Assembly: GCA_965279515.1 (NCBI GenBank)
Contig: CBDIID010000003.1
Span: forward strand, 4,480,001-4,544,000
From: Turneriella sp.
GTDB taxonomy: Bacteria; Spirochaetota; Leptospiria; Turneriellales; Turneriellaceae
Direction: 5' to 3'
DNA length: 64,000 nt
Below, in pieces: positions 1 through 64,000 of this stretch (position 1 is the stretch's first letter; every line of letters begins with the position of its first letter). A model generated the notes under the pieces. That model was not told the DNA's origin. It worked only from the letters and a program-made list of their open reading frames with translations, and did not search any database. Made by a program: the position numbers and the translations under genes.

Positions 1-552
1 CTCAAAAAGGAAAAATCGATCGGGATTCCCTGGCCCGATACGCTGATGGCCATCATCGATGAAAAGACCGGCGCCGTTCTGCCACCCGGCGCAGAGGGGG
101 AGATTATACTGCGCAGTCCCGATCTCATGACCGGGTATTGGCAAAACCCCGAGGCTACTGCCGCGGCCATCAAAGATGGCTGGCTCTATACCGGCGACAT
201 CGGTAAAATGGACGAGGATGGTTTTTTCAGCATCGTCGATCGCAAGAAAGACCTCATTATCACAGGCGGCTACAATGTCTATCCTGCTGAAATCGAAGAA
301 GTCTTATACCAGTATCCCGGCGTGCTTGAGGCCTGCGTTGTCGGCATGAAGGATGAACACCTGGGTGAAGTCGGCCGCGCGTTTATTGTGGTGAAGCCCG
401 GCGTGACTGTTTCAGCCGACGAACTGAAAGCATTTCTTTCCGGCCGGCTCATTAAGTATAAAATACCGAAGACCTATATTTTCGAGGCGAGTTTACCCAA
501 GAGCCCGATCGGCAAGATTTTACGCAAGGAACTGCGGACGCGCGGCCCGTAA
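1..552 (+). CDS. Long-chain fatty acid-CoA ligase, C-terminal part (5' truncated by window edge)
   Basis: AMP-binding motifs GEIILRSP, GWLYTGDIG, DRKKDLIITGGYNVYPAEIE, LPKSPIGKILR; frame open from base 1. Confidence 0.92.
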   Translation, partial: LKKEKSIGIPWPDTLMAIIDEKTGAVLPPGAEGEIILRSPDLMTGYWQNPEATAAAIKDGWLYTGDIGKMDEDGFFSIVDRKKDLIITGGYNVYPAEIEEVLYQYPGVLEACVVGMKDEHLGEVGRAFIVVKPGVTVSADELKAFLSGRLIKYKIPKTYIFEASLPKSPIGKILRKELRTRGP

Positions 553-632
553 GTTACCGCCTTGACGCTGTCGCTGCCGGGTCATGCTGTGCGGAAAATG
601 AACTTTTGCGACCCCATCGCGTCTAACCAGCA

Positions 633-2006
633 ATGCGGATAATTTACAGATTCACGCTGGGCGCGCTTTTTACACTGACGGCATCCGCACATGCTCATAT
701 AGAGCTCGTCACGGTGCCCAAGAGCCAGGCGGTGCAGCTCACGATCTATAACAGCGCCGACATCACGATGGTGAAGGAATCGCGCGACCTGACCTTTAAA
801 CCGGGCCTGAATACCATCCAGTTTTCGTGGGCGGGTACGCTCATCGACCCGACATCGCTGCGCCTGACATTTCTCACGCAAAAAACGAAGCTTACCCTGC
901 GCGATACGTCGTTTCCGCCGGGGCGCAGCGACGCGCTGCAATGGAATATCGAAAGTGAGATTTCAGGTTCGGCCCGGGTCGAAATCAACTATTTCACCTC
1001 GGGCATCACCTGGAACGCCGACTATACCGCAATCACGAATGGCAATGAAAACCGGATGAATGTCGACGGTTATATCCGCGTCATTAATAATTCGGGTGAG
1101 GATTACCCCAATGCCGAGGTGCGCCTCGTCGTGGGTACGGTGAACCTCGTGGAAAATATCGCCGAACTTGCCCAGGGTAAGTGGCGCTACGGTGAACTCG
1201 ACGACGGCAAAAAGGATCAGGTGAGGCGTCAATTTGCCACGAAGGTGGCCAAGGCCGAAGCGAAGAAACCCTCGCTCAGCCTCAACGGCGGTTCCGGTGC
1301 GACGGAAACGGAAGAGGCCGCCGATGAAAGGGAAAAAGATATCGTCAAGGAAGGCCTTTCGGAATATTTTCTCTTCACCGTCGAGGGAAAGGAAAAAATT
1401 CCCAACGGCTGGCAGAAACGCCTGCGCGCATTCAGCGCGAAGGATGTCGCCGTCAAGGTTGTCTACCGCGCCTCAGACCGAACAACCGCGGGGCAGTTGC
1501 ATAAATTTTATGAATTCCGCAACGTAAAAGAAAAAGGGCACGACCCCAAAACCAGCCTCGGCGTATCACCGCTGCCCGACGGCACGGTGCATATCTTTTC
1601 CGAAGATGCGAAGAATAATCTATCGTACCAGGGCGGCGTCTATATGAAGTATGTTGCGACAGGTGATAAGGTGAAACTCGATGCCGGTGAAACACGCGAA
1701 GTCGTGCTGCGCACATTCACGCGGGATTTCAAGCGTGGTGGGTTTGTGACCGACCGTCACCATGATAAATCCTACTACGTGAAAGAATGGCGCGACGAAT
1801 ATTTCTATGAGCATGAGCTGGAAAATACGGTCAGCCGCGCGGTGAGCATCGAAATCGAACGTAGTTTCCCGGGCAATTTTCTGGCGGGTAAGATTCCGTT
1901 TAAATACGAGAAGATAGATTCAACGACGATTAAGTTTTTCCCCGAGGTCGATGCGCGCGAGAAAAAGAAAATTCCCTATTCGATAAGAATAGAAAATAAA
2001 GAATAA
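633..2006 (+). CDS. Exported DUF4139-family protein
   Basis: Signal peptide; VQLTIYN, YFTSGITWNADY, NNSGEDYPNAEVRLVVG motifs typical of DUF4139. Confidence 0.75.
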   Translation: MRIIYRFTLGALFTLTASAHAHIELVTVPKSQAVQLTIYNSADITMVKESRDLTFKPGLNTIQFSWAGTLIDPTSLRLTFLTQKTKLTLRDTSFPPGRSDALQWNIESEISGSARVEINYFTSGITWNADYTAITNGNENRMNVDGYIRVINNSGEDYPNAEVRLVVGTVNLVENIAELAQGKWRYGELDDGKKDQVRRQFATKVAKAEAKKPSLSLNGGSGATETEEAADEREKDIVKEGLSEYFLFTVEGKEKIPNGWQKRLRAFSAKDVAVKVVYRASDRTTAGQLHKFYEFRNVKEKGHDPKTSLGVSPLPDGTVHIFSEDAKNNLSYQGGVYMKYVATGDKVKLDAGETREVVLRTFTRDFKRGGFVTDRHHDKSYYVKEWRDEYFYEHELENTVSRAVSIEIERSFPGNFLAGKIPFKYEKIDSTTIKFFPEVDAREKKKIPYSIRIENKE

Positions 2007-2008
2007 AA

Positions 2009-2036
2009 AGGGGCAGGGAACATCTCCCGTACCCCT
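2009..2036. terminator. Imperfect hairpin, probable terminator
   Basis: AGGGGCAGGGA-ACATC-TCCCGTACCCCT preceded by an A-run just after the stop at 2006. Confidence 0.5.
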
Positions 2037-2047
2037 ACTTGGATCGT

Positions 2048-2239
2048 TTACGCTGCTCTAGCCGCTTTCGGTGCAATTTCGCCGATCTTCGCCTGGTATT
2101 CTGTGATCGTTTTCAGCAGGTCTTTTACCGCTTCGCGCACAGAAACAACCAACTCATATTTGTCAGTTTGTCCTTTGAGCTGGAGGTCGCTCAGGGCTTT
2201 TTTCAGGTTGTCGCGGGTCGGGCGCCCCTGGTGAGGATT
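2048..2239 (-). pseudogene. Start-less protein-like reading frame, possible 3' gene remnant
   Basis: Minus-strand frame ...DNLKKALSDLQLKGQTDKYELVVSVREAVKDLLKTITEYQAKIGEIAPKAARAA* with no ATG, ending next to the hairpin. Confidence 0.35.
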
Positions 2240-2298
2240 TCAAACGGAGCGCGAGAAAAAAACGATAGTTTTTGGTATTTCTTCTATAGGAGCACTTC

Positions 2299-2835
2299 AT
2301 GCAATGCCGAAAACAACCGCGCTTTCTTGCCGACAAACCTGTCGAAATTACCCGCCTTCTGGAAATCCGTTTGGCGCCCATCCACTGGAATCGGATTAAG
2401 CTCGCCTCCTGGCAGCGTCGTCGCACCTACTCAACGATAACGCGCTACTGCACTTTGCGCCTGGCCCGCAAGTGCTCCCTGCGTTGGACGCCTAAGCTGC
2501 TGCAAGTCGGCGTGGCTGTTAAAGAAGGGCTCGCGATTGCAAAGGATATGCATAGGCACATGATGTGTCTTTATGGTGAAGATGAAAAGCTTATTCGTTT
2601 AGCGGCGATGGAACTGGGGTTGACAATCACAGCATTTGTGCGCTTAGCGATAGAACTCTACCTCTCGACGCTGGTTATGGAAAAACATAGCCAGCGCTTT
2701 GTCACGAACGCCGAACTAACCTGGGATGGCATCCGTTTCATTGAAAGCGTTCATATCTTTGCCGTGAACACGGGCTCCAGGCCATTTTATCGAAATCTAA
2801 GCTGCGAATACTTCGACATAGCTGGCTATTGGTGA
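2299..2835 (+). CDS. DUF1564-like (Leptospiraceae) putative ribbon-helix-helix protein
   Basis: RHH-like segment MCLYGEDEKLIRLAAMELGLTITAFVRLAIELYL; SD AGGAG upstream. Confidence 0.45.
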   Translation: MQCRKQPRFLADKPVEITRLLEIRLAPIHWNRIKLASWQRRRTYSTITRYCTLRLARKCSLRWTPKLLQVGVAVKEGLAIAKDMHRHMMCLYGEDEKLIRLAAMELGLTITAFVRLAIELYLSTLVMEKHSQRFVTNAELTWDGIRFIESVHIFAVNTGSRPFYRNLSCEYFDIAGYW

Positions 2836-2837
2836 CT

Positions 2838-3395
2838 TCAACGTGGCGACACGGCGACAGTTTCAGCGAGATACCTGAGATTCAAGAGCTGCCGGCGCAT
2901 CATGATGAGATCTCCCCACGGCAAAAAGGCGGCAACGAAACCCAAAAATCCGCCAGGGCGCTGGACGAGAAGTTTTACCACGAGGCGGCTGCTGCCATCG
3001 CCGCGGCCGATGACTGCATACGTACAGATGATACGGCCAAACATCTTGACCGCTGAGGATTTTGTCACTTCGAGAGTGATCTGCGAATTCGTCTCGAAGG
3101 CGATCAGCGTAAAGATGCTCATGAAGTTCTGGCCGTTTTCAAGTTTTTCAAGACCCGGTGTCAGAGTCTGTGGACTCTGTTTGCCGGCGTTATCGATCCA
3201 GTCGTAGCTGTAGGGGGCATTTCTTAGCTGGCAAAGCCAGCGAAAGACTGTAGCTGGCGGCGCATCGACCGTGACCGCTCTGTAGATCGTATCATCCGCG
3301 GCAGCGATATATTTGTCGCAGGGATAAATCCGCCTGCGATCTTCTTCTGTGCTGCCCCAGCGGTAGGCAATCGAGGTGGGGCAGAGCTGAAACAT
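2838..3395 (-). CDS. SRPBCC-like hypothetical protein
   Basis: RAVTVDAPPATVFRWLCQL...YSYDW motif; start taken at ATG 3395. Confidence 0.6.
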   Translation of the reverse strand: MFQLCPTSIAYRWGSTEEDRRRIYPCDKYIAAADDTIYRAVTVDAPPATVFRWLCQLRNAPYSYDWIDNAGKQSPQTLTPGLEKLENGQNFMSIFTLIAFETNSQITLEVTKSSAVKMFGRIICTYAVIGRGDGSSRLVVKLLVQRPGGFLGFVAAFLPWGDLIMMRRQLLNLRYLAETVAVSPR

Positions 3396-3494
3396 GGCAA
3401 AAACAGCGGTTCGCGGAACCAAAAGTCAACGCAAATGGCCAATGTGTCATGAAATCGCTATTTACGCGATCAGGCGGATTGAGGTTCTGCGGCG

Positions 3495-4142
3495 GTGGCG
3501 ACAAACCCCTACCAGCATGTCTATGGCCTGACCGGTGTTATCGGCAGCGGCAAGTCGACGGTGGCCCAGCTGTTCCGCGAGCTGGGGGCCGAGGTGCTCG
3601 ATGCGGATGAACTCGCGCGTTACGTGGTAAATCCCACTGCGCCGTATTACCCTGAGATTCGGTCAAAACTTCTGGCGACGTTCGGGCCGGGAGCGGCCGA
3701 GCCGCTCTTTGATAAAGAGGGCAATCTCAACCGCGGCCTTTTAGGCAAATTGACCTTTGGCGACCCGCGTAAGGTGCAGGCCTTAAACCAGATCATGCAC
3801 CCGGCGATTCAGCAGGAATTCAGCCTGAGGGTCGGCAAGGCGCCGCAGGGGCAGCTCGTGATCTACGATGTGCCGCTGCTATTCGAGGGCGGCCTGGATA
3901 AGTTTGTCAAAGGCACGATTCTGGTCTATGCCCCCGAAAACGTCTGCGTCGAGCGGGCCGTCAGGCGTGCGGCCGCGAAGGGCGAGAACCTGGCCCCCGA
4001 CGCGGTCATCGCCCGGCTTAGATCGCAAATTTCCATTGAAAAAAAGCGCTCTCTCGCCGACTATATAATAGATAACTCGGGTGATCTGGCGGCCCTCAAA
4101 CCGCAGGTGGCCGGGGTTTATCAAAAGTTGGCATCTTTATGA
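3495..4142 (+). CDS. coaE: Dephospho-CoA kinase
   Basis: GLTGVIGSGKST P-loop, DADELAR, LNQIMHP, DVPLLFE, ADYIIDNSG. Confidence 0.95.
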   Translation: MATNPYQHVYGLTGVIGSGKSTVAQLFRELGAEVLDADELARYVVNPTAPYYPEIRSKLLATFGPGAAEPLFDKEGNLNRGLLGKLTFGDPRKVQALNQIMHPAIQQEFSLRVGKAPQGQLVIYDVPLLFEGGLDKFVKGTILVYAPENVCVERAVRRAAAKGENLAPDAVIARLRSQISIEKKRSLADYIIDNSGDLAALKPQVAGVYQKLASL

Positions 4143-4954
4143 AAGAATTTTATGTAATGAACCTCGACATGCGCCGCATCGCGATCATCGCGGGGGGCGC
4201 ACTCACGGTATTGGGCCTCGCGCTCTTTATCGGCATGGCGATCGGCCGCGGGCAGGGCGAGCGTAACGCGCGCATCTCTGCCGAAGAGAACCAGCAACAG
4301 AAATTGGGATTACCCGCGTCGGAAAGCGCCGACAAGCTGGTGCTGTCATCGGGGCCAGGCGTGGCCGGGACAGAGCGGTTTTCTGCGATAGAAAAGCCTG
4401 CCGCCGTGATCCCTTCGGTGCCATCGGTACCCGAAACCAAATCTGAAATCCCGCTGCGCGAAGACCCGCTCGTTGCCGGTCCGCCGCGCAAAAAGGCTTC
4501 CGCTAAAAAAGCGCATAAGGTCGTCGATGATGAAGTCAGCGACAAGCCGCGCAAAAAGAAATCCGTCGCTAAAACAAAACGCTCTGAGCGCGAAGAGCCT
4601 GAGATCTCGGGCCGTGTCGAGCACACCAAGGCAAAACGCAAAAAACGCGTCGTCGAAGCCGAAGATGACCAGTTAGCGGCTGTTGCCGGTACCGCATCGG
4701 CGCAGCGTGCCGCCGGTGCGCGTTATACGATCCAGGTGGCGGCATTCAAACGCTCGAGCGAAGCCCATGGTCTCATTGAAAAACTCAAAGAAGAGGGCAT
4801 CAAGGCGCACTCTGAAAAGAACGGGGATTTCTACCTCGTGACCGTCGGCCGCACGAAATCGAAAGGCAAGCTGGAAAAGGCCCTGTCACGCCTGAAAGAG
4901 CTTGAGTACGACGCATACATCCGCAAGCTAAGCAGTCCCTCTGACGAAACGTGA
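4139..4954 (+). CDS. SPOR-domain membrane-anchored protein (DedD/FtsN-like)
   Basis: N-terminal TM helix, charged linker, C-terminal YTIQVAAF SPOR domain. Confidence 0.85.
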   Translation: MKEFYVMNLDMRRIAIIAGGALTVLGLALFIGMAIGRGQGERNARISAEENQQQKLGLPASESADKLVLSSGPGVAGTERFSAIEKPAAVIPSVPSVPETKSEIPLREDPLVAGPPRKKASAKKAHKVVDDEVSDKPRKKKSVAKTKRSEREEPEISGRVEHTKAKRKKRVVEAEDDQLAAVAGTASAQRAAGARYTIQVAAFKRSSEAHGLIEKLKEEGIKAHSEKNGDFYLVTVGRTKSKGKLEKALSRLKELEYDAYIRKLSSPSDET

Positions 4955-5853
4955 GCCGCAGTTTTTTAAGTTTAAGCTCGCTGTCGCGGGAAGAGTTCCA
5001 TTCCCTTCTTGACCGCGCGATCGAAGGCAAAAAAAATCCCGCCGCCTGGGGGAAACCCCTTACAGGCAAGTCAATCGCGCTGTTTTTTGAAAAGCCGTCG
5101 ACGCGTACGCGTTTATCGTTTGAAGTCGCGGTGCATCAGCTGGGCGGGCAGGGTATTGTACTGACGCAGCACGATCTGCAGCTGTCGCGCGGCGAAGATT
5201 TGCCCGATACGGCGCGCGTGATGCAGCGCTATCTCTCGGCCATTATGGCGCGCGTGAAGAGCCACGACACGCTCGAAACTCTCGCCGCGCATTCGGGTAT
5301 TCCCGTGATCAATGGCCTCTCGGAACGTTACCATCCCTGCCAGGCATTGGCCGATTTCATGACGCTGAAGGAAAACGGTCTCGGCCCGTCGGCGCGCCTG
5401 GTGTTTGCCGGCGACGGTGGCTCGAATGTGGCGCATGACCTAGCGCTCGGTGCTGCGCATTTTGGTTGCGAGATCACGCTGGCGACCCCAGCAAACATGC
5501 TGCCTGATTCTGAGGTGCTGACCATCGCCGCAAAGCTCGGCGGCAACGTGCGCATCACGCAGGACCTCAGGGCTGCTGCCGAGAACGCCGACGTGCTCTA
5601 TACCGATGTCTGGGTATCGATGGGGCAGGAAGACGAAGCGAAGAAAAAAAAGAAAGCCCTCGAACCTTTTCAGCTGAACCAGGGTATTGTCGCGCTCGCG
5701 AAAAAAAACGCGCTGGTACTGCATTGCCTGCCGGCGCACAAGGGCGAAGAGATTACGGCGGATGTCTTCGAAGCGTCAGCGGTGAAAATTTTTGACCAGG
5801 CCGAGAACCGGCTGCATGCACAGAAAGCCATCCTCGAATTTCTGTTGAAATAA
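4951..5853 (+). CDS. argF: Ornithine carbamoyltransferase
   Basis: FEKPSTRTRLSFE, HPCQALAD, LYTDVWVSMG, LHCLPA, FDQAENRLHAQKA. Confidence 0.97.
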   Translation: MSRSFLSLSSLSREEFHSLLDRAIEGKKNPAAWGKPLTGKSIALFFEKPSTRTRLSFEVAVHQLGGQGIVLTQHDLQLSRGEDLPDTARVMQRYLSAIMARVKSHDTLETLAAHSGIPVINGLSERYHPCQALADFMTLKENGLGPSARLVFAGDGGSNVAHDLALGAAHFGCEITLATPANMLPDSEVLTIAAKLGGNVRITQDLRAAAENADVLYTDVWVSMGQEDEAKKKKKALEPFQLNQGIVALAKKNALVLHCLPAHKGEEITADVFEASAVKIFDQAENRLHAQKAILEFLLK

Positions 5854-5875
5854 TTCCGCGTTCGCGGAATTGTTT
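5852..5875 (+). terminator. Hairpin after argF
   Basis: AATTCCGC-GTTC-GCGGAATT followed by GTTTT. Confidence 0.55.
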
Positions 5876-5889
5876 TGTATATTCAGGCA

Positions 5890-6399
5890 ATGAATTTTTA
5901 TCATGAAACAGTTTTACAGATGCGTCACAGCCTGACGAATCTGCAAAAGTTTATCGTCAAAGCCGAAGAGCATGCCGCCGCGCAAAAATTTGAGGTCGAT
6001 GTCTATCTGGGCCTGAGGCTCTTCCCGAACATGCTGCCATTTTCCGCACAGCTACGCATTGCCTGCGACACGAGCAAGTTTGCCGCCGCCTTTTTGACGG
6101 GCAAAACACCGCCGGTGCATGAAGATAATGAAAAAACCCTGGGTGAATACAAAGCCCGACTGCAAAACGTCATCGATTATCTCGGCTCATTCAGCGAAGC
6201 CGACTTTGCCGGTGCGGCAGAGCGCAAGGTCAGCCCGCCGAGTTTCAAGGGCAAGCACATGACGGGGCACGATTATCTCGTGCGCCGCCAGGTGCCGAAC
6301 TTTTACTTCCACGTCGTGACAGCGTATGATCTGTTACGCCATGCCGGCGTGTCGATCGGCAAGACCGATTACCTGGGCGATCTGCCGCTCAGGGAATAA
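5890..6399 (+). CDS. DUF1993-family protein
   Basis: RLFPNMLPF and PNFYFHVVTAYDLLRHAGVSIGKTDYLG motifs; start moved to ATG 5890. Confidence 0.9.
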   Translation: MNFYHETVLQMRHSLTNLQKFIVKAEEHAAAQKFEVDVYLGLRLFPNMLPFSAQLRIACDTSKFAAAFLTGKTPPVHEDNEKTLGEYKARLQNVIDYLGSFSEADFAGAAERKVSPPSFKGKHMTGHDYLVRRQVPNFYFHVVTAYDLLRHAGVSIGKTDYLGDLPLRE

Positions 6400-6424
6400 T
6401 CCCGGGCGGCATTTCGCAGTTCGC

Positions 6425-6811
6425 TTACCAGCCGCTGCCGCCGCTTCCGCCGCCGTTGACGACGCCGGGTGCTCCGACGGCTGTGTTGGTGGTTACGGTA
6501 AGCGTATTATCGGCTCTGTCTGTGAGGTTTGTCGTTGCGGCATTGCATCCGTTGGTGTCGCAACTGACGGAGACACTGCTAAGGCTGGGGAACGAGATCT
6601 CCTGAAACGCCGAGGTTGCTCCTGCGGCAATGGAGCTAAAGGTTGCGGTCTTCGAGCCATCCGAAGATTTCACAGTTACTGTCGCAACGGTAAAAGTATT
6701 GGCATTCTTCACCGCTACTCGGGTCGGCGCCGTCGTTTCCGTGGTTGCGCACTGCATCAGTAGGGCGCAGGCCGCCAGCGCGCCCGAAAAAAGTTGTTTT
6801 CTATAGGTCAT
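6425..6811 (-). CDS. Thr/Ser-rich lipoprotein
   Basis: SD GGAG then MTYRKQ..., lipobox-like LLMQC, Gly-rich C-terminus. Confidence 0.7.
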   Translation of the reverse strand: MTYRKQLFSGALAACALLMQCATTETTAPTRVAVKNANTFTVATVTVKSSDGSKTATFSSIAAGATSAFQEISFPSLSSVSVSCDTNGCNAATTNLTDRADNTLTVTTNTAVGAPGVVNGGGSGGSGW

Positions 6812-6914
6812 TTGGACTCCTGTTTTCAATTTCGGTAAGTGTACGATATTGCCGGCTGCGGGTGCCACAATTGAGGTTTAACATTTATAAATCCTAATGG
6901 TTCGTTAATTTCAC

Positions 6915-6950
6915 TTGACCCCGGCTGCGGCGGCGATAGGCTCGCGCATG
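6915..6950 (+). promoter_or_regulatory. Putative sigma70 promoter for a leaderless transcript
   Basis: TTGACC-N16-TAGGCT-N5-ATG with no SD. Confidence 0.55.
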
Positions 6951-8843
6951 ACGTTGTACAAGGGTTTTTCGCGCCATCTGGTGCGCGCGGCAGTGGTTTT
7001 TATGCTGTTTTTTTCGGTAAATTGCCAGCAATTGATGGATTTGCTGGATGGGGCGAACAAGGTCGATGATACTTCGGCGAATGCAAATACAGATTTGGAT
7101 AAGGCGGGGAGCTGGACCATTCTAGTCTATTTGGATGCGGCGAACAACCTTGAGGGTGCGGGGGTACAGGATGTTGCCGAAATCAAGGCAATGGCAACTA
7201 GCTTAGGCAATAACAAAGTTTACGTTTTAATGGATCGTATGGCTGGTTTCAGCAGCACTGGTATGGCAGGTTTAAATGGCGGGGCTGATTTTCCCGGAGC
7301 AATCCTGTTCGAAGTGACGAATGGTGCGGTTTTGAACCCCATCAGCGTGCCCTTTGCGAATGTACCGAATGGTCAAGGAACAAACCCAAGTAATAAGGGA
7401 TTTTTCTGGACAACCGGAACTACGGGCGTCAACGGAAAAGGCGTCGGTGGTGAAACCGATGAGCTCAATATGGGGGCGCAGGAAACCTTAGAGAATTTTT
7501 TGGCTTGGGGTTATAATCAAGCTAAAACAAACAATAGCACTTATATTTATGTAGATATCTGGGATCACGGAGCTGGTTGGGGCGGTGGTGCTTACGGCGG
7601 TAATGCAGTAGCATGGGATGATGAAGCCGGATCACCTCACGATGCACTTTCAATCACCGAAATTCAGAATGCCATGAAAAGAGCAGAGACTATTACGGGC
7701 AGAAAAGCGACGATTCTTGGTTTTGATGCTTGTTATATGGGGACGGTTGAAAATGCTTACTCATTCAAATCTTATGCGAGTATAATGATTGGTTCTGAAG
7801 AAGTAGAGCCGGGTGCCGGCTGGCAATATACCAACTGGACCCCCAAAGGTGATGTCTCACCCCGTCAGGTTGCTAAAGATGTTGTAACAACATTCAAAGC
7901 CTCTTATTCTGGCGGTGGCGAACAAGTTACTCTTTCCGCCATAGATTTAAGCAAACTTTCTGGCATATCAACTGCTTTGGACGCGTTCGTTGTGAAACTT
8001 GCGACGCAACCAGCGAACTCTATTTCAGCAGCTCGCCTGGCAGCGCAGAATTACAACAATAACATGAGTGTCGACTTGTATGATTTTGCAGATAAAATCA
8101 GTGTTCCTGAATCAAGCGCTCTCAAAAATATGATTAAAGCATCCATTGTCGCCGAGGCGCACACTTCCGGTGGCCAGGTTGACCGTTCTAATGGCTTGAC
8201 TGTATTTTTTCCACAATCCAAGAATAACTACGACTCACAGTATGATGCTACAGATTTTGCTAAGGAGACGCGTTGGGATGAATTCATTTCTGGTAAAGTT
8301 ATTTCAATCGAGGTTCCTAGCACCGAACCTGGTGATAGCACTTGCGGCGTAGAAAGCAACGATACGGCGGCAAAAGCCAATCAGATCGGCGCGGGCGGCA
8401 CGACATGCACGGGCTACATATATACACCGACTGACGTAGATATTTACCGGTTTACTGGTGGCTCTTTAACCTCTGCAGGAACATTCGATATTACACTCTC
8501 GAATATTCCAGCTGGCGCAAACTTTGATGTAATGCTTTTTAATACAGATGTCAGTCCGTCTGCGCCAGTGGCCTCGGGAACTATCAGCTCAGGTAACGGA
8601 AGCGAAGGTTTTAAGTACTCCCCGAGCAATGGTCAGGTAACTTATAACTTAAATGGAAATTTTGTCTGTGATCCCGCGGTGAGTAGCACTTATGTGAATC
8701 AGGGATTATGCTATGGCCAAGGGATGACGATTACGTCAAGCACCAACTTCTACATCGTGGTGGTTGGTAAGAGTGGTTCTTATAATCAGGCGGGTAAATA
8801 TACGCTGACTTTAGGGAAAACCAATGCTGTTACGTTGCCATAA
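6948..8843 (+). CDS. Clostripain-family (C11) cysteine peptidase lipoprotein with C-terminal PPC-like domain
   Basis: Lipobox FSVNC; WTILVYLDAANNLE, catalytic WDHGAGW and GFDACYM, GSEEVEPGAGW; C-terminal DVDIYRF PPC-like module. Confidence 0.85.
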   Translation: MTLYKGFSRHLVRAAVVFMLFFSVNCQQLMDLLDGANKVDDTSANANTDLDKAGSWTILVYLDAANNLEGAGVQDVAEIKAMATSLGNNKVYVLMDRMAGFSSTGMAGLNGGADFPGAILFEVTNGAVLNPISVPFANVPNGQGTNPSNKGFFWTTGTTGVNGKGVGGETDELNMGAQETLENFLAWGYNQAKTNNSTYIYVDIWDHGAGWGGGAYGGNAVAWDDEAGSPHDALSITEIQNAMKRAETITGRKATILGFDACYMGTVENAYSFKSYASIMIGSEEVEPGAGWQYTNWTPKGDVSPRQVAKDVVTTFKASYSGGGEQVTLSAIDLSKLSGISTALDAFVVKLATQPANSISAARLAAQNYNNNMSVDLYDFADKISVPESSALKNMIKASIVAEAHTSGGQVDRSNGLTVFFPQSKNNYDSQYDATDFAKETRWDEFISGKVISIEVPSTEPGDSTCGVESNDTAAKANQIGAGGTTCTGYIYTPTDVDIYRFTGGSLTSAGTFDITLSNIPAGANFDVMLFNTDVSPSAPVASGTISSGNGSEGFKYSPSNGQVTYNLNGNFVCDPAVSSTYVNQGLCYGQGMTITSSTNFYIVVVGKSGSYNQAGKYTLTLGKTNAVTLP

Positions 8844-8852
8844 GGATTAGAT

Positions 8853-9134
8853 ATGAAAAAAACATTCCTCATAATCGCAATCGCTTTGCTCGCCTGCTCC
8901 TCCTCCAAGCCCAAGGGCGAACCACAAACCGTCATCGGCACCGTCGCCGTGAACGAGTCGCAGGTCCTCATCGAACAGCTCGAATTCACCCGCTCCAAAG
9001 TCTCCTTTGAAGTCACCGGCGGCCTCAAAGACCAGGTCGCCGCGCTGAAGGGCAAGACGATCACCGTCAAAGGCAATGTCATCAAACACAGCCCGTTTGC
9101 GGCGAGTATTGAAGTTACCGAAATTCTGAAGTAG
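8853..9134 (+). CDS. Small lipoprotein
   Basis: MKKTFLIIAIALLACSS lipobox; SD AGGA. Confidence 0.75.
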   Translation: MKKTFLIIAIALLACSSSKPKGEPQTVIGTVAVNESQVLIEQLEFTRSKVSFEVTGGLKDQVAALKGKTITVKGNVIKHSPFAASIEVTEILK

Positions 9135-9144
9135 TCGCCCGCCG

Positions 9145-9840
9145 CTAGCGTTTGCGCGAAGGGGCGCGGCGCTTTGTCGCAATTTCCTTAACCTGGCCGT
9201 CGACCAGAAAGATCTGCTTCTCTGCCAGCGCCGCGAACTCGGTGTCGTGCGTGACATAGACAATCGTACAGCCGTGCTCGCGGTTGACCTTCTGGAAAAT
9301 CCCCATCACATTCTGCGCATTCGCCGAATCGAGCGAACCCGTCGGTTCGTCGGCAAAGATGTATTCCGGGTTCATGATCAGCGCGCGGGCGATCGCCACG
9401 CGCTGTGACTCGCCGCCCGAAAGCTTGCCGGGCACACTGTGCATGCGGTCTTTCAGGTCGAAACTTTCCAGAAGTTTGATTGCAAAGGGACGCTTTTCGG
9501 CGACGTTGCCCGCCTTGATCGCCGGTATCAGCACGTTCTCGAGCGCCGTAAACTCGGGCAAAAGATAATGGTACTGGAAAATAAATCCCATGTGGTGGTT
9601 GCGGAAACGGTGCAGCTCGCGCGAGCTCATCGCGGTGATGTCCTGGCCCTGCAGAAAAACCTTGCCCGATGTGGGGTTGTCGAGGGTGCTCATCATGTAG
9701 AGCAGAGTGCTTTTGCCCGAGCCGGATTTCCCCGTGAGCGAGACAAACTCGCCGTCTTTGAGCTCGAAAGAAATACCTTTGATAATTTCAACAGGCGGAT
9801 TGCCAAACGATTTGGTGATTTTGTCGAGTTTGAGGCTCAT
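9145..9840 (-). CDS. ABC transporter ATP-binding protein (LolD/MacB-like)
   Basis: GKSGSGKST, LSGGESQRVAIARAL, ADEPTG; start moved to ATG 9840. Confidence 0.93.
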   Translation of the reverse strand: MSLKLDKITKSFGNPPVEIIKGISFELKDGEFVSLTGKSGSGKSTLLYMMSTLDNPTSGKVFLQGQDITAMSSRELHRFRNHHMGFIFQYHYLLPEFTALENVLIPAIKAGNVAEKRPFAIKLLESFDLKDRMHSVPGKLSGGESQRVAIARALIMNPEYIFADEPTGSLDSANAQNVMGIFQKVNREHGCTIVYVTHDTEFAALAEKQIFLVDGQVKEIATKRRAPSRKR

Positions 9841-9841
9841 A

Positions 9842-11092
9842 TCAATCCTGCCCCCGGATAATATCGATCGGAGAGAGTTTGCCGGCCTTGAGCGCCGGCA
9901 GAAAACTTGCGATTGCCGTTGAGACGAGCGCCATGAGAAAACCAAAAACATAGATGATATAGGTAAACGAAATCATCATGCCCGTCGACTTCGATTTGAT
10001 CATCGGGCTTGAGAACGTGATGGTCGAGAGCTGCAGCGAGATCAGGTAGCCCGCGACAACACCCAGGAGCCCCCCGGCAACGCCTAAGAGCATGCCCTGC
10101 GTGATAAAAATAATCAGCACGTCGCGGCTTTCATAACCGACGCTGCGCAAGATCGCGATCTCGCGCTTTTTCTGGTTGATGACAATGCTCAGAATGTTGT
10201 AGATGCCAAAACCGGCGACGATCAGGATAATCGCCGTCAGCATATACCGCGTCATATCCTGCACCTGGAAGACGTCGAGTATCGACGAATTGATCTGTTC
10301 CCAACTTTGCACCTTCGCCGAATCGTCGTTGCTCCATAACTGCGCTTTCGGCAGCGACTGGCGTACATCGCGCAGCCGCACGGCGATGTCTGAGATCTGG
10401 CCGGGATTTCCCGAAATATTCTGCGCGGTAGTCAGCGCGACGTAGGCGAGATTGTCGTCGATCGCACGATTCCCTGTCTGGAATGATCCGGAAATTTTCA
10501 GTTGCTGCTGGTCGCCCTTGCTGTTGATTACCGTCACCGAATCACCGTAACGCATGCCCAGGTTTTCACGCAGACCCTCGCCCATGAGTATCTTCTGTCC
10601 GTTCTCCGCAAGTTCGCGCAGTGTTCCGTGCAGTATATATTTCTCGAACAGCGCGACGCGCGCCTGCTGTTCGGGCACGACGCCCAGAATGCGGCCGTTG
10701 CGCGCGACCTTGCCTTTGCGGTAGATTACCGTGACGTTGAGCTGCGCTGCATAGGCTTCGACGTCCTTGTCTTCGCGCAATCGCCACATCCACTCCTGGA
10801 CATTATCGATGCGTTCGTTGTCGCGGCGCCCCGACGGCGGTACGAACCAGAAAAGTTTTTCATTTTTGCCGGTGAAGACATGGTCGAAGCTCGTCGCCTC
10901 GATCAGGCGCGCCTTGGCCGAGATACGCACATGCGCGTCGTTGTTGACCATCTGGTCGAGCAGGTAGTCGCGAAAGCCCAGCAGGATGCCTGAAATAATA
11001 ATATATGCCGCCGCACCGAGCATGACGCCCAGGAGCGTCAGGACTGTCTGCCGCTTACGGGCCCAGAGCTGGCGCAGCGCGATAAAAATCAT
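9842..11092 (-). CDS. ABC transporter permease (LolC/E, FtsX family)
   Basis: N-terminal TM, periplasmic domain, KKREIAILRSVG, C-terminal TMs. Confidence 0.92.
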   Translation of the reverse strand: MIFIALRQLWARKRQTVLTLLGVMLGAAAYIIISGILLGFRDYLLDQMVNNDAHVRISAKARLIEATSFDHVFTGKNEKLFWFVPPSGRRDNERIDNVQEWMWRLREDKDVEAYAAQLNVTVIYRKGKVARNGRILGVVPEQQARVALFEKYILHGTLRELAENGQKILMGEGLRENLGMRYGDSVTVINSKGDQQQLKISGSFQTGNRAIDDNLAYVALTTAQNISGNPGQISDIAVRLRDVRQSLPKAQLWSNDDSAKVQSWEQINSSILDVFQVQDMTRYMLTAIILIVAGFGIYNILSIVINQKKREIAILRSVGYESRDVLIIFITQGMLLGVAGGLLGVVAGYLISLQLSTITFSSPMIKSKSTGMMISFTYIIYVFGFLMALVSTAIASFLPALKAGKLSPIDIIRGQD

Positions 11093-11880
11093 TGCGGGTA
11101 GTGGAGTATGTCGCCTTCGGCAAGTTCCGAAGAAACAATCTCCACGGCGTCTCCCTGCGTGAGCCCGATCTGTACCGGCACTTTCAATCTTTTGCCCGCG
11201 CGGGTGATCTGTATCTTGCCATCGCGCACAGCGCGCAGGGGGGCGACGAAAACATTTTCTTTTTTACCGGCTTCGATTGCGAGGTCGGCCGACATGCCCG
11301 GCAGAATTTCCAGCGGCAGTTCCCGCGATTCAATCTTCACCATGAACTGCCCGTCAGAGGGGTAGACCGAGGAGACAAGACCCGTGAATGTTTTACCCGG
11401 CAGGCCCTCAAAGGCAATCCGCACTTTCTGGCTTTGTGCGATCAGCACGGCGGATTTTTCATCGAGCGAGACGGTGATATACTTGCGGCTCAGGTCCATG
11501 ATCTGCAGTACCGGGTTTTGGGGAAACACGGCTTCGCCTTCTTTAAAAGAAACGGTCGTGACGATGCCGGCGAAAGGCGCGGTCATGACCGGTACCTGGT
11601 CGAACTCCACGAGTCGGTCGCCTTTTTTTACCGTCTCGCCAGCCTTGACATAGAGGCGGCGGATATTCGCCGCGATGCCGATTTTCAGCTGGTAACTGCG
11701 CTCGGCTTCGACGGTGCCGAGTCCATAGACCGTACGCAGAATCGTCGTGCGTCGCAGCGGCATGTCAGCGTTCGCCGGGCGCGAACGAATGCGGCTGATG
11801 CCGAGGTAACTGGCGGCAAGCAGTATTGCTATTGCAATATATTTCCGTTTGCCGGCAAAGAGCTGGCGAATAAAGTCCAT
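11089..11880 (-). CDS. Efflux periplasmic adaptor (membrane fusion protein)
   Basis: LYVKAGETVKKGDRL, APFAGIV, ILPGMSA motifs; in operon with ABC genes. Confidence 0.88.
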   Translation of the reverse strand: MDFIRQLFAGKRKYIAIAILLAASYLGISRIRSRPANADMPLRRTTILRTVYGLGTVEAERSYQLKIGIAANIRRLYVKAGETVKKGDRLVEFDQVPVMTAPFAGIVTTVSFKEGEAVFPQNPVLQIMDLSRKYITVSLDEKSAVLIAQSQKVRIAFEGLPGKTFTGLVSSVYPSDGQFMVKIESRELPLEILPGMSADLAIEAGKKENVFVAPLRAVRDGKIQITRAGKRLKVPVQIGLTQGDAVEIVSSELAEGDILHYPQ

Positions 11881-11956
11881 GCGCTATGCGCGGTCAGTTA
11901 AACATGCCGTCAAAGCCATGGAGGGAGAACCTACCCCGTTGCCAGAAGGAGGGCGC

Positions 11957-12071
11957 GTTCAAATCGGCATTAGCCGATTTGAACTGTCGAAACCATGGTG
12001 CGAGGGCGCACCTGGTCGCCACGCAAGGATGTTTAGTTCAACTCGCTATGCGAGTTGAACCGTGGCGACCA
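11957..12071. repeat. Cluster of inverted repeats overlapping the 3' end of ccr
   Basis: GTTCAAATCGGC/GCCGATTTGAAC (11957-11984), GGTGCG/CGCACC (11997-12012), GTTCAACTCGC/GCGAGTTGAAC (12036-12060), TGGTCGCCACG/CGTGGCGACCA (12013-12071). Confidence 0.8.
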
Positions 12072-13272
12072 TGTTCCCATGCGGGTGTTTGTTTTCGTAC
12101 ATGATCTGGTGCAGGTCGCCGATCTCGTCGAAAGATACTGATTTCGAGAGGCAAGGATCAATGCGCTTCTCGAGCACGAGATTGTTGAACGCTGTCGCTT
12201 GCGCGTCGTTGGCGAAGTGCGAACCCTGCAGGCGCTTCTGGTGCATCCAGTGGTAGCGCAGGTCGACGGTCGCGTTGTAGCCGGTGGTGCCGGCGCAGAT
12301 GACAACCATACCGCCGCGCTCGACGACATAACATGAAGTCGGGATTGTCGTCTCGCCGGGGTGCTCGAACACGATGCGTGGGCTCACGCCCTTGCCGGCG
12401 ATTTCCCAGATGGCCTTGCCGAATGCGCGCACGCCCTTCAGCCACTCGCCGTATTTCGCGTCGTCTTTCCAGTGTGGCAGCATGCCCCAGTGGTTAAAAT
12501 CCTTGCGGTTGATAACTCCGATGGCGCCGAGCTTTTTACAGTAGTCAACTTTGTTCGCTTCAGAGATGACAGCGATGGGCTTGCCGCCCATTTCGCGCAC
12601 GATTTGGATGGCCATTGAGCCGAGACCGCCCGCGCCGCCCCAGATGAGCACGACGTCGTCTTTGCGCACGGTGTGCTCGGGAAAGCCCATGAGCATGCGG
12701 TATGCGGTCGCGCCAACGAGCATGTAGGCCGCCGATTCTTCCCAGTTCATGTGGCGAGGGCGCGGCAGGCACTGGTGCGCCTGAACTTTTGTGAACTGCG
12801 CAAAGCTGCCGTAGTTGACTTCATAGCCCCAGATGCGGTTGGATGTATGAACGATGGGGTCGACTTTGCCTGACTTGATGTCGGCGTTGTTCACGTCCCA
12901 CATGCCGCAGTGGACGACGACTTCGTCGCCGACCTTAATGTTTTTCACGTTGGCGCCTGTTTTATAGACGATGCCTGATGCGTCTGAACCGCCGATATGG
13001 AAGCCCGAGTTATCGTTCTGGTCTTTGCGGTGCACGTCGACCATGTTGAGGGGGATGCCCAGCGCAGCCCAGACATTGTTGTAGTTGATGCCGGCGGCTT
13101 TGACGAGCACGAGCGCGTCGTCGGGTCCGATTTCGGGTACATCGACGACTTCTTTCTGGAAGGCCTTTTTCGGCTCGCCAAAACGGTCTTCGCGGATCGT
13201 CTGCGCATACATCTTTTTGGGAACTTCCCCGGTGGGGATAGCTTCATTCAGTTCATAGAGTTCTTTTGCCAT
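12046..13272 (-). CDS. ccr: Crotonyl-CoA carboxylase/reductase
   Basis: [55 protein letters not shown]. Confidence 0.92.
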
Positions 13273-13362
13273 GGGCGGGAAAATTTATTTTAGAGACAGC
13301 CTGTCAAAAGCTTTGGGCGTTGGAGCAGTCAAAAAATGCTTCGATATTGAACTATACCGCCG

Positions 13363-13920
13363 ATGCAGCATACCCACGAAATCTATAAAGACAACGAAAA
13401 GCTGCGGGCGATGATCATTTTTATCCTGCGCAAGCTATCGGGCAAGCTGAACCGCGTCGCGCTGTGCAAGAATCTCTACTATTCTGAGATGCACTATTTC
13501 CAGAAATTCGCAAAAAGCATCAGTGGTGCGGATTATCTGCACATCGAGGCATCCCCCGTGCCGCGGCATTTTAACGAAATTATCGCCGAGATGGTGGCAA
13601 AGGGTGAGGTGCGGGTAGTGCCGCACGTGGCGCCCGAAGTCATCGAAGGCCGCCAGATCATGGTGCTCAGGGGCATGGTGTTCGAAAGCGATGCGCCGCT
13701 GTTAACCGCGCTCGACCGCAACGAGCTGCGCGCGGTACGCATGGTGTCATCGACGCTACAGAATGAAATGAATTTAGAAACGCGCTATTTTCCGCAGTAT
13801 TACCAGCACTACGTGCAGACGGGGCTCTACGAAGTCATTCCGCCGGTGACATTCCCCAAGCGTCCGCATTTGCAGTTCAAGGCCTGGAGCCGGAAGATTT
13901 ATCGGTTGATGTGGCAATAG
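13363..13920 (+). CDS. Panacea/DUF4065-like domain protein
   Basis: LCKNLYYSEMHYFQKFAKSISGADYLHIEASPVP resembles the L.KLLY.....ITG..Y.....GPVP pattern. Confidence 0.6.
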   Translation: MQHTHEIYKDNEKLRAMIIFILRKLSGKLNRVALCKNLYYSEMHYFQKFAKSISGADYLHIEASPVPRHFNEIIAEMVAKGEVRVVPHVAPEVIEGRQIMVLRGMVFESDAPLLTALDRNELRAVRMVSSTLQNEMNLETRYFPQYYQHYVQTGLYEVIPPVTFPKRPHLQFKAWSRKIYRLMWQ

Positions 13921-13921
13921 T

Positions 13922-13978
13922 GCGCCAGGATGGCGCCTAGTCCACAGCCGACAGGATGTCGTCTGTGCTGTGGACTGG
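13922..13978. repeat. REP-like element with CA-GGA-TG mini-hairpins
   Basis: GCGCCA-GGA-TGGCGC, then AGTCCACAGC[CGACA-GGA-TGTCG]TCTGT GCTGTGGACT between convergent genes. Confidence 0.7.
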
Positions 13979-13981
13979 CAG

Positions 13982-15133
13982 CTAAGAAAAAATTTCTTTT
14001 TCCAATGGTTGGGATAACCAGTCGGCTGCAGGCCAAACGACGCAGTCCTTGTGGGTTTTCTTTTGTGCGCCTTGGGCAACCAGCAGAATGCGCGTCTTAA
14101 CACCGAGACGGTCGCCGAAATAGGTGAGGGCGTGATGGGGATTGGTATCGGACCACTTTGCTTCGATGAGAGCGATGGGTTTTTTGTCTTTTATGATCAC
14201 GAAATCCACCTCGTGTTTTTCTTTGTCGCGCAGGTAACAGAGTTCGTAGCGGTAGCCTGTGCCGTCCTGCAAATACTGAATGCGCTTTAATAAATGGGTG
14301 GCCACTAGATTCTCAAATTTCGCACCCTCATCGCCGTCGACATCACCGTTGTCAAAAAAATATATTTTGGGTTGTTTTAGAATTGACCGGGCGAGTTTGG
14401 CCGCATAAGGTCGAATCTGAAACAGTGCGTAGCTGTGTTCAAGCACCTGAATCCAGCTTTTGATGGTTTTGGGTGTAACGTCCATATCGCGCGCGAGATT
14501 CGCGTAGTTGATCTGACCACTGACCTGGGCCTTGAGTAAGTTGTGCAGTTGTTCGAGCAGATAGATATCTTTAATTTTTTCAATTTCGCGGATGTCTTGC
14601 CTGAAAACGAGATCAAGCCGTTCGAGACGCCAACGCCGCGTAATTTTTTCATTATTTGCAAGATACGGCTCGGGAAAGCCGGAGTGATTCAGTAGTCGTC
14701 TTAATCTTTCGTCCGGAGTCTTGCCATCGAGCTTTAGCGAATTGATCTCTGCGAGGCAGAATGGGTGCAGGCGCCAGAGCGTGTACCTGCCGAACATGCT
14801 GTCCTGGCCGCGGCGATACAGGTCAAGGCGAGTGCTGCCCGTAACCAAAAACCTGTGATACTCCTTTTCCACGTCGTAGATGCCCTTGAGGTAGTTCTTC
14901 CAACGGCTGTATTTATGAATTTCATCGAGGATGATGATTTTGTCGGTGTCTTTCCAGTCGCGCTTCATGAACGCATTACGACCGTCAGGGTTGTCGTAGT
15001 TGATGTATTTGCCCGGCGTAAATTCTTTGAGGAATGATTTGACGAGTGTAGTTTTGCCTGCCTGGCGGGGGCCGGCGACGAAGACCATGCGGCGTTTGAG
15101 GTCGTCTGTTATATTGGACGTCAGATAACGCAC
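13982..15133 (-). CDS. AAA_14 ATPase with DUF4143 domain
   Basis: GPRQAGKTT, IILDEIHK, VTGS, PKIYFFDNG, FENLVA, EVDFVI...IEAK nuclease-like C-terminus. Confidence 0.9.
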   Translation of the reverse strand: MRYLTSNITDDLKRRMVFVAGPRQAGKTTLVKSFLKEFTPGKYINYDNPDGRNAFMKRDWKDTDKIIILDEIHKYSRWKNYLKGIYDVEKEYHRFLVTGSTRLDLYRRGQDSMFGRYTLWRLHPFCLAEINSLKLDGKTPDERLRRLLNHSGFPEPYLANNEKITRRWRLERLDLVFRQDIREIEKIKDIYLLEQLHNLLKAQVSGQINYANLARDMDVTPKTIKSWIQVLEHSYALFQIRPYAAKLARSILKQPKIYFFDNGDVDGDEGAKFENLVATHLLKRIQYLQDGTGYRYELCYLRDKEKHEVDFVIIKDKKPIALIEAKWSDTNPHHALTYFGDRLGVKTRILLVAQGAQKKTHKDCVVWPAADWLSQPLEKEIFS

Positions 15134-15135
15134 TG

Positions 15136-15184
15136 GACCAAAAGGCAGTACTCTCCCGAATGGTCAAGACCAAAAGGGAGAGTA
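15136..15184. promoter_or_regulatory. Inverted plus direct repeat upstream of the AAA/DUF4143 gene
   Basis: TACTCTCCC-GAA-TGGTC-AA-GACCA-AAA-GGGAGAGTA; GACCAAAAGG occurs twice. Confidence 0.6.
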
Positions 15185-15186
15185 GG

Positions 15187-17040
15187 TCATTTTAGTCGAG
15201 TCCTGTTTTCTCGCCGCGTCAGACGCTCCCAAAGATCAAGTCGCTTAATTTTCGCAAGCTCGCTTTTGAGTACGCCTTGATTCTCTCTCTTATGCCAGAA
15301 GAAAAAACGATTCTGTAAATCCCGGCTTTTCTCATCTTTGTTCGGACTTACGGGTTTTCCTGTGTAGGGATGCACACCCGAATAATGGATTTCCGTGGCA
15401 ACTGTCATCGGTGTCGGGGTAAAGCCCTGAACCTGTTCGAGTTGAAATCCCAGTTCTTTGGTTTCGCAGGCGAGGTTTGCCATATCTTCAACTTCTGTTC
15501 CGGGATGCGCCGAGATGAAATAGGGGATGATCTGCTGCTTCTTACCAACCTTTGCCGAAACTTTTTCAAACTGCCGCTTGAACGCATGGAAGAGTTTGAA
15601 CGACGGTTTGCGCATGATCTTCAGCACGTGGTCGGCCGTGTGCTCGGGGGCGACCTTGAGCCGGCCCGAGACATGGTGGCGGATGAGCTGCTCGGTATAT
15701 TCGCTCAGGCCATTGGCCTTATCGTGCTTATCGTCCTTCGGTACGAGCAGGTCATAGCGCACACCTGAACCCACGAAGGCGTGGTTCACCTTGGGATGGT
15801 CTTTGACGAGGCGGTAAATTTCCGTGAGGTCGCTGTGATCGACATCGAGATTCTTACACACCTTCGGAAAAATACAAGAAGGTGCGCTGCAGCGTTCGCA
15901 GATCGATAAATCTTTACCTTGCATTTTATACATGTTCGCCGACGGGCCGCCCATGTCGCTGATCACGCCTTTGAATTCGGGGTGCTCGACGAGCGCATCA
16001 AGTTCGCGCCGAATGCTCTCTTTGCTGCGGGAGGCAATGAACTTGCCCTGGTGCGCAGAGATCGTGCAAAAACTGCAACCGCCGAAACAGCCGCGGTGCG
16101 TGTTGATCGAAAACTTGATCATCTCGTACGCGGGTATTTGCCCGCGCTTGCGGTATTTCGGGTGTGGCATACGCGTGTAAGCATATTCGAAACTTTGGTC
16201 GATCTCCTTCTCGTCCATCGGCGGGTAAGGGGGATTGATCACCAGCGTGCGGTGGTCGACTTTCTGCAAAATGCGCCGCGCATGCATCTTATTCGATTCG
16301 CGCTCGATGATCTTAAAGTTCTGGGAGTATTTTATTTTATCCGTGAGACAGACTTCGTGCGCCGTGATCTCCACATCTTCCCAGCTTTTGTTGACGGGTA
16401 TCTTTTCAGCGAGCACCGCGGTCTGCGCAACGGTGTTGATTTTTTCGAATGGCACACCGCGTTTTAGCAGGCGCAAAATCTCTTTGAGCGGCTGTTCGCC
16501 CATACCATAGACGAGCAAATCGGCGCCGCTCTCGGCGAGAATGCTCGGCTTCAGCGTATCAGACCAATAGTCATAGTGCGTCACTCGTCTCAGCGACGCT
16601 TCAATCCCACCCAAAACTACCGGCACATCGGGGTAGAGTTGTTTGAGGATTTTAGAATAAGTGTAGGCGGCGTAGTCGGGGCGGAAATTGGCTTCGCCCC
16701 CCGGTGTGTAGGCGTCGCTCGAGCGTCGGCGTTTGCGCGCGGTGTAGTGGTTCACCATCGAGTCCATGCAGCCCGAGGTGACGCCGAAAAAAAGCTTTGG
16801 GGCACCGAACTTTTTAAAGTCGCGCAGGTCGTCGCGCCAGTTGGGTTGGGGAATGATGGCGACATTCAGCCCCTCGGCCTCAATCATGCGGCCGACGACC
16901 GCGTGGCCGAATGAGGGGTGATCGACATAGGCATCACCCGAAATCAGAATGACGTCCAAATCACCGACTTCGAGGCCGCGGCGGTGCAAATCGTCGACGG
17001 TGATGGGTAGCCAGCGGTTGGTGTCGAAGAGTTCCGGCAC
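15187..17040 (-). CDS. YgiQ-family radical SAM protein
   Basis: GDAYVDHPSFG, CFGGCSFC, DMGGPSANMY, SGVRYDL, LKVAPEH, PYFISAHPG. Confidence 0.95.
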   Translation of the reverse strand: MPELFDTNRWLPITVDDLHRRGLEVGDLDVILISGDAYVDHPSFGHAVVGRMIEAEGLNVAIIPQPNWRDDLRDFKKFGAPKLFFGVTSGCMDSMVNHYTARKRRRSSDAYTPGGEANFRPDYAAYTYSKILKQLYPDVPVVLGGIEASLRRVTHYDYWSDTLKPSILAESGADLLVYGMGEQPLKEILRLLKRGVPFEKINTVAQTAVLAEKIPVNKSWEDVEITAHEVCLTDKIKYSQNFKIIERESNKMHARRILQKVDHRTLVINPPYPPMDEKEIDQSFEYAYTRMPHPKYRKRGQIPAYEMIKFSINTHRGCFGGCSFCTISAHQGKFIASRSKESIRRELDALVEHPEFKGVISDMGGPSANMYKMQGKDLSICERCSAPSCIFPKVCKNLDVDHSDLTEIYRLVKDHPKVNHAFVGSGVRYDLLVPKDDKHDKANGLSEYTEQLIRHHVSGRLKVAPEHTADHVLKIMRKPSFKLFHAFKRQFEKVSAKVGKKQQIIPYFISAHPGTEVEDMANLACETKELGFQLEQVQGFTPTPMTVATEIHYSGVHPYTGKPVSPNKDEKSRDLQNRFFFWHKRENQGVLKSELAKIKRLDLWERLTRRENRTRLK

Positions 17041-17119
17041 GGACAGAAATCCTCCTTAAAGAGACAGCCCGGCAATCGAAAAGAGCTTTCTGCTGGTGGC
17101 CAAATCTGTGATCTCGCCC

Positions 17120-17905
17120 ATGCATAAACCCGTTGCCCTTATCACAGGCGCGTCGACCGGTATCGGTTATGAGATGGCGAAGATTTTTGCCGCGCGCGGC
17201 TACGATCTGGTCGTCGTAGCGCGCAGCGAAAAAAATCTTAAAAATCTCCACAAGCACCTGTCACCCCTGGTTAAGGTCACCGACATCGCCATGGACCTTT
17301 CGGTTCCGGGCGCGGGAGCCAAACTCTTCGCCAAAACAAAAAAACTGAAGCTTGAGGTGGATGTCCTCGTGAACAACGCGGGCTTTGGCACGAACGGTGA
17401 CTTTGTCACACTCGATTTAGACCGCGAGCTACAGGAAGTCGATCTCAACGTACGCACGCTCAGCGAGCTTTGCCATCTCTATGGCGCGGGCATGGCCCAG
17501 CGTCGAACAGGGAAAATTCTCAACGTCGCCTCGACAGCAGCCTTTCAGCCGGGTCCCTACATGTCTGTCTACTATGCAACGAAGGCCTATGTTCTGAGTT
17601 TATCCGAGGGACTGCACGAAGAGCTGAAGCCGAAAGGTGTACAGGTCTCGGTTCTTTGTCCGGGAGCCACGGTTACAGAATTTGCTGACACCGCGGGCAT
17701 GGGCAAATCGCGGCTCTTTACTTCGAAAATTCTGAAGCCCGCTAAAGCCGAGGATGTCGCCATCTATGGAGTCAATAAATTCTTTCAGGGTAAGACGATC
17801 ATCATTCCCGGCCTCTTGAATAAATTTCTGGTCCAGGGCAATCGCTTCAGCGCCCGCGCCCTGGTGCGCAAGATCGCCGCGCACCTGAACCGTCGCCGCG
17901 GCTGA
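17120..17905 (+). CDS. Short-chain dehydrogenase/reductase
   Basis: ITGASTGIG, NNAGFG, YYATK. Confidence 0.93.
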   Translation: MHKPVALITGASTGIGYEMAKIFAARGYDLVVVARSEKNLKNLHKHLSPLVKVTDIAMDLSVPGAGAKLFAKTKKLKLEVDVLVNNAGFGTNGDFVTLDLDRELQEVDLNVRTLSELCHLYGAGMAQRRTGKILNVASTAAFQPGPYMSVYYATKAYVLSLSEGLHEELKPKGVQVSVLCPGATVTEFADTAGMGKSRLFTSKILKPAKAEDVAIYGVNKFFQGKTIIIPGLLNKFLVQGNRFSARALVRKIAAHLNRRRG

Positions 17906-17925
17906 AGAAATCGCTGCGCAGGAAT

Positions 17926-18579
17926 TTAGATTTTCATCTCAGGGATTTGCCCCTCGATCACCAGGCGCCCCTCAGTAGCGCTTTTGACCTGATCGACACT
18001 GACCCCCGGCGCCGTTTCGAGAAGTTTGAAGCCCTGCGGAGTAACATCGATCACGGCGAGTTCAGTCACGATCTTCTTCACACAACCGACGCCTGTTAAA
18101 GGCAATGAGCATTTTTTCAGCAACTTGGATTCATTCGCTTTGTTGACGTGCTGCATCGCCACGATGATGTTCTTGGCTGATGCCACCAGATCCATCGCCC
18201 CGCCCATACCCTTGACCATTTTTCCCGGAATTTTCCAATTGGCGATATCACCGTTTTCAGCGACTTCCATTGCACCCAAAATAGTCAGGTCGACTTTTCT
18301 CGCGCGGATCATGCCAAAGCTCATCGCCGAATCAAAAATAGCAGAACCTGCGACCGTTGTGATGGTCTGTTTGCCTGCATTGATATAATCCGGGTCTTCT
18401 TCACCTTCAAAGGGAAAAGGCCCCATACCCAATAAGCCATTTTCTGACTGTAAGACGACATTCATGCCTTGGGGTATGTAATTGGAAACCAGTGTAGGAA
18501 TTCCAATGCCGAGGTTTACGTAAAAACCGTCTTGGATTTCCATAGCGATGCGTTTTGCGATTCCGACTTTATCGAGCAT
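17926..18579 (-). CDS. scoB: 3-oxoacid CoA-transferase subunit B
   Basis: [14 protein letters not shown] active-site motif, GMGGAMDL. Confidence 0.93.
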
Positions 18580-18582
18580 AAC

Positions 18583-19290
18583 TTACCTTTTCCTCGTCGT
18601 TCTCTGTTCGATCCGCTTTTCATAGTTACTGCCTTGAAAAATACGGTGAACATAGATTCCGGGTGTGTGTATATAATTCGGGTCCAGCTCGCCTGCAGGC
18701 ACGAGCTCTTCAACTTCCGCTATGGTGATCTTGCCGGCCATCGCCATCAGGGGATTAAAATTCCGCGCGGTTCCGCGAAACACCAGGTTGCCATGCGTGT
18801 CGCCCTTCCAGGCTTTTACCAGCGCAAAATCCATATTAAAAGCGTATTCCATCAGGAATTCTTTTTCCATGCCATCGACGATAAACTTGCGTATTTCTTT
18901 GCCCTCTGCGACTTCGGTGCCGATACCGGCGGGAGTAAAGATCGCGGGCATGCCATACCCGGCAGCCAGGCAACGCGTGGCCAGGGTTCCCTGCGGAACT
19001 AACTCCACATCGAGTTCACCGGAAAGCAATTGTTTTTCAAATTCGGCATTTTCGCCCACGTAAGAGGCGATCATTTTTTTCACCTGCCGGGTTTTCAGCA
19101 AGAGCCCGATGCCGAAATTGTCGACGCCCGCATTGTTTGAAATACAGGTTAGGTCTTTAACGCCTTTTTTTACCAGCGCAGAGATACAGTTTTCAGGAAT
19201 ACCGCAGAGCCCGAAACCGCCGATGCCGAGTACTGCATTGTCAGGAATATCGGCGATGGCGGCATCTGCATGGGTGACTGTCTTGTTCAT
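18583..19290 (-). CDS. scoA: 3-oxoacid CoA-transferase subunit A
   Basis: GGFGLCGIPE, SNNAG, PQGTLA, TARNFNP. Confidence 0.93.
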   Translation of the reverse strand: MNKTVTHADAAIADIPDNAVLGIGGFGLCGIPENCISALVKKGVKDLTCISNNAGVDNFGIGLLLKTRQVKKMIASYVGENAEFEKQLLSGELDVELVPQGTLATRCLAAGYGMPAIFTPAGIGTEVAEGKEIRKFIVDGMEKEFLMEYAFNMDFALVKAWKGDTHGNLVFRGTARNFNPLMAMAGKITIAEVEELVPAGELDPNYIHTPGIYVHRIFQGSNYEKRIEQRTTRKR

Positions 19291-19364
19291 CTCGGTGAAA
19301 GTGTCCTTGTCGTAAGAACATCCGACGTAAAGTCTTTCTATATGCGAAAAACTCTGCAGCCGGG

Positions 19365-20315
19365 CTAACTTACCGGCCGGCGGAATTCATAGAGCCGGAA
19401 ACAGAAGGCCTTGTTGATAATTGTCACCGGGTCGAGACCAGCCTTCTTATAATGGTTGTAGAGTTTGGTGCGCGTCTTGAAGAGCGCGTCTGCGACATCT
19501 TTGTTCTTTTTCAGATTTTCAAAGAACCAGACGACGGTCAGCGTCGAGGAATCCCCCGCATCATTACTTGTGATGGGCGCCAGCATGAATGTAGCATTCT
19601 TCTCATTATGAAAGGTTTCGATAAAATCCCAATTTGCGCCTTGTTGGCACGAATCAAGGTAGGCGAGGGCGACGTCGATATTCTCCATAGTATCGGAATC
19701 GAGTTCTTCGTCATTGATGGCGATGCTGCCCGAGTTAGATGCGTCGAGGCCGCCATGCCCGCTGATCGCGAGAATATTGTACGAGTCCTCGCGGCCGATT
19801 TCAGCGAGTGAGCTGTTTTCGACCGGCTCCCACACCGCGCCCGGGAAAAGTGTGCTGGCCTTTTTAAAACCATCTTCGGGGTCCGTCGAAGCATCGGCGA
19901 CGAAGTAACCGCCCTTAGGTGTCAGCGCAGGATTTTTCGAGCGGTAGCCGAACGCGGAGTAGGTGATCTTATGCGAGAGGTATAGGGCTTTGCCATTTGC
20001 TTCGAGCAGGTCAAATGCACAGCGCACGAGTGCCTTATCGATAATAAAGTTAATCGTATCGGTTTTTTTGATGAGTGCGGCCGCCGGTTCGAGCAGCGCC
20101 TTGCTGAGTTCAGCCACGGCAGCGTTTAGCTGTTTCGCCTGTTTTGTATTCTTATTCTCGATGATTGTGTAGATGGTGTCGAATTGTTTCAGCACAGTTG
20201 TTTTTTTGCCCGTGAGTACAATCGTCTTCTTTTCGCTGCCGATAACATAGTCGGCCTTGATATTCATACCGCTGACCGAAAAAGTTACAAAAAGTATCGC
20301 TGATCCCATATCCAT
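19365..20315 (-). CDS. Standalone CHAT (caspase-like) domain protein
   Basis: ILAISGHG and LAYLDSCQQG His/Cys dyad; C-terminal FFENLKK...ADALFKTR and FRLY. Confidence 0.6.
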   Translation of the reverse strand: MDMGSAILFVTFSVSGMNIKADYVIGSEKKTIVLTGKKTTVLKQFDTIYTIIENKNTKQAKQLNAAVAELSKALLEPAAALIKKTDTINFIIDKALVRCAFDLLEANGKALYLSHKITYSAFGYRSKNPALTPKGGYFVADASTDPEDGFKKASTLFPGAVWEPVENSSLAEIGREDSYNILAISGHGGLDASNSGSIAINDEELDSDTMENIDVALAYLDSCQQGANWDFIETFHNEKNATFMLAPITSNDAGDSSTLTVVWFFENLKKNKDVADALFKTRTKLYNHYKKAGLDPVTIINKAFCFRLYEFRRPVS

Positions 20316-20318
20316 CTC

Positions 20319-21224
20319 CTAAAAGCCGAACAGGCCCCGTGATAAAGCTTCGAGTTTGCGTGCCCGGTCGTTGTCGTCGAAGCGCACCGCGAGCGCGGTG
20401 AGATTGGCGAGGCTTCGCCGCGCCATGATTTCAAAGGGCGCCGGGTCCAGGAGCCGCGACGAATAACCTGAGAGATTTGCCGCGATCAGCATTTCGAGAT
20501 TCTCGCGCGTGACGAGCGTGCCTTTGTCGAAGACGTCGATGAAGATTTCGAGATCGTTATAGAGCCATTTGAGCAGAAAGCGTCCCGGCGTATTGACGCC
20601 ATACAGGGGAAATCCCAATCGTTGCCCGACGATCAGGTAGAGCACCGCCAGCGAAAGCGGAATACCCGGGACCCGCTCGCACAATACCAGCTGCGCCGAG
20701 TGGGATTCCACGCGGTTGATGGCGCCTTCTTCGCCGCTAAGCCCGGTTTTTTCGAAGAGCGTCGTATTCATAGCGCCGAGAATTTCGCGCACGAGTTCGA
20801 GATCACCGAGCCGCCCTTTGACACGCCGCGGTGTGAGCTGCCGTGTTTCGAGGGCGTCGCGCAGATCGACTTCGAGCATGTCGAGTGCCGCGCAGTATTC
20901 ATCCCAGAGATTAAAGGCATTCGAAAAAAGACCGGTGAGGTATGAGGTGCGTTCGAGCGCATAGACGTCTGTGCTCGAACGGGGCAGCACCTGCTGCATC
21001 TGCGCGCGCACATAGGCGACGGTATAGTCGAGTTCGATGCCGCGCAGCTTGTGGCGCAGCGCGAAATCAGAAATGGAATCGATATGCCTGAAAATCTCGG
21101 CCCACTGGATTTCGGTGGCGACGAGTTGCTGAAAAGCCTGGGAATCTTCGGGGTTTTTCTCGGCCTTCAGGTCATTGCCGATCTGCGCCAAAAGGGCAAG
21201 AATGTTATGCGCGCGCAGCGGCAT
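20319..21224 (-). CDS. SirB1-like transglutaminase-core protein
   Basis: GIPLSLAVLYLIVGQRLGFPLYGVNTPGRFLL, IFIDVFDKG, RRSLANL. Confidence 0.8.
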   Translation of the reverse strand: MPLRAHNILALLAQIGNDLKAEKNPEDSQAFQQLVATEIQWAEIFRHIDSISDFALRHKLRGIELDYTVAYVRAQMQQVLPRSSTDVYALERTSYLTGLFSNAFNLWDEYCAALDMLEVDLRDALETRQLTPRRVKGRLGDLELVREILGAMNTTLFEKTGLSGEEGAINRVESHSAQLVLCERVPGIPLSLAVLYLIVGQRLGFPLYGVNTPGRFLLKWLYNDLEIFIDVFDKGTLVTRENLEMLIAANLSGYSSRLLDPAPFEIMARRSLANLTALAVRFDDNDRARKLEALSRGLFGF

Positions 21225-21226
21225 AG

Positions 21227-21553
21227 TTAACGGTCACGGCGCCCGGTGAATATCTGATCCATACCTTTCAGTGCACTCTCAATGACACCGACGGTCATCT
21301 CAGGCCCGAGTTTTGGCGATTCTTTGAGTGCCTTCAGAAAACCTTGTTTCACTTTCTCTTCAAAGCGCGGCAGCAGGCGATCACCGGCTTCTTCGACCTT
21401 GATTGAAATGCGGTCGGGTAAATTGTCGATGGGTTTTTCGATTTTGTCATAATAGAGCTTCAGCGCGAGAAAATATACCAGGCCCCCGGTTAACAGCGAC
21501 GACAGTACGGCCGTGGGTATGATCACGTACCAGATGATTTCAGGGAACTGCAT
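21227..21553 (-). CDS. Small single-TM hypothetical protein
   Basis: N-terminal hydrophobic helix; 2 bp upstream of the SirB1-like gene. Confidence 0.65.
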   Translation of the reverse strand: MQFPEIIWYVIIPTAVLSSLLTGGLVYFLALKLYYDKIEKPIDNLPDRISIKVEEAGDRLLPRFEEKVKQGFLKALKESPKLGPEMTVGVIESALKGMDQIFTGRRDR

Positions 21554-21596
21554 GCGCGCTGCATAGCGGATTTATTCAGGTGGAAAAGACATTTTT
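21550..21596. repeat. 47-bp direct repeat, copy 1
   Basis: GCATGCGCGCTGCATAGCGGATTTATTCAGGTGGAAAAGACATTTTT; one mismatch to 25256-25302. Confidence 0.95.
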
Positions 21597-21649
21597 CTCC
21601 CCGGCCGGTTTTTTGCTACCCGCTCGGGGGTGGCCTCAAAATCTGCGTT

Positions 21650-23428
21650 ATGCGATGCTGGTTGTTGCTTGCTCTCTTTACTTCTGCTCTCAGCGCGGCG
21701 GAGCACCCGCTCGACAAGGTCTATAGCCGCCAGGTTGCCAGGGTTCAGCGCGCCGACGATCTGCGGCTCTTTCGCCGGCTCTCGCTGCAACTGCGAGGTA
21801 CAATACCCGCCCCCGATGAAACTGTCGCCTTTCTCGCCGACAAGCGCAAAGATAAGCTCAAAATTTACGCGGCCGATTTTCTGCGCTCAGCAGAATTTGC
21901 GGAGTACTGGGGTGCCTGGCTCGGCGCACTGTTTCGCGAGCGCACCAAAGAACGTGATCATGTCTATGGCGCGTTCAACGCCTATCTTGCCGATGCCCTG
22001 AACCGCAATAAAACCTATGCGCAGATCGTGACTGAAATGCTGACGGCGACGGGAAATCAGAAAGAAAATCCCGCGGCATCCTTTTACCTGCGTGATATGG
22101 CCGACCCGGTACAGGTCGCCGAGTATGCGGGCCGGTTGTTTTATGGCCAGAAGGTTACCTGCGCGCGCTGCCATAACCATCCCTACGATGCAGCGTTCAC
22201 GCAGAAACGCTATTATGCTTTTGCGGCATTTTTCGCACAAACCCATGCGGTGGGCCGCATCGACTTTCCGGTTGCCGAAGTTGGCGCGGTGGTGCCGCCG
22301 CAAAATATCTGGGACCGTTTTTCAGCGGCCGACCGTGTGCTGACGCAAAAACTTGTGCAGAAGTGGCGTAAAGAGCACCAGCAGAAGCTTTCTGCAGAAG
22401 AGAAAAAGACGGTCCGCGAAAAAAACAAACTCGAATTCATGCGCCTGGAATACGAACCCCGGTTTGGTGTGCACATGCCCGCCGATGCCGGCGAGGGCGA
22501 TGCGCTTATCGAGCCCGTGTTCCTCGATGGGTCTGCACCGAAGATAAAGCCGGGGGATGACCGCCGCAGGGCGCTCGCGGCCTGGCTTACCTCTGAGAAG
22601 AATCCGCGTTTTCGCCGTGTGCTCATCAACCGCATTTGGGCGCGCCTTTCGGGGCAGAAGTTTTTTTACCCGTTCGATGACTGGCGCGCCGATACGAAGC
22701 TAACGCGCGAGCCGCTGCTTGCGCATCTGGATCAGCAATTTCTCAGGCAAAAGACCGATATCAAAGCCTTGATTCTGCACATGGTGAGCTCCGACGCGTG
22801 GGCGCGCGAGAGCGCCCCTTCGGCGACTGCCGATGAAAGTAAATATTTTATTCCCGCCCGGTTAGATTCAGACCAGCTCTTTAACGCCTTACTGACTGCG
22901 ACGCGTGTGAGTACGGTGAAAAATATCGGCGAACGTGGGGTTCAGATCGGTGAGCTGCGTGCGGATTTTGCAAATCTCAGCGGAAATAAGCCGCCCCGTG
23001 TCCCGGTTGAAAAGAAGCGCGAATACGCGGCGGCCTGCGAGGTCGAGCGGCCTGCGCCGCGCAACAGTTTTCTCGCGGTGTTCGGCGCGGGTGACCGCAC
23101 CGATATCGAAGACGACGAGGCGGCGCCGACGCTCGAGCAGGTACTGGTGCTTTTGAACGGCCAGGTGACGCGTCAGCTTGTGCGCGAGAGTGCAAAAGAT
23201 GGTTCGTATTTCGAAAAGCAGTACAATGAAACTAAGGGTAACCGGTCGGTCGCCGAAGCCGCCTTTCTCGCGGTCCTGAACCGCCCGCTTGCCGACGACG
23301 AATGGCAAAAAATACGCGATCTGACCGAACCCAAATACCTGAAGGGCAAAAAGAAATATTCGAAAGATTTTACCGCCGATCTTGTGTGGAGCCTCATCAA
23401 CAGCCAGGAGTTCATCCATGTTCGCTGA
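21650..23428 (+). CDS. DUF1549/DUF1553 (PSCyt2/PSD1) planctomycete cytochrome-like protein
   Basis: Signal peptide, RRLSLQLRGTIP, CARCHNHP, INRIWARL, DLVWSLINSQEF. Confidence 0.85.
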   Translation: MRCWLLLALFTSALSAAEHPLDKVYSRQVARVQRADDLRLFRRLSLQLRGTIPAPDETVAFLADKRKDKLKIYAADFLRSAEFAEYWGAWLGALFRERTKERDHVYGAFNAYLADALNRNKTYAQIVTEMLTATGNQKENPAASFYLRDMADPVQVAEYAGRLFYGQKVTCARCHNHPYDAAFTQKRYYAFAAFFAQTHAVGRIDFPVAEVGAVVPPQNIWDRFSAADRVLTQKLVQKWRKEHQQKLSAEEKKTVREKNKLEFMRLEYEPRFGVHMPADAGEGDALIEPVFLDGSAPKIKPGDDRRRALAAWLTSEKNPRFRRVLINRIWARLSGQKFFYPFDDWRADTKLTREPLLAHLDQQFLRQKTDIKALILHMVSSDAWARESAPSATADESKYFIPARLDSDQLFNALLTATRVSTVKNIGERGVQIGELRADFANLSGNKPPRVPVEKKREYAAACEVERPAPRNSFLAVFGAGDRTDIEDDEAAPTLEQVLVLLNGQVTRQLVRESAKDGSYFEKQYNETKGNRSVAEAAFLAVLNRPLADDEWQKIRDLTEPKYLKGKKKYSKDFTADLVWSLINSQEFIHVR

Positions 23429-24704
23429 TAAAACGCAGTCACGCCGCGAGTTTCTGGGTTCGGCGGCGAAAGCGCTGTCTGCGTTTTTTATGCTGCCCGC
23501 TGCAGCGGCGCTCCGGGCCGAAGAAGATCCGTATGATAGCATCACGCTGCCTTCGCCCGTCAAGAGCGTGATTTTTCTGAACATGGTCGGCGGCATGAGC
23601 CACGTCGATACCTTTGATCACAAACCTGATTCCGCCTTCGCCGCAGTCGACACTTCCATTAAGGGACTCCGTATAGCCGAGACTTTTAAACAAACGGCGC
23701 AGGCGCTTTCTGCCGTGAGTCTTGTGCGTACGCTGCGTTCCGAAGACGGCGCGCATGAATTCGGCCAGCATCTGGTTGCAACCGGCTACCGTTTTACCGA
23801 ATCGCAGGGTTTTCCCGATATTCCCTCGCTCGGCAGTGTCATCGCCTATGCCCGCACGCGGCGCAGCACCGGCGCGTACTTTCCCGCCAGCATTGTCCTC
23901 AACGATCGGGGTAGTGGCGGCGACGGGGGATTTCTCGGTGTCAAGTATGCCGGGTTCCATGTCTCAAATCCACAGAAGGCATTGCAGAACCTGCTCGGTG
24001 ACAACAATATGCCGGTCGAGCGGCTGACGCGGCGCGAGAAGTTGCTGGAGATTCTCAACGAGAGTTTCTTTGCGCGTAACCCCGCAGCATCGTATATCGC
24101 CTGGAAACAGATGTTCGAATCCGCGCTGTCTTTCATGAACTCCGATAAGCTATCGGTTTTTGATCTCGCGCTGATGAACCCGGCCCTGCGCGCGCGTTTC
24201 GGCGAATCGCGCATCGGCTCGTCGCTGGCTCTTGCCTACCGCCTCGCCGAAAAAGAAACGCCTTTCATTCAGGTGAATGTCGGTGGCTGGGATACGCACA
24301 GTAACAATAAGAACAAAATCGCCGATATCTGCCGCGATCTCGACCCGGCACTCGCCACGCTTTTAAGTGAACTCAAGTCGAGCGGGTTGATGTCGCAGAC
24401 GCTGTTTGTACTGGTCTCTGAATTCGGCCGCACGCCCGAAGCCGGCGGCAAAGACGGCCGCGACCATTATCCTAAAATTTTCACCGGGCTGATCGGCGGC
24501 GGCCCAATTACGGGCGGCATGGTATTGGGAGAGACCGATGCGAAGGGGCAAAAAGCTGTGAAAGACAGCTGGCATCTGAAGCAGTTTCTGTCGACCGTGC
24601 ACCGTGCGGCAGGCATCGACCCCGAGGCGCAGCTGATGACGCCTTCAGGCCGGCCGTTTCCGCTCAGCCCGCGCGAGACCAGGCTGATTACTGAACTGCT
24701 GTAA
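23418..24704 (+). CDS. DUF1501-family Tat-exported protein
   Basis: SRREFLG Tat motif, GGMSHVDTFD, GGWDTH, SEFGRTP, GRDH. Confidence 0.9.
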   Translation: MFADKTQSRREFLGSAAKALSAFFMLPAAAALRAEEDPYDSITLPSPVKSVIFLNMVGGMSHVDTFDHKPDSAFAAVDTSIKGLRIAETFKQTAQALSAVSLVRTLRSEDGAHEFGQHLVATGYRFTESQGFPDIPSLGSVIAYARTRRSTGAYFPASIVLNDRGSGGDGGFLGVKYAGFHVSNPQKALQNLLGDNNMPVERLTRREKLLEILNESFFARNPAASYIAWKQMFESALSFMNSDKLSVFDLALMNPALRARFGESRIGSSLALAYRLAEKETPFIQVNVGGWDTHSNNKNKIADICRDLDPALATLLSELKSSGLMSQTLFVLVSEFGRTPEAGGKDGRDHYPKIFTGLIGGGPITGGMVLGETDAKGQKAVKDSWHLKQFLSTVHRAAGIDPEAQLMTPSGRPFPLSPRETRLITELL

Positions 24705-24707
24705 AGC

Positions 24708-25259
24708 TCAGCGCGCCAGCTGCATGCGAAAGCTGACTTCGACGTCGTCTTTCATAATGATGTTCGCGATGTGGTTACCGGTCAGAGCAAAATCCTTGCG
24801 GTTGATCACGAAGCTGCCGCTGGCACGCAGGTTGTTTTTATCCACTGCCTGTATTTTTAGCGGTATTTTGTAATCCCGGGTTTTGTCTTTAATCTGCAAC
24901 GTGATGTCGGTTTCGTAGTCGCCCCCGGTTGTCGCTCGCACCGCACGAATACGGATAACTGCCTGCGGGTATTTGGCGCTATGAAAAAAATCGCTGGCAC
25001 GCAGGTGGTCGTCGCGTTTGCGGTCGCGCGTGAACACAGAGGCGGTGTTGATGATGAGCTCGCCGCGCGCCGACGTGAAACCTTTTTTCTCGTCATAAGA
25101 GAATTTGCCGAACTTGAAATCCCGAAAATAACCCCGCACATTGGTGATCTTCGCTGGCACATAAAAGCTGATCTCACTGCTTTCGGTTTTGATCGCGAAA
25201 TCCTTTGCAGAAAGCGTGGTTACGAGAAGAAATATCACCCCCAGGGGTAGTTGGCGCAT
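24708..25259 (-). CDS. YceI-family periplasmic lipid/polyisoprenoid-binding protein
   Basis: KRDDHLRASDFF..KYP, INRKDF; signal peptide. Confidence 0.92.
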   Translation of the reverse strand: MRQLPLGVIFLLVTTLSAKDFAIKTESSEISFYVPAKITNVRGYFRDFKFGKFSYDEKKGFTSARGELIINTASVFTRDRKRDDHLRASDFFHSAKYPQAVIRIRAVRATTGGDYETDITLQIKDKTRDYKIPLKIQAVDKNNLRASGSFVINRKDFALTGNHIANIIMKDDVEVSFRMQLAR

Positions 25260-25302
25260 GCGCGCTGCGTAGCGGATTTATTCAGGTGGAAAAGACATTT
25301 TT
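25256..25302. repeat. 47-bp direct repeat, copy 2
   Basis: GCATGCGCGCTGCGTAGCGGATTTATTCAGGTGGAAAAGACATTTTT. Confidence 0.95.
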
Positions 25303-25413
25303 AGAAATGCAGCGGCAAGACCGCGATGCGTAATTTTATTGGCGTGATTTGGGTCCTGTAGATAAAAATGCAAAAATTATTGACGCCCTAAAAAGGGCTA
25401 TTTAAGGAAGGTT

Positions 25414-26025
25414 ATGAAATATTTAATGTCTATCGCGATTTTTACTATGCTGACAGCGGGCTGCGTTGTGAAAAAGGATTCTGCGGCCTCCGCGGCCGTT
25501 TCTGCCGAGATCGCCACGCAACTGGCGAAAGGGTTTTCAAACCCAGGCGGGGCTAATAGTAGCATGTCCGGCACTTCCGCATCACTAACAGCGACATGTA
25601 CACCTATCACAAATGGTGTCCGCTGCTCCTCGTCAGACGGATTTGAAATGGAAAGGCTTCTCGTTGGTAGTACGATTTCAGGGTATCAGAAGATGACGAA
25701 TGTAACAGTGACTGTCGGCGGGAAAGCATACACAGTAAATGGCCGTATTGATATGACAGGTACGACGACGACAGGAACAACTAGCTATAACACCACGACG
25801 GGCCAAATTAACAGTAGTTCGAGTACTAATCAAATATTCAATGGCACCCTGAAGATTACAGGTCCTGATAATTTTGATGTAGAATACCGGGCATATTCAG
25901 TAAGTGTAGGTTTCACAATTTCGGGCACCATTACGAGCCTCAGTTACAATTTCACGTTTACCTGTGGTGGAAAACTGCTCGTCGATACGATCGAATTCCC
26001 CGTCAAAAGCGACTGCTCAATCTGA
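25414..26025 (+). CDS. Thr/Ser-rich lipoprotein
   Basis: Lipobox LTAGC; SD AGGAAGG; AT-richer codon use. Confidence 0.75.
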   Translation: MKYLMSIAIFTMLTAGCVVKKDSAASAAVSAEIATQLAKGFSNPGGANSSMSGTSASLTATCTPITNGVRCSSSDGFEMERLLVGSTISGYQKMTNVTVTVGGKAYTVNGRIDMTGTTTTGTTSYNTTTGQINSSSSTNQIFNGTLKITGPDNFDVEYRAYSVSVGFTISGTITSLSYNFTFTCGGKLLVDTIEFPVKSDCSI

Positions 26026-26054
26026 GCAGCGCTCTAATTCCTCAGGGCTGAATT

Positions 26055-26672
26055 ATGAAAAAGATTATCCTTATCTTGCTTTGCTCCTGCGTTTTTAGTA
26101 TTTCCGCCTTCGAAATTCCCGGCTACAAAGCTGCCTCAGGGCTGACGGTGAACCTCGGCGGTGGTTTCAATATCGCCGGTAAAAGCGAGATGCGCGCCAA
26201 TGATACGTTACCGAGTTTTACCAATTTCACGGGCAGCCTCAATCTCTGGTTTGGCAGCCTGTTTAAATTCGGCAGCGGCTTTTTTGATCTGAACACACAG
26301 CTCGGCCTCTTTGCCGGCTATGTTCCGGTCATGACCTATAAAGACACGACAACGAGTAAAAGAAGCTCCGATGTCAAATTACCTGTCATTCTCGATGTGC
26401 GTTTTATCAACAGCAAAGGTTTTTTTGCCGGCATCGGTGGTGGCTATGCGCATACGATCATTACCACGATCGATATCACTGAAGCGACTGGCCCAGCAGC
26501 TGTCGTCTCACTGCTGGCCGGCTGGGAAATTTCTTTGCCCTACAATATCCAGGTCGGGCTCACACTACGCGGTATGTATTTTATCCAGCAAATTGAAAGC
26601 TCGAACGGCACGCGCCTGACGAACAACCAGCTGAACATCATGCCGCTGCTCCAGGTCGGCTACCACTTCTAA
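26055..26672 (+). CDS. Putative outer-membrane beta-barrel protein
   Basis: Signal peptide, alternating strands, C-terminal QVGYHF. Confidence 0.65.
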   Translation: MKKIILILLCSCVFSISAFEIPGYKAASGLTVNLGGGFNIAGKSEMRANDTLPSFTNFTGSLNLWFGSLFKFGSGFFDLNTQLGLFAGYVPVMTYKDTTTSKRSSDVKLPVILDVRFINSKGFFAGIGGGYAHTIITTIDITEATGPAAVVSLLAGWEISLPYNIQVGLTLRGMYFIQQIESSNGTRLTNNQLNIMPLLQVGYHF

Positions 26673-26710
26673 CATCTTTACGGCGGGTTCGCCCGCCCGG
26701 TTTTGCGCCG

Positions 26711-27586
26711 GTGGCGCTTGCACAAGTATCCTATGCTCCGCTTACGGAGTGCCTAAGCGCTGAAAAGCGCGCGCAGCTCGACGCCTTCGGCGATCTGCTC
26801 CTTAACGAAGCAATGCCAGCCGGCTTTATCGGCGATTGCAGCCGCGCCGATCTTGACCTGCGTCACATACTCGATTCCATTTTACCGGCTGTTGCGCCTG
26901 AGTCGAAACCCGATTTCCCGCTGAACGGGGCGAAGGCTCTCCAGGTCTTTGATCTCGGCGCGGGGGCGGGCCTGCCATCGCTGCCGCTCGCGATTCTTTT
27001 TCCGCAGCATACCTTTCACCTTTTAGACGCGCAGGAAAAGCGCTGCCGTTTTGCCATCGCCGCGGCAGAAAAGCTGGGATTATCCAACGTGAAGGTCTAC
27101 CACGGCGTTGTGCAGGATTTCGCCGAAAAACACGGTGCCCATCTCAAGGCCGATGTGGTGATCTTCCGCGCCTTCCGCAAAATACTTGCTTCACTGGAGC
27201 TGGCGCTCCACGTGATAGCAGATCAGCAGCGGCCTGCATCCGAAAAATCCGGAGGGCCTCGGAGTTTGCAAGAGCAAACTCCTGCTAAAGCGCCCGAAGC
27301 GGGCTGCCCTCCGGATTTTTCGGAGCCGCTGCGATCTTCGGCGCTTGCAGAGCAAGCGCCGAAAGTGCTTTACTGGCGGTCTCAAAGCGTACCTTTTTCT
27401 GAAGCGGGATTAAAACGCGTGGCAGATTTGGGATACACCATCGATACATTCGTGAAATTCGCGTCGGCTGAGAATATTTTGCCGCGCGGCCTCTATACCT
27501 TTGCCAAGAGAAAATCCGCCATGAAGCCATACCCGCGCTCGTGGAAAAAGATTTCCGCCGACAAGCTGGTGGAGACCGAATCATGA
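26711..27586 (+). CDS. rsmG: 16S rRNA m7G527 methyltransferase carrying an approx. 48-aa internal insertion
   Basis: [28 protein letters not shown]; sits upstream of parA-parB. Confidence 0.9.
27220..27363. mobile_element. Palindromic multi-hairpin element inserted in-frame in rsmG
   Basis: Perfect 19-bp stem TCCGAAAAATCCGGAGGGC/GCCCTCCGGATTTTTCGGA, outer GCAGCGGC/GCCGCTGC, two inner hairpins and a trailing 12-bp hairpin. Confidence 0.75.
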
Positions 27587-27602
27587 CAAACCGGGGCTTG
27601 TC

Positions 27603-28373
27603 ATGAAGGTCGTCGCGCTCGCCAACCAGAAGGGCGGCGTCGGCAAGACGACAACGACCATCAATTTAGGCGCCTACCTCGCCGGCGAAGGTCGACGTGT
27701 ACTCATCGTTGACATCGACCCGCAGGGCAATGCCGGCAGCGGCCTGGGGCTTGAAATTGCCGAAGCGAAACATACCATCTACCAGTGGCTCATCGGCCAA
27801 GAAGCGACTGCGCCGATCCAGAAAACCAATCAACCCAATCTCGACATCATACCAGCCAACATCGACCTCTCGGGTTTTGAGATCGATGTGCGCGACGATG
27901 CGAACCGCGATTTTGTACTGAAGACCCGGCTCAAAACTCTCAGCGCAGATTACGATTTTGTCTTGATTGATTGCCCGCCGAGCCTCGGCATACTGACCAT
28001 CAACGCGCTGACAGCCGCTGATTCGGTGTTGATCCCACTACAATGCGAATATTTTGCCTTAGAGGGATTAACCCAGCTGCTGCGCATCATCAACCTCGTG
28101 CGCACGAAACTCAATACTGCGCTGACGATTGAAGGCGTGCTGCTGACCATGTTCGACGCACGTACGCGCCTTGCTTCGCAGGTCGTGCAAGATGTGCGCG
28201 AACACTTTAAAAAACAGGTCTATGACGTCATTATCCCACGCAACGTAAAACTTTCCGAAGCGCCGTCATTCGGCCAGCCGATCAGCGTGTATGATCCCCA
28301 ATCGACAGGGGCAATTGCTTACAAGACGCTGGCAAAAGATTTACTGACACGCCAGGGTGGGGCCGCAGCCTGA
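27603..28373 (+). CDS. parA: Chromosome partitioning ATPase ParA/Soj
   Basis: [51 protein letters not shown]. Confidence 0.97.
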
Positions 28374-28374
28374 T

Positions 28375-29259
28375 ATGCAAAAGCCCGGCGCCGGAAAAGT
28401 TTTAGGCCGCGGCCTTTCAAACCTGCTCGACCATACAGCTATGCCCGAAGCGGGTGAGCGCGTACAAGAAATTGACATCGGCCTCATTAAGCCCAACCCT
28501 GAAAATCCGCGCAAAAAATTCGACCGCACCGCGATTGAAGAACTCGCGCAGACCATCAAAGAGCATGGCCTGCTGCAACCGATTTTGGTGCAGAAAAAAG
28601 GTGAAATCTATACGGTGATTTCCGGTGAGCGCCGCCTGCGCTCGCTGATGAGTCTGGGCTATCCCAAGGCCCCGTGCATTGTCAAAGAACTCGATCGCAA
28701 AAAGACGCTCGAGGTGTCGCTCATTGAAAACATCCAGCGCGAGCAGCTCGACGCGATCGAAGAGGCCAGTGTCTATAAGACGCTGATGGCCGATTATTCG
28801 ATGACGCAGGAAGACGTCGCTGACCGCGTGGGCAAAAACCGCGCGACGGTCGCCAACCGGCTGAGGCTGCTGAATCTCCCCGAAATTGTACAGGCGGCGA
28901 TCGCCGACGGACGGCTCACCGAAGGGCAGGCAAGACCACTCTTGTCTGTGAAGAACAGCGACCTACAGCTCAAGCTCTTTAAAGAGATTACCACGGGCCA
29001 GGGGTTGAATGCGCGGCAGATCGAAGACCGCGCGCGCTCGCTGTCGCAGCCCAAAGACAACAAGAAGAACGATAAGCCGAAAAAAATCGACGCCAATATC
29101 AAGGCCGTCGCGCAGAAGCTCGAAGAACAGCTCGGCATGCGCACGCGCATCAAGTATAACGCACAAAAGAAAAGTGGCACCCTCGCTGTAGATTTTTTCT
29201 CGCTCGATGATCTCGAAAAACTGCTGAAAATCCTGGGCCTGAAGCGCGTGTCGCTCTGA
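28375..29259 (+). CDS. parB: Chromosome partitioning protein ParB/Spo0J
   Basis: LGRGL, NPRKKF, GLLQPILV, GERRLR, LIENIQRE, HTH; start moved to ATG 28375. Confidence 0.96.
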   Translation: MQKPGAGKVLGRGLSNLLDHTAMPEAGERVQEIDIGLIKPNPENPRKKFDRTAIEELAQTIKEHGLLQPILVQKKGEIYTVISGERRLRSLMSLGYPKAPCIVKELDRKKTLEVSLIENIQREQLDAIEEASVYKTLMADYSMTQEDVADRVGKNRATVANRLRLLNLPEIVQAAIADGRLTEGQARPLLSVKNSDLQLKLFKEITTGQGLNARQIEDRARSLSQPKDNKKNDKPKKIDANIKAVAQKLEEQLGMRTRIKYNAQKKSGTLAVDFFSLDDLEKLLKILGLKRVSL

Positions 29260-29266
29260 GAAAATC

Positions 29267-30361
29267 ATGGCCCGCAGTTTCCTGAACAGTATTACGCAAA
29301 ACGCCGCGCATTACACACCGGGCGAGCAGGTCAACGAAACGGGCTGGATCAAACTCAACACCAACGAGAGTCCCCTGGCGCCGTCGCCGCGTGTCTTCAA
29401 GGTTCTCGCCGGGCTTGTCGGGCAGGGCGATATTTTGCGCAAATACAGCCATCCCCTCGGTGAGCCATTGCTTACGGCGCTTGCAGATTACTGGCAGATC
29501 GATAAGGCCCGCCTGATGGTGACCAATGGCTCGGACGAAGCACTGGCCCTGCTGTGCCGCGCGACGCTTTCGGCGGAGCGCGCCGCGGTTTTCCCCGGAG
29601 TCACTTACAGTCTCTACAAAACCCTGGTAACGAATGCCGGCGCAAAGTACCTCGAGGTACCCGTTATCGCCAAACGGGGCCAACCCTACGGTGTCGATCT
29701 CGACGCTCTCGAACGCTCCGACGCGGCCGTCGTTTTTGTCGCGAACCCCAATGCGATTACCGGCGAATACCTGGCGCGCGAGAATCTCAAAGCCGTTATC
29801 GCAAAGTCAGAAAAACTCTGGGTTGTCGATGAGGCCTACAATGACTTTGCCGGGCCTGAGGCGACCATGATGGCCTATGTCGGCGAGTTGGATAACCTCG
29901 TGGTGACGCGCACTTTTTCCAAAACGCACGCACTTGCCGGACTGCGTGTCGGGTATCTCGCCACCTCGAATACAATACTCATGAATGGCCTGATGGCGCA
30001 CAAGGATTCTTATAATGAAGACGCTATCGCCACACGCCTTGCCACAGCGGCGCTCGAAGACAGGGACTGGCACCGCAGCATTCTGCGCGCGGTGAGCGCG
30101 GGGCGTGAGTTTCTGCGCGGCGAACTTGGCGCGATGGGTTTTACCGTCTATGAGTCGTCGGCAAACTATCTGCTGGCCAAAGCTCCAGAGAAAATGGCTG
30201 CAGCGGACATTGTGGAAAAACTACGCGCTTACAAAATGCTGATCCGTTATTATGCAGGTTCCATCTTCTCCGATTGCGTGCGCATCAGCGTCGGCGCCGA
30301 GGGTGAGAATGCAAAGCTGATCGGCTCCCTGAAAGAAATTCTGGCGAAGGCCGGTAGCTGA
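29267..30361 (+). CDS. hisC: Histidinol-phosphate aminotransferase
   Basis: KLNTNESP, NGSDE, NPNA.TG, DEAY, RTFSKTHALAGLRVGY. Confidence 0.9.
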   Translation: MARSFLNSITQNAAHYTPGEQVNETGWIKLNTNESPLAPSPRVFKVLAGLVGQGDILRKYSHPLGEPLLTALADYWQIDKARLMVTNGSDEALALLCRATLSAERAAVFPGVTYSLYKTLVTNAGAKYLEVPVIAKRGQPYGVDLDALERSDAAVVFVANPNAITGEYLARENLKAVIAKSEKLWVVDEAYNDFAGPEATMMAYVGELDNLVVTRTFSKTHALAGLRVGYLATSNTILMNGLMAHKDSYNEDAIATRLATAALEDRDWHRSILRAVSAGREFLRGELGAMGFTVYESSANYLLAKAPEKMAAADIVEKLRAYKMLIRYYAGSIFSDCVRISVGAEGENAKLIGSLKEILAKAGS

Positions 30362-30362
30362 C

Positions 30363-31406
30363 ATGGCCGGCGTCAATATGACCTATCGTTTTTTATCGTG
30401 GTTGCGCCTGGCGAAGAAACCTGAGGGCATCGACGTCACCCCGAAAACAGACTGGCACGAGCACCACATCGTCTCGCTGAAAAAGCACGAACGCTTTCGC
30501 GAAAAAGCCGGGGGAATTCCCCTGTTCGGTACAAAACCGACCTGGGTGCACCTTTACCCCCGCAATGAGCAGGATCTGATCGAAATATTACACCGCTACG
30601 ATATTCACCCTTTGACGGTAGAAGATATTTTTAACTCTTCGAACCGCATCAAACGCGAAAAATTTCCGCACTACACTTACCTGTGCTTTCGTGGCGTTCA
30701 CCTCAACGGCAGCTATATTTCGAGTAACGACTTTAACTTTATCATTACGAAAAAAACAATTATTACCATTTCAGAGAGCGAACGTACGACCATCGACCGT
30801 CTGCTTGCCGATGAAAGTTTATGCCGCGAGCTGCTCAAAAAGGGGCCGGAGTTCATTCTTCACCGCATACTCGACGTCGAAACGGATCATACACTGCACA
30901 TTGTTCACGACATCGACCTCGTATTCGAGCGTTCCGAAAGTATGCTGCTGATGCATAGCGCAAAACTCGACATTGCGATGGTCTTCGAGCTTAAGTCTTC
31001 CCTGGCCCTGATCAAAAAGCTGATTTTGACGCATAAAGAGATTTTCGACGAGATGCAGCTGCACGACATCAAACATTTCTCCCCCGATTCAGCCGCCTTC
31101 TTCCGTGACGTGCGCGACCATGCCATTAAGATCATTGATACCATCGACGGTATCTCGCAGGCGATTGCTTCGGCGATCGAAGCCTATAATACGATTTCAA
31201 CAAAACGCACGAACGATATCATCCGCATTCTGACGATCATGACGGCGATTATGCTGCCCTTAACGCTTGTCACGGGTTATTTTGGCATGAACTTCAAGAA
31301 CCTGCCTCTTACAGAAGATCATTATGGCTACCTGAAGACCATCGTCGGCATGGGCATTCTCGCGATCACGATGATCGTATTTTTTCTCAAGAAAAAGTGG
31401 CTTTAA
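30363..31406 (+). CDS. corA: CorA-family Mg/Co transporter
   Basis: IHPLTVED, FFRDVRDH, GYFGMNF signature, two C-terminal TMs. Confidence 0.92.
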   Translation: MAGVNMTYRFLSWLRLAKKPEGIDVTPKTDWHEHHIVSLKKHERFREKAGGIPLFGTKPTWVHLYPRNEQDLIEILHRYDIHPLTVEDIFNSSNRIKREKFPHYTYLCFRGVHLNGSYISSNDFNFIITKKTIITISESERTTIDRLLADESLCRELLKKGPEFILHRILDVETDHTLHIVHDIDLVFERSESMLLMHSAKLDIAMVFELKSSLALIKKLILTHKEIFDEMQLHDIKHFSPDSAAFFRDVRDHAIKIIDTIDGISQAIASAIEAYNTISTKRTNDIIRILTIMTAIMLPLTLVTGYFGMNFKNLPLTEDHYGYLKTIVGMGILAITMIVFFLKKKWL

Positions 31407-31411
31407 CCGGC

Positions 31412-31825
31412 CTATTGTTCCGGCGGGACGTCGGGTTTCGGTTTATAACGTTTACCTTCTTCATACTCTTTGAGCTCATCAGCGTCGGGCGCCGCGGTCT
31501 TTTGGTAGCCGATTTTCTCGCTTAGGGGTAAATCCGCCGCGCGGATTTCAAACAGTATTTCGCGATGGTAGTTGGGGCAGGTGTGGCAGGCCTGGCAGGT
31601 GGCTTTATCGCGGAAATACTCGCGCAGCACGCGGATGAAGGGCTTCTTAAATTTTGCCTTCTCCGCTTCGAATCCCGGCGGGGTATAATGGAAAACCGGC
31701 CCTGAAGAAACACATTTCGGGCCGCCGATGAATTCATGCGAAACCCAGAGCGTGGCCTCCGGCGCCTTGGCGGCTTCAGCCGCGATCGCTGCCGTAAATG
31801 CCAAACCGAGGAGCAGTCGCCGCAT
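31412..31825 (-). CDS. Exported hypothetical protein with CxxCHxC motif
   Basis: Signal peptide; CQACHTC. Confidence 0.65.
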   Translation of the reverse strand: MRRLLLGLAFTAAIAAEAAKAPEATLWVSHEFIGGPKCVSSGPVFHYTPPGFEAEKAKFKKPFIRVLREYFRDKATCQACHTCPNYHREILFEIRAADLPLSEKIGYQKTAAPDADELKEYEEGKRYKPKPDVPPEQ

Positions 31826-32613
31826 CAGGTTGTCCGGCCGAGGCGTTTCATGATCTGTGCGGCGATGCGCGTCGCCATACTGCGCGGCGTGAAGCGGGTG
31901 AAGAAGACCAGCAGTTTGTTTTTAAAACCTGCGGTGACATAGGGTTTATGCCCCAGTGCATCGAGCGCCGCCTTGACGACGGGGGCGGCAGCCATGGCGC
32001 CGGGAATCGGCTTTGTCTCGGCGACTGTCGAGAACTCTGTCTCGGTCGAGCCGGGGCATAACGTGGTGACATCCACCCCGTATTTTTTCATTTCATACCA
32101 CAGGCCTTCGCCGAGCAGCAGGTCATAGACTTTCGTTGCCGCATAATGAGTCATGTATGGCACCGCCTGGAATGACACGACGGAGCTCACCATGATGATG
32201 CCGCCGCGGCGGTGCGAAGCCATGATTTTGCCGTACTCATGCGCAATGATCAGGGGGGCGCGGCAGTTGACGTCGAGCATGCGTAGCTCGTAATCGAGGC
32301 TGTTCTCGGTAAATTCGCCCGCCAAACCGAACCCGGCATTGTTGACGACGAGGCCGATATTGAGTTTGGCGGTGTGTTTCTTCAGCGTGTTCAGGAAATT
32401 AGGTTTTGCGAGATCGAGCGGAACTACCTTCACCTGGATGCCATGCTCGAGCCGCAGCGCTACAGCGAGTTCATTCAGCCTGTCTTTGCGTCTTGCAACA
32501 AGTATCAGATCGAGTTTCTGCGCGGCGAGCTGGCGCGCGAATTCGGCGCCGAGACCCGAACTTGCCCCGGTGATCAGGGCCCATGCGCCATAGCGGTTGC
32601 GGAAGTCGGTCAT
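31825..32613 (-). CDS. Short-chain dehydrogenase/reductase
   Basis: ITGASSGLG, NNAGFG, YAATK. Confidence 0.93.
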   Translation of the reverse strand: MTDFRNRYGAWALITGASSGLGAEFARQLAAQKLDLILVARRKDRLNELAVALRLEHGIQVKVVPLDLAKPNFLNTLKKHTAKLNIGLVVNNAGFGLAGEFTENSLDYELRMLDVNCRAPLIIAHEYGKIMASHRRGGIIMVSSVVSFQAVPYMTHYAATKVYDLLLGEGLWYEMKKYGVDVTTLCPGSTETEFSTVAETKPIPGAMAAAPVVKAALDALGHKPYVTAGFKNKLLVFFTRFTPRSMATRIAAQIMKRLGRTT

Positions 32614-32616
32614 GGT

Positions 32617-33054
32617 TTAAGTGACCTCCATTTGTTTTTTGAGTTTCGAAAGGCCATTGCTCACGGCGAGTTTTAATAGCTGTTCTACGACGATGCCGCC
32701 GATACCCATCTCAAAGGTAATGTTCCAATCGATGGCGACAGCGCCATTTTCTTCTTTTAATGTGATTACACCGAGATGGTTAGAAAGGGGAGAGCCGCGT
32801 GTAATTTTGTATTCGATGGTTTCTGGTTTCCTGCTCTTTACTACGGTCTCGTCAAAATCCGAAAGCCCGAGAATTTTGAGTGTGCGTACAGAACCGGTGC
32901 CATTCACTCCCTCGCCGGCGGCAGTGGAATCTTTAGTTCGGCGGATATCCGCCATCATCCATTCGCCCATGCGGTTATGGTCGGCGAGGCGGTCAAAGAC
33001 ATCGCCGATCGGAGCACGGATTTTTTCGGTGATATGCGTTCGGTATTGGGACAT
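32617..33054 (-). CDS. SRPBCC-family protein
   Basis: IRAPIGDVFDRLADH, GTGSVRTL, polyketide-cyclase-like pattern. Confidence 0.85.
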   Translation of the reverse strand: MSQYRTHITEKIRAPIGDVFDRLADHNRMGEWMMADIRRTKDSTAAGEGVNGTGSVRTLKILGLSDFDETVVKSRKPETIEYKITRGSPLSNHLGVITLKEENGAVAIDWNITFEMGIGGIVVEQLLKLAVSNGLSKLKKQMEVT

Positions 33055-33177
33055 GTTTTCGCGTATGGGCTCTCGGTTAAGCCGTCAAGTGGGATGTACC
33101 TCGCGTATCGCTATCTCACTTAGGACCATTTCTTGACAGAGTGTCTAGAACGCAGACCTTTCCTTAACTGTTCAATT

Positions 33178-33193
33178 TGGCATTGAGTTTGCT
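33178..33193 (+). promoter_or_regulatory. Sigma54 (-24/-12) promoter of glnA
   Basis: TGGCAT-TGAGT-TTGCT, GG-N10-GC, close to consensus TGGCAC-N5-TTGCW. Confidence 0.75.
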
Positions 33194-33257
33194 GAATTTG
33201 TGACAGAAGGGATCGTTTGGTATTTCAATCCCGCTAACTTAAAAACTAGGAGATTTT

Positions 33258-34694
33258 ATGGCGAAATTAAAATTCGGTTCATGGAAAGAAGTCATCGACT
33301 TTGCTAAAAAAAGCGGGGCGATTTTCTATGATTTCAGATTCTCAGATATCGGCGGCGCATGGCACCACGTCTCATACCACGTCGACTCTATCACCGAAGA
33401 ATCATTCAAGGGATTACCATTCGACGGTAGCTCAATCACAAAATGGCAGCCTATTAACCAGTCGGACATGCAGCTCATTCCCGATATGGAAGGTGCTTTC
33501 CTCGACCCATTTACTGCTGATGTGACTCTCGTTGTTTTTTGCGACGTCTATGACATCTATAAGAAGCAGATGTATGAAAAGTGTCCGCGCTCGATCGCGA
33601 AAAAAGCGATCCAGTTCCTCAATAAATCAGGTCTCGGCGACACGGCCTTTTTCGGACCAGAGAACGAGTTTTTTATCTTTGATTCGATCCGCGTGCGCGA
33701 CGACATCAACTGCCAGTATTATGAAATCGACAGTAACGAAGGCGCATGGAATACAGCGACCGCTGCCGTCGGCGACGGCCACAACCTCGGCCACCGCCCT
33801 GGAACCAAAGGCGGTTATTTCCCGGTTGCACCGCGCGACTCACAGGTCGACATCCGCGCTGAGATCGTGAAGACCCTTCACCAGATCGGCCTCGAAACCT
33901 TTGTTGTTCACCACGAAGTGGCGCAGGGACAGGGCGAGATCGGCGTGAAGTTCGGTACGCTCGTCGAAGCGGCTGACAATGTGCAGAAGCTGAAATACGT
34001 TGTGAAAAACGTGGCGAAACGCCATGGCAAAACCGCAACGTTCATGCCGAAGCCGCTCTTCGGCGACAACGGTAACGGTATGCACGTGCACCAGTCGATC
34101 TGGAAAGCGGGCGAGAACCAATTCGCTGGTAGCAAATACCAGGAACTCAGCGACTTTGCACTCAACTACATCGGTGGCGTTCTGAAGTATGCGCGCGCGA
34201 TCGCGGCCTTCTCGAATGCATCGACAAACTCGTACAAACGTCTGATCCCGGGCTTCGAAGCTCCTTCGATTCTGACCTATTCGGCGCAGAACCGCTCGGC
34301 TTCGTGCCGTATCCCGTTTGTATCGGGCGCAAAAGCGAAACGCGCAGAATTCCGTTTCCCGGATTCGACAGCCAACCCATACCTCTGCTTTGCGGCGATG
34401 CTGATGGCAGGCCTTAAGGGAGTTCAGGACAAGATCGATCCAGGCAAACCGATGGAAGAAGATTTGTTCGAACTTTCACTCGACGAAATCCGCGAGAAGG
34501 GCATCAAACAAATGCCACACACTCTGCGTGAAGCGATCGAAGAAATGCTGGCGAACCGCGCGATCTTTGAGCAAGGTGAAGTTTTCACAAAAGAATTCAT
34601 CGAGACTTACAAAGAGCTGAAGTTTGAATCGGAAGTCTGGCCGTGGGAAGCACGTCCTCACCCATTCGAATTCCTCGCTACGTATAGCTGTTAA
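33258..34694 (+). CDS. glnA: Glutamine synthetase type I
   Basis: [53 protein letters not shown]. Confidence 0.98.
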
Positions 34695-34697
34695 TTA

Positions 34698-34750
34698 TTT
34701 CAGGGGCAAGCCCCCTGAAATCCCCTAAAGGCCCCGTAAGGGGCTTTTTT
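34698..34750 (+). terminator. Double hairpin with rho-independent terminator after glnA
   Basis: TTTCAGGGG/CCCCTGAAA then GCCCC-GTAA-GGGGC-TTTTTT. Confidence 0.85.
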
Positions 34751-34789
34751 ATTTGCTAAGACAATATGTTTTACGCGATGTGAGAATGT

Positions 34790-35251
34790 TTGTTAAAGAC
34801 GGTCTCTGTGCCAGAAATTTTAGTTAAATTTGCCCTGCTAAAAGAGCAGGCGGATGTACCTTCCCGCCAATCCGAACATGCAGCCGGTTATGATATCTAT
34901 GCATGCCTTGAAAGTGATTTCACCCTTGAACGGGGCAAAATTTTTCCGGTCCCGACGGGTATTTCCGTGGAAATTCCGCCGGGTTACCATATTTCGATCC
35001 GCGCGCGTTCGGGCATGGCGGTGAAGCATGGCCTGACACCCGTCAATACACCCGGTACGATCGACGCCGACTACCGCGGGGAAATTTTTGTCCCGCTTAT
35101 CAATTTGGGTCAGGCAGATTATACTATAAAGCATGGAGATCGCATCGCGCAGCTGCTGCTGGAAAAAACGTACAACATCCGCTGGGTCGAAGGTGAGCTT
35201 TCAGACACAGCGCGCGGGGAAGGAAAGTTTGGTTCCACAGGTCAGCGCTGA
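34790..35251 (+). CDS. dut: dUTP diphosphatase (start uncertain)
   Basis: [35 protein letters not shown]. Confidence 0.96.
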   Translation: MLKTVSVPEILVKFALLKEQADVPSRQSEHAAGYDIYACLESDFTLERGKIFPVPTGISVEIPPGYHISIRARSGMAVKHGLTPVNTPGTIDADYRGEIFVPLINLGQADYTIKHGDRIAQLLLEKTYNIRWVEGELSDTARGEGKFGSTGQR

Positions 35252-36890
35252 TCCCGCCGGCATTATCGATTACCCGCGCCGCCTGACACGCGACCGCATC
35301 TATTTTGCCTTTGGCGGCGGCGTCGGTAAGTTTGGTACTAACTTCACGGTCTTTCATCTCAATGGCACAACGATCTGGGTCGATCTGGGTTCGGGATTTG
35401 CCAACCACCATACGCCTGGCATGGATAAAAACCTGCCTAACCGCCAGCTCTTGCTGGGATTTCCCCCGTCGGCGATTTTTCTAACGCATGGCCATGAAGA
35501 CCACATCGGCGCCGTGCCGCATTTAACCGAAGTCATTCCACAGGGCACACCGTTCTATGCCTCGCCGTTCACGACAGCACTGCTTACAAACCGTCTCAAA
35601 GACAGGGCGATCGATCCCGGCCGCTGGAAATTCAACCTGATCGAACAGAACAGCGAGACGACGATTGGCGATTTCCGTGTCTTCACGTTCTTCATGCCAC
35701 ATTCGATTCCGCAGTGTTTTTCTGTCGGTCTTGAGGCAGAGGTCGCGGGTTTGACCAAGCGCGTCTATTTTTCCAGTGACTTCAAACTCAAGGGCACCGA
35801 AGTGCGCCATAAGGTGCAGCAGATCAAAAAATTTGCGCCTGTCGACTTCCTGTTTGTCGATTCGACGGGCTCGCTGCATGACGGTGAGACAGCTGACGAA
35901 AAAGAGGTGGATGAATCCCTGGAAAAGCTTATCCAGAAGACAAAAGGCCGCATTTTTCTGACAACGTTCTCGTCGCAGGTCGAGCGTATTAAAAATCTTG
36001 TGAAGATTGCCGCGCAGGCCGGCCGTCCGATTGGTTTTTTGGGCCGTTCCCTCAAAGCCCAGTGGGAGGCTGCCTTCCAGTCGAAAGAAGTGTCGCAGCC
36101 TCTGCATATGATGAAACAGCCTTCTTTTACGAGCCAAAACGCGCTGTGGCTTGTCGCCGGCTGCCAGGCCGATAAGAACTCATCGTTCTCGAGGCTCACG
36201 CATGGCATGCTGACGAAAATACGCCTCAAAAAAGACGATACGATGATCTATTCGGCGAGTATGATTCCCGGCAACGAAGGGCGCATCTATGAATGCCTGA
36301 ACCTCGCTGCTGCTGCCGGTACGACCGTTGTCGGTGTCTCGGGCGACGTGCGCGTGCATGCCAGCGGGCATGGCAAGCGCGGCGACATCGAGAAGCTAAT
36401 CGGTTACCTGAGGCCGCGCACCATATTGCCGGTGCACGGCGACCCGCTGCATTTTGAATCTTTTCTGCATTTTATTTCCGATAAAAAGGTTCGAGTCGCG
36501 CTCACTGAGGAGCATAAAATCTATGCCTTGGGTGACGCACCGGAATTTGTCGAGTCGGTGCCTAATGAGACCTGTCTCGTCGAGCCCGGTGAGGTGCATT
36601 TCGAAGAGACGATCTACCGCGAGCGGGTGCACATGGGCGGCGAGGGCATCTGCATTGCGCTGTTTGATGCGGCGCGTTTCCAGTTATCCCGCCTCTCGTA
36701 TGTGGGAGTCATGAGCGAAACCCTGACGCAAAAACTGCAGAGCGAACTTTTCAGGGAAGCGGCGAAAATTGCCGCGGACCTTGCCGGCAGTGCCGATGCT
36801 AACCGCGAAAAGAAATTCCGCGACCGTTTGGGCCGGGTCCATCAGGATTTGATCGGCCGAAGTCCCTACGTGAAGATTCTTCAGCCATAA
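35229..36890 (+). CDS. rnj: Ribonuclease J (start uncertain, TTG 35229 chosen)
   Basis: [36 protein letters not shown]. Confidence 0.88.
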
Positions 36891-36894
36891 TACA

Positions 36895-37653
36895 GTGAAC
36901 GCGCTCAGAATCATTCCCTGCCTCGACGTTAAAGACGGCCGCGTTGTCAAAGGCGTGAATTTCGTAAATTTACGCGATGCCGGCGACGCGGTCGAATGCG
37001 CGAAGGCCTATGACGCCGCGGGCGCCGACGAGCTGGTCTTTCTCGACATCACGGCGTCGTCAGACCGGCGCAACATCATCATCGATCTCGTCAAACATGT
37101 CGCCGAGCATGTGTTTATCCCGTTCTGTGTCGGTGGCGGTATTCGCACCCTCGAAGACATGCAGCTGATTCTTGCCGAGGGTGCCGACAAAATCTCTGTC
37201 AACACCGCCGCGTTCCAGAAGCCGGAGATTTTGAAGCAGGGCGCCGAACATTTTGGCAGCCAGTGTATTGTCTGCGCGATCGATGTAAAATTTAACGGCA
37301 CGTTCCACGAGGTTTATCTCAATGGCGGCCGCACACCCACGGGCCGCGATGCGACCGATTGGGCGCTGGAGGCCGAATCCTTAGGCGCAGGGGAAATCCT
37401 GCTGACGTCGATGAACGCCGATGGCGCGAAAACCGGCTATGATCTCGAAATCACGCGCAAGATCGCCGCAGCGGTTTCCGTGCCCGTGATCGCCTCGGGC
37501 GGCGCAGGCAAGGTAGATCATTTTGCCGCGGCCTTCGATGCCGGCGCGCGTGCCGCACTCGCGGCATCGCTTTTTCATTTTAATGAACTGCAGATCGCCG
37601 ACCTGAAAAAATACCTGTCGCAAAAGGGATATCCCATGCGGCTGGATTTCTAG
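36895..37653 (+). CDS. hisF: Imidazole glycerol phosphate synthase subunit HisF
   Basis: [42 protein letters not shown]. Confidence 0.98.
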
Positions 37654-37741
37654 GGATTATAGGTTATTCATCCCAGTACTGAACGCTTGTTCGTTTTCGA
37701 TTTTTGCTTGCTGTCTGGGCCCGGCTCTGTAAGGTCAGGCA

Positions 37742-38317
37742 ATGCGCGAATCGATTAGAGTTAAATTTTTGATACATGCCCCGGCGAAGGCGATCTACGA
37801 CGCCTGGCTTTCGGGCACCGAACACACGGCGATGACGGGCGCGAAGGCGACGGCCTCGCGGCTCGTGGGGGGTGAGTTCACCGCCTGGGACGGCGATATT
37901 TCCGGGAAAAACCTGCTGTTGCTGGACGGCAAAAAAATTGTCCAGAGCTGGCGCTCCTCAGAATTTCCCGAAGACGCGGCAGATTCCGTTTTGTCGGTGC
38001 AGTTCATCGAACAAAACGGCATTACCGAGGTTGACCTTGAGCACAAGGATATCCCACCGGGGCAGGGCGTGCAGTACCAATCGGGCTGGATCGAGTTCTA
38101 CGCGAATCCGATGCAGAAATATTTCGCCGCAAAATTCGGTGCGAAACCGGGCAAGGCCGGTAAAACTGCCGCGGCGAAGCCGAAAAAAGCAGTGCCAAAA
38201 AAGAAGGCAAGCAAAGCTAAAAAGAAAGTAGTCAAACCGAAAAGCAAGGCCAAACGGACCTTAGCCAAGACTAAAGTAAGGTCAAAAAAAACAGTCGCTA
38301 AGAAAAAAGGAAAATAA
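37742..38317 (+). CDS. SRPBCC/AHSA1-like protein with Lys/Ala-rich tail
   Basis: IYDAWL, GGEFTAWDG, IVQSWR, GWIEFY; C-terminal KKA-rich repeats. Confidence 0.85.
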   Translation: MRESIRVKFLIHAPAKAIYDAWLSGTEHTAMTGAKATASRLVGGEFTAWDGDISGKNLLLLDGKKIVQSWRSSEFPEDAADSVLSVQFIEQNGITEVDLEHKDIPPGQGVQYQSGWIEFYANPMQKYFAAKFGAKPGKAGKTAAAKPKKAVPKKKASKAKKKVVKPKSKAKRTLAKTKVRSKKTVAKKKGK

Positions 38318-39589
38318 ATGGGTGAACAGGCAAAATTTGCAAATCTGATCGCGCTCGCGGTTCCGGTATTTTTCATTTCCATAGGGATTGAAATTGTCGC
38401 CTCGCTGATCATGAAGCGCAAAGTTTACCGCTTTAACGATTCCATTTCAGATCTGAGCGCCGGCATGATGCAAGAACTTGTGGGTGTTTTTACCAAGGTT
38501 CTGGCATACGGTATTTATATTTTTATTTTTGACGCAATCCACAAGCCCGCCAACGCCGCGCCGGGCCAGAGTTATGGCATCCCCATCAATGTCTGGACAT
38601 GGATTGCGGTTTTTCTCCTGGTCGACGTCATCTACTACTGGTTCCACCGCAATTCACATAACGTGGCCATTATCTGGGGCTCGCATGAAGCGCACCACTC
38701 GAGCCAGGAGTATAACCTGTCTGTCGCTTTGCGCCAGGGTGCTTTTCAGCGTCTGTTTTCCTTTCCGTATTATCTGCCGATGGCGCTTGCCGGATTTTCC
38801 CCGTTGCAGTTCATCATCTGCTCCCAGATCAATACACTCTATCAGTTCTTTATCCATACGCGGCTGGTAAAATCGCTGGGCTTTCTCGAATATTTCATGA
38901 ATACGCCGTCGCACCACCGTGTACACCATGGTGTAAATCCGAAATACATCGACAAAAACCATGCGGGCATGTTCATTGTCTGGGATAAACTTTTTGGAAC
39001 CTTTCAAAAAGAAGAAGAAGAGCCGCATTATGGCACAGTGAAGCCGCTGACCACGTTCAATCCTGTCTGGGCGCAGTTGCATTACTGGTGGGGGCTTTTC
39101 CAGCTTTCACTGAAAAGCCGTGGCCTTGATAAGATCAAAGTCTGGTTTAAGGGGCCGGGTTGGAAGCCTGAATATCTCGGCGGCAAACACGAGATTCCGG
39201 AAATTAATCCCAAAACTTACCAGAAGTATGAGCCGGAAAATACCACGCGGCTTAAGATCTATGCCGGTATTGTCTATGCGCTGTCGCTGCCGGTTTTTCT
39301 GGTATTGCAGCAGACCAAAGGTTTGCCGCTCGTCAACCAGCTGATTCTCGCGGTTCCCGTCGTGGTCGGTTTGGCGACGGCGGGCGGGCTCATGATGCGC
39401 AAAAAGTGGGGTTTTATTATGGAGTTTATCCGCGTCCCGCTTTTTACCTTCGTCATTTTTGCTGTCGTGAGTGTTTTGCGCAAAGATATTATGCTGACCG
39501 TGACCGGAATTGCCGCGGCGATCGGCGTTATCCAGCTGATCTGGCTGAGCCGCGAATACGTAAAGGCCGGCGAGCTCAAATTCGGCTGA
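38318..39589 (+). CDS. Sterol desaturase / alkylglycerol monooxygenase-like protein
   Basis: His boxes YWFHRNSH, HEAHHS, FFIHT, TPSHHRVHH. Confidence 0.9.
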   Translation: MGEQAKFANLIALAVPVFFISIGIEIVASLIMKRKVYRFNDSISDLSAGMMQELVGVFTKVLAYGIYIFIFDAIHKPANAAPGQSYGIPINVWTWIAVFLLVDVIYYWFHRNSHNVAIIWGSHEAHHSSQEYNLSVALRQGAFQRLFSFPYYLPMALAGFSPLQFIICSQINTLYQFFIHTRLVKSLGFLEYFMNTPSHHRVHHGVNPKYIDKNHAGMFIVWDKLFGTFQKEEEEPHYGTVKPLTTFNPVWAQLHYWWGLFQLSLKSRGLDKIKVWFKGPGWKPEYLGGKHEIPEINPKTYQKYEPENTTRLKIYAGIVYALSLPVFLVLQQTKGLPLVNQLILAVPVVVGLATAGGLMMRKKWGFIMEFIRVPLFTFVIFAVVSVLRKDIMLTVTGIAAAIGVIQLIWLSREYVKAGELKFG

Positions 39590-39745
39590 AAGCTGCCGGG
39601 TAGCGGCATAATGCTTTGCGGTTTGTCCGAGCGCTGAAATCCTACCCCATATTTTTTCCGGGAGCCGGCCTGTACCCAAGGCGTTCGGTACGAACGCCAC
39701 TGGTACGCCGGCCCCTGGATACGTCGTGTATCACAGGAGTAACAA

Positions 39746-40501
39746 ATGAAGAAGATTAGAATTTTTGCCGTGCTGTTAGCTGCGGCGCTGATCGCAGGAA
39801 CATGCGGCGGCGATAAATCACCCTGGTTGTGGAAGATCGAGGGTAAATCAGTTACACTCAAACAACTCGAAGAAGCCTACAGCGGTTTCGGTGTTTTGAT
39901 GAAAGAACAGCTGCAACAACGTATGGGCCGTTTTATTCCTGAAGAAGAGTTCAAACAATTGCTCGAAGATCCGGATAAATCGGGAAATCCACAACTCGCT
40001 GAAATGTTCAAAAGTTTTGGCAAAGACCTCTTTGCAGACCAATACCAGGATATGCTTATCCTGAACATGGAAGCACAAAAGGACGGCTTTGCAAAACGCC
40101 CTGAAATCAAGGCTAAACTCGAATTTTTGCAGAAATACTTTCTCGCGAATATGTACCTCTTCGATTCATTAAAACTCGAAGATATCAAAATCAGCGATGC
40201 CGAAGCCTTTGCCGCCTGGGAAAAAGCCAAGAAAGAAGACAAACGCCTCGCGACGATTCCTATCGACCAGGGCCTTGAGATGATCAAAGGCCGTATGGTC
40301 ATGGCCGGTGCGATGGAAAAACAGCGCACGATCATGAAAAATGCGAAGCAGAAATACCGTATCGACACCAACAAGGATTTTGAGATCGCTAAACACGTGA
40401 AAGAAACGCGCGAAGAAGCGCGCAAGAAACGCGAAGCGGCAGCAAACCAAACACCTGGTACGGCGCCGACACCGACGCCTGTTACTCCACCGAAGAAGTA
40501 A
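39746..40501 (+). CDS. lipL31: LipL31-like lipoprotein (SurA/PrsA N-terminal-like)
   Basis: Lipobox AGTC; DQYQDML...KDGFAKR.EIK..L.F and IKISD.EA recall Leptospira LipL31. Confidence 0.6.
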   Translation: MKKIRIFAVLLAAALIAGTCGGDKSPWLWKIEGKSVTLKQLEEAYSGFGVLMKEQLQQRMGRFIPEEEFKQLLEDPDKSGNPQLAEMFKSFGKDLFADQYQDMLILNMEAQKDGFAKRPEIKAKLEFLQKYFLANMYLFDSLKLEDIKISDAEAFAAWEKAKKEDKRLATIPIDQGLEMIKGRMVMAGAMEKQRTIMKNAKQKYRIDTNKDFEIAKHVKETREEARKKREAAANQTPGTAPTPTPVTPPKK

Positions 40502-40517
40502 CTAAAGGCGCACCCGG

Positions 40518-40796
40518 CTATCCGCCGAGAAGCCGGGTGTGAATTTCGGGATAGAACCGGCGTAAGACCGGTTTAAATTCAAAAAGTTTTACAGAGTGCC
40601 TGGAGAGTACCTTTTCCAGGATTTCAGAATTAGGTTTGGGGGCTCCCCCGTGCAGGTAATACGCCAGTCGTTCTTCCGTGAATTCGGCGATCGCCTGTTC
40701 CACAAAAGGTTTTTCGATATTGGTAGGCTTTTTTCCGCAATGCAATACCGCTGCGAAAAGTACTGCAAGGGATACAAACCTAAGGTTGCGATTCAT
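40518..40796 (-). CDS. Small lipoprotein
   Basis: LFAAVLHCGKK lipobox; overlaps the stop of the upstream gene. Confidence 0.7.
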   Translation of the reverse strand: MNRNLRFVSLAVLFAAVLHCGKKPTNIEKPFVEQAIAEFTEERLAYYLHGGAPKPNSEILEKVLSRHSVKLFEFKPVLRRFYPEIHTRLLGG

Positions 40797-43182
40797 AGTA
40801 GCGCAGTTCTGACACGGCTGTCTCGCCGGGAAATGATTTTTCAGCGCGTGTCTTGGCGTCGCGGAAAGCCTCCGCTGGTTTGACTTGCCGCCGGTTTGTG
40901 CGCTGGAAAAAATCGAAAAGGAATGAGGTTTTTGCCTGCAGCGAAAGCGTCTGCGGCATCAGAATCAGGGTGAGGCCCGGCTTCCACCCCAAAGAAAATG
41001 CAGCCTGTATGCTATCCCCGTCGGCGATAATTTTTTCAGGTTTTGTATTACACGGCAGAGTCGGCTTGGATGACCCGCCGGAAAAAATCAGGCTGTCGTC
41101 ATAGCTGCCTGCCGCCGCGGGACAATCGCCGGCCTGCGCTGCGTCGGCAACGACAGAAAAATTGTCGGCGAGATCGTTCTTGAGCGATCGGGCCAGTGTT
41201 TCGTCCTGGGTGAGAATAATCAGGCGCTCGGGTATATTTTCGCTGCGCTTCTGGCACTCGGGGCATTGTGAATAGAACGGCGGCAGGTATGCCGTCAGCC
41301 TGGTTCCGCCCAGTTCGGCTATCGCTGAACCGTAAAGCGTGTAATCCCCCGGGGGGGCTTCATTCAAGACGGTGGTAATGGCCGTTCCCGGGCTTTTGCG
41401 CACCAGCCGCCATTTCCCCTTTTTTGCTGTGGCATCGAAAACGGCGATGAATATGGCGTCGGCGTAGATCGCCTTTTTCCCGGTTGTCGAAGACGGCGGT
41501 AATGCACGGGTTAATTCCGGCACATCGAGCACCGCCGCGGCGGTTTTTTTCAGCGCGATGGCCGCATCTGCCGCAGCGTAGAGAGATAAATTTGCTTCCG
41601 TCAGATTTTTCCAGACGAACCTGCGGTGTAGTTCTGCGATCAGCTCGCGTGCCGTTTTCTCGGAAAGGTTTGCCGGTATCGACGTTAAGGCGATGTCGGT
41701 GAGATCGTCCTTCAGATTGATGCCCCAGTCAAACAGCGCAAATTCGGGCCACAGCGAATTCAGCGTCTGCAGGTAAGCGACAGTGAGCTCCGGCAGCTTT
41801 TCCCGTTGGTTACGGGCAAGCGCATCGGCCAGCAAACGGCGCCGGTTGAGATGGCGTATGACTGCGGATGGGCTGCTTTCATGGGCTTTCATTTCCTTTG
41901 CATCGGCCAGGTGGTATGCGGCGACGGCCCTGATTTCCGCGGAATTTCCCTGTGCTTTGAGCAAAGCAGGCCAGAAGGTTTTCTCCCGGGGCTGATTACA
42001 CTCTTCGAAGAAGATTCTCTCGCGCACGCGCCATTCCCGCTCCATATCGGTTTCGGCAGTGTAAGGCGCCGCCGCAGGGCAGCTGCCCCGGTTGGTAAAG
42101 GCATACATCTTGAGCCGCAGCTGCTCGTTACGGATGGCTTTTTCCAGATCGACGATTTCATCACGCGGAATGTTCCCGGCTTTGCGGTGTTCCTCCAGCA
42201 ACTGCAGTGTCTCGCGCGACACACTCTCCGCATCGTTTTTCAGGCCCAGACGCAGCAGCAGATTCTGGGCGATGCCGCTGTATCCCAGGTAGTCGTTGAA
42301 ACTATCGGCGGCCTTGTTCTCATCGGCGCGCAGTGCGGTCCCGAGCACCCGTTTGGCATCTGTGTATGCCCCGGCATGGATATAAATACGGCCCAGGCCC
42401 ATGGCGTCGACCTGGTCCTTTTGTTTGTCTTCGAGGTACTGCGCGAGAAAGCGCGCGCGCCCCGCATTGCCATGGTGGATATTCTCGAAAATCCGGAAAA
42501 TACTGAGCCGCCGGTGCCAGTAGTTACGCACCGACGGCGCAAGTTTATCGCTGAGCGCCGCAAATTTTTCAGCGCTGACCTGGGGATTTTCCTTTTTGCT
42601 GCGAATGCTGACCGCATCGCGTACGAAACCCACCATCTGCTCCAGGTCAGCGTCCTTTTGGCGCAGCGGAGATCCCAGCTGCCGTTCTGTTTCCAGCACG
42701 AGATTATCGAATCCCGAGGTTTTAAGAATCCCGGTTTCATGCAGTACCAGCATCGACTCGATCTCGAGTTGCAGGCGGCAGAGCAGAAAATCTTCGAAGG
42801 TTTCCCGGTTCTCACCCCACGGCAGGCTCGCGGTCGTTACGGACTTAGGATCGCGCGGCCAGCTGAATCTGCCGCGCAGCGAAGCATAGGCGATGTCGAG
42901 CGCGGTACCGGCTTTTTGAAAATAAAAATTTGCCTGGCGCGCATCGCCACGCAAGGCAAAGTGATTGGCGATGGCGATTTGTCTCTGGAATTCAGAAAAC
43001 GGGCCCTCCTGGAACAGGATGTTCCAGTTGCCCTGCGCCATGATCGAATCGATGAGCCTCTTAGGCAGGGATGTGGCAATTTTAAAGGCATTCTTTTCAC
43101 GCCAGGGAACGGCGTCGGTCTGCGTGAAGAGCAGCGTGCCGCAAAGCAGGGATACTCTTGCGATATCCCTGGCTTTGAGCAT
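40780..43182 (-). CDS. Large exported helical/TPR-like protein with degenerate CHAT-like C-terminus
   Basis: Signal peptide, helical repeats, C-terminal FLFDFFQR...AEAFRDAK...LRYY. Confidence 0.55.
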   Translation of the reverse strand: MLKARDIARVSLLCGTLLFTQTDAVPWREKNAFKIATSLPKRLIDSIMAQGNWNILFQEGPFSEFQRQIAIANHFALRGDARQANFYFQKAGTALDIAYASLRGRFSWPRDPKSVTTASLPWGENRETFEDFLLCRLQLEIESMLVLHETGILKTSGFDNLVLETERQLGSPLRQKDADLEQMVGFVRDAVSIRSKKENPQVSAEKFAALSDKLAPSVRNYWHRRLSIFRIFENIHHGNAGRARFLAQYLEDKQKDQVDAMGLGRIYIHAGAYTDAKRVLGTALRADENKAADSFNDYLGYSGIAQNLLLRLGLKNDAESVSRETLQLLEEHRKAGNIPRDEIVDLEKAIRNEQLRLKMYAFTNRGSCPAAAPYTAETDMEREWRVRERIFFEECNQPREKTFWPALLKAQGNSAEIRAVAAYHLADAKEMKAHESSPSAVIRHLNRRRLLADALARNQREKLPELTVAYLQTLNSLWPEFALFDWGINLKDDLTDIALTSIPANLSEKTARELIAELHRRFVWKNLTEANLSLYAAADAAIALKKTAAAVLDVPELTRALPPSSTTGKKAIYADAIFIAVFDATAKKGKWRLVRKSPGTAITTVLNEAPPGDYTLYGSAIAELGGTRLTAYLPPFYSQCPECQKRSENIPERLIILTQDETLARSLKNDLADNFSVVADAAQAGDCPAAAGSYDDSLIFSGGSSKPTLPCNTKPEKIIADGDSIQAAFSLGWKPGLTLILMPQTLSLQAKTSFLFDFFQRTNRRQVKPAEAFRDAKTRAEKSFPGETAVSELRYYESQP

Positions 43183-43188
43183 TTGAGC

Positions 43189-44853
43189 TTACGCGGCTTT
43201 CAGACCCAGGGCGCGTGCCAGAAGTGCACGTGCAATGACACGCAGCGCGAGAACTTCTTCAGCGCCTTCGAAGATGCTGAAGACGCGTGCATCGACAAAG
43301 AGGCGCGAGACTTCATACTCTTCCGCGTAACCCATGCCGCCGTGGATCTGCAGCGCTTCGCGCGTGACCCATTCAGAGATGCGGCATGAATAGAATTTCA
43401 CGAGCGATGCTTCCATCGAACCTTCGTGTTTATCCATGAGGCGTGCAGATTTATACGTCATCTGGCGCACGGCCTGCGTGATCGCGGCCATCTTTGCAAT
43501 TTTATGGTGGTTGATACCGTAAGCGATGATCGGCTTGCCGAAGATCTTGCGGTCCATGGCATACTGAAGTGCCTTCTCAATCGCTGCTTGCATGACGCCC
43601 GTAGCGCGTGCTGCGGTTTGCAGACGGCCGCCGGCAAAGCCTGCCATTTGCAGGTAGAAGCCTTTGCCGAGACCCGCTTCGCCACCGATGAGATTTTCAT
43701 CGGGTACAAAATAGTCTTCGAACACGACTTCGTACGAATGCATACCGCGGTAGCCGATCGTAGAGATCGCTTTGCCATGAACGCGGCCACCCTGCGGCTG
43801 GGTGTAGTCGAATTCATGATCGCGCGTCGGCGGTTTCTCGGCGAGTAGAATCGACAGGCCCTTATGCTTCAGTTTCATGTCAGGGTTGGTACGCGCAAGC
43901 ACCAGCATGACGTCGGCCATGCCGGCAAAGGTGCACCAGGTTTTGACGCCGTTGATCTTCCAGCCGCCGTCGACTTTAACCGCGGCGACTTTCATGCCGG
44001 CTACATCTGAACCATAATCGGGTTCGGTCACGGCGACGGCGCATTTTTTCTCGCCTGAAGCGAGTAGGGGGAGCCACTTTTGTTTCTGTTCCTCGGTACC
44101 ACCGGCAGCAATGGCCTTGGCGACAATTTCAGGGCGGGTGATGAGGCTGCCGGCAACGCCGACGCTGCCGCGTGAAAGCTCTTCGGTGACGACTGCCATC
44201 GAAGTGTGGTCAGGTGCCGCGTCGGATTGAAATCCGCCATAGGCATCGGAGATCGAAAGGCCGAAACAACCCATTTCGGCGAGGCCGTCGATGATTTCAT
44301 CCGGGATGGTAAGGTCGCCACGGTGCACTTTCTCAGCGATGGGTTTGACCTGGCCTTCGGCAAATTTACGGAACGTGTCGGCCATCATCGACTGGTCGTC
44401 GTTCAGGCCATAGGCGCCGAAATCTTTGGATGACGCCAGCATGTCGGCAATCTTTTTAGCAAAGCCTTCAGAACTGTATTCTGTGACAAAGGCGTAAATG
44501 TCGGCCGAATGGATTTCGTTTTCAAACGTTGCGGGATTAACACCCATCTTGTGCGCGGCGATGCGGAAACGCCCGATGATATCTACCAGCGCGTCCGCGA
44601 TGAAGAACAGCGATAAGCTTTCTTCAATGCTGCCGGCGGCTTTACCTACCTTGCCGGGGTAGTCGATCATCTCATCGATGGCGAAGAGTTCGGCTGCGAC
44701 CCACGCCAGGTCGTAGTTCGCGACCTGGTCGAGATCCATTTTGTCGGTCGAGATATTGTTATTCTCAACGGCCTTATCGGCCAGAAATTTCTCAAATTTA
44801 TTGTAGAAATTTCTGACGTGGCCCGTCAGGGCCTTCGCCTTGTCCAGCGCCAT
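43189..44853 (-). CDS. Acyl-CoA dehydrogenase, (2S)-methylsuccinyl-CoA dehydrogenase-like
   Basis: N-terminal extension with DQ...YDLAW, EELSRG, TEPDYGSD, GYRGM, RLQTAARA, DAR...IFEGA. Confidence 0.85.
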   Translation of the reverse strand: MALDKAKALTGHVRNFYNKFEKFLADKAVENNNISTDKMDLDQVANYDLAWVAAELFAIDEMIDYPGKVGKAAGSIEESLSLFFIADALVDIIGRFRIAAHKMGVNPATFENEIHSADIYAFVTEYSSEGFAKKIADMLASSKDFGAYGLNDDQSMMADTFRKFAEGQVKPIAEKVHRGDLTIPDEIIDGLAEMGCFGLSISDAYGGFQSDAAPDHTSMAVVTEELSRGSVGVAGSLITRPEIVAKAIAAGGTEEQKQKWLPLLASGEKKCAVAVTEPDYGSDVAGMKVAAVKVDGGWKINGVKTWCTFAGMADVMLVLARTNPDMKLKHKGLSILLAEKPPTRDHEFDYTQPQGGRVHGKAISTIGYRGMHSYEVVFEDYFVPDENLIGGEAGLGKGFYLQMAGFAGGRLQTAARATGVMQAAIEKALQYAMDRKIFGKPIIAYGINHHKIAKMAAITQAVRQMTYKSARLMDKHEGSMEASLVKFYSCRISEWVTREALQIHGGMGYAEEYEVSRLFVDARVFSIFEGAEEVLALRVIARALLARALGLKAA

Positions 44854-44854
44854 G

Positions 44855-46114
44855 TTATTTGCCTTTCTCTACGCCGACGATGTGCACGACGTTGGTGGTC
44901 GCAGAGCCGCCGATGTTCAGTGTCGCTGCCACTTTCGCGTCTTCAACCTGGTTCTCCCCGGCATTACCTGAGAGCTGTTTGAAGACATCGAGCAGTTGGC
45001 GTGCGCCGGTTGCGCCGACGGGGTGCCCTGCGCCGATGAGTCCGCCAGACGGGTTGAAGGGCAGCTTGCCGCCGATCTTGATGTCGCCCGAGTCGATCGC
45101 CTTATAGGCTTCGCCGGGTGCAGTCATACCAAAGTGTTCGATGGCAGCGTACTCAGAGGTCGTGAAACAGTCGTGGGTCTCGACGAGGTCGAGATCTTTA
45201 GGTCCCTTAATGCCGGCGCGCTTGTAAGCGTCGGTGATGGCCTTGCGCGTATGGGGGAGAATATACTTCCCTTCTTTTTTCGCCGCATAGGCTTCTTCGG
45301 TTTTCACGTCGAAGAGAATCGGTGCTGTTGCATGGCCCCAGCCCATGATGTAGGGGATGTTTTTGAGTTTCAGGTCATGCTTCTTGGCGTAACTCTTCGC
45401 GTATTTCTCTGAAGCCAGAAAGATCACGGCCGCACCGTCAGTCACCTGTGAGCAGTCGGTGATGTGGATAATGCCGCCGACTTCCATGTTGAAGTTGCCG
45501 CGCGTTAAGGCGTGCTGCTTGTTCATGTACCATTCGCGGGTCTGCGCGACAGGGTTCTTTTTCGCGTTGTCATAGTTGATCGCCGAAATCTCGGCCAGGT
45601 GGTCGTATTTCAGGCCATAGAGTTCTTCGTAAACAGTGCCCAGACGGCCGAAGAGTTTCGGGAAAGGGAACTGGACGCCTTTGGCTTCCTTGTCGTACCA
45701 GGCTGCAGTACCGAGGTAATCCCCACCGACCTTGCTGTCGACGGATTTCATCATCTCGACGCCCACGACCATAGACAGGTCATAGTGGCCGGCTTCGATT
45801 TCGGTGCGTGCCACCAGGCTTGAAATCGCGCCAGAAGCGCAGGCCGCTTCGTGGCGGCTGGTCGGCACACCGCGCAGCTTTTCGCTGTAGTTGACGCTCA
45901 TCGCGCCGAGGTGACCCTGCATGGTATAGAGTTCGCCGGCAAAGTTGCCGACGTGGATCGATTCAACGTCGCCCGGATCGATGTCGGTCGCATTGAATGC
46001 CCCGTCCATACCCTCGTGCATGAGCGCCTGGATCGTCTTGCCTTCTTTGCTCCAGTTGCGCGCGAAATCTGTTTGATATCCGCCTAAGATGTATACCCGT
46101 TCTAGTTTTGCCAT
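44855..46114 (-). CDS. Acetyl-CoA acetyltransferase (thiolase, SCP2-type)
   Basis: EAACASG, ETHDCF, NPSGGLIGAGHPVGATG. Confidence 0.92.
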   Translation of the reverse strand: MAKLERVYILGGYQTDFARNWSKEGKTIQALMHEGMDGAFNATDIDPGDVESIHVGNFAGELYTMQGHLGAMSVNYSEKLRGVPTSRHEAACASGAISSLVARTEIEAGHYDLSMVVGVEMMKSVDSKVGGDYLGTAAWYDKEAKGVQFPFPKLFGRLGTVYEELYGLKYDHLAEISAINYDNAKKNPVAQTREWYMNKQHALTRGNFNMEVGGIIHITDCSQVTDGAAVIFLASEKYAKSYAKKHDLKLKNIPYIMGWGHATAPILFDVKTEEAYAAKKEGKYILPHTRKAITDAYKRAGIKGPKDLDLVETHDCFTTSEYAAIEHFGMTAPGEAYKAIDSGDIKIGGKLPFNPSGGLIGAGHPVGATGARQLLDVFKQLSGNAGENQVEDAKVAATLNIGGSATTNVVHIVGVEKGK

Positions 46115-46149
46115 AGTATGCTCCTTGCCGCTTAAGTGTACTAACTAAA

Positions 46150-47451
46150 TTAGCGGCCCGCTAAAAATTTGCTGACGTCTGCCACGCGGCAAATGCGTCC
46201 TTTATCTTTGAGGTTCTTAAGCCCAGCCGGTACCGGCAGCTTCGCTTTTTCGATGAGGGCGCAGGTCTCTTTGACGCCGCCAAAGAGATCGACCCAGCCC
46301 GAGGCGGGCAGCCAAGAGAAGCCCGACGACATGACTCGGTCGATACCGTGGATGCCATCCTTTTCAGGCGTCACTTCGCCGATGCGCGCAAAGCTGTAGG
46401 CGACATAGCCCAGAATGAAGTGGCGTACGATTTCGCCTTCTTCGCCGGGGGCTGTCTTGATGAGTTTGATGGCGTCCGCGTACATGCCATCCTGGATCGC
46501 GGCCTTGGTCTTCTGCACCCAGTCAATTTTCTCTTTTTTCGTCGGTGCGAATGTCAGATCGGCGATGTTGAGCGTGGTCTTATTCTTTTCCGCGTCGCGG
46601 TTAAAATAGCCGCCTTTGCCCTTCGCCTTGCGGCCGAGCATGCCCTGGTCCATCATGCGCTGCATGTAAGCAGGCATCTTGTAGGTATCGATACGTTCGT
46701 CTTTGACGTTCGCCACAACGTTGTCGACGATCGCCTTATGCACGTCGAGGCCGACGAGGTCAATCGTCGCGAGCGGGGCGAGCGCCCGGCCCGTGTATGG
46801 CCCGAGCAGGTAATCCATCTTATCAACGCCGTATTTCTCGGCATAGATCGCCGCTTCGTTGAGGAACTGGAAGCCGATACGGTTACCCGCAAACGCCGCA
46901 GTATCTTCGGTGATGATGTTCACACGGCGCAGTACCTTTTCGCAGAAGTCGTAGACGAATTCGCGTGTTTCGGCGGGCACCTCAGGGTGAAAGATCAGCT
47001 CGTTGGCGGGCAGTTTGCCGGGGGGATTATAAAAGTGCGTGCCCATGAAATTCTTGCGGAAATTATCGTTTCTGCCTTCGCCCATTTTACGGATCGAGAG
47101 GCCTGAAGAAACGGTACTGACGATCGCATCGGGTTTTTTGAGTTTTTCGATCTTGGCGAAAAACTCATTCTTGATCGCCATGTCTTCGGCCAAACCTTCA
47201 AAAATCCAGTCGCACGAGGGAATCTCTTTCTCAAGATCGTCGTAGCTCGCCGCCTTGATGTATTTCCTGAGCACGTCGGAACGTGCCTGCCCCACAGCGG
47301 CTTCAAGCCCCGCGGTCGCCTTGTCGAGGGAGCGCGCAAAGAAAACGCATTCAATATCAGCCTGTGCGAAGATACCGCCAGACAAGGAACCCATGTTCCC
47401 GGAAGCCCCTAAAACTCCAACTTTCTTGATGATTCGACTCGATTTAGCCAT
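46150..47451 (-). CDS. 3-hydroxyacyl-CoA dehydrogenase
   Basis: VLGASGNMG, E.LAED..IK, GTHFYNPP, FAGNRI, DLVGLDV; SD AAGGAG. Confidence 0.9.
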   Translation of the reverse strand: MAKSSRIIKKVGVLGASGNMGSLSGGIFAQADIECVFFARSLDKATAGLEAAVGQARSDVLRKYIKAASYDDLEKEIPSCDWIFEGLAEDMAIKNEFFAKIEKLKKPDAIVSTVSSGLSIRKMGEGRNDNFRKNFMGTHFYNPPGKLPANELIFHPEVPAETREFVYDFCEKVLRRVNIITEDTAAFAGNRIGFQFLNEAAIYAEKYGVDKMDYLLGPYTGRALAPLATIDLVGLDVHKAIVDNVVANVKDERIDTYKMPAYMQRMMDQGMLGRKAKGKGGYFNRDAEKNKTTLNIADLTFAPTKKEKIDWVQKTKAAIQDGMYADAIKLIKTAPGEEGEIVRHFILGYVAYSFARIGEVTPEKDGIHGIDRVMSSGFSWLPASGWVDLFGGVKETCALIEKAKLPVPAGLKNLKDKGRICRVADVSKFLAGR

Positions 47452-47572
47452 GTTTACTCCTTTTATTTGAGGCCATTTTTTACCTCAAAGCTCATTTCGG
47501 CTCGCCTAAGTGCGGCTTTTGAACAGACCGACAAGCAAAACCCAGGTAGTTTCCTGACAAGGAAACTGCCGG

Positions 47573-47732
47573 GCTGGCCCCCGGAACCGAAAAAGTGAAA
47601 AGCAGCAAAGTCGCTTGGCTGCCAAGCGACGACGCGCTTTAGCAGTCGTTTGGCTTTGCAAACGACGCGACCCGTCTTAGGGTCTCCGCCTCGGCGGCTT
47701 TTCGCTTTTTCGGTATTTTTTCCGGGGCCAGC
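47573..47732. mobile_element. Intergenic multi-branch palindromic element related to the rsmG insertion (opposite orientation)
   Basis: Long closing stems, four inner hairpins, shared GTTTGCAA-N3-CAAAC-N3-TGCTAAAGCGC core on the minus strand. Confidence 0.75.
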
Positions 47733-47735
47733 GTC

Positions 47736-48956
47736 TTATGCAGGGCTGAGCACTGGTCGACCGGGGCGGAAGTAATAGAATGCCCAGACCAATGATATGG
47801 CGGCAATCCCCGCCACACCGGCGATTACCGGTATATTAGCATAGCGCGTCGCATAGGCCGCAAAGGCGACATTGAGGCCCATGCGGATGACCTCTGAGGG
47901 CAAGAGCCATCTTTTAGCTTCGAGTATGCCCGCCCAGTTGATGATACTGTGCCAGAGTAGGGCGGCACCCACCCATTTCAGCTCATACGAAAGCGGTGAT
48001 TTGGGAGAGATTACCAGCAGCATCAGTACCGCCGTCAAAATCACCTGCACGACGATATAGGTTTTCGCGCCGTCAAACATCGGCGAAGCAAAACGCTGCT
48101 GGTTCTTCTCGGTAATCTCGGGTGGCAGTGGTTTCATGCCCTCGGGCGACCAGCTGAGCGGCATAAACCAGATACGGATTTTATCCCACCAGCTTTTCGC
48201 CTTCAGCATGTCTTTGAAGATCAGTACATAGTAGTGGAAATTGATTTTGATGGGGTCAAACGACTTGGGGTGGCTGTACATCCCATAGACGACCTTTTCT
48301 TTTTCTTCGGCGAAACTGCCGAACATGCGGTCCCAGATAATCAGAAACTCGCCGAAATTTTTATCGAGGTACTGGTAATTGACGCCGTGGTGTACGCGGT
48401 GGTGCGAGGGTGTCGTGAAAATAAACTCAATTGGTTTCCAGAGTTTGGGAATAAACTCAGTGTGGTGCAGAAATGAAATGAAGAGATGCAGCGCCGTCAT
48501 GGTATAGATATCGAACGGCGTGAAACCCACCAGTGTCAATGGCCAGAAAAAGAAAAAGGAAAACAGGCGCTGCGTGACGCTGGCCCTCAGGGCCACCATA
48601 AAATTCATCTCTTCGGCGGAGTGGTGGGGCGAGTGCGCGGCCCACATGATTTTCATATGGTGGCCCCAGCGGTGCACCCAGTAAAAGATGAAGTCCACAC
48701 CCAGAAGCAGCAAAATAAAGTTCACGGCGTTCATTTCCAGCGGGCCAGCGATACGGTAATTCGCATGCAGCCAGCCATAGACCTCGTAGACGCCGGCGGC
48801 AACGAGCAGGTTGACGGTCTGGTTGCCGAGGGCGGTACCGAAGTTGGCCACGGCTTCCTGGAAACGGATATACTTCCGCTTGAAAATAAAACAGGCGGCG
48901 ATTTCGAGCAATACAAAGAAGATCGCGATCGGGGTCAGTAATGCGTAGATGTTCAT
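47736..48956 (-). CDS. Sterol desaturase / alkylglycerol monooxygenase-like protein (paralog of 38318)
   Basis: His boxes YWVHRWGH, HSPHHS, FLHHT, TPSHHRVHH. Confidence 0.9.
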   Translation of the reverse strand: MNIYALLTPIAIFFVLLEIAACFIFKRKYIRFQEAVANFGTALGNQTVNLLVAAGVYEVYGWLHANYRIAGPLEMNAVNFILLLLGVDFIFYWVHRWGHHMKIMWAAHSPHHSAEEMNFMVALRASVTQRLFSFFFFWPLTLVGFTPFDIYTMTALHLFISFLHHTEFIPKLWKPIEFIFTTPSHHRVHHGVNYQYLDKNFGEFLIIWDRMFGSFAEEKEKVVYGMYSHPKSFDPIKINFHYYVLIFKDMLKAKSWWDKIRIWFMPLSWSPEGMKPLPPEITEKNQQRFASPMFDGAKTYIVVQVILTAVLMLLVISPKSPLSYELKWVGAALLWHSIINWAGILEAKRWLLPSEVIRMGLNVAFAAYATRYANIPVIAGVAGIAAISLVWAFYYFRPGRPVLSPA

Positions 48957-49034
48957 GGCCGCTAGTATCCGGCCGGGGCTGGCGGTATACGATTTTTTCT
49001 GTACAGGCGATCCGTAGTCTTCCGAAAATAGAAT

Positions 49035-49541
49035 ATGCTGCGTTTGCTGTTATTTAGCGTGTGTTCAATACCGCTGTTTGCCCAGGGCATGCCGGCAAAA
49101 CCGGCCAGCGAGCCTGTCACCGTAGCACCCGTTGTAAAAACAGTTACCGAGGAACGCAAAGAAACCCTGAAAAAACTCATCGATGCGGCCGTGTTGATGC
49201 TCGAGGCTAAGGCATACCGGCAGTTTATCCAGGCCTTCGTTGATGATGAAGACCGCCGCCGCTTTGAGCAGGCATATACCCGTAGCGGCGCCGTGAACTA
49301 CGATGAATGGGGTAAAGATAAGGGTGTGCAGATGCTGAAGGTGCTCAGGCAAATCGCGGCGATGGATCCCGTGATGACCGAGATGCGGGCCTGTTATGCA
49401 ATGCCGGATATCCCCCGCGGAAAATTTTCATTCGTCTTTATAAAGGGGGCGTGGTTTATCGAAAACAAAAGCGTCTGCCCCGCCGAAATTCTGAAGAAAG
49501 TTGAAACGCCGGTTGAAATTAAACCAGGACCGAAAAACTAA
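49035..49541 (+). CDS. Exported hypothetical protein
   Basis: Signal peptide ending LFA; fills the gap between known genes. Confidence 0.65.
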   Translation: MLRLLLFSVCSIPLFAQGMPAKPASEPVTVAPVVKTVTEERKETLKKLIDAAVLMLEAKAYRQFIQAFVDDEDRRRFEQAYTRSGAVNYDEWGKDKGVQMLKVLRQIAAMDPVMTEMRACYAMPDIPRGKFSFVFIKGAWFIENKSVCPAEILKKVETPVEIKPGPKN

Positions 49542-49551
49542 TACGAAATGT

Positions 49552-49938
49552 TTATCTCTTCTCGATGAGATCCCATTTGTTGCCGTAGAGGTCTTTAAAC
49601 ACCACCACGCGGCCATAAGCTTCATCGCGCGGCTTTTGTATAAATTCAATACCGTGCTTCAGGTAATCCTCGTAGGTCTTTTCAAAATCTTTGGTGTAGA
49701 GAAACAGAAAGACACGGTTGCCGGTTTGATTGCCGATGCGTGAAATCTGTTCCGGCGTAACCGCTTTAGCGAGCAATAGGTTCACGGGCGAGGTGGGGCT
49801 TGGAGCGATCACAATCCAGCGTTTATCATCGTTGATGCGCGTGTCGCCAACGAGCGTAAAGCCCAGCTTTTTTGTATAAAATTCAATAGCCTCGTCGTAG
49901 TCACGGACAATCAGCGCAATCTGTCGGATTTCCAGCAT
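49552..49938 (-). CDS. VOC/glyoxalase family protein
   Basis: IVRDYDEAIEFYTKKLGF, IGNQTG.RVFLFL, FKDLYGNKWDL. Confidence 0.92.
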   Translation of the reverse strand: MLEIRQIALIVRDYDEAIEFYTKKLGFTLVGDTRINDDKRWIVIAPSPTSPVNLLLAKAVTPEQISRIGNQTGNRVFLFLYTKDFEKTYEDYLKHGIEFIQKPRDEAYGRVVVFKDLYGNKWDLIEKR

Positions 49939-49946
49939 AGGCTTAC

Positions 49947-50312
49947 TTAACCGCTGCACTTCTCGCGCAAATTGGTTTTTTCAATGGTAATTTTTGCGCG
50001 GCAGCTGCCTGCTTCACAGTCGACAACTCGTTTTTTCTGATTTTCTATCCTATACTGCGTGGCATCCTGATCGCCACAGAACTTGGGCCAGTGGCTCATG
50101 GCGTCCATCAGCGCTGCCTCGCGCGCCATCGCCGTCGCCTGAACCTGCGGCAGGTCAGCTTTCGCTGTTCCTTCCCCGACAAGTTGCAGTGTGTCGCCGC
50201 TGATAAAGCCCTCGCGCCAGCCGCCGGTAGCGCAGGCGAGCGAACTCGCGCAAAACGGGAATGTTATCAGCACCATGAGGAGACTGATATGCCATGGGGC
50301 TTTCATGTCCAT
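49947..50312 (-). CDS. Putative lipoprotein (LPP20-like motif)
   Basis: Hydrophobic N-terminus with Cys; AMAREAALMDA; several Cys. Confidence 0.6.
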   Translation of the reverse strand: MDMKAPWHISLLMVLITFPFCASSLACATGGWREGFISGDTLQLVGEGTAKADLPQVQATAMAREAALMDAMSHWPKFCGDQDATQYRIENQKKRVVDCEAGSCRAKITIEKTNLREKCSG

Positions 50313-51148
50313 TAGACGCCCAGCTTCACTAAACGGTCGATTTTCAGCGCCGTGGAAATAAAATTCTCAAAGTCGGCGAGGTAAAGCTGGTTAGTCGCAT
50401 CTGATTTTGCCTCGGGCGGGTTGGGATGGATCTCGGAGAAGATGCCGTCGAGCCCCACAGCGACCGCGGCGCGCGCCAAAGGAAACGCCATGCGGCGGTC
50501 GCCACCGGAGGTTTTGCCGCCGCCGGGTAGTTGTGTCGAGTGGGTAGCGTCGAAGACCACGTGTAAGCCCTCGCGCCGCATGATTTCGAACGAGCGCATA
50601 TCGACGACGAGGTTGTTATAACCAAAGGTGTAGCCGCGCTCGCAAATCGTCACTTTCTCAGAACCCGATTTACGGTATTTGTCAGCGATGTTCAGGGCAT
50701 CTTCAGGCGCGACGAATTGTCCCTTTTTGATGTTCGTCCATTTACCGGTTTTCGCCGCGGCAACGACGATATCGGTTTGGCGGCATAAAAATGCGGGTAT
50801 CTGCAGCATGTCGACATACTCTGCGGCGATATCGGCTTCTTCGGCCGTGTGGATATCCGTCAGCGCCGGCAGTTTGTATTCATCGGCGACTTTTTTGAGC
50901 AGTGAAAGCCCTTCGCGAATACCCGGGCCGCGGAACGAATCGATCGAAGAGCGGTTCGCCTTATCGAATGAAGATTTAAAAAGAATTAAAACATCATACT
51001 TGTCGGCGATACGGCGCACCTCTTTAGCGACGGTCTGCAGCAGGCTTTCGCTCTCGATGACGCAGGGGCCGGCGATAAAAAACGGCGGGTTGGTGGCGCC
51101 GATTTTGCGGCCGTTCAGAAATTCAATTTCTTTGTTTTCTGCCAGCAT
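50312..51148 (-). CDS. kdsA: KDO-8-phosphate synthase
   Basis: IAGPCVIES, FKSSFDKANRSS, QIPAFLCRQTD, DATHS. Confidence 0.97.
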   Translation of the reverse strand: MLAENKEIEFLNGRKIGATNPPFFIAGPCVIESESLLQTVAKEVRRIADKYDVLILFKSSFDKANRSSIDSFRGPGIREGLSLLKKVADEYKLPALTDIHTAEEADIAAEYVDMLQIPAFLCRQTDIVVAAAKTGKWTNIKKGQFVAPEDALNIADKYRKSGSEKVTICERGYTFGYNNLVVDMRSFEIMRREGLHVVFDATHSTQLPGGGKTSGGDRRMAFPLARAAVAVGLDGIFSEIHPNPPEAKSDATNQLYLADFENFISTALKIDRLVKLGV

Positions 51149-51150
51149 TG

Positions 51151-51468
51151 TTATCCGACTTTAAATGCCATGCGTACGCGGCATGCGCCATTTTTTTCGA
51201 AATATTCGCCGAGGCGCCGGCCTTCATCTTTTGCCTGCGGATGCGCCGCTTTGAAACGCGCTTTAGCCTTCGTGTCTGCCTCTGCACAGTTTTTGCGAAA
51301 ACGTTCTGCCGCGGGTTCTGAAACAGCGGTATTATCCGCTGCTTCGACAAATTGCACATAACCTTTCTCTAATACATAACCATCAGCAAAAAAATTTTCA
51401 TCGGGCACGATGAATTTTCCCGAGGCGCAAAAGGTGAGAAACAGCGGAAGAACCGGGAATATCCGCAT
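51151..51468 (-). CDS. Small lipoprotein
   Basis: LFLTFCASG lipobox; tight operon spacing. Confidence 0.65.
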   Translation of the reverse strand: MRIFPVLPLFLTFCASGKFIVPDENFFADGYVLEKGYVQFVEAADNTAVSEPAAERFRKNCAEADTKAKARFKAAHPQAKDEGRRLGEYFEKNGACRVRMAFKVG

Positions 51469-51473
51469 TAAGG

Positions 51474-52178
51474 CTAAGCCGCCTCAGTATGCTGCATGAA
51501 CCAGGCTTCGAGTTCACCTGCGGGAATCGACGAGGTTTCAGCCTCGGCGAGAATCTTGCCATTGTGCATCAGGAAAATGCGGTCGGCAATTTCATGCACT
51601 TCTTTCAAAATGTGGCTCGATACCAGTACGGCATGGTCGGTCTTGAATTCTTTCAGCAGGGTTTTGATTTCGCGTATCTGCCGCGGGTCGAGATCGGCGA
51701 TTGGTTCGTCGAGCAGCAACACCTTGGGCTCGTGAACGATTGCCTGCGCCAGGCCGACGCGTTTGCGGAAACCGGCCGACAGCGAGGCGATGTAGTCATG
51801 CCGACGGTCAGCCAGTGCGCAACGGGTCAGGGCGCGTTCGACCGCTGCCTGCTCATTGTCGCGTGTCGCCATGCGTAACCTGTACATGTAGATCAGAAAA
51901 TCTTCAATCGTCATGTCGTTGTAGAGGGCGGGGTTTTCCGGAAGATAACCAATGTGGCTGAGTAACTTTTCACGTTCGTCGATGATGTTCTCGCCTTCGA
52001 AGCGTACTTCGCCCGAAGTCGGCGTAATATACCCGGTGAGCATGCGTAGCGTTGTCGTCTTTCCGGCACCGTTGATGCCAAGCAGCGCCGTGATTTCTCC
52101 CTTTTTCAGTTTAAAAGAAATTTGATCTACAGCTTTGCGGGAGCTGTAGTGTTTCGAAAGGTTCTGAATTTCAAACAA
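51474..52178 (-). CDS. ABC transporter ATP-binding protein (ABC-2/GldA-like)
   Basis: GINGAGKTT, LSAGFRKRVGLAQA, LLDEP, SSHIL. Confidence 0.92.
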   Translation of the reverse strand: MFEIQNLSKHYSSRKAVDQISFKLKKGEITALLGINGAGKTTTLRMLTGYITPTSGEVRFEGENIIDEREKLLSHIGYLPENPALYNDMTIEDFLIYMYRLRMATRDNEQAAVERALTRCALADRRHDYIASLSAGFRKRVGLAQAIVHEPKVLLLDEPIADLDPRQIREIKTLLKEFKTDHAVLVSSHILKEVHEIADRIFLMHNGKILAEAETSSIPAGELEAWFMQHTEAA

Positions 52179-52181
52179 GGC

Positions 52182-53849
52182 TTATTTCCTCAATTGCAGG
52201 GTTGTTTCTGCCGTAGCGAAATCTCCCTGGATGCTTGAAATAATAGAGAAAAATTTCAGTTTCTCAAGCATATTCGAATAATTCTTCAGCGTCGAACCTT
52301 CTTTGGTTTTTGCTACCGCCTTAAAAATCTGCTGCAGGTCGATGAAGAAGATACCCTGCGCCGCGTCATACGGTAATTTAGTCAGGCGTTCGGTCAGCGG
52401 CGTTTCAGAGCCTTTAGTCGCCTTGAGCGCATTGGCCTTGCTGTTTGAAACGATGATTTCCTCTTCGCGGATTAAAAACACAATGGTGACCGGCTTCTTC
52501 TTGCCGCCGATTTTTTCTTCAGCTTTCACGATCACGAACTTACCTTCGTCAGCTTCTTCATACTCAAATTTGGTTTTCTGGGTTTTGTTCGCTTCTGCTT
52601 TCTTTGCCATTTTTTCACTGGCTTTGAAAACCTGTAGCCAGCTTTCGGCCGTGCCTTTCTTTATGCCATAACTGCCGTTGAGTTCCCATGCGAGTACATC
52701 TTTCATCTTCGCTTCGGCGGGCACATTGAGCACCTGGAAGTTGAAATTACCACGCAGTGTGCCGATGATTTGTTTTTCGAAATCGACTTTGAGTTCTGTT
52801 TTGAACTCCTCCATGGCCTTCGTGTATTTCTGGTTAAAAACCGGGCTCAGTGATTTGAACAGATCGATGAGTCCGCCGACGTTGAGTTTAAGCAGGCTGT
52901 AGTGTACCGGATTTTTTGCGAGCGTATCTGAGGTTAAAGGCTGAGCCTTGACCTGGATGATGCGTGGGTAGATTTTGCTGGTATCACTGAGGTAGCCTTC
53001 TTTATACTTGTACGAAAAATATCCTGAAATGCGATCAGCACTGGCGACCAGTGCGCCGCCTGAAGATTGCAGGTTGTCGCGGATTTCAGCAACATAGGGA
53101 GAGTTCTCGTCGAGAACAGGCTGCTGCTCACCACCCTGGTTCAAGTCTTTCTGCAGCTGGCGCATCATTTCAGTCTGGGCCTTGAGAGACGCGATGATCA
53201 GTTTCGGATTCAGGAAAAAGGCCGCCAGTGGTTGTTTACCGCCGTTGCGCGACCAGAGATGTGCGCGCATCGCCGTATAAAACGAAGCCTCTGCGATCGG
53301 CTTTGATGCGCGGCCCGCCATTGCTTTCGCCAGTTCAAGTTTATTGCTGACGAGAAGGGCATCCTCACTTTTCACGAGGTAACCCGGGTCGTTCTCCGTG
53401 CCGAAATAAAACACGCGGCCGGGTTCGATCTCTTTATTGATCGCCATCTGGCTTTCGGCGATTTTTCCTTTCAGAAAATCATAGAGCTTTGAGTTAGACT
53501 GTACGGGAATGATCATGACGAATTCCGGCTTTACGGGATTTCCCGTAGTTTCGATTTCCATGTTCACAGCGAGGCCCCAGGGTGTCTTGGTGTTAATCCC
53601 CATCTCTTCGAGTTTGACGGGATCGAGCAGATTTAAGCCACTGCGCTGCTCGAAGTTGGCCGACAGCATCGACCAAACACCTTCACCTGCGACGGCGCTG
53701 ACAACGGTGCGCAGCGAAGCCAGGCCTTCGGCGAGCGGAGCGCCCTCGACGAAGACGGCGGTATCCGCCGGAACGCGGTCACCTGGGGCGAGCGCCGAGA
53801 GGGAGTGCAGGCAAACTACGCCTGCGATTAAAATCTTTCGCAATTGCAT
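52182..53849 (-). CDS. Exported protein, DUF3352-like
   Basis: Signal peptide from ATG 53849, VPADTAVFV near N-terminus, FFIDLQQI near C-terminus. Confidence 0.6.
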   Translation of the reverse strand: MQLRKILIAGVVCLHSLSALAPGDRVPADTAVFVEGAPLAEGLASLRTVVSAVAGEGVWSMLSANFEQRSGLNLLDPVKLEEMGINTKTPWGLAVNMEIETTGNPVKPEFVMIIPVQSNSKLYDFLKGKIAESQMAINKEIEPGRVFYFGTENDPGYLVKSEDALLVSNKLELAKAMAGRASKPIAEASFYTAMRAHLWSRNGGKQPLAAFFLNPKLIIASLKAQTEMMRQLQKDLNQGGEQQPVLDENSPYVAEIRDNLQSSGGALVASADRISGYFSYKYKEGYLSDTSKIYPRIIQVKAQPLTSDTLAKNPVHYSLLKLNVGGLIDLFKSLSPVFNQKYTKAMEEFKTELKVDFEKQIIGTLRGNFNFQVLNVPAEAKMKDVLAWELNGSYGIKKGTAESWLQVFKASEKMAKKAEANKTQKTKFEYEEADEGKFVIVKAEEKIGGKKKPVTIVFLIREEEIIVSNSKANALKATKGSETPLTERLTKLPYDAAQGIFFIDLQQIFKAVAKTKEGSTLKNYSNMLEKLKFFSIISSIQGDFATAETTLQLRK

Positions 53850-53961
53850 GGCTCTGAAACGGGGCCTCAGCATCTCCCGACAAGCGGAATTCGATACCGC
53901 AGCCATAGGGGAAGCTCCTCCATAATAATGGACAGGGTGTTTCAGCCTCGGGTTTTTACCC

Positions 53962-54726
53962 ATGGCTTTGGACATTAAGGGATTTCGTGCACGGCGAAAA
54001 GCGTTGCGTGCACAGGCTGCGGGGGCCGCTCCGGTTATCCTGCCGGCTTCCGAACATGTGCCATTGGGGCACCGTATTTCACTGTGGCTGACCGAGAACC
54101 CCAAAACCATCCGTAATACTATCTTCGCCATTCTGGGCGCGACAGTCGTTGTGGTGCTCTTCCTGGTATTGCGCGCGGCCGCGAAAGATGAGCACAGCCG
54201 CAAGTTGCATCAGTCGCTCGAAAAATACGAACAGATTAAGATACTGCCGCGCGGCGAAGCCCGGGCATTGCAGATGAAAGAGTTTGGCCTGTCGCTGAAG
54301 AGTGTCTGCGAGCAAACGCTGGCAACTCTCGAGAGCGCCGGTGCCTGTTTTACTGCCGGCAATGCCCTGCTTGAGGGGCGCGAGTTTTCCCTGGCTGCTT
54401 CTTTCTTCGGGCGTGCGGTTTCAGGTTATGACAGCGAAGCGATGATTTCTGTTGCGCGCTTTATGCAGGCGCAGGCATACGAAAGTGCCCGTGAGTTTGA
54501 AAAGGCGCTGGCAGTTTATAAAGACCTGGAAAAAGAATACGCCATCGCGAAAAAAACTGAAATGGCAACCTTTCACCAGGGCCGCATGCTTTATTACCTC
54601 GGTAGGTACGACGAGGCCGAAGAGAAGTTTGCCAAACTGTCGCGCGAGAGCGAAGGCAAGGAATTTGCGGCGCCGAGCCGCAATTATATTTCACTTCTAA
54701 ACGCCGAGCGCGCCTCAAAGAAGTAA
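53962..54726 (+). CDS. Membrane-anchored TPR protein (YfgM-like)
   Basis: Single TM followed by TPR helices. Confidence 0.75.
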   Translation: MALDIKGFRARRKALRAQAAGAAPVILPASEHVPLGHRISLWLTENPKTIRNTIFAILGATVVVVLFLVLRAAAKDEHSRKLHQSLEKYEQIKILPRGEARALQMKEFGLSLKSVCEQTLATLESAGACFTAGNALLEGREFSLAASFFGRAVSGYDSEAMISVARFMQAQAYESAREFEKALAVYKDLEKEYAIAKKTEMATFHQGRMLYYLGRYDEAEEKFAKLSRESEGKEFAAPSRNYISLLNAERASKK

Positions 54727-54727
54727 T

Positions 54728-55351
54728 TTGACCGCCGATAAGCTGCGGATTGCCCTTCCCAAGGGGCGCATGAGCGATGAAAGCCTGGAGTTTTTTTCGA
54801 AGCGCGGCCTGTGTAATCTCTCTAAAACGCAAGATGGCCGGGAACTCATTCTGCACGATGAGAAGAGCGCCATTGATTTTTACCTGATACGCAGCAAAGA
54901 TGTGGGTGCCTATGTCGAGCAGGGCGCCGCGGATCTCGGCATTATGGGGCTCGATCTGCTGCTCGAGCACAACTTCGATGTCTTTATTCCCGCCGCTTTG
55001 CCGTTCGGCGAATGCCGGCTCTCGGTAGCTTATCCGCAAAACCGGACCGAATGGCAAAAAAAGCGGGAAATCCGCGTTGCCACCAAATACCCGCGTCTTG
55101 CGACCGAATACTTTTTCCGCCGCGGGTTTAATATCCGCACGATTGAACTTTATGGTTCGATTGAGATTGCGCCTTTAACCGGGCTTTCTGACGTCATTGT
55201 TGACCTCGTGTCGACGGGAGCGACGCTGAAGGCAAATAACCTCGTTGAAGAAGAAATCATCCTCACCAGCACGGCGCGGCTGATCATGAATCCGTCAGCT
55301 TTTGCCCTCCGGCGTCCGCGGATTATGCAATTCATTGACAAGGTGTTTTAA
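54728..55351 (+). CDS. hisG: ATP phosphoribosyltransferase, short form
   Basis: IALPKGR, GAADLGI.G.D, VATKYP, GSIEIAP..GLSDVIVDLVSTGATL; 207 aa. Confidence 0.96.
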   Translation: MTADKLRIALPKGRMSDESLEFFSKRGLCNLSKTQDGRELILHDEKSAIDFYLIRSKDVGAYVEQGAADLGIMGLDLLLEHNFDVFIPAALPFGECRLSVAYPQNRTEWQKKREIRVATKYPRLATEYFFRRGFNIRTIELYGSIEIAPLTGLSDVIVDLVSTGATLKANNLVEEEIILTSTARLIMNPSAFALRRPRIMQFIDKVF

Positions 55352-55369
55352 GTTCATTTTCCGACTTAA

Positions 55370-55573
55370 ATGGCCGTACCCAAGAGAAGACTTTCACACT
55401 CCCGCAGGCGCAACCGCCGCGCTCACCACGCGATCGGCAAACCGAACCTTCGCCCCTGCGCCAACTGCGGTGCTTACGGCCTGCCACACCGCATCTGCAC
55501 AGCTTGCGGATATTACAACGGCAAACAAGTTCTTATCCCGCGCGTTAAGAAAGCAAAATCCGCTAAGGAATAA
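55370..55573 (+). CDS. rpmF: 50S ribosomal protein L32
   Basis: MAVPKRRLS, CxxC...HRICxxCGYYNG. Confidence 0.97.
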
Positions 55574-55606
55574 ACGACACGGAGAGCGCCCGGGTAATCA
55601 GAAACC

Positions 55607-56167
55607 ATGGCGCCAGTGACCGGCCGCACAAGCAGCGTAGGGCAGCAGTTGCACCACAGCAACTGCCTGGGCTGCGGTGCTCTCAACAATTACTCCTTCC
55701 ATATACCCTCAACCTTTAACGAACAAAAAGGCGAGGTAGAATTTACGTTCCAGATGCGGCGCGAACATGAAGGTGCGCCGGGCCATGCCCATGGTGGTGG
55801 CCTGGCCCTGATTCTCGATGAAGCACAGGGCGTTCTTTGCCACCATCTCGGCCACTTCGTCATGACCGATGGGTTTTCCATCAAATACCACAAGGCGACA
55901 CCACTCTATAAAGATCTGAAAATCACTGCCTGGCTGACCTCTGCTCGTTCGAAGCGCCTTTACACCAAGGCCCGAATCCATCTCGGCGATGAACTTTTGG
56001 TGGAATCCAAGATAAAGTGGTATATCATTCCCGAACGCCTGCTAGAACGCCGGTTCAGCGCAGGCGGTAACCCCGGTCTTATGCTGAAGGACTTTCTCGA
56101 ACCCAACCGGATGCGGGCAAAGGAAATCCGCCGCCGCTTGCGCGGCGAGAAGAAAGCCGCGTCGTAA
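55607..56167 (+). CDS. PaaI-family thioesterase
   Basis: CLGCG..N, HEGAPGHAHGG....LDE. Confidence 0.88.
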   Translation: MAPVTGRTSSVGQQLHHSNCLGCGALNNYSFHIPSTFNEQKGEVEFTFQMRREHEGAPGHAHGGGLALILDEAQGVLCHHLGHFVMTDGFSIKYHKATPLYKDLKITAWLTSARSKRLYTKARIHLGDELLVESKIKWYIIPERLLERRFSAGGNPGLMLKDFLEPNRMRAKEIRRRLRGEKKAAS

Positions 56168-56215
56168 CGCAGCTTTCGCTGTTTACAACCTGTTTGAAAT
56201 TCCGTTTATCCCCGC

Positions 56216-57127
56216 ATGCGTATGCTTGTTGTGGGTTCGGTCGCGTTTGACGATATCCAAACCCCGTTCGGTGTAAAGAAGAACGTGCTCGGTGGTGCTG
56301 CGAGCCACTTCTCCATTGCCGCCTCGCCGCTCATTGAGCCTAAAATCATCGCGGTGATCGGCCAGGATTTTCCACAGAAATACGTCAAATACCTGGATGA
56401 TTTCGGCATCGATACCTCGGGTATTGAAAAAAGCGATGGCAAGACATTCCACTGGTCGGGCTTTTACGAGCACGACATGGCGGTAGCGCACACGCGTTCG
56501 ACAGAGCTCGGCGCTTTTGCGTCGTTCGAGCCGAAACTGACCGACGAAGACAAACAACGCCAGGTTTTATTTCTCGCCAACATTGACCCGGTCATTCAGT
56601 ACAAAGTTCTAAAACAAATGAAGAATGTGCATCTTGTCGGTCTCGACTCGATGAACTTCTGGATAGAGAGCAAAAAAGCACAGGTTTGGAAAGTTATCAA
56701 AGAAGCGGACATCATTTTCCTCAACGATGCCGAAGTGCGCATGCTGGCCGGTGAAGCCTCCCTCATTAAAGCCGCGAAAGTCATCCAGAAGCATGGCCCC
56801 GATATTGTGATCGTAAAAAAAGGCGAGCACGGAGTCATGGCGGTTTCGAAGGGCGAAATCTTCGTAAGCCCGGCATACCCGACAGAAAAAGTGATCGATC
56901 CGACCGGTGCTGGTGATGCCTTCGCTGGCGGTTGTATGAGTTACCTTGTCGCTAATACGCAACCGGGCAAGAAAATCACCTCAGACACGCTGCGCAAGGC
57001 AGTCTCGTGGGGTTCTGCGGTCGCAAGTTTTGCGGTTGAGGGTTTCTCGACTGCGGGCGTTGCGAAAGCTACAAAAAAGGCCATCGAGGCGCGCGTCGCG
57101 GCGTTGAAGAAACTGTCGGCGTTTTAA
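56216..57127 (+). CDS. PfkB-family sugar/nucleoside kinase
   Basis: VGSVAFD, KKGEHG, DPTGAGDAFAGG. Confidence 0.93.
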   Translation: MRMLVVGSVAFDDIQTPFGVKKNVLGGAASHFSIAASPLIEPKIIAVIGQDFPQKYVKYLDDFGIDTSGIEKSDGKTFHWSGFYEHDMAVAHTRSTELGAFASFEPKLTDEDKQRQVLFLANIDPVIQYKVLKQMKNVHLVGLDSMNFWIESKKAQVWKVIKEADIIFLNDAEVRMLAGEASLIKAAKVIQKHGPDIVIVKKGEHGVMAVSKGEIFVSPAYPTEKVIDPTGAGDAFAGGCMSYLVANTQPGKKITSDTLRKAVSWGSAVASFAVEGFSTAGVAKATKKAIEARVAALKKLSAF

Positions 57128-57235
57128 CCCCACCCCGGCCTTAGGCCACCCCTCCCCACTGACGTGGAGAGGGGTTTGTAGGCCAGTCTTGTTCCCCCTC
57201 TCCATGTTAATGGGGAGGGGGCTAGGGGGTGGGGT
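57127..57235. repeat. REP-like C-rich/G-rich nested palindrome
   Basis: ACCCCACCCC...GGGGTGGGGT enclosing CCCCTCCCCAC/GTGGAGAGGGG and CCCCCTCTCCAT/ATGGGGAGGGGG. Confidence 0.8.
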
Positions 57236-59103
57236 CAGCTTATATAATTCGCGGGTAAGCCGCGTATCCATTCGTCGGTATCGATAGCGATTTGGCGCAC
57301 CGTCTCGGGGTGTGTGATGATGCCGAGATGTCCCTGGCGGTATTCGGCAATCTTGTTTTTAGGTGACTTGCCGGCCAGATGTCCCTGGCGCACGGTGTCG
57401 GGCGGAGCGATCTCGTCGATCGTGCCCACGACCGTGAAGTGGGGAATTTCCAGCTCATTGAGTTCGAGTGTGTAATTGATCTCTTTGTCGGTTGAGGTGA
57501 AATTGTCGCCGTCGATGAGCGAGCGGATAAACTGGCTGATCACGAGCATCGATTCTTCGCAGAAGACATCCTCCATAAAGAAGTACCACTCGGGCGGAGT
57601 GATCTGCTCATAACCGATGAATTCCTTGAGCGTCGGCAGGCGGTACGTGACGTCGAATGACATTGTGCGGATCGACGCCGAGATGTTGTGCAGGAATTTA
57701 AAAAACTTGTTGAGGTCGATGCCGCCGATCGTCGAGGTCAGCGTGAAGTTGATGATGCGCATGAGCGGCTCGGCAAGAATATTACCGGTCAATAACTTCG
57801 CCGAATTGCGGAACATGTTGAACCAGGCCGATTGCGCGGCGATGCGTATGTAAATCGGCGTTGTGATCGAAACGATACCGTCGATGATCGATTCGGGTTT
57901 GATCGCCAGGTCGCCCGAACGCTTCTTGCCATGCCTGTCGTAGGCCGCCGAATAGAAGAGGGGGATCATCCCCCCCATGCTGTGGCCATAGACGATGATC
58001 TTCTTGCCGGGGTGGGCATTTTTCAGCCATTGCAGCGCCGCCGGAAAATCTTCCCAGACATAGTTGTCGACCGACCAGTGGTAGTTATTCAGCCACTTGT
58101 TCGGCAGTGTTTCCTTCGAGCGGCCGCGCACATCGAGCGTAAACACGGCGTAGCCGTGCTCCAGGGCGAGTTCCTTCGCGAGGCGGTCGCAGATCGAGCG
58201 GTTACAGAAAAAACCCGGCAGCATGAGAATAATCCGGTTCTGGCCGTTCTGATGCTCGGGCAGGTAACGTTTGAGACTAATATTATAGCCATTGACCGTG
58301 GGCACGATGTAGTTGGTGTCCTGGCGGTATTTTTCGGTATAGCGGTTCGAATAGAGCACCATCGACTTGATCGGTTTTTCCTGCTCGGGCAGCTGTGTGT
58401 AGACCATGCTCTCGAGGTTCGCCGTCGGGTCGTGCTTTTCGATTTTGCGCCGCGCCGCGAAGGCATCGACGGTATCGGAAAGTTCTTCTGAAATAACAAA
58501 ATCGATCGCGCGGCTAAGCGATATCATCTGCTGCCGTACGTCGCGGCGCTCATCGCCGGTGAACGACTTGCGGTGGATGCCCCACAGCACGCCTACGGGG
58601 CGGCGGTCGATGATGATGGGAATCCCTACCGCATAACGCACACCCTTAGGTGCGAGACGCTTCATGGCCCCGTGCAGACGCTCTTCTGAAGGGATATGCA
58701 GAAATTCAACCATCGGCGGCAGGTCGTGTGCGATGTTGTAGAGCGATTGCCGCATCATCTGTGCCGAGAGATTTTTTTCGTGATTGATCGCCAGGGGCCG
58801 GGTACGGGCGATAAATTTCTTAAAGACATCGACTTTTTTGTTCTCTGCGATCTCTTGCAGATGAAACTGCGACGACGAGGCCGTGACGCGCATCGCCGCG
58901 CCGTCGATCATTTCGAAGACGCTGTATTCAAAACAGTTGCTGAAATCAGGAAAGGTAAACGAGACAACCTTGTTGACGAATGCCGTCTGCACCTGGGAAA
59001 TAAACTCGAAGCGTGTCCGGGGCAAGGAGGGAATGTAGAGATATCCGGGACCAGGTTCATACGACTGGTCGAGGAGCAGCCCAGAGGCCATACCGCGCTT
59101 CAT
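57235..59103 (-). CDS. GAF-like domain fused to alpha/beta hydrolase (start uncertain, 59091-59130)
   Basis: GAF-like YAVGIPIIIDRRPVGVLW; hydrolase GHSMGG, GTIDEIAP, GHLG. Confidence 0.8.
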   Translation of the reverse strand: MKRGMASGLLLDQSYEPGPGYLYIPSLPRTRFEFISQVQTAFVNKVVSFTFPDFSNCFEYSVFEMIDGAAMRVTASSSQFHLQEIAENKKVDVFKKFIARTRPLAINHEKNLSAQMMRQSLYNIAHDLPPMVEFLHIPSEERLHGAMKRLAPKGVRYAVGIPIIIDRRPVGVLWGIHRKSFTGDERRDVRQQMISLSRAIDFVISEELSDTVDAFAARRKIEKHDPTANLESMVYTQLPEQEKPIKSMVLYSNRYTEKYRQDTNYIVPTVNGYNISLKRYLPEHQNGQNRIILMLPGFFCNRSICDRLAKELALEHGYAVFTLDVRGRSKETLPNKWLNNYHWSVDNYVWEDFPAALQWLKNAHPGKKIIVYGHSMGGMIPLFYSAAYDRHGKKRSGDLAIKPESIIDGIVSITTPIYIRIAAQSAWFNMFRNSAKLLTGNILAEPLMRIINFTLTSTIGGIDLNKFFKFLHNISASIRTMSFDVTYRLPTLKEFIGYEQITPPEWYFFMEDVFCEESMLVISQFIRSLIDGDNFTSTDKEINYTLELNELEIPHFTVVGTIDEIAPPDTVRQGHLAGKSPKNKIAEYRQGHLGIITHPETVRQIAIDTDEWIRGLPANYIS

Positions 59104-59229
59104 CGGCCATTTTGGCGCGGCGCATAGCACGGCAAGCCCTAGTAGTGCGCGGCGAAATGTAAAATTATGGGATGGATTTCCTCCTTAAATACACCTTTAC
59201 CATGTGTCTGTTTTTCCTATTTCGCAAAC

Positions 59230-60099
59230 ATGTTTTCTAAGATGAATTCGCTTCTCTTTGTCGTCGCCGCGGTCGGCTATCTGGGCTGCACGAAACGCAT
59301 CGAATCCTGCGGAAAGCAGATCCCCGGCATGGCCTGCATCCCCGCCGGCGAGTTTATCCGGGGTTCGAATGACCACGAGGCGGATGAAAAACCTGCCGAG
59401 AAAGTTTTTGTCAGCGAATTCTTTATGGATCTGCACGAGGTGACGAACAAAGAACTCAACGAATGTTTTGCCGCGGGAAAATGCCGCGACTGCATGAAAA
59501 CCGGGAAATGTAAAGAGATCGGTGCCCGCTACGGTTACCGCTATAAACGCGACGAGCAGCCGGCGAGCGGCATCAGCTGGTTTACAGCAAAAGAATACTG
59601 TGAGTTTCGCGGCAAAAGACTGCCGACCGAAGCCGAATGGGAAAAAGCCGCGCGCGGTCCCGATGGGAACATCTATCCCTGGGGAAATGAGATAGCGGAT
59701 TGCAAGCGTGCGATTATCCAGATCGGCGACGGCAAAAAGGCCATCAAGGGCTGCTTCGCCAAACGTCTCGACCCCGAATGGCATATGCACACCGCGCCCG
59801 TGATGTCACGCCCCGCGGGTGCCTATGGCCTCTACGATATGGCGGGCAATGTGCATGAATGGGTTAATGACTGGTATGAAGAGAATTATACAAAATGCGG
59901 CGACAAATGCCGCGGTCGCGATCCCAAAGGCCCCTGTGATGGCGCGGATGTCTGCCCCGGTTACCGCATGCGCAGCGTGCGCGGCGGCTCATGGTGGTGG
60001 ACAGCCACCTATGCGCGGGGCTCTAAGCGCAGGGCAAATCCCCCTGGCAATTTCCCGGCTGTGGATTACCACCACTTCGGCTTTCGTTGTGCGCAATGA
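59230..60099 (+). CDS. FGE-sulfatase (SUMF1) domain lipoprotein
   Basis: IPAGEF..GS, HEVTN, RLPTEAEWEKAARG, GLYDMAGNVHEW, RGGSW, GFRCA. Confidence 0.92.
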   Translation: MFSKMNSLLFVVAAVGYLGCTKRIESCGKQIPGMACIPAGEFIRGSNDHEADEKPAEKVFVSEFFMDLHEVTNKELNECFAAGKCRDCMKTGKCKEIGARYGYRYKRDEQPASGISWFTAKEYCEFRGKRLPTEAEWEKAARGPDGNIYPWGNEIADCKRAIIQIGDGKKAIKGCFAKRLDPEWHMHTAPVMSRPAGAYGLYDMAGNVHEWVNDWYEENYTKCGDKCRGRDPKGPCDGADVCPGYRMRSVRGGSWWWTATYARGSKRRANPPGNFPAVDYHHFGFRCAQ

Positions 60100-60169
60100 C
60101 ATCTGGCGCGTATCCGGATTGACGCCGCATAGAAAGGGCGAATACTGCCCGACGAACACATGATTATTT

Positions 60170-60850
60170 ATGCAGCAAAGGCCTAATTATATCCCACCCA
60201 GAAAACCACCGGGCGACGGTGGTGGCGGAGGGGGCGGCGGCCGGTTTAACCGATTCTCCAAACTTCGAAGACCTACACGCGAACACCGTATCAATGACGA
60301 TATTACCGAGCCGCAGGTTCGTATTATCGGCGAGAAGGGCGCAGAGATCTTATCGACGCGCGACGCACTGGCGCGGGCCAAAGCACAGGGCGTTGATCTT
60401 GTAGAGATCACCAAAGGGCAAGAAGTTCCCATTGTCCGCCTCGTGGACTACGGTAAGTTCAAATTCGAAAAAGCCAAAAAAGAGAAAGAAGCCAAGAAAA
60501 AGCAAAAGGTCATCCAGATCAAAGAGATCAAGATGGGGCCGAAGATCGATGTCGGCGACTTTGACAGAAAAGCCAAAGAAGCGATCGGCTTTCTCAACGA
60601 AGGCGACAACGTTAAGATCACGATGAAATTCCGCGGCCGTGAAATGCAGCATACTGCTCTCGGCGCAGAGAAGTTAACGGAATTCTATACAAAAGTTGCT
60701 GAAGCGGCACACATGGATAAGAAGCCCAACCTCGAAGGCCGCATGATGAGCATGACGCTGCGCAGCAAGGGTGCGAAACCCAAGCCAGCAGCTGCGCCTG
60801 CAGCCGCACCAGCGACGAACGAAGCTGCCCCAACAGCCGCTCAGCCTTAA
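60170..60850 (+). CDS. infC: Translation initiation factor IF-3
   Basis: RINDDI, DLVEI, DYGKFKFE, KEIKMGPKI, FRGRE. Confidence 0.97.
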   Translation: MQQRPNYIPPRKPPGDGGGGGGGGRFNRFSKLRRPTREHRINDDITEPQVRIIGEKGAEILSTRDALARAKAQGVDLVEITKGQEVPIVRLVDYGKFKFEKAKKEKEAKKKQKVIQIKEIKMGPKIDVGDFDRKAKEAIGFLNEGDNVKITMKFRGREMQHTALGAEKLTEFYTKVAEAAHMDKKPNLEGRMMSMTLRSKGAKPKPAAAPAAAPATNEAAPTAAQP

Positions 60851-60853
60851 ATC

Positions 60854-60883
60854 CTTTGCCCCGGAATTAATTCCGGGGCAAAG
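60854..60883. terminator. Perfect 30-bp palindrome between convergent genes
   Basis: CTTTGCCCCGGAATT-AATTCCGGGGCAAAG. Confidence 0.75.
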
Positions 60884-61685
60884 TTCGGGATAATTCAGCC
60901 AGTTCCGCGTCCGTAAATCCGGCTTTTTTACGCGCTTCGAAATTCAAATTCTTCTTTGTTAGCTTCGTGCCGGGGATAGCCCGCTGCACATCGTCAGCGA
61001 AAACGTCGGGCATCACTCCATCCACTGCGCAGGCATAGCGGAACCAGAAGTCGCCGGCGGCGACGTGGCCGATCTCATCGTCAAAAATAATCTTCAGCGC
61101 CGCGCGTATTTTGGCCGCCATCGGGTCGGTAAAAGTCTCGAACTTACGCGCCAGGTCAGGGTGGGCGTCGAGGCCATTGGCTTCGAGATGGCGGTGCGTC
61201 GCCGCCATGCGCCGGCGGAGCGAATCTTCAGAGCGCACCATGGCGTCGTGAATGCCGGTATGTACCGTGAGTGCGCCGTACCTGCTGCCGAGCTCGCCGA
61301 GCAGCTCATTCAGCATGGCGAAATGCCGCGCCTCATCGAGGGCGACGCGAAACCAATCTTCATAGAATTGCGGCGGCAGGCCGCGAAACCGGTACGCCGA
61401 ATCGAGCGCGAGGTCGATCGCCGAATATTCGATGTGCGCCAAAGCATGCACGAAAATAATCCGGCCTTCTGTGCCACCGAGGTTGCGGCGCTTTTCGACC
61501 TGTGAGCCGTGTACAATTTTGCAGATTTTTGCAAACGAAGGTTCGCCCGCGGGGGCAACGGCTGCGCCGGCGTCGAAAGCAACCGCGCGCTGAGACAGGG
61601 CCGCATCGAGGCCGGCGAGCGCGGTGAGTTTCCGGGGGATATCCCACTCATTGCGGATGGCTTGTAGTGCTGAGAAAAACTCCAT
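60867..61685 (-). CDS. Ferritin-like DUF455 protein
   Basis: HALAHIEYSAIDLALD, DEARHF, EANGLD, DEIGHV..G..WF. Confidence 0.92.
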   Translation of the reverse strand: MEFFSALQAIRNEWDIPRKLTALAGLDAALSQRAVAFDAGAAVAPAGEPSFAKICKIVHGSQVEKRRNLGGTEGRIIFVHALAHIEYSAIDLALDSAYRFRGLPPQFYEDWFRVALDEARHFAMLNELLGELGSRYGALTVHTGIHDAMVRSEDSLRRRMAATHRHLEANGLDAHPDLARKFETFTDPMAAKIRAALKIIFDDEIGHVAAGDFWFRYACAVDGVMPDVFADDVQRAIPGTKLTKKNLNFEARKKAGFTDAELAELSRTLPRN

Positions 61686-61734
61686 GGCATTAAACGCTTT
61701 TACAATCTGCAACGGTGATGGAAACCGCCAGTCA

Positions 61735-62985
61735 ATGAGTAAAGGAGTCAGACTTTGTATCACCGGCAGCGAAGTCATGAACGGCTTTGTCCTCGATAAA
61801 AACACGCAGTTTTTCGCCAGCGAACTCTATGCATTGGGTTATGAACTCAGGGAAAGCCGGGTACTGCACGATGACCGCGAGCAGATTCTGCGCACTTGGC
61901 GCGAATACCGCGAGACCGGCGACATCATCATCAATTCGGGTGGGCTGGGCCCAACCAGCGACGACCTGACAGTCGACCTGCTCTGCGAGTGGCTCGGCGA
62001 TACGCCGGTCTATGAAAAACATGCCGAACGGCGCACGCGGTTCTTTTTTGAGAAAAGAGCGCGTGACCAGACGCGCGCTATGTCGATTGATGTTGCTTTG
62101 CGCCAGGCACGTATTCCCTCGCGCGCGCGCGCGATTAAGAATCCTGTCGGCCTTGCTCCAGGCATTTTCATTCCCGAAATTCCTTTTATAGCGTTGCCGG
62201 GTTTTCCCGACGAGATCAAGGGCATGTGGGCCGAGACGCTCAGCCTCATCGAAGCGCAGGGCGTCAGCCGCGCCGCGACGAAAATTATTCCTGTGTGGGG
62301 CGTGGGGGAGAGCCAGCTATTCGGTGACCTGCCGCAAACCGAGGGTGTCACCGTCGGCGTCCATGCGCTGCCGTGGGGCTGCCGTTTGTTTCTGCGCACG
62401 GCGCCCGAGACCGCTGGCAAGCTGAACGGTATCGCAGATTTTATCAACGAGAAATATCCCGGCCAGGTGGTCGACGCACCGCTTGTGGAAATTCTGGAAT
62501 ATTTAAAGAAGGAAAAACTTTCGATTGCGGTGGCCGAGAGCTGTACCGGCGGTCTGGCCGCGAAGCAGATCACCGATATTCCCGGCGTTTCCGCAGTTTT
62601 TAAGGGTGGCGTGGTGACGTATGCAAATGAGGCCAAGACGGCACTTGTCGGCGTCAGCGAAGACATTTTAAAGCAGCATGGCGCCGTGAGTTATGAATGC
62701 GCCGCGGCGATGGCAAAGGGTGCGGCGCGTGCCTTGTCGGCCGAAATCGCGCTGTCTTTTACCGGCGTTGCCGGCCCCGATGGCGGCACAGAGACCAAAC
62801 CCGTGGGCACTGTCTTTATCGGCATGCACGATGCACGCAGTGGGATAACCCGCGTCGGCAAATTCCTGTTTCCGTTCGGTCGCGAGCGTTTCCGCAATGC
62901 CACGGTGGCCTGCGCCTACCTGGCGCTCTGGCAGTCGTTGACCCAGGGAGAGGGGCAGCTGTGGCCGTTCCGCCAGTTTCAGTGA
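61735..62985 (+). CDS. cinA: CinA-family protein (molybdopterin-binding-like + NMN deamidase domain)
   Basis: GGLGPTSDDLT, NPVGLAPG, AESCTGG, HGAVS, TGVAGP.GG...KPVGTV. Confidence 0.93.
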   Translation: MSKGVRLCITGSEVMNGFVLDKNTQFFASELYALGYELRESRVLHDDREQILRTWREYRETGDIIINSGGLGPTSDDLTVDLLCEWLGDTPVYEKHAERRTRFFFEKRARDQTRAMSIDVALRQARIPSRARAIKNPVGLAPGIFIPEIPFIALPGFPDEIKGMWAETLSLIEAQGVSRAATKIIPVWGVGESQLFGDLPQTEGVTVGVHALPWGCRLFLRTAPETAGKLNGIADFINEKYPGQVVDAPLVEILEYLKKEKLSIAVAESCTGGLAAKQITDIPGVSAVFKGGVVTYANEAKTALVGVSEDILKQHGAVSYECAAAMAKGAARALSAEIALSFTGVAGPDGGTETKPVGTVFIGMHDARSGITRVGKFLFPFGRERFRNATVACAYLALWQSLTQGEGQLWPFRQFQ

Positions 62986-63101
62986 GGGGTATCCTAAAGA
63001 GAGAACAAATGTTCACCAAGTGACACATTTGTCATTAATTTAGCCTTTTTTGGCACAAAGCAAGCGTCGTGCCGCATATAACTATGGGGTAATCCCGTTA
63101 C

Positions 63102-63938
63102 ATGCGCCCGAATTGTGTACATAAGTTTCTTCACTGGGTAAAAGCGCCCATTTTAGCGTTACTAATCCTGTATTCGCTCCATCCACTCCATGTGTTTGCG
63201 CAAGGTGCTGACAGCTTTTTCGACGATGAATTGCCCGAAGAAAAAAAGAATTCGGGTGATTTGAAATCGAAGCCCGTCGAGCTCAAGGGCGAAGACGAAG
63301 AAGAAAGAAAAAAGGCCCTGCAAAAGACGAATGAGAAGGGCGAAGTTATTTTGCCGAAAGAAAAACCCAAGGCCGATGGCCCGACAGACCAGGTCGCTCC
63401 GCTCTCGGCGCGCCCCAGGGAAACCATTCTCGACAATTCCCGTTTTTCTCTCGCCGGTGATTATTTTCTGAACGTCGGCCGCAGCACTGCAACATTGCCT
63501 TCGGGCTGGGGTGCATTCCTGGCTTACGATGCCGATGAATCGAAGGGCAGGGGTTTTGACCTGCGCTTCGAGGGCGGCTTTTTGAACATTGCCAAGGGTG
63601 CTTCATCCATCACGGGCGGTTATCTCGAAGCCGGTCCGACATGGATCTTCCGCCTGCCGCGTATGCCGATGCAGTTCATGACGGCGATTTTGCCGGGTCT
63701 GGGTTTTTATTCGTTCAAGGATTCCACGGGGCAGGCGAGTGCGCTTAAATTTACCGCGCACATTGCACTCGGTGTGGAGTTTCCGATGTCGATGAAACGC
63801 AGCGACCGCACCGATGAGTTTGTGCCTTTTCTGCAGGTGCGCAGCGGCATTATTTATGATACGCAATTACCCATTGTTCACTACGGAGTTTATGGTGGTG
63901 TGGCTTACAAATTCGGTCAGGTGATTTTCAAATACTGA
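63102..63938 (+). CDS. Putative outer-membrane beta-barrel protein with acidic N-terminal linker
   Basis: Signal peptide, charged linker, alternating strands ending GVAYKFG. Confidence 0.6.
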   Translation: MRPNCVHKFLHWVKAPILALLILYSLHPLHVFAQGADSFFDDELPEEKKNSGDLKSKPVELKGEDEEERKKALQKTNEKGEVILPKEKPKADGPTDQVAPLSARPRETILDNSRFSLAGDYFLNVGRSTATLPSGWGAFLAYDADESKGRGFDLRFEGGFLNIAKGASSITGGYLEAGPTWIFRLPRMPMQFMTAILPGLGFYSFKDSTGQASALKFTAHIALGVEFPMSMKRSDRTDEFVPFLQVRSGIIYDTQLPIVHYGVYGGVAYKFGQVIFKY

Positions 63939-63947
63939 GAGAAAAAT

Positions 63948-64000
63948 ATGGCAAAAAACAGACAACTAACCTTACTTGCAGCGGCGGCACTTCTGGTGCT
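63948..64000 (+). CDS. Start of an exported protein (truncated by window edge)
   Basis: MAKNRQLTLLAAAALLV signal-peptide-like start. Confidence 0.55.
   Translation, partial: MAKNRQLTLLAAAALLV

What the first reader, a model, noticed from the sequence alone, without database searches (positions are those of the whole stretch)
47573..47732. Intergenic multi-branch element homologous to the rsmG insert, with compensatory base changes
Seen: closing stems GCTGGCCCCCGGAA/TTCCGGGGCCAGC and ACCGAAAAAGTGAAAAGC/GCTTTTCGCTTTTTCGGT enclose four hairpins (47610-47630, 47645-47666, 47669-47684, 47686-47697). The reverse complement reads GTCGTTTGCAAAGCCAAACGAC-TGCTAAAGCGC, versus GGAGTTTGCAAGAGCAAACTCC-TGCTAAAGCGC in rsmG. 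The stem ends covary (GTC/GAC vs GGA/TCC) while the adjacent 11-mer is identical. Both copies also share a CCGAAAAA/TTTTTCGG stem and a G.CGCTTG..CAAGCG.C hairpin that covaries too. Inference: a structured RNA or ssDNA family selected for fold plus a fixed recognition motif, such as a REP/MITE-like substrate of an HUH transposase or an undescribed ncRNA. This is the best candidate for an undescribed system in the window.
Basis: partly seen in the sequence, partly recalled or inferred. Interest (0 to 1): 0.85.

Follow-up and report, generated by a model that had tools for sequence, protein, structure and literature searches.

The report
Branched palindromic mobile repeat family
This intergenic cluster of hairpins is one copy of a small non-coding mobile repeat found dozens of times per genome in Turneriella-like spirochaetes; its branched centre keeps the same unpaired bases while its stems change in step.

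Summary
Window 47573-47732 is a nested set of inverted repeats around four hairpins. It shares the hairpin plus TGCTAAAGCGC module with an in-frame insert in rsmG (about 27216-27363).

It is a family, not a pair. A covariance model finds 32 loci in this genome and 5-49 matches in each of 13 congeneric genomes. It finds a few in three other genera of the order, and none in 27 genomes of a sister family or 150 other genomes of the phylum. No Rfam family matches.

The core is a three-way junction (five-way in this copy). Its unpaired bases are invariant (CUC, UGCUAAAGC, U) and its stems covary: 94-96% of cells are paired, and 19 of 24 pairs show double changes.

Copies are present or absent at orthologous sites. 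One relative holds near-identical copies with 23-nt terminal inverted repeats and 7-8-bp direct repeats. The finding's ~195-nt subfamily has ends matching an IS5-family insertion sequence at 19 of 22 bases.

It is therefore a MITE-like mobile repeat. A RAYT/HUH link is not supported: 0 of 12 Y1-transposase loci carry it.

Three things remain unexplained: the invariant junction, the pairing kept in orthologous copies, and a mismatch skew towards one strand. No RNA data were available.

The parts
47542..47573 (-). Small terminal hairpin ('unit 2') that follows the branched part in this subfamily. In fresher copies it reads as two IS-like ends placed back to back.
   Evidence: Inverted repeat I2; fold; same position in 20+ subfamily copies.
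47573..47586 (-). 3' arm (in family orientation) of the outer stem S0, a degenerate terminal-inverted-repeat-like sequence.
   Evidence: I3; aligned with the subfamily consensus ends.
47719..47732 (-). 5' arm of the outer stem S0. It starts 3 nt after the TAA stop (47738-47736) of the fatty-acid-hydroxylase-like ORF.
47586..47603 (-). 3' arm of helix P1.
   Evidence: I1; fold; family model.
47697..47714 (-). 5' arm of helix P1.
   Evidence: I1; fold.
47604..47633 (-). Helix P3 with its long extension hairpin (47610-47630).
   Evidence: I4. The same long form occurs in copies at C3 853.9k, 2245.6k, 2309.7k and 3053.8k. The extension is present or absent between orthologous copies.
47634..47644 (-). 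Invariant junction motif: TGCTAAAGCGC on the - strand, GCGCTTTAGCA on the + strand.
   Evidence: Near-invariant in 104 unique copies.
47645..47666 (-). Helix P2 hairpin.
   Evidence: I10; covariation in 7 of 9 pairs.
47669..47697 (-). Two extra hairpins (47669-47684 and 47686-47697) between P1 and P2. They make this copy a five-way junction.
   Evidence: Fold. The same variant occurs at C3 3509.3k and 402.9k and in three loci of a congener (L212, L230, L231). This copy scores only 28.3 bits with the three-way model.
27216..27363 (+). Second copy in the window: a complete element inserted in frame in rsmG. The core three-way junction is 27248-27315 and the motif is 27283-27293.
   Evidence: It is absent from the rsmG of 9 aligned congeners and present in one.

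Best explanation
The feature is one old, diverged copy of a lineage-restricted family of small non-coding palindromic mobile repeats of the MITE kind.

Shown:
- The family is dispersed, with 32 loci in this genome, and is restricted to one order of spirochaetes.
- Copies are present or absent at orthologous sites.
- One insertion lies in frame in rsmG.
- A young subfamily in a relative has terminal inverted repeats and 7-8-bp direct repeats.
- All copies share a central three-way junction: P1, CUC, P2, UGCUAAAGC, P3, U, P1'. The junction bases are invariant and the stems covary.

Inferred:
- The finding's ~195-nt subfamily is, or was, moved in trans by an IS5-family DDE transposase. Its ends resemble that IS's ends and it sits at TAG/TAA sites. 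This would explain why copies abut stop codons and can even supply one.
- Pairing of the arms is kept after insertion by a pairing-dependent process. This could be selection on a folded single strand, or arm-to-arm template switching in quasi-palindromes. The second mechanism is recalled from the literature, not tested here.

Unknown: what the invariant junction does. My best guess is that it is read as a folded single strand of the GCGCTTTAGCA strand (RNA or ssDNA), by a host or element protein.
For: Family size and spread:
- 32 loci at E <= 0.003 in the window's genome.
- 13 of 13 other genomes of the genus carry it, with 5-49 matches each. So do 1 of 6 genomes of other genera in the family and 2 of 14 genomes of other families of the order. 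0 of 27 genomes of a sister family carry it.
- 0 of 150 other genomes of the phylum.

Structure:
- 96.0% of 1271 cells are paired, against 33-48% when the partner is slid. 19 of 24 pairs show double changes.
- A MAFFT-only alignment gives the same picture: 95.8% paired and 14 of 24 pairs with double changes. A second set gives 94.5%.

Mobility:
- The rsmG insert is present in G000 and G011 and lacking in 9 aligned congeners.
- The locus of the copy at C3 3336.8k holds 34-64 nt in four syntenic relatives, against about 155 nt here.
- Two G011 copies lie at sites that are empty in G000.
- Of 12 G011 copies whose flanks map within 800 nt of each other in G000, only 4 have a G000 copy there.
- A copy is 91% identical between species whose flanking gene is 73-77% identical.
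- Eight distinct loci of one relative carry a 97%-identical ~155-nt unit with 23-nt terminal inverted repeats. Five of them also have 7-8-nt direct repeats, two of these exact 8/8.

IS link:
- A frameshifted IS with DUF772 and DDE_Tnp_1 domains lies at C3 93274-94531.
- Its left end matches the subfamily's end at 19 of 22 bases and its right end at 16 of 20. It has TAG on both flanks.
- 6 of 18 scored subfamily copies have TAG/TAG (5 copies) or TAA/TAA (1 copy) on both flanks.
- In one relative the element's terminal TAA serves as the stop codon of a truncated gene.
Against: - DUF772-type transposases were found in only 2 of 14 genomes of the genus, while the repeat is in all 14. The genome with the most copies (49 matches, 99% complete) has none.
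- The TAG/TAA flanks also pair within the element's own palindrome, so they may be part of it rather than target duplications. 12 of 18 scored copies lack matching flanks, and 6 of 24 examined copies could not be scored.
- No target duplication could be read from the filled/empty site comparisons, because the intergenic DNA is too diverged.
- A DDE transposase needs only the ends. It explains neither the invariant junction, nor the same core inside repeats with unrelated ends, nor compensated changes between orthologous copies.
- It also does not explain the excess of A.C over G.T mismatches: 51 vs 17 in 104 unique copies, and 40 vs 16 after clustering into 35 groups.
- No transposase lies within 1.5 kb of any copy examined.
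Confidence: 0.6

Rival explanations
1. The core three-way junction is a functional structured RNA: a protein-binding RNA, a cis-acting 3'-end or stability element, or a small ribozyme. The mobile repeats merely spread it, and selection on the RNA keeps the junction bases and the pairing.
For: - The junction bases are invariant while all three stems covary.
- Orthologous copies in rsmG keep pairing through at least 5 compensated double changes, with identical junction bases. A second orthologous pair shows 4 more.
- Mismatches are skewed to the type that would be G.U on the GCGCTTTAGCA strand: 51 vs 17, and 22 vs 1 in P2.
- The same core is carried by repeats with unrelated ends.
- No Rfam family matches, so it would be new.
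Against: - G.U pairs are very rare on either strand: 0.7% and 2.2% of 2302 cells.
- Terminal loops follow no RNA-typical pattern.
- Orientation is unbiased towards neighbouring genes: 8 co-directional vs 9 opposite in tandem contexts (rough ORF calls).
- No promoter-like site was found at the finding's copy.
- No RNA data exist. The only runs that hold the locus are DNA.
- Detection by a model that requires the motif inflates the apparent invariance.
Confidence: 0.22
2. The folded single-stranded DNA of the core is the substrate of a structure-specific recombinase, such as an HUH/Y1 enzyme (IS200/IS605 or RAYT type) or an attC-like tyrosine-recombinase system.
For: - The arrangement is two hairpins separated by a fixed 9-11-nt linker and flanked by fixed short words.
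- The fold is conserved while the stem sequence varies.
- There is a strand asymmetry of mismatches.
- Y1_Tnp genes are present in 10 of 13 congeners.
Against: - The single Y1_Tnp gene of this genome is flanked by a different palindrome.
- 0 of 12 Y1_Tnp loci hold a copy.
- Y1_Tnp was not found in the three element-bearing genomes outside the genus, and it is present in 10 of 44 genomes without the element.
- There is no replication-strand bias (18 vs 15).
- Copies are dispersed singly, not in cassette arrays.
- One subfamily has classical inverted ends with 7-8-bp direct repeats, which HUH transposition does not make (recalled).
Confidence: 0.08
3. The elements are simply elaborate intrinsic, possibly bidirectional, transcription terminators that diversified in place. 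They are not mobile DNA.
For: - Many copies lie just after stop codons or between convergent genes: 16 of 52 contexts are convergent.
- Several outer stems are framed by A-runs and T-runs.
- At one orthologous site the other species has a plain terminator-like hairpin instead.
Against: - Copies also occur inside ORFs (5 of 52) and between divergent genes (11 of 52).
- There are insertion polymorphisms, inverted ends with direct repeats, and near-identical copies at unrelated loci.
- Copies are more alike between species than the flanking genes are.
- Only weak terminator-like hits were found at the finding's copy.
Confidence: 0.07
4. The resemblance between the two places in the window is chance.
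For: The 11-mer alone is not enriched in the window.
Against: 32 model matches in the genome with E down to 6e-20, hundreds in relatives, and covariation far above the controls.
Confidence: 0.01

Closest known systems
MITEs derived from IS5-family insertion sequences
   Same: - Small, non-coding and dispersed, with inverted ends like those of an IS5-family IS in the same genome (19 of 22 bases).
- Lies at TAG/TAA, mostly intergenic, and is present or absent at orthologous sites.
- A 2024 census reports many MITEs in Leptospirales. I read passages of the main text of PMC11602168.
   Different: - The centre is a conserved multi-branch junction with invariant unpaired bases, which a DDE transposase does not need.
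- The same centre occurs with unrelated ends.
- The partner transposase family was not found in 12 of 14 genomes of the genus.
- Turneriella is not named in the census's main text, and its supplement could not be read.
REP / REPIN elements with their RAYT (Y1) transposase
   Same: Short palindromic extragenic repeats, with compensated changes in hairpins, many copies, and a single-copy Y1 gene in the genome. Compensatory evolution in REPINs is recalled from the literature, not read here.
   Different: The Y1 gene here is flanked by a different palindrome, and no copy of this family lies next to any of 12 Y1 loci. These elements are longer and branched.
Rickettsia palindromic elements (RPE)
   Same: A palindromic repeat inserted in frame in a housekeeping gene and kept as extra peptide. 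Here that is about 41 extra residues in a variable loop of RsmG, shared by two species. The features of RPEs are recalled, not read here.
   Different: The lineage is different and sequence relation was not tested. Only 1 of the 32 loci in this genome is the intact in-frame rsmG insert; the other four 'inside ORF' calls come from rough ORF calling.
Integron attC sites
   Same: A conserved fold with variable stem sequence, fixed unpaired bases, and evidence that one strand matters. The properties of attC are recalled.
   Different: No cassette arrays; copies are dispersed singly. The attC end motifs were not looked for systematically, and no integrase link was examined.
Three-way-junction self-cleaving ribozymes (hammerhead type) carried by repeats
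   Same: Three helices around a junction with about 13 fixed unpaired bases, many copies per genome, carried by mobile DNA.
   Different: No Rfam ribozyme or other family matches, even at E <= 10. The order and sequence of the junction strands differ from the hammerhead (recalled). G.U pairs are nearly absent, and no cleavage test was done.

Membership tests
MITE (non-autonomous DNA transposon) | Small (under about 500 bp), no coding capacity of its own, many dispersed copies | tested here: met
   Units are 60-200 nt. There are 32 loci in this genome and 5-49 matches in each congener.
MITE (non-autonomous DNA transposon) | Terminal inverted repeats | tested here: met
   The subfamily of the finding has ends related by inversion. 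A subfamily in a relative has 23-nt inverted ends. In the finding's own copy the ends are degenerate.
MITE (non-autonomous DNA transposon) | Target-site duplication | tested here: inconclusive
   Direct repeats of 7-8 nt occur at 5 of 8 loci of the young subfamily in a relative. For the finding's subfamily, TAG/TAG or TAA/TAA occurs in 6 of 18 scored copies, but these bases also pair within the element. Filled/empty comparisons could not be aligned at the junctions.
MITE (non-autonomous DNA transposon) | Ends shared with an autonomous IS | tested here: met
   The left end matches at 19 of 22 bases and the right end at 16 of 20 bases with the IS at C3 93274-94531, which has DUF772 and DDE_Tnp_1 domains and is frameshifted. 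Caveat: this transposase family was found in only 2 of 14 genomes of the genus.
MITE (non-autonomous DNA transposon) | Insertion polymorphism at orthologous sites | tested here: met
   rsmG; the C3 3336.8k locus; two G011 loci that are empty in G000.
REP/REPIN-RAYT system | Repeats flank the single-copy Y1 (RAYT) gene | tested here: not met
   The Y1 gene is flanked by a different 38-nt palindrome. There are 0 model matches in 12 Y1 loci.
IS200/IS605-derived palindromic elements | Strand-specific insertion, giving an orientation bias relative to replication | tested here: not met
   18 vs 15 copies by GC-skew replichores. The replichore assignment from skew alone is rough.
Any Rfam 15 RNA family (riboswitches, ribozymes, sRNAs, known repeat-RNA motifs) | Match to the family's covariance model | tested here: not met
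   0 matches at gathering score in the whole window. 0 matches at E <= 10 on 8 core copies. Only chance-level hits, 12-17 bits against cut-offs of 33-82, on the finding's region.
Rickettsia palindromic element-like in-frame repeats | In-frame insertion in a conserved protein-coding gene that stays open | tested here: met
   The rsmG ORF of 291 aa is open through the insert. The insert is shared with G011 and absent in 9 aligned congeners. This is a likeness of behaviour only; homology to RPEs was not tested.
Structured non-coding RNA gene | Transcribed as a discrete RNA | not testable with these tools
   Only DNA runs hold the locus, and contigs cannot show RNA.

The most novel reading that the evidence does not exclude
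The invariant junction is a new structured nucleic-acid motif in its own right. It would be a folded single strand of the GCGCTTTAGCA strand (RNA or ssDNA), read by a still unknown protein or acting catalytically. It would have been captured by at least two unrelated kinds of MITE in the Turneriella lineage. It would be kept by selection after insertion, even inside the coding sequence of rsmG.
Probability: 0.25. Interest if true: 0.8.

Novelty: new variant of a known kind. Interest (0 to 1): 0.5.

Why it matters
It adds a well-defined repeat family to a poorly studied free-living spirochaete lineage, with a model that finds it. I could find no description of it in Rfam 15 or in the papers I could search.

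It explains an odd 40-residue insert in RsmG, and why hairpin clusters sit right after stop codons in these genomes.

The unusual part is that selection, or a correction process, keeps a branched fold and about 13 unpaired bases constant. This holds across subfamilies with different ends and in orthologous copies. That makes the family a convenient natural system to ask whether palindromic mobile DNA is maintained at the DNA level or at the RNA level. A cultured relative exists to test it.

If the core proves to be a functional RNA or ssDNA site, it would be a new motif class spread by MITEs.

Tried and rejected
- **Rfam.** Gathering scan of the window and E <= 10 scans of 8 cores and of the finding's region: nothing beyond chance.
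- **Earlier notes of this scan**, searched by place, sequence and words: nothing held.
- **Sequencing runs and laying them.** The four runs that hold the stretch are DNA-like contigs that break inside the repeat. The 'skips' at 47605/47606-47696 are other copies of the family laid on this one. There is no RNA evidence either way.
- **Plasmid and phage collections**, blastn distant mode: no match.
- **Literature.**
  - 'Turneriella' plus 'repeats'. The T. parva genome paper was searched for repeat, transposase and insertion and gave only a CRISPR count.
  - MITE plus three-way junction: 0 papers.
  - MITE plus Leptospira, and passages of the 2024 census. Its supplement was unreadable.
  - MITEs plus IS5 family plus secondary structure (listing only).
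  - The 11-mer itself in four spellings: only primers and unrelated sequences.
- **RAYT/HUH partner:** rejected.
- **IS630-type (DDE_3) and IS110-type transposases** in this genome: none found.
- **tblastn of the two IS5-type transposases and the Y1 protein** against all fetched loci: no hit near any copy.
- **Replication-strand bias:** none.
- **Synteny at the finding's own locus.** The two flanking genes are not neighbours in any of the 13 congeners, so no empty site could be read there.
- **Fold energies of the two strands.** The complement strand is more stable in 90 of 104 copies. I set this aside as weak evidence, because the fixed junction and loop sequences alone can cause it.
- **A possible link between the junction's CTGCTA and the identical word at the IS-like end.** This includes one truncated copy, L225, joined exactly there. 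I considered it and left it as a lead; six bases are too few.
- **A first folding script timed out** and was replaced by a lighter one.

Full report
**The observation**

Window 47573-47732 lies between two minus-strand ORFs. One is a 3-hydroxyacyl-CoA-dehydrogenase-like gene (46150-47451). The other is a fatty-acid-hydroxylase-like gene (47736-48956).

The 201 nt around the feature fold far better than shuffles: -116.6 kcal/mol on the + strand (z -11) and -103.3 kcal/mol on the - strand (z -7). The reverse complement carries a hairpin followed by TGCTAAAGCGC. The same 11-mer follows a covarying hairpin at 27283-27293 inside a 291-aa RsmG-like ORF.

**A family, not a pair**

BLAST and motif scans of the whole genome, which is held as G000, showed many more copies. 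From 11 copies aligned by MAFFT I wrote a three-helix structure and built a covariance model. The model finds 32 loci at E <= 0.003 in this genome (34 rows at E <= 1). The finding's own copy scores only 28.3 bits, because two extra hairpins make it a five-way junction.

The common core, read on the strand that carries TGCTAAAGCG, runs in this order:
- P1
- CUC
- P2 (closed by G-C)
- UGCUAAAGC
- P3
- U
- P1'

P3 comes in three forms: a 5-bp hairpin, a 2-bp stub with a 3-nt loop, or the stub plus a 9-bp extension hairpin as in the finding.

**Covariation**

- On 60 model-aligned matches (56 distinct), 96.0% of 1271 cells pair, against 33-48% when partners are slid. 19 of 24 pairs have changes on both sides, and 0 of 500 shuffles reach the score.
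- A second set of 67 matches gives 94.5% paired and again 19 of 24.
- The MAFFT-only seed alignment, which is not fitted to a model, gives 95.8% paired and 14 of 24.
- The junction bases are almost invariant in 104 unique copies. This is inflated to some degree, because detection depends on them.

Wobble pairs are very rare. In 2302 cells there are 17 G.T/T.G and 51 A.C/C.A; in P2 the counts are 1 vs 22. The skew persists after clustering related copies: 46 vs 17 in 64 clusters and 40 vs 16 in 35. It fades to 25 vs 16 in 10 clusters.

A.C on this strand is G.T on the other. If one strand is the folded one, it is therefore the GCGCTTTAGCA strand, which is the window's + strand at the finding.

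**Distribution and prior description**

The model matches:
- all 13 other genomes of the genus (5-49 matches each);
- 1 of 6 genomes of other genera in the family;
- 2 of 14 genomes of other families of the order;
- 0 of 27 genomes of a sister family of the class;
- 0 of 150 further genomes of the phylum.

52 of these match the model at 39 bits or more. Of the 44 matches whose record title was shown, 43 are titled Turneriella, Leptospiraceae, Spirochaetes or Spirochaetota. The exception is an 830-nt contig binned elsewhere. The 36 titled stretches from other phyla do not match. By inference, the window's genome belongs to this Turneriella-like group.

No Rfam 15 family matches. Nothing similar lies in the plasmid or phage collections. 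The papers I could search do not describe the family:
- The T. parva genome paper was searched by terms.
- The 2024 MITE census says only that Leptospirales are rich in MITEs. I read passages of it; its supplement was unreadable.
- Other searches are.

**Mobility**

RsmG of 9 aligned congeners lacks about 41 residues that G000 and G011 have at the same point of a variable loop. The insert is a complete element that stays in frame.

At the locus of the copy at C3 3336.8k, four syntenic relatives have 34-64 nt between the same two genes, where G000 has about 155 nt.

Of 31 G011 copies, 24 had both flanks found in G000. For 12 of those the flanks map within 800 nt of each other, and only 4 of the 12 have a G000 copy at that place. 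Two of the others were aligned and are empty in G000. At one of them the element in G011 replaces the last codons of a gene, and its terminal TAA is the stop.

One subfamily copy is 91% identical between species whose neighbouring gene is 73-77% identical.

In one relative, eight distinct loci carry a ~155-nt unit that is about 97% identical. The unit has 23-nt inverted ends, and five of the loci have 7-8-nt direct repeats.

**The finding's subfamily**

Twenty-six loci of this type were lined up, 6 from G000 and 20 from four relatives. The unit is about 195 nt, in this order:
- TAG;
- an end reading CAGGCTCCGGAAAAAC;
- P1;
- the core;
- P1';
- the inverted end;
- a small hairpin made of two more such ends, again closed by TAG.

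The finding's outer stem is a degenerate version of these ends, and its arms have changed in step.

A frameshifted IS with DUF772 and DDE_Tnp_1 domains lies at C3 93274-94531. By recall I file this domain pair under the IS5 family. Its ends match the subfamily's at 19 of 22 and 16 of 20 bases, and it has TAG on both flanks. A second IS of the family, in five identical copies, ends in CTAG followed by a related word.

Six of 18 scored subfamily copies have TAG/TAG or TAA/TAA on both sides; 6 of 24 copies could not be scored.

Against the link: this transposase family was found in only 2 of 14 genomes of the genus. No transposase lies near any copy. The TAG words also pair within the element.

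**The HUH idea**

The genome has one Y1_Tnp gene. It is flanked on both sides by a different 38-nt perfect palindrome. None of 12 Y1 loci from 12 genomes, nor 4 IS loci, holds a model match. Y1 genes and the repeat do not co-occur outside the genus.

Orientation is unbiased:
- towards replication, 18 vs 15;
- towards neighbouring genes, 8 vs 9 in tandem contexts.

The other contexts are 16 convergent, 11 divergent, 5 inside ORFs and 3 unassigned, out of 52 loci with rough ORF calls.

**What a plain MITE does not explain**

1. The same core sits in units with unrelated ends.
2. Orthologous copies keep pairing. The rsmG copies of G000 and G011 differ by at least 5 compensated double changes, in the outer stem, P1, P2 and the small hairpin, with identical junction bases. 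I read this by eye. The 2667k pair shows 4 more.
3. Hairpin modules come and go. At the 3053k locus the two species differ by a 24-nt hairpin in P3 that equals the P2 hairpin of another copy.
4. The mismatch skew towards one strand.

These could come from selection on a folded single strand. They could also come from arm-to-arm template switching in quasi-palindromes, a mechanism I recall from the literature. Template switching would give Watson-Crick-only covariation without any function, but not the skew.

**Verdict**

It is a lineage-restricted family of branched palindromic mobile repeats, MITE-like in behaviour. For this subfamily it is tied, by inference, to IS5-type ends.

I put 0.6 on that reading. 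It does not say what the junction does. I put about 0.2-0.25 on the core being a functional RNA or ssDNA motif in its own right. No expression data could be had: the only runs holding the locus are DNA contigs. The decisive tests are therefore experimental.

Noticed in passing
G000:C3:2616137-2616538 (outside the window; locus L232 1445-1904 and 2539-2576): A single Y1_Tnp (IS200/RAYT-like, 134 aa) gene is flanked on both sides by a 38-nt perfect palindrome, with a third copy about 670 nt downstream. The palindrome's 14-nt centre occurs only twice in the genome at <=1 mismatch.
   Followed up: partly
G000:C3 about 120.7k, 454.1k, 693.9k, 4312.4k, 4593.7k (loci L237-L241): An intact IS5-family insertion sequence of about 1249 bp is present in five identical copies, each bounded by CTAG.
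   Followed up: partly
G000:C3:93274-94531 (locus L233 575-1832): A single IS5-family IS has its transposase split by a frameshift into 218-aa and 148-aa ORFs. Its ends resemble those of the finding's repeat subfamily.
   Followed up: yes
G000 contig C2 (19790 nt): The same 14-mer hits positions 1631, 8257 and 14883, a period of 6626 nt. The contig looks like about three tandem copies of a 6.6-kb unit, perhaps a small circular replicon assembled as a concatemer.
   Followed up: no
window 46900-48400: The two genes that flank the finding are not neighbours in any of the 13 congeners. The hydroxylase-like gene maps elsewhere in their genomes, so the repeat sits at a break of synteny.
   Followed up: partly
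locus L291 (G011), compared with G000:C3:1168053-1168226: In a congener, a copy of the repeat replaces the last codons of a gene, and its terminal TAA serves as the stop codon. The G000 orthologue runs 8 codons further and has no repeat.
   Followed up: partly
locus L225 (G002): A truncated copy in which the junction word CTGCTA runs straight into the terminal small hairpin. P3, P1' and the inverted end are missing. This looks like a deletion between two identical 6-nt words.
   Followed up: no
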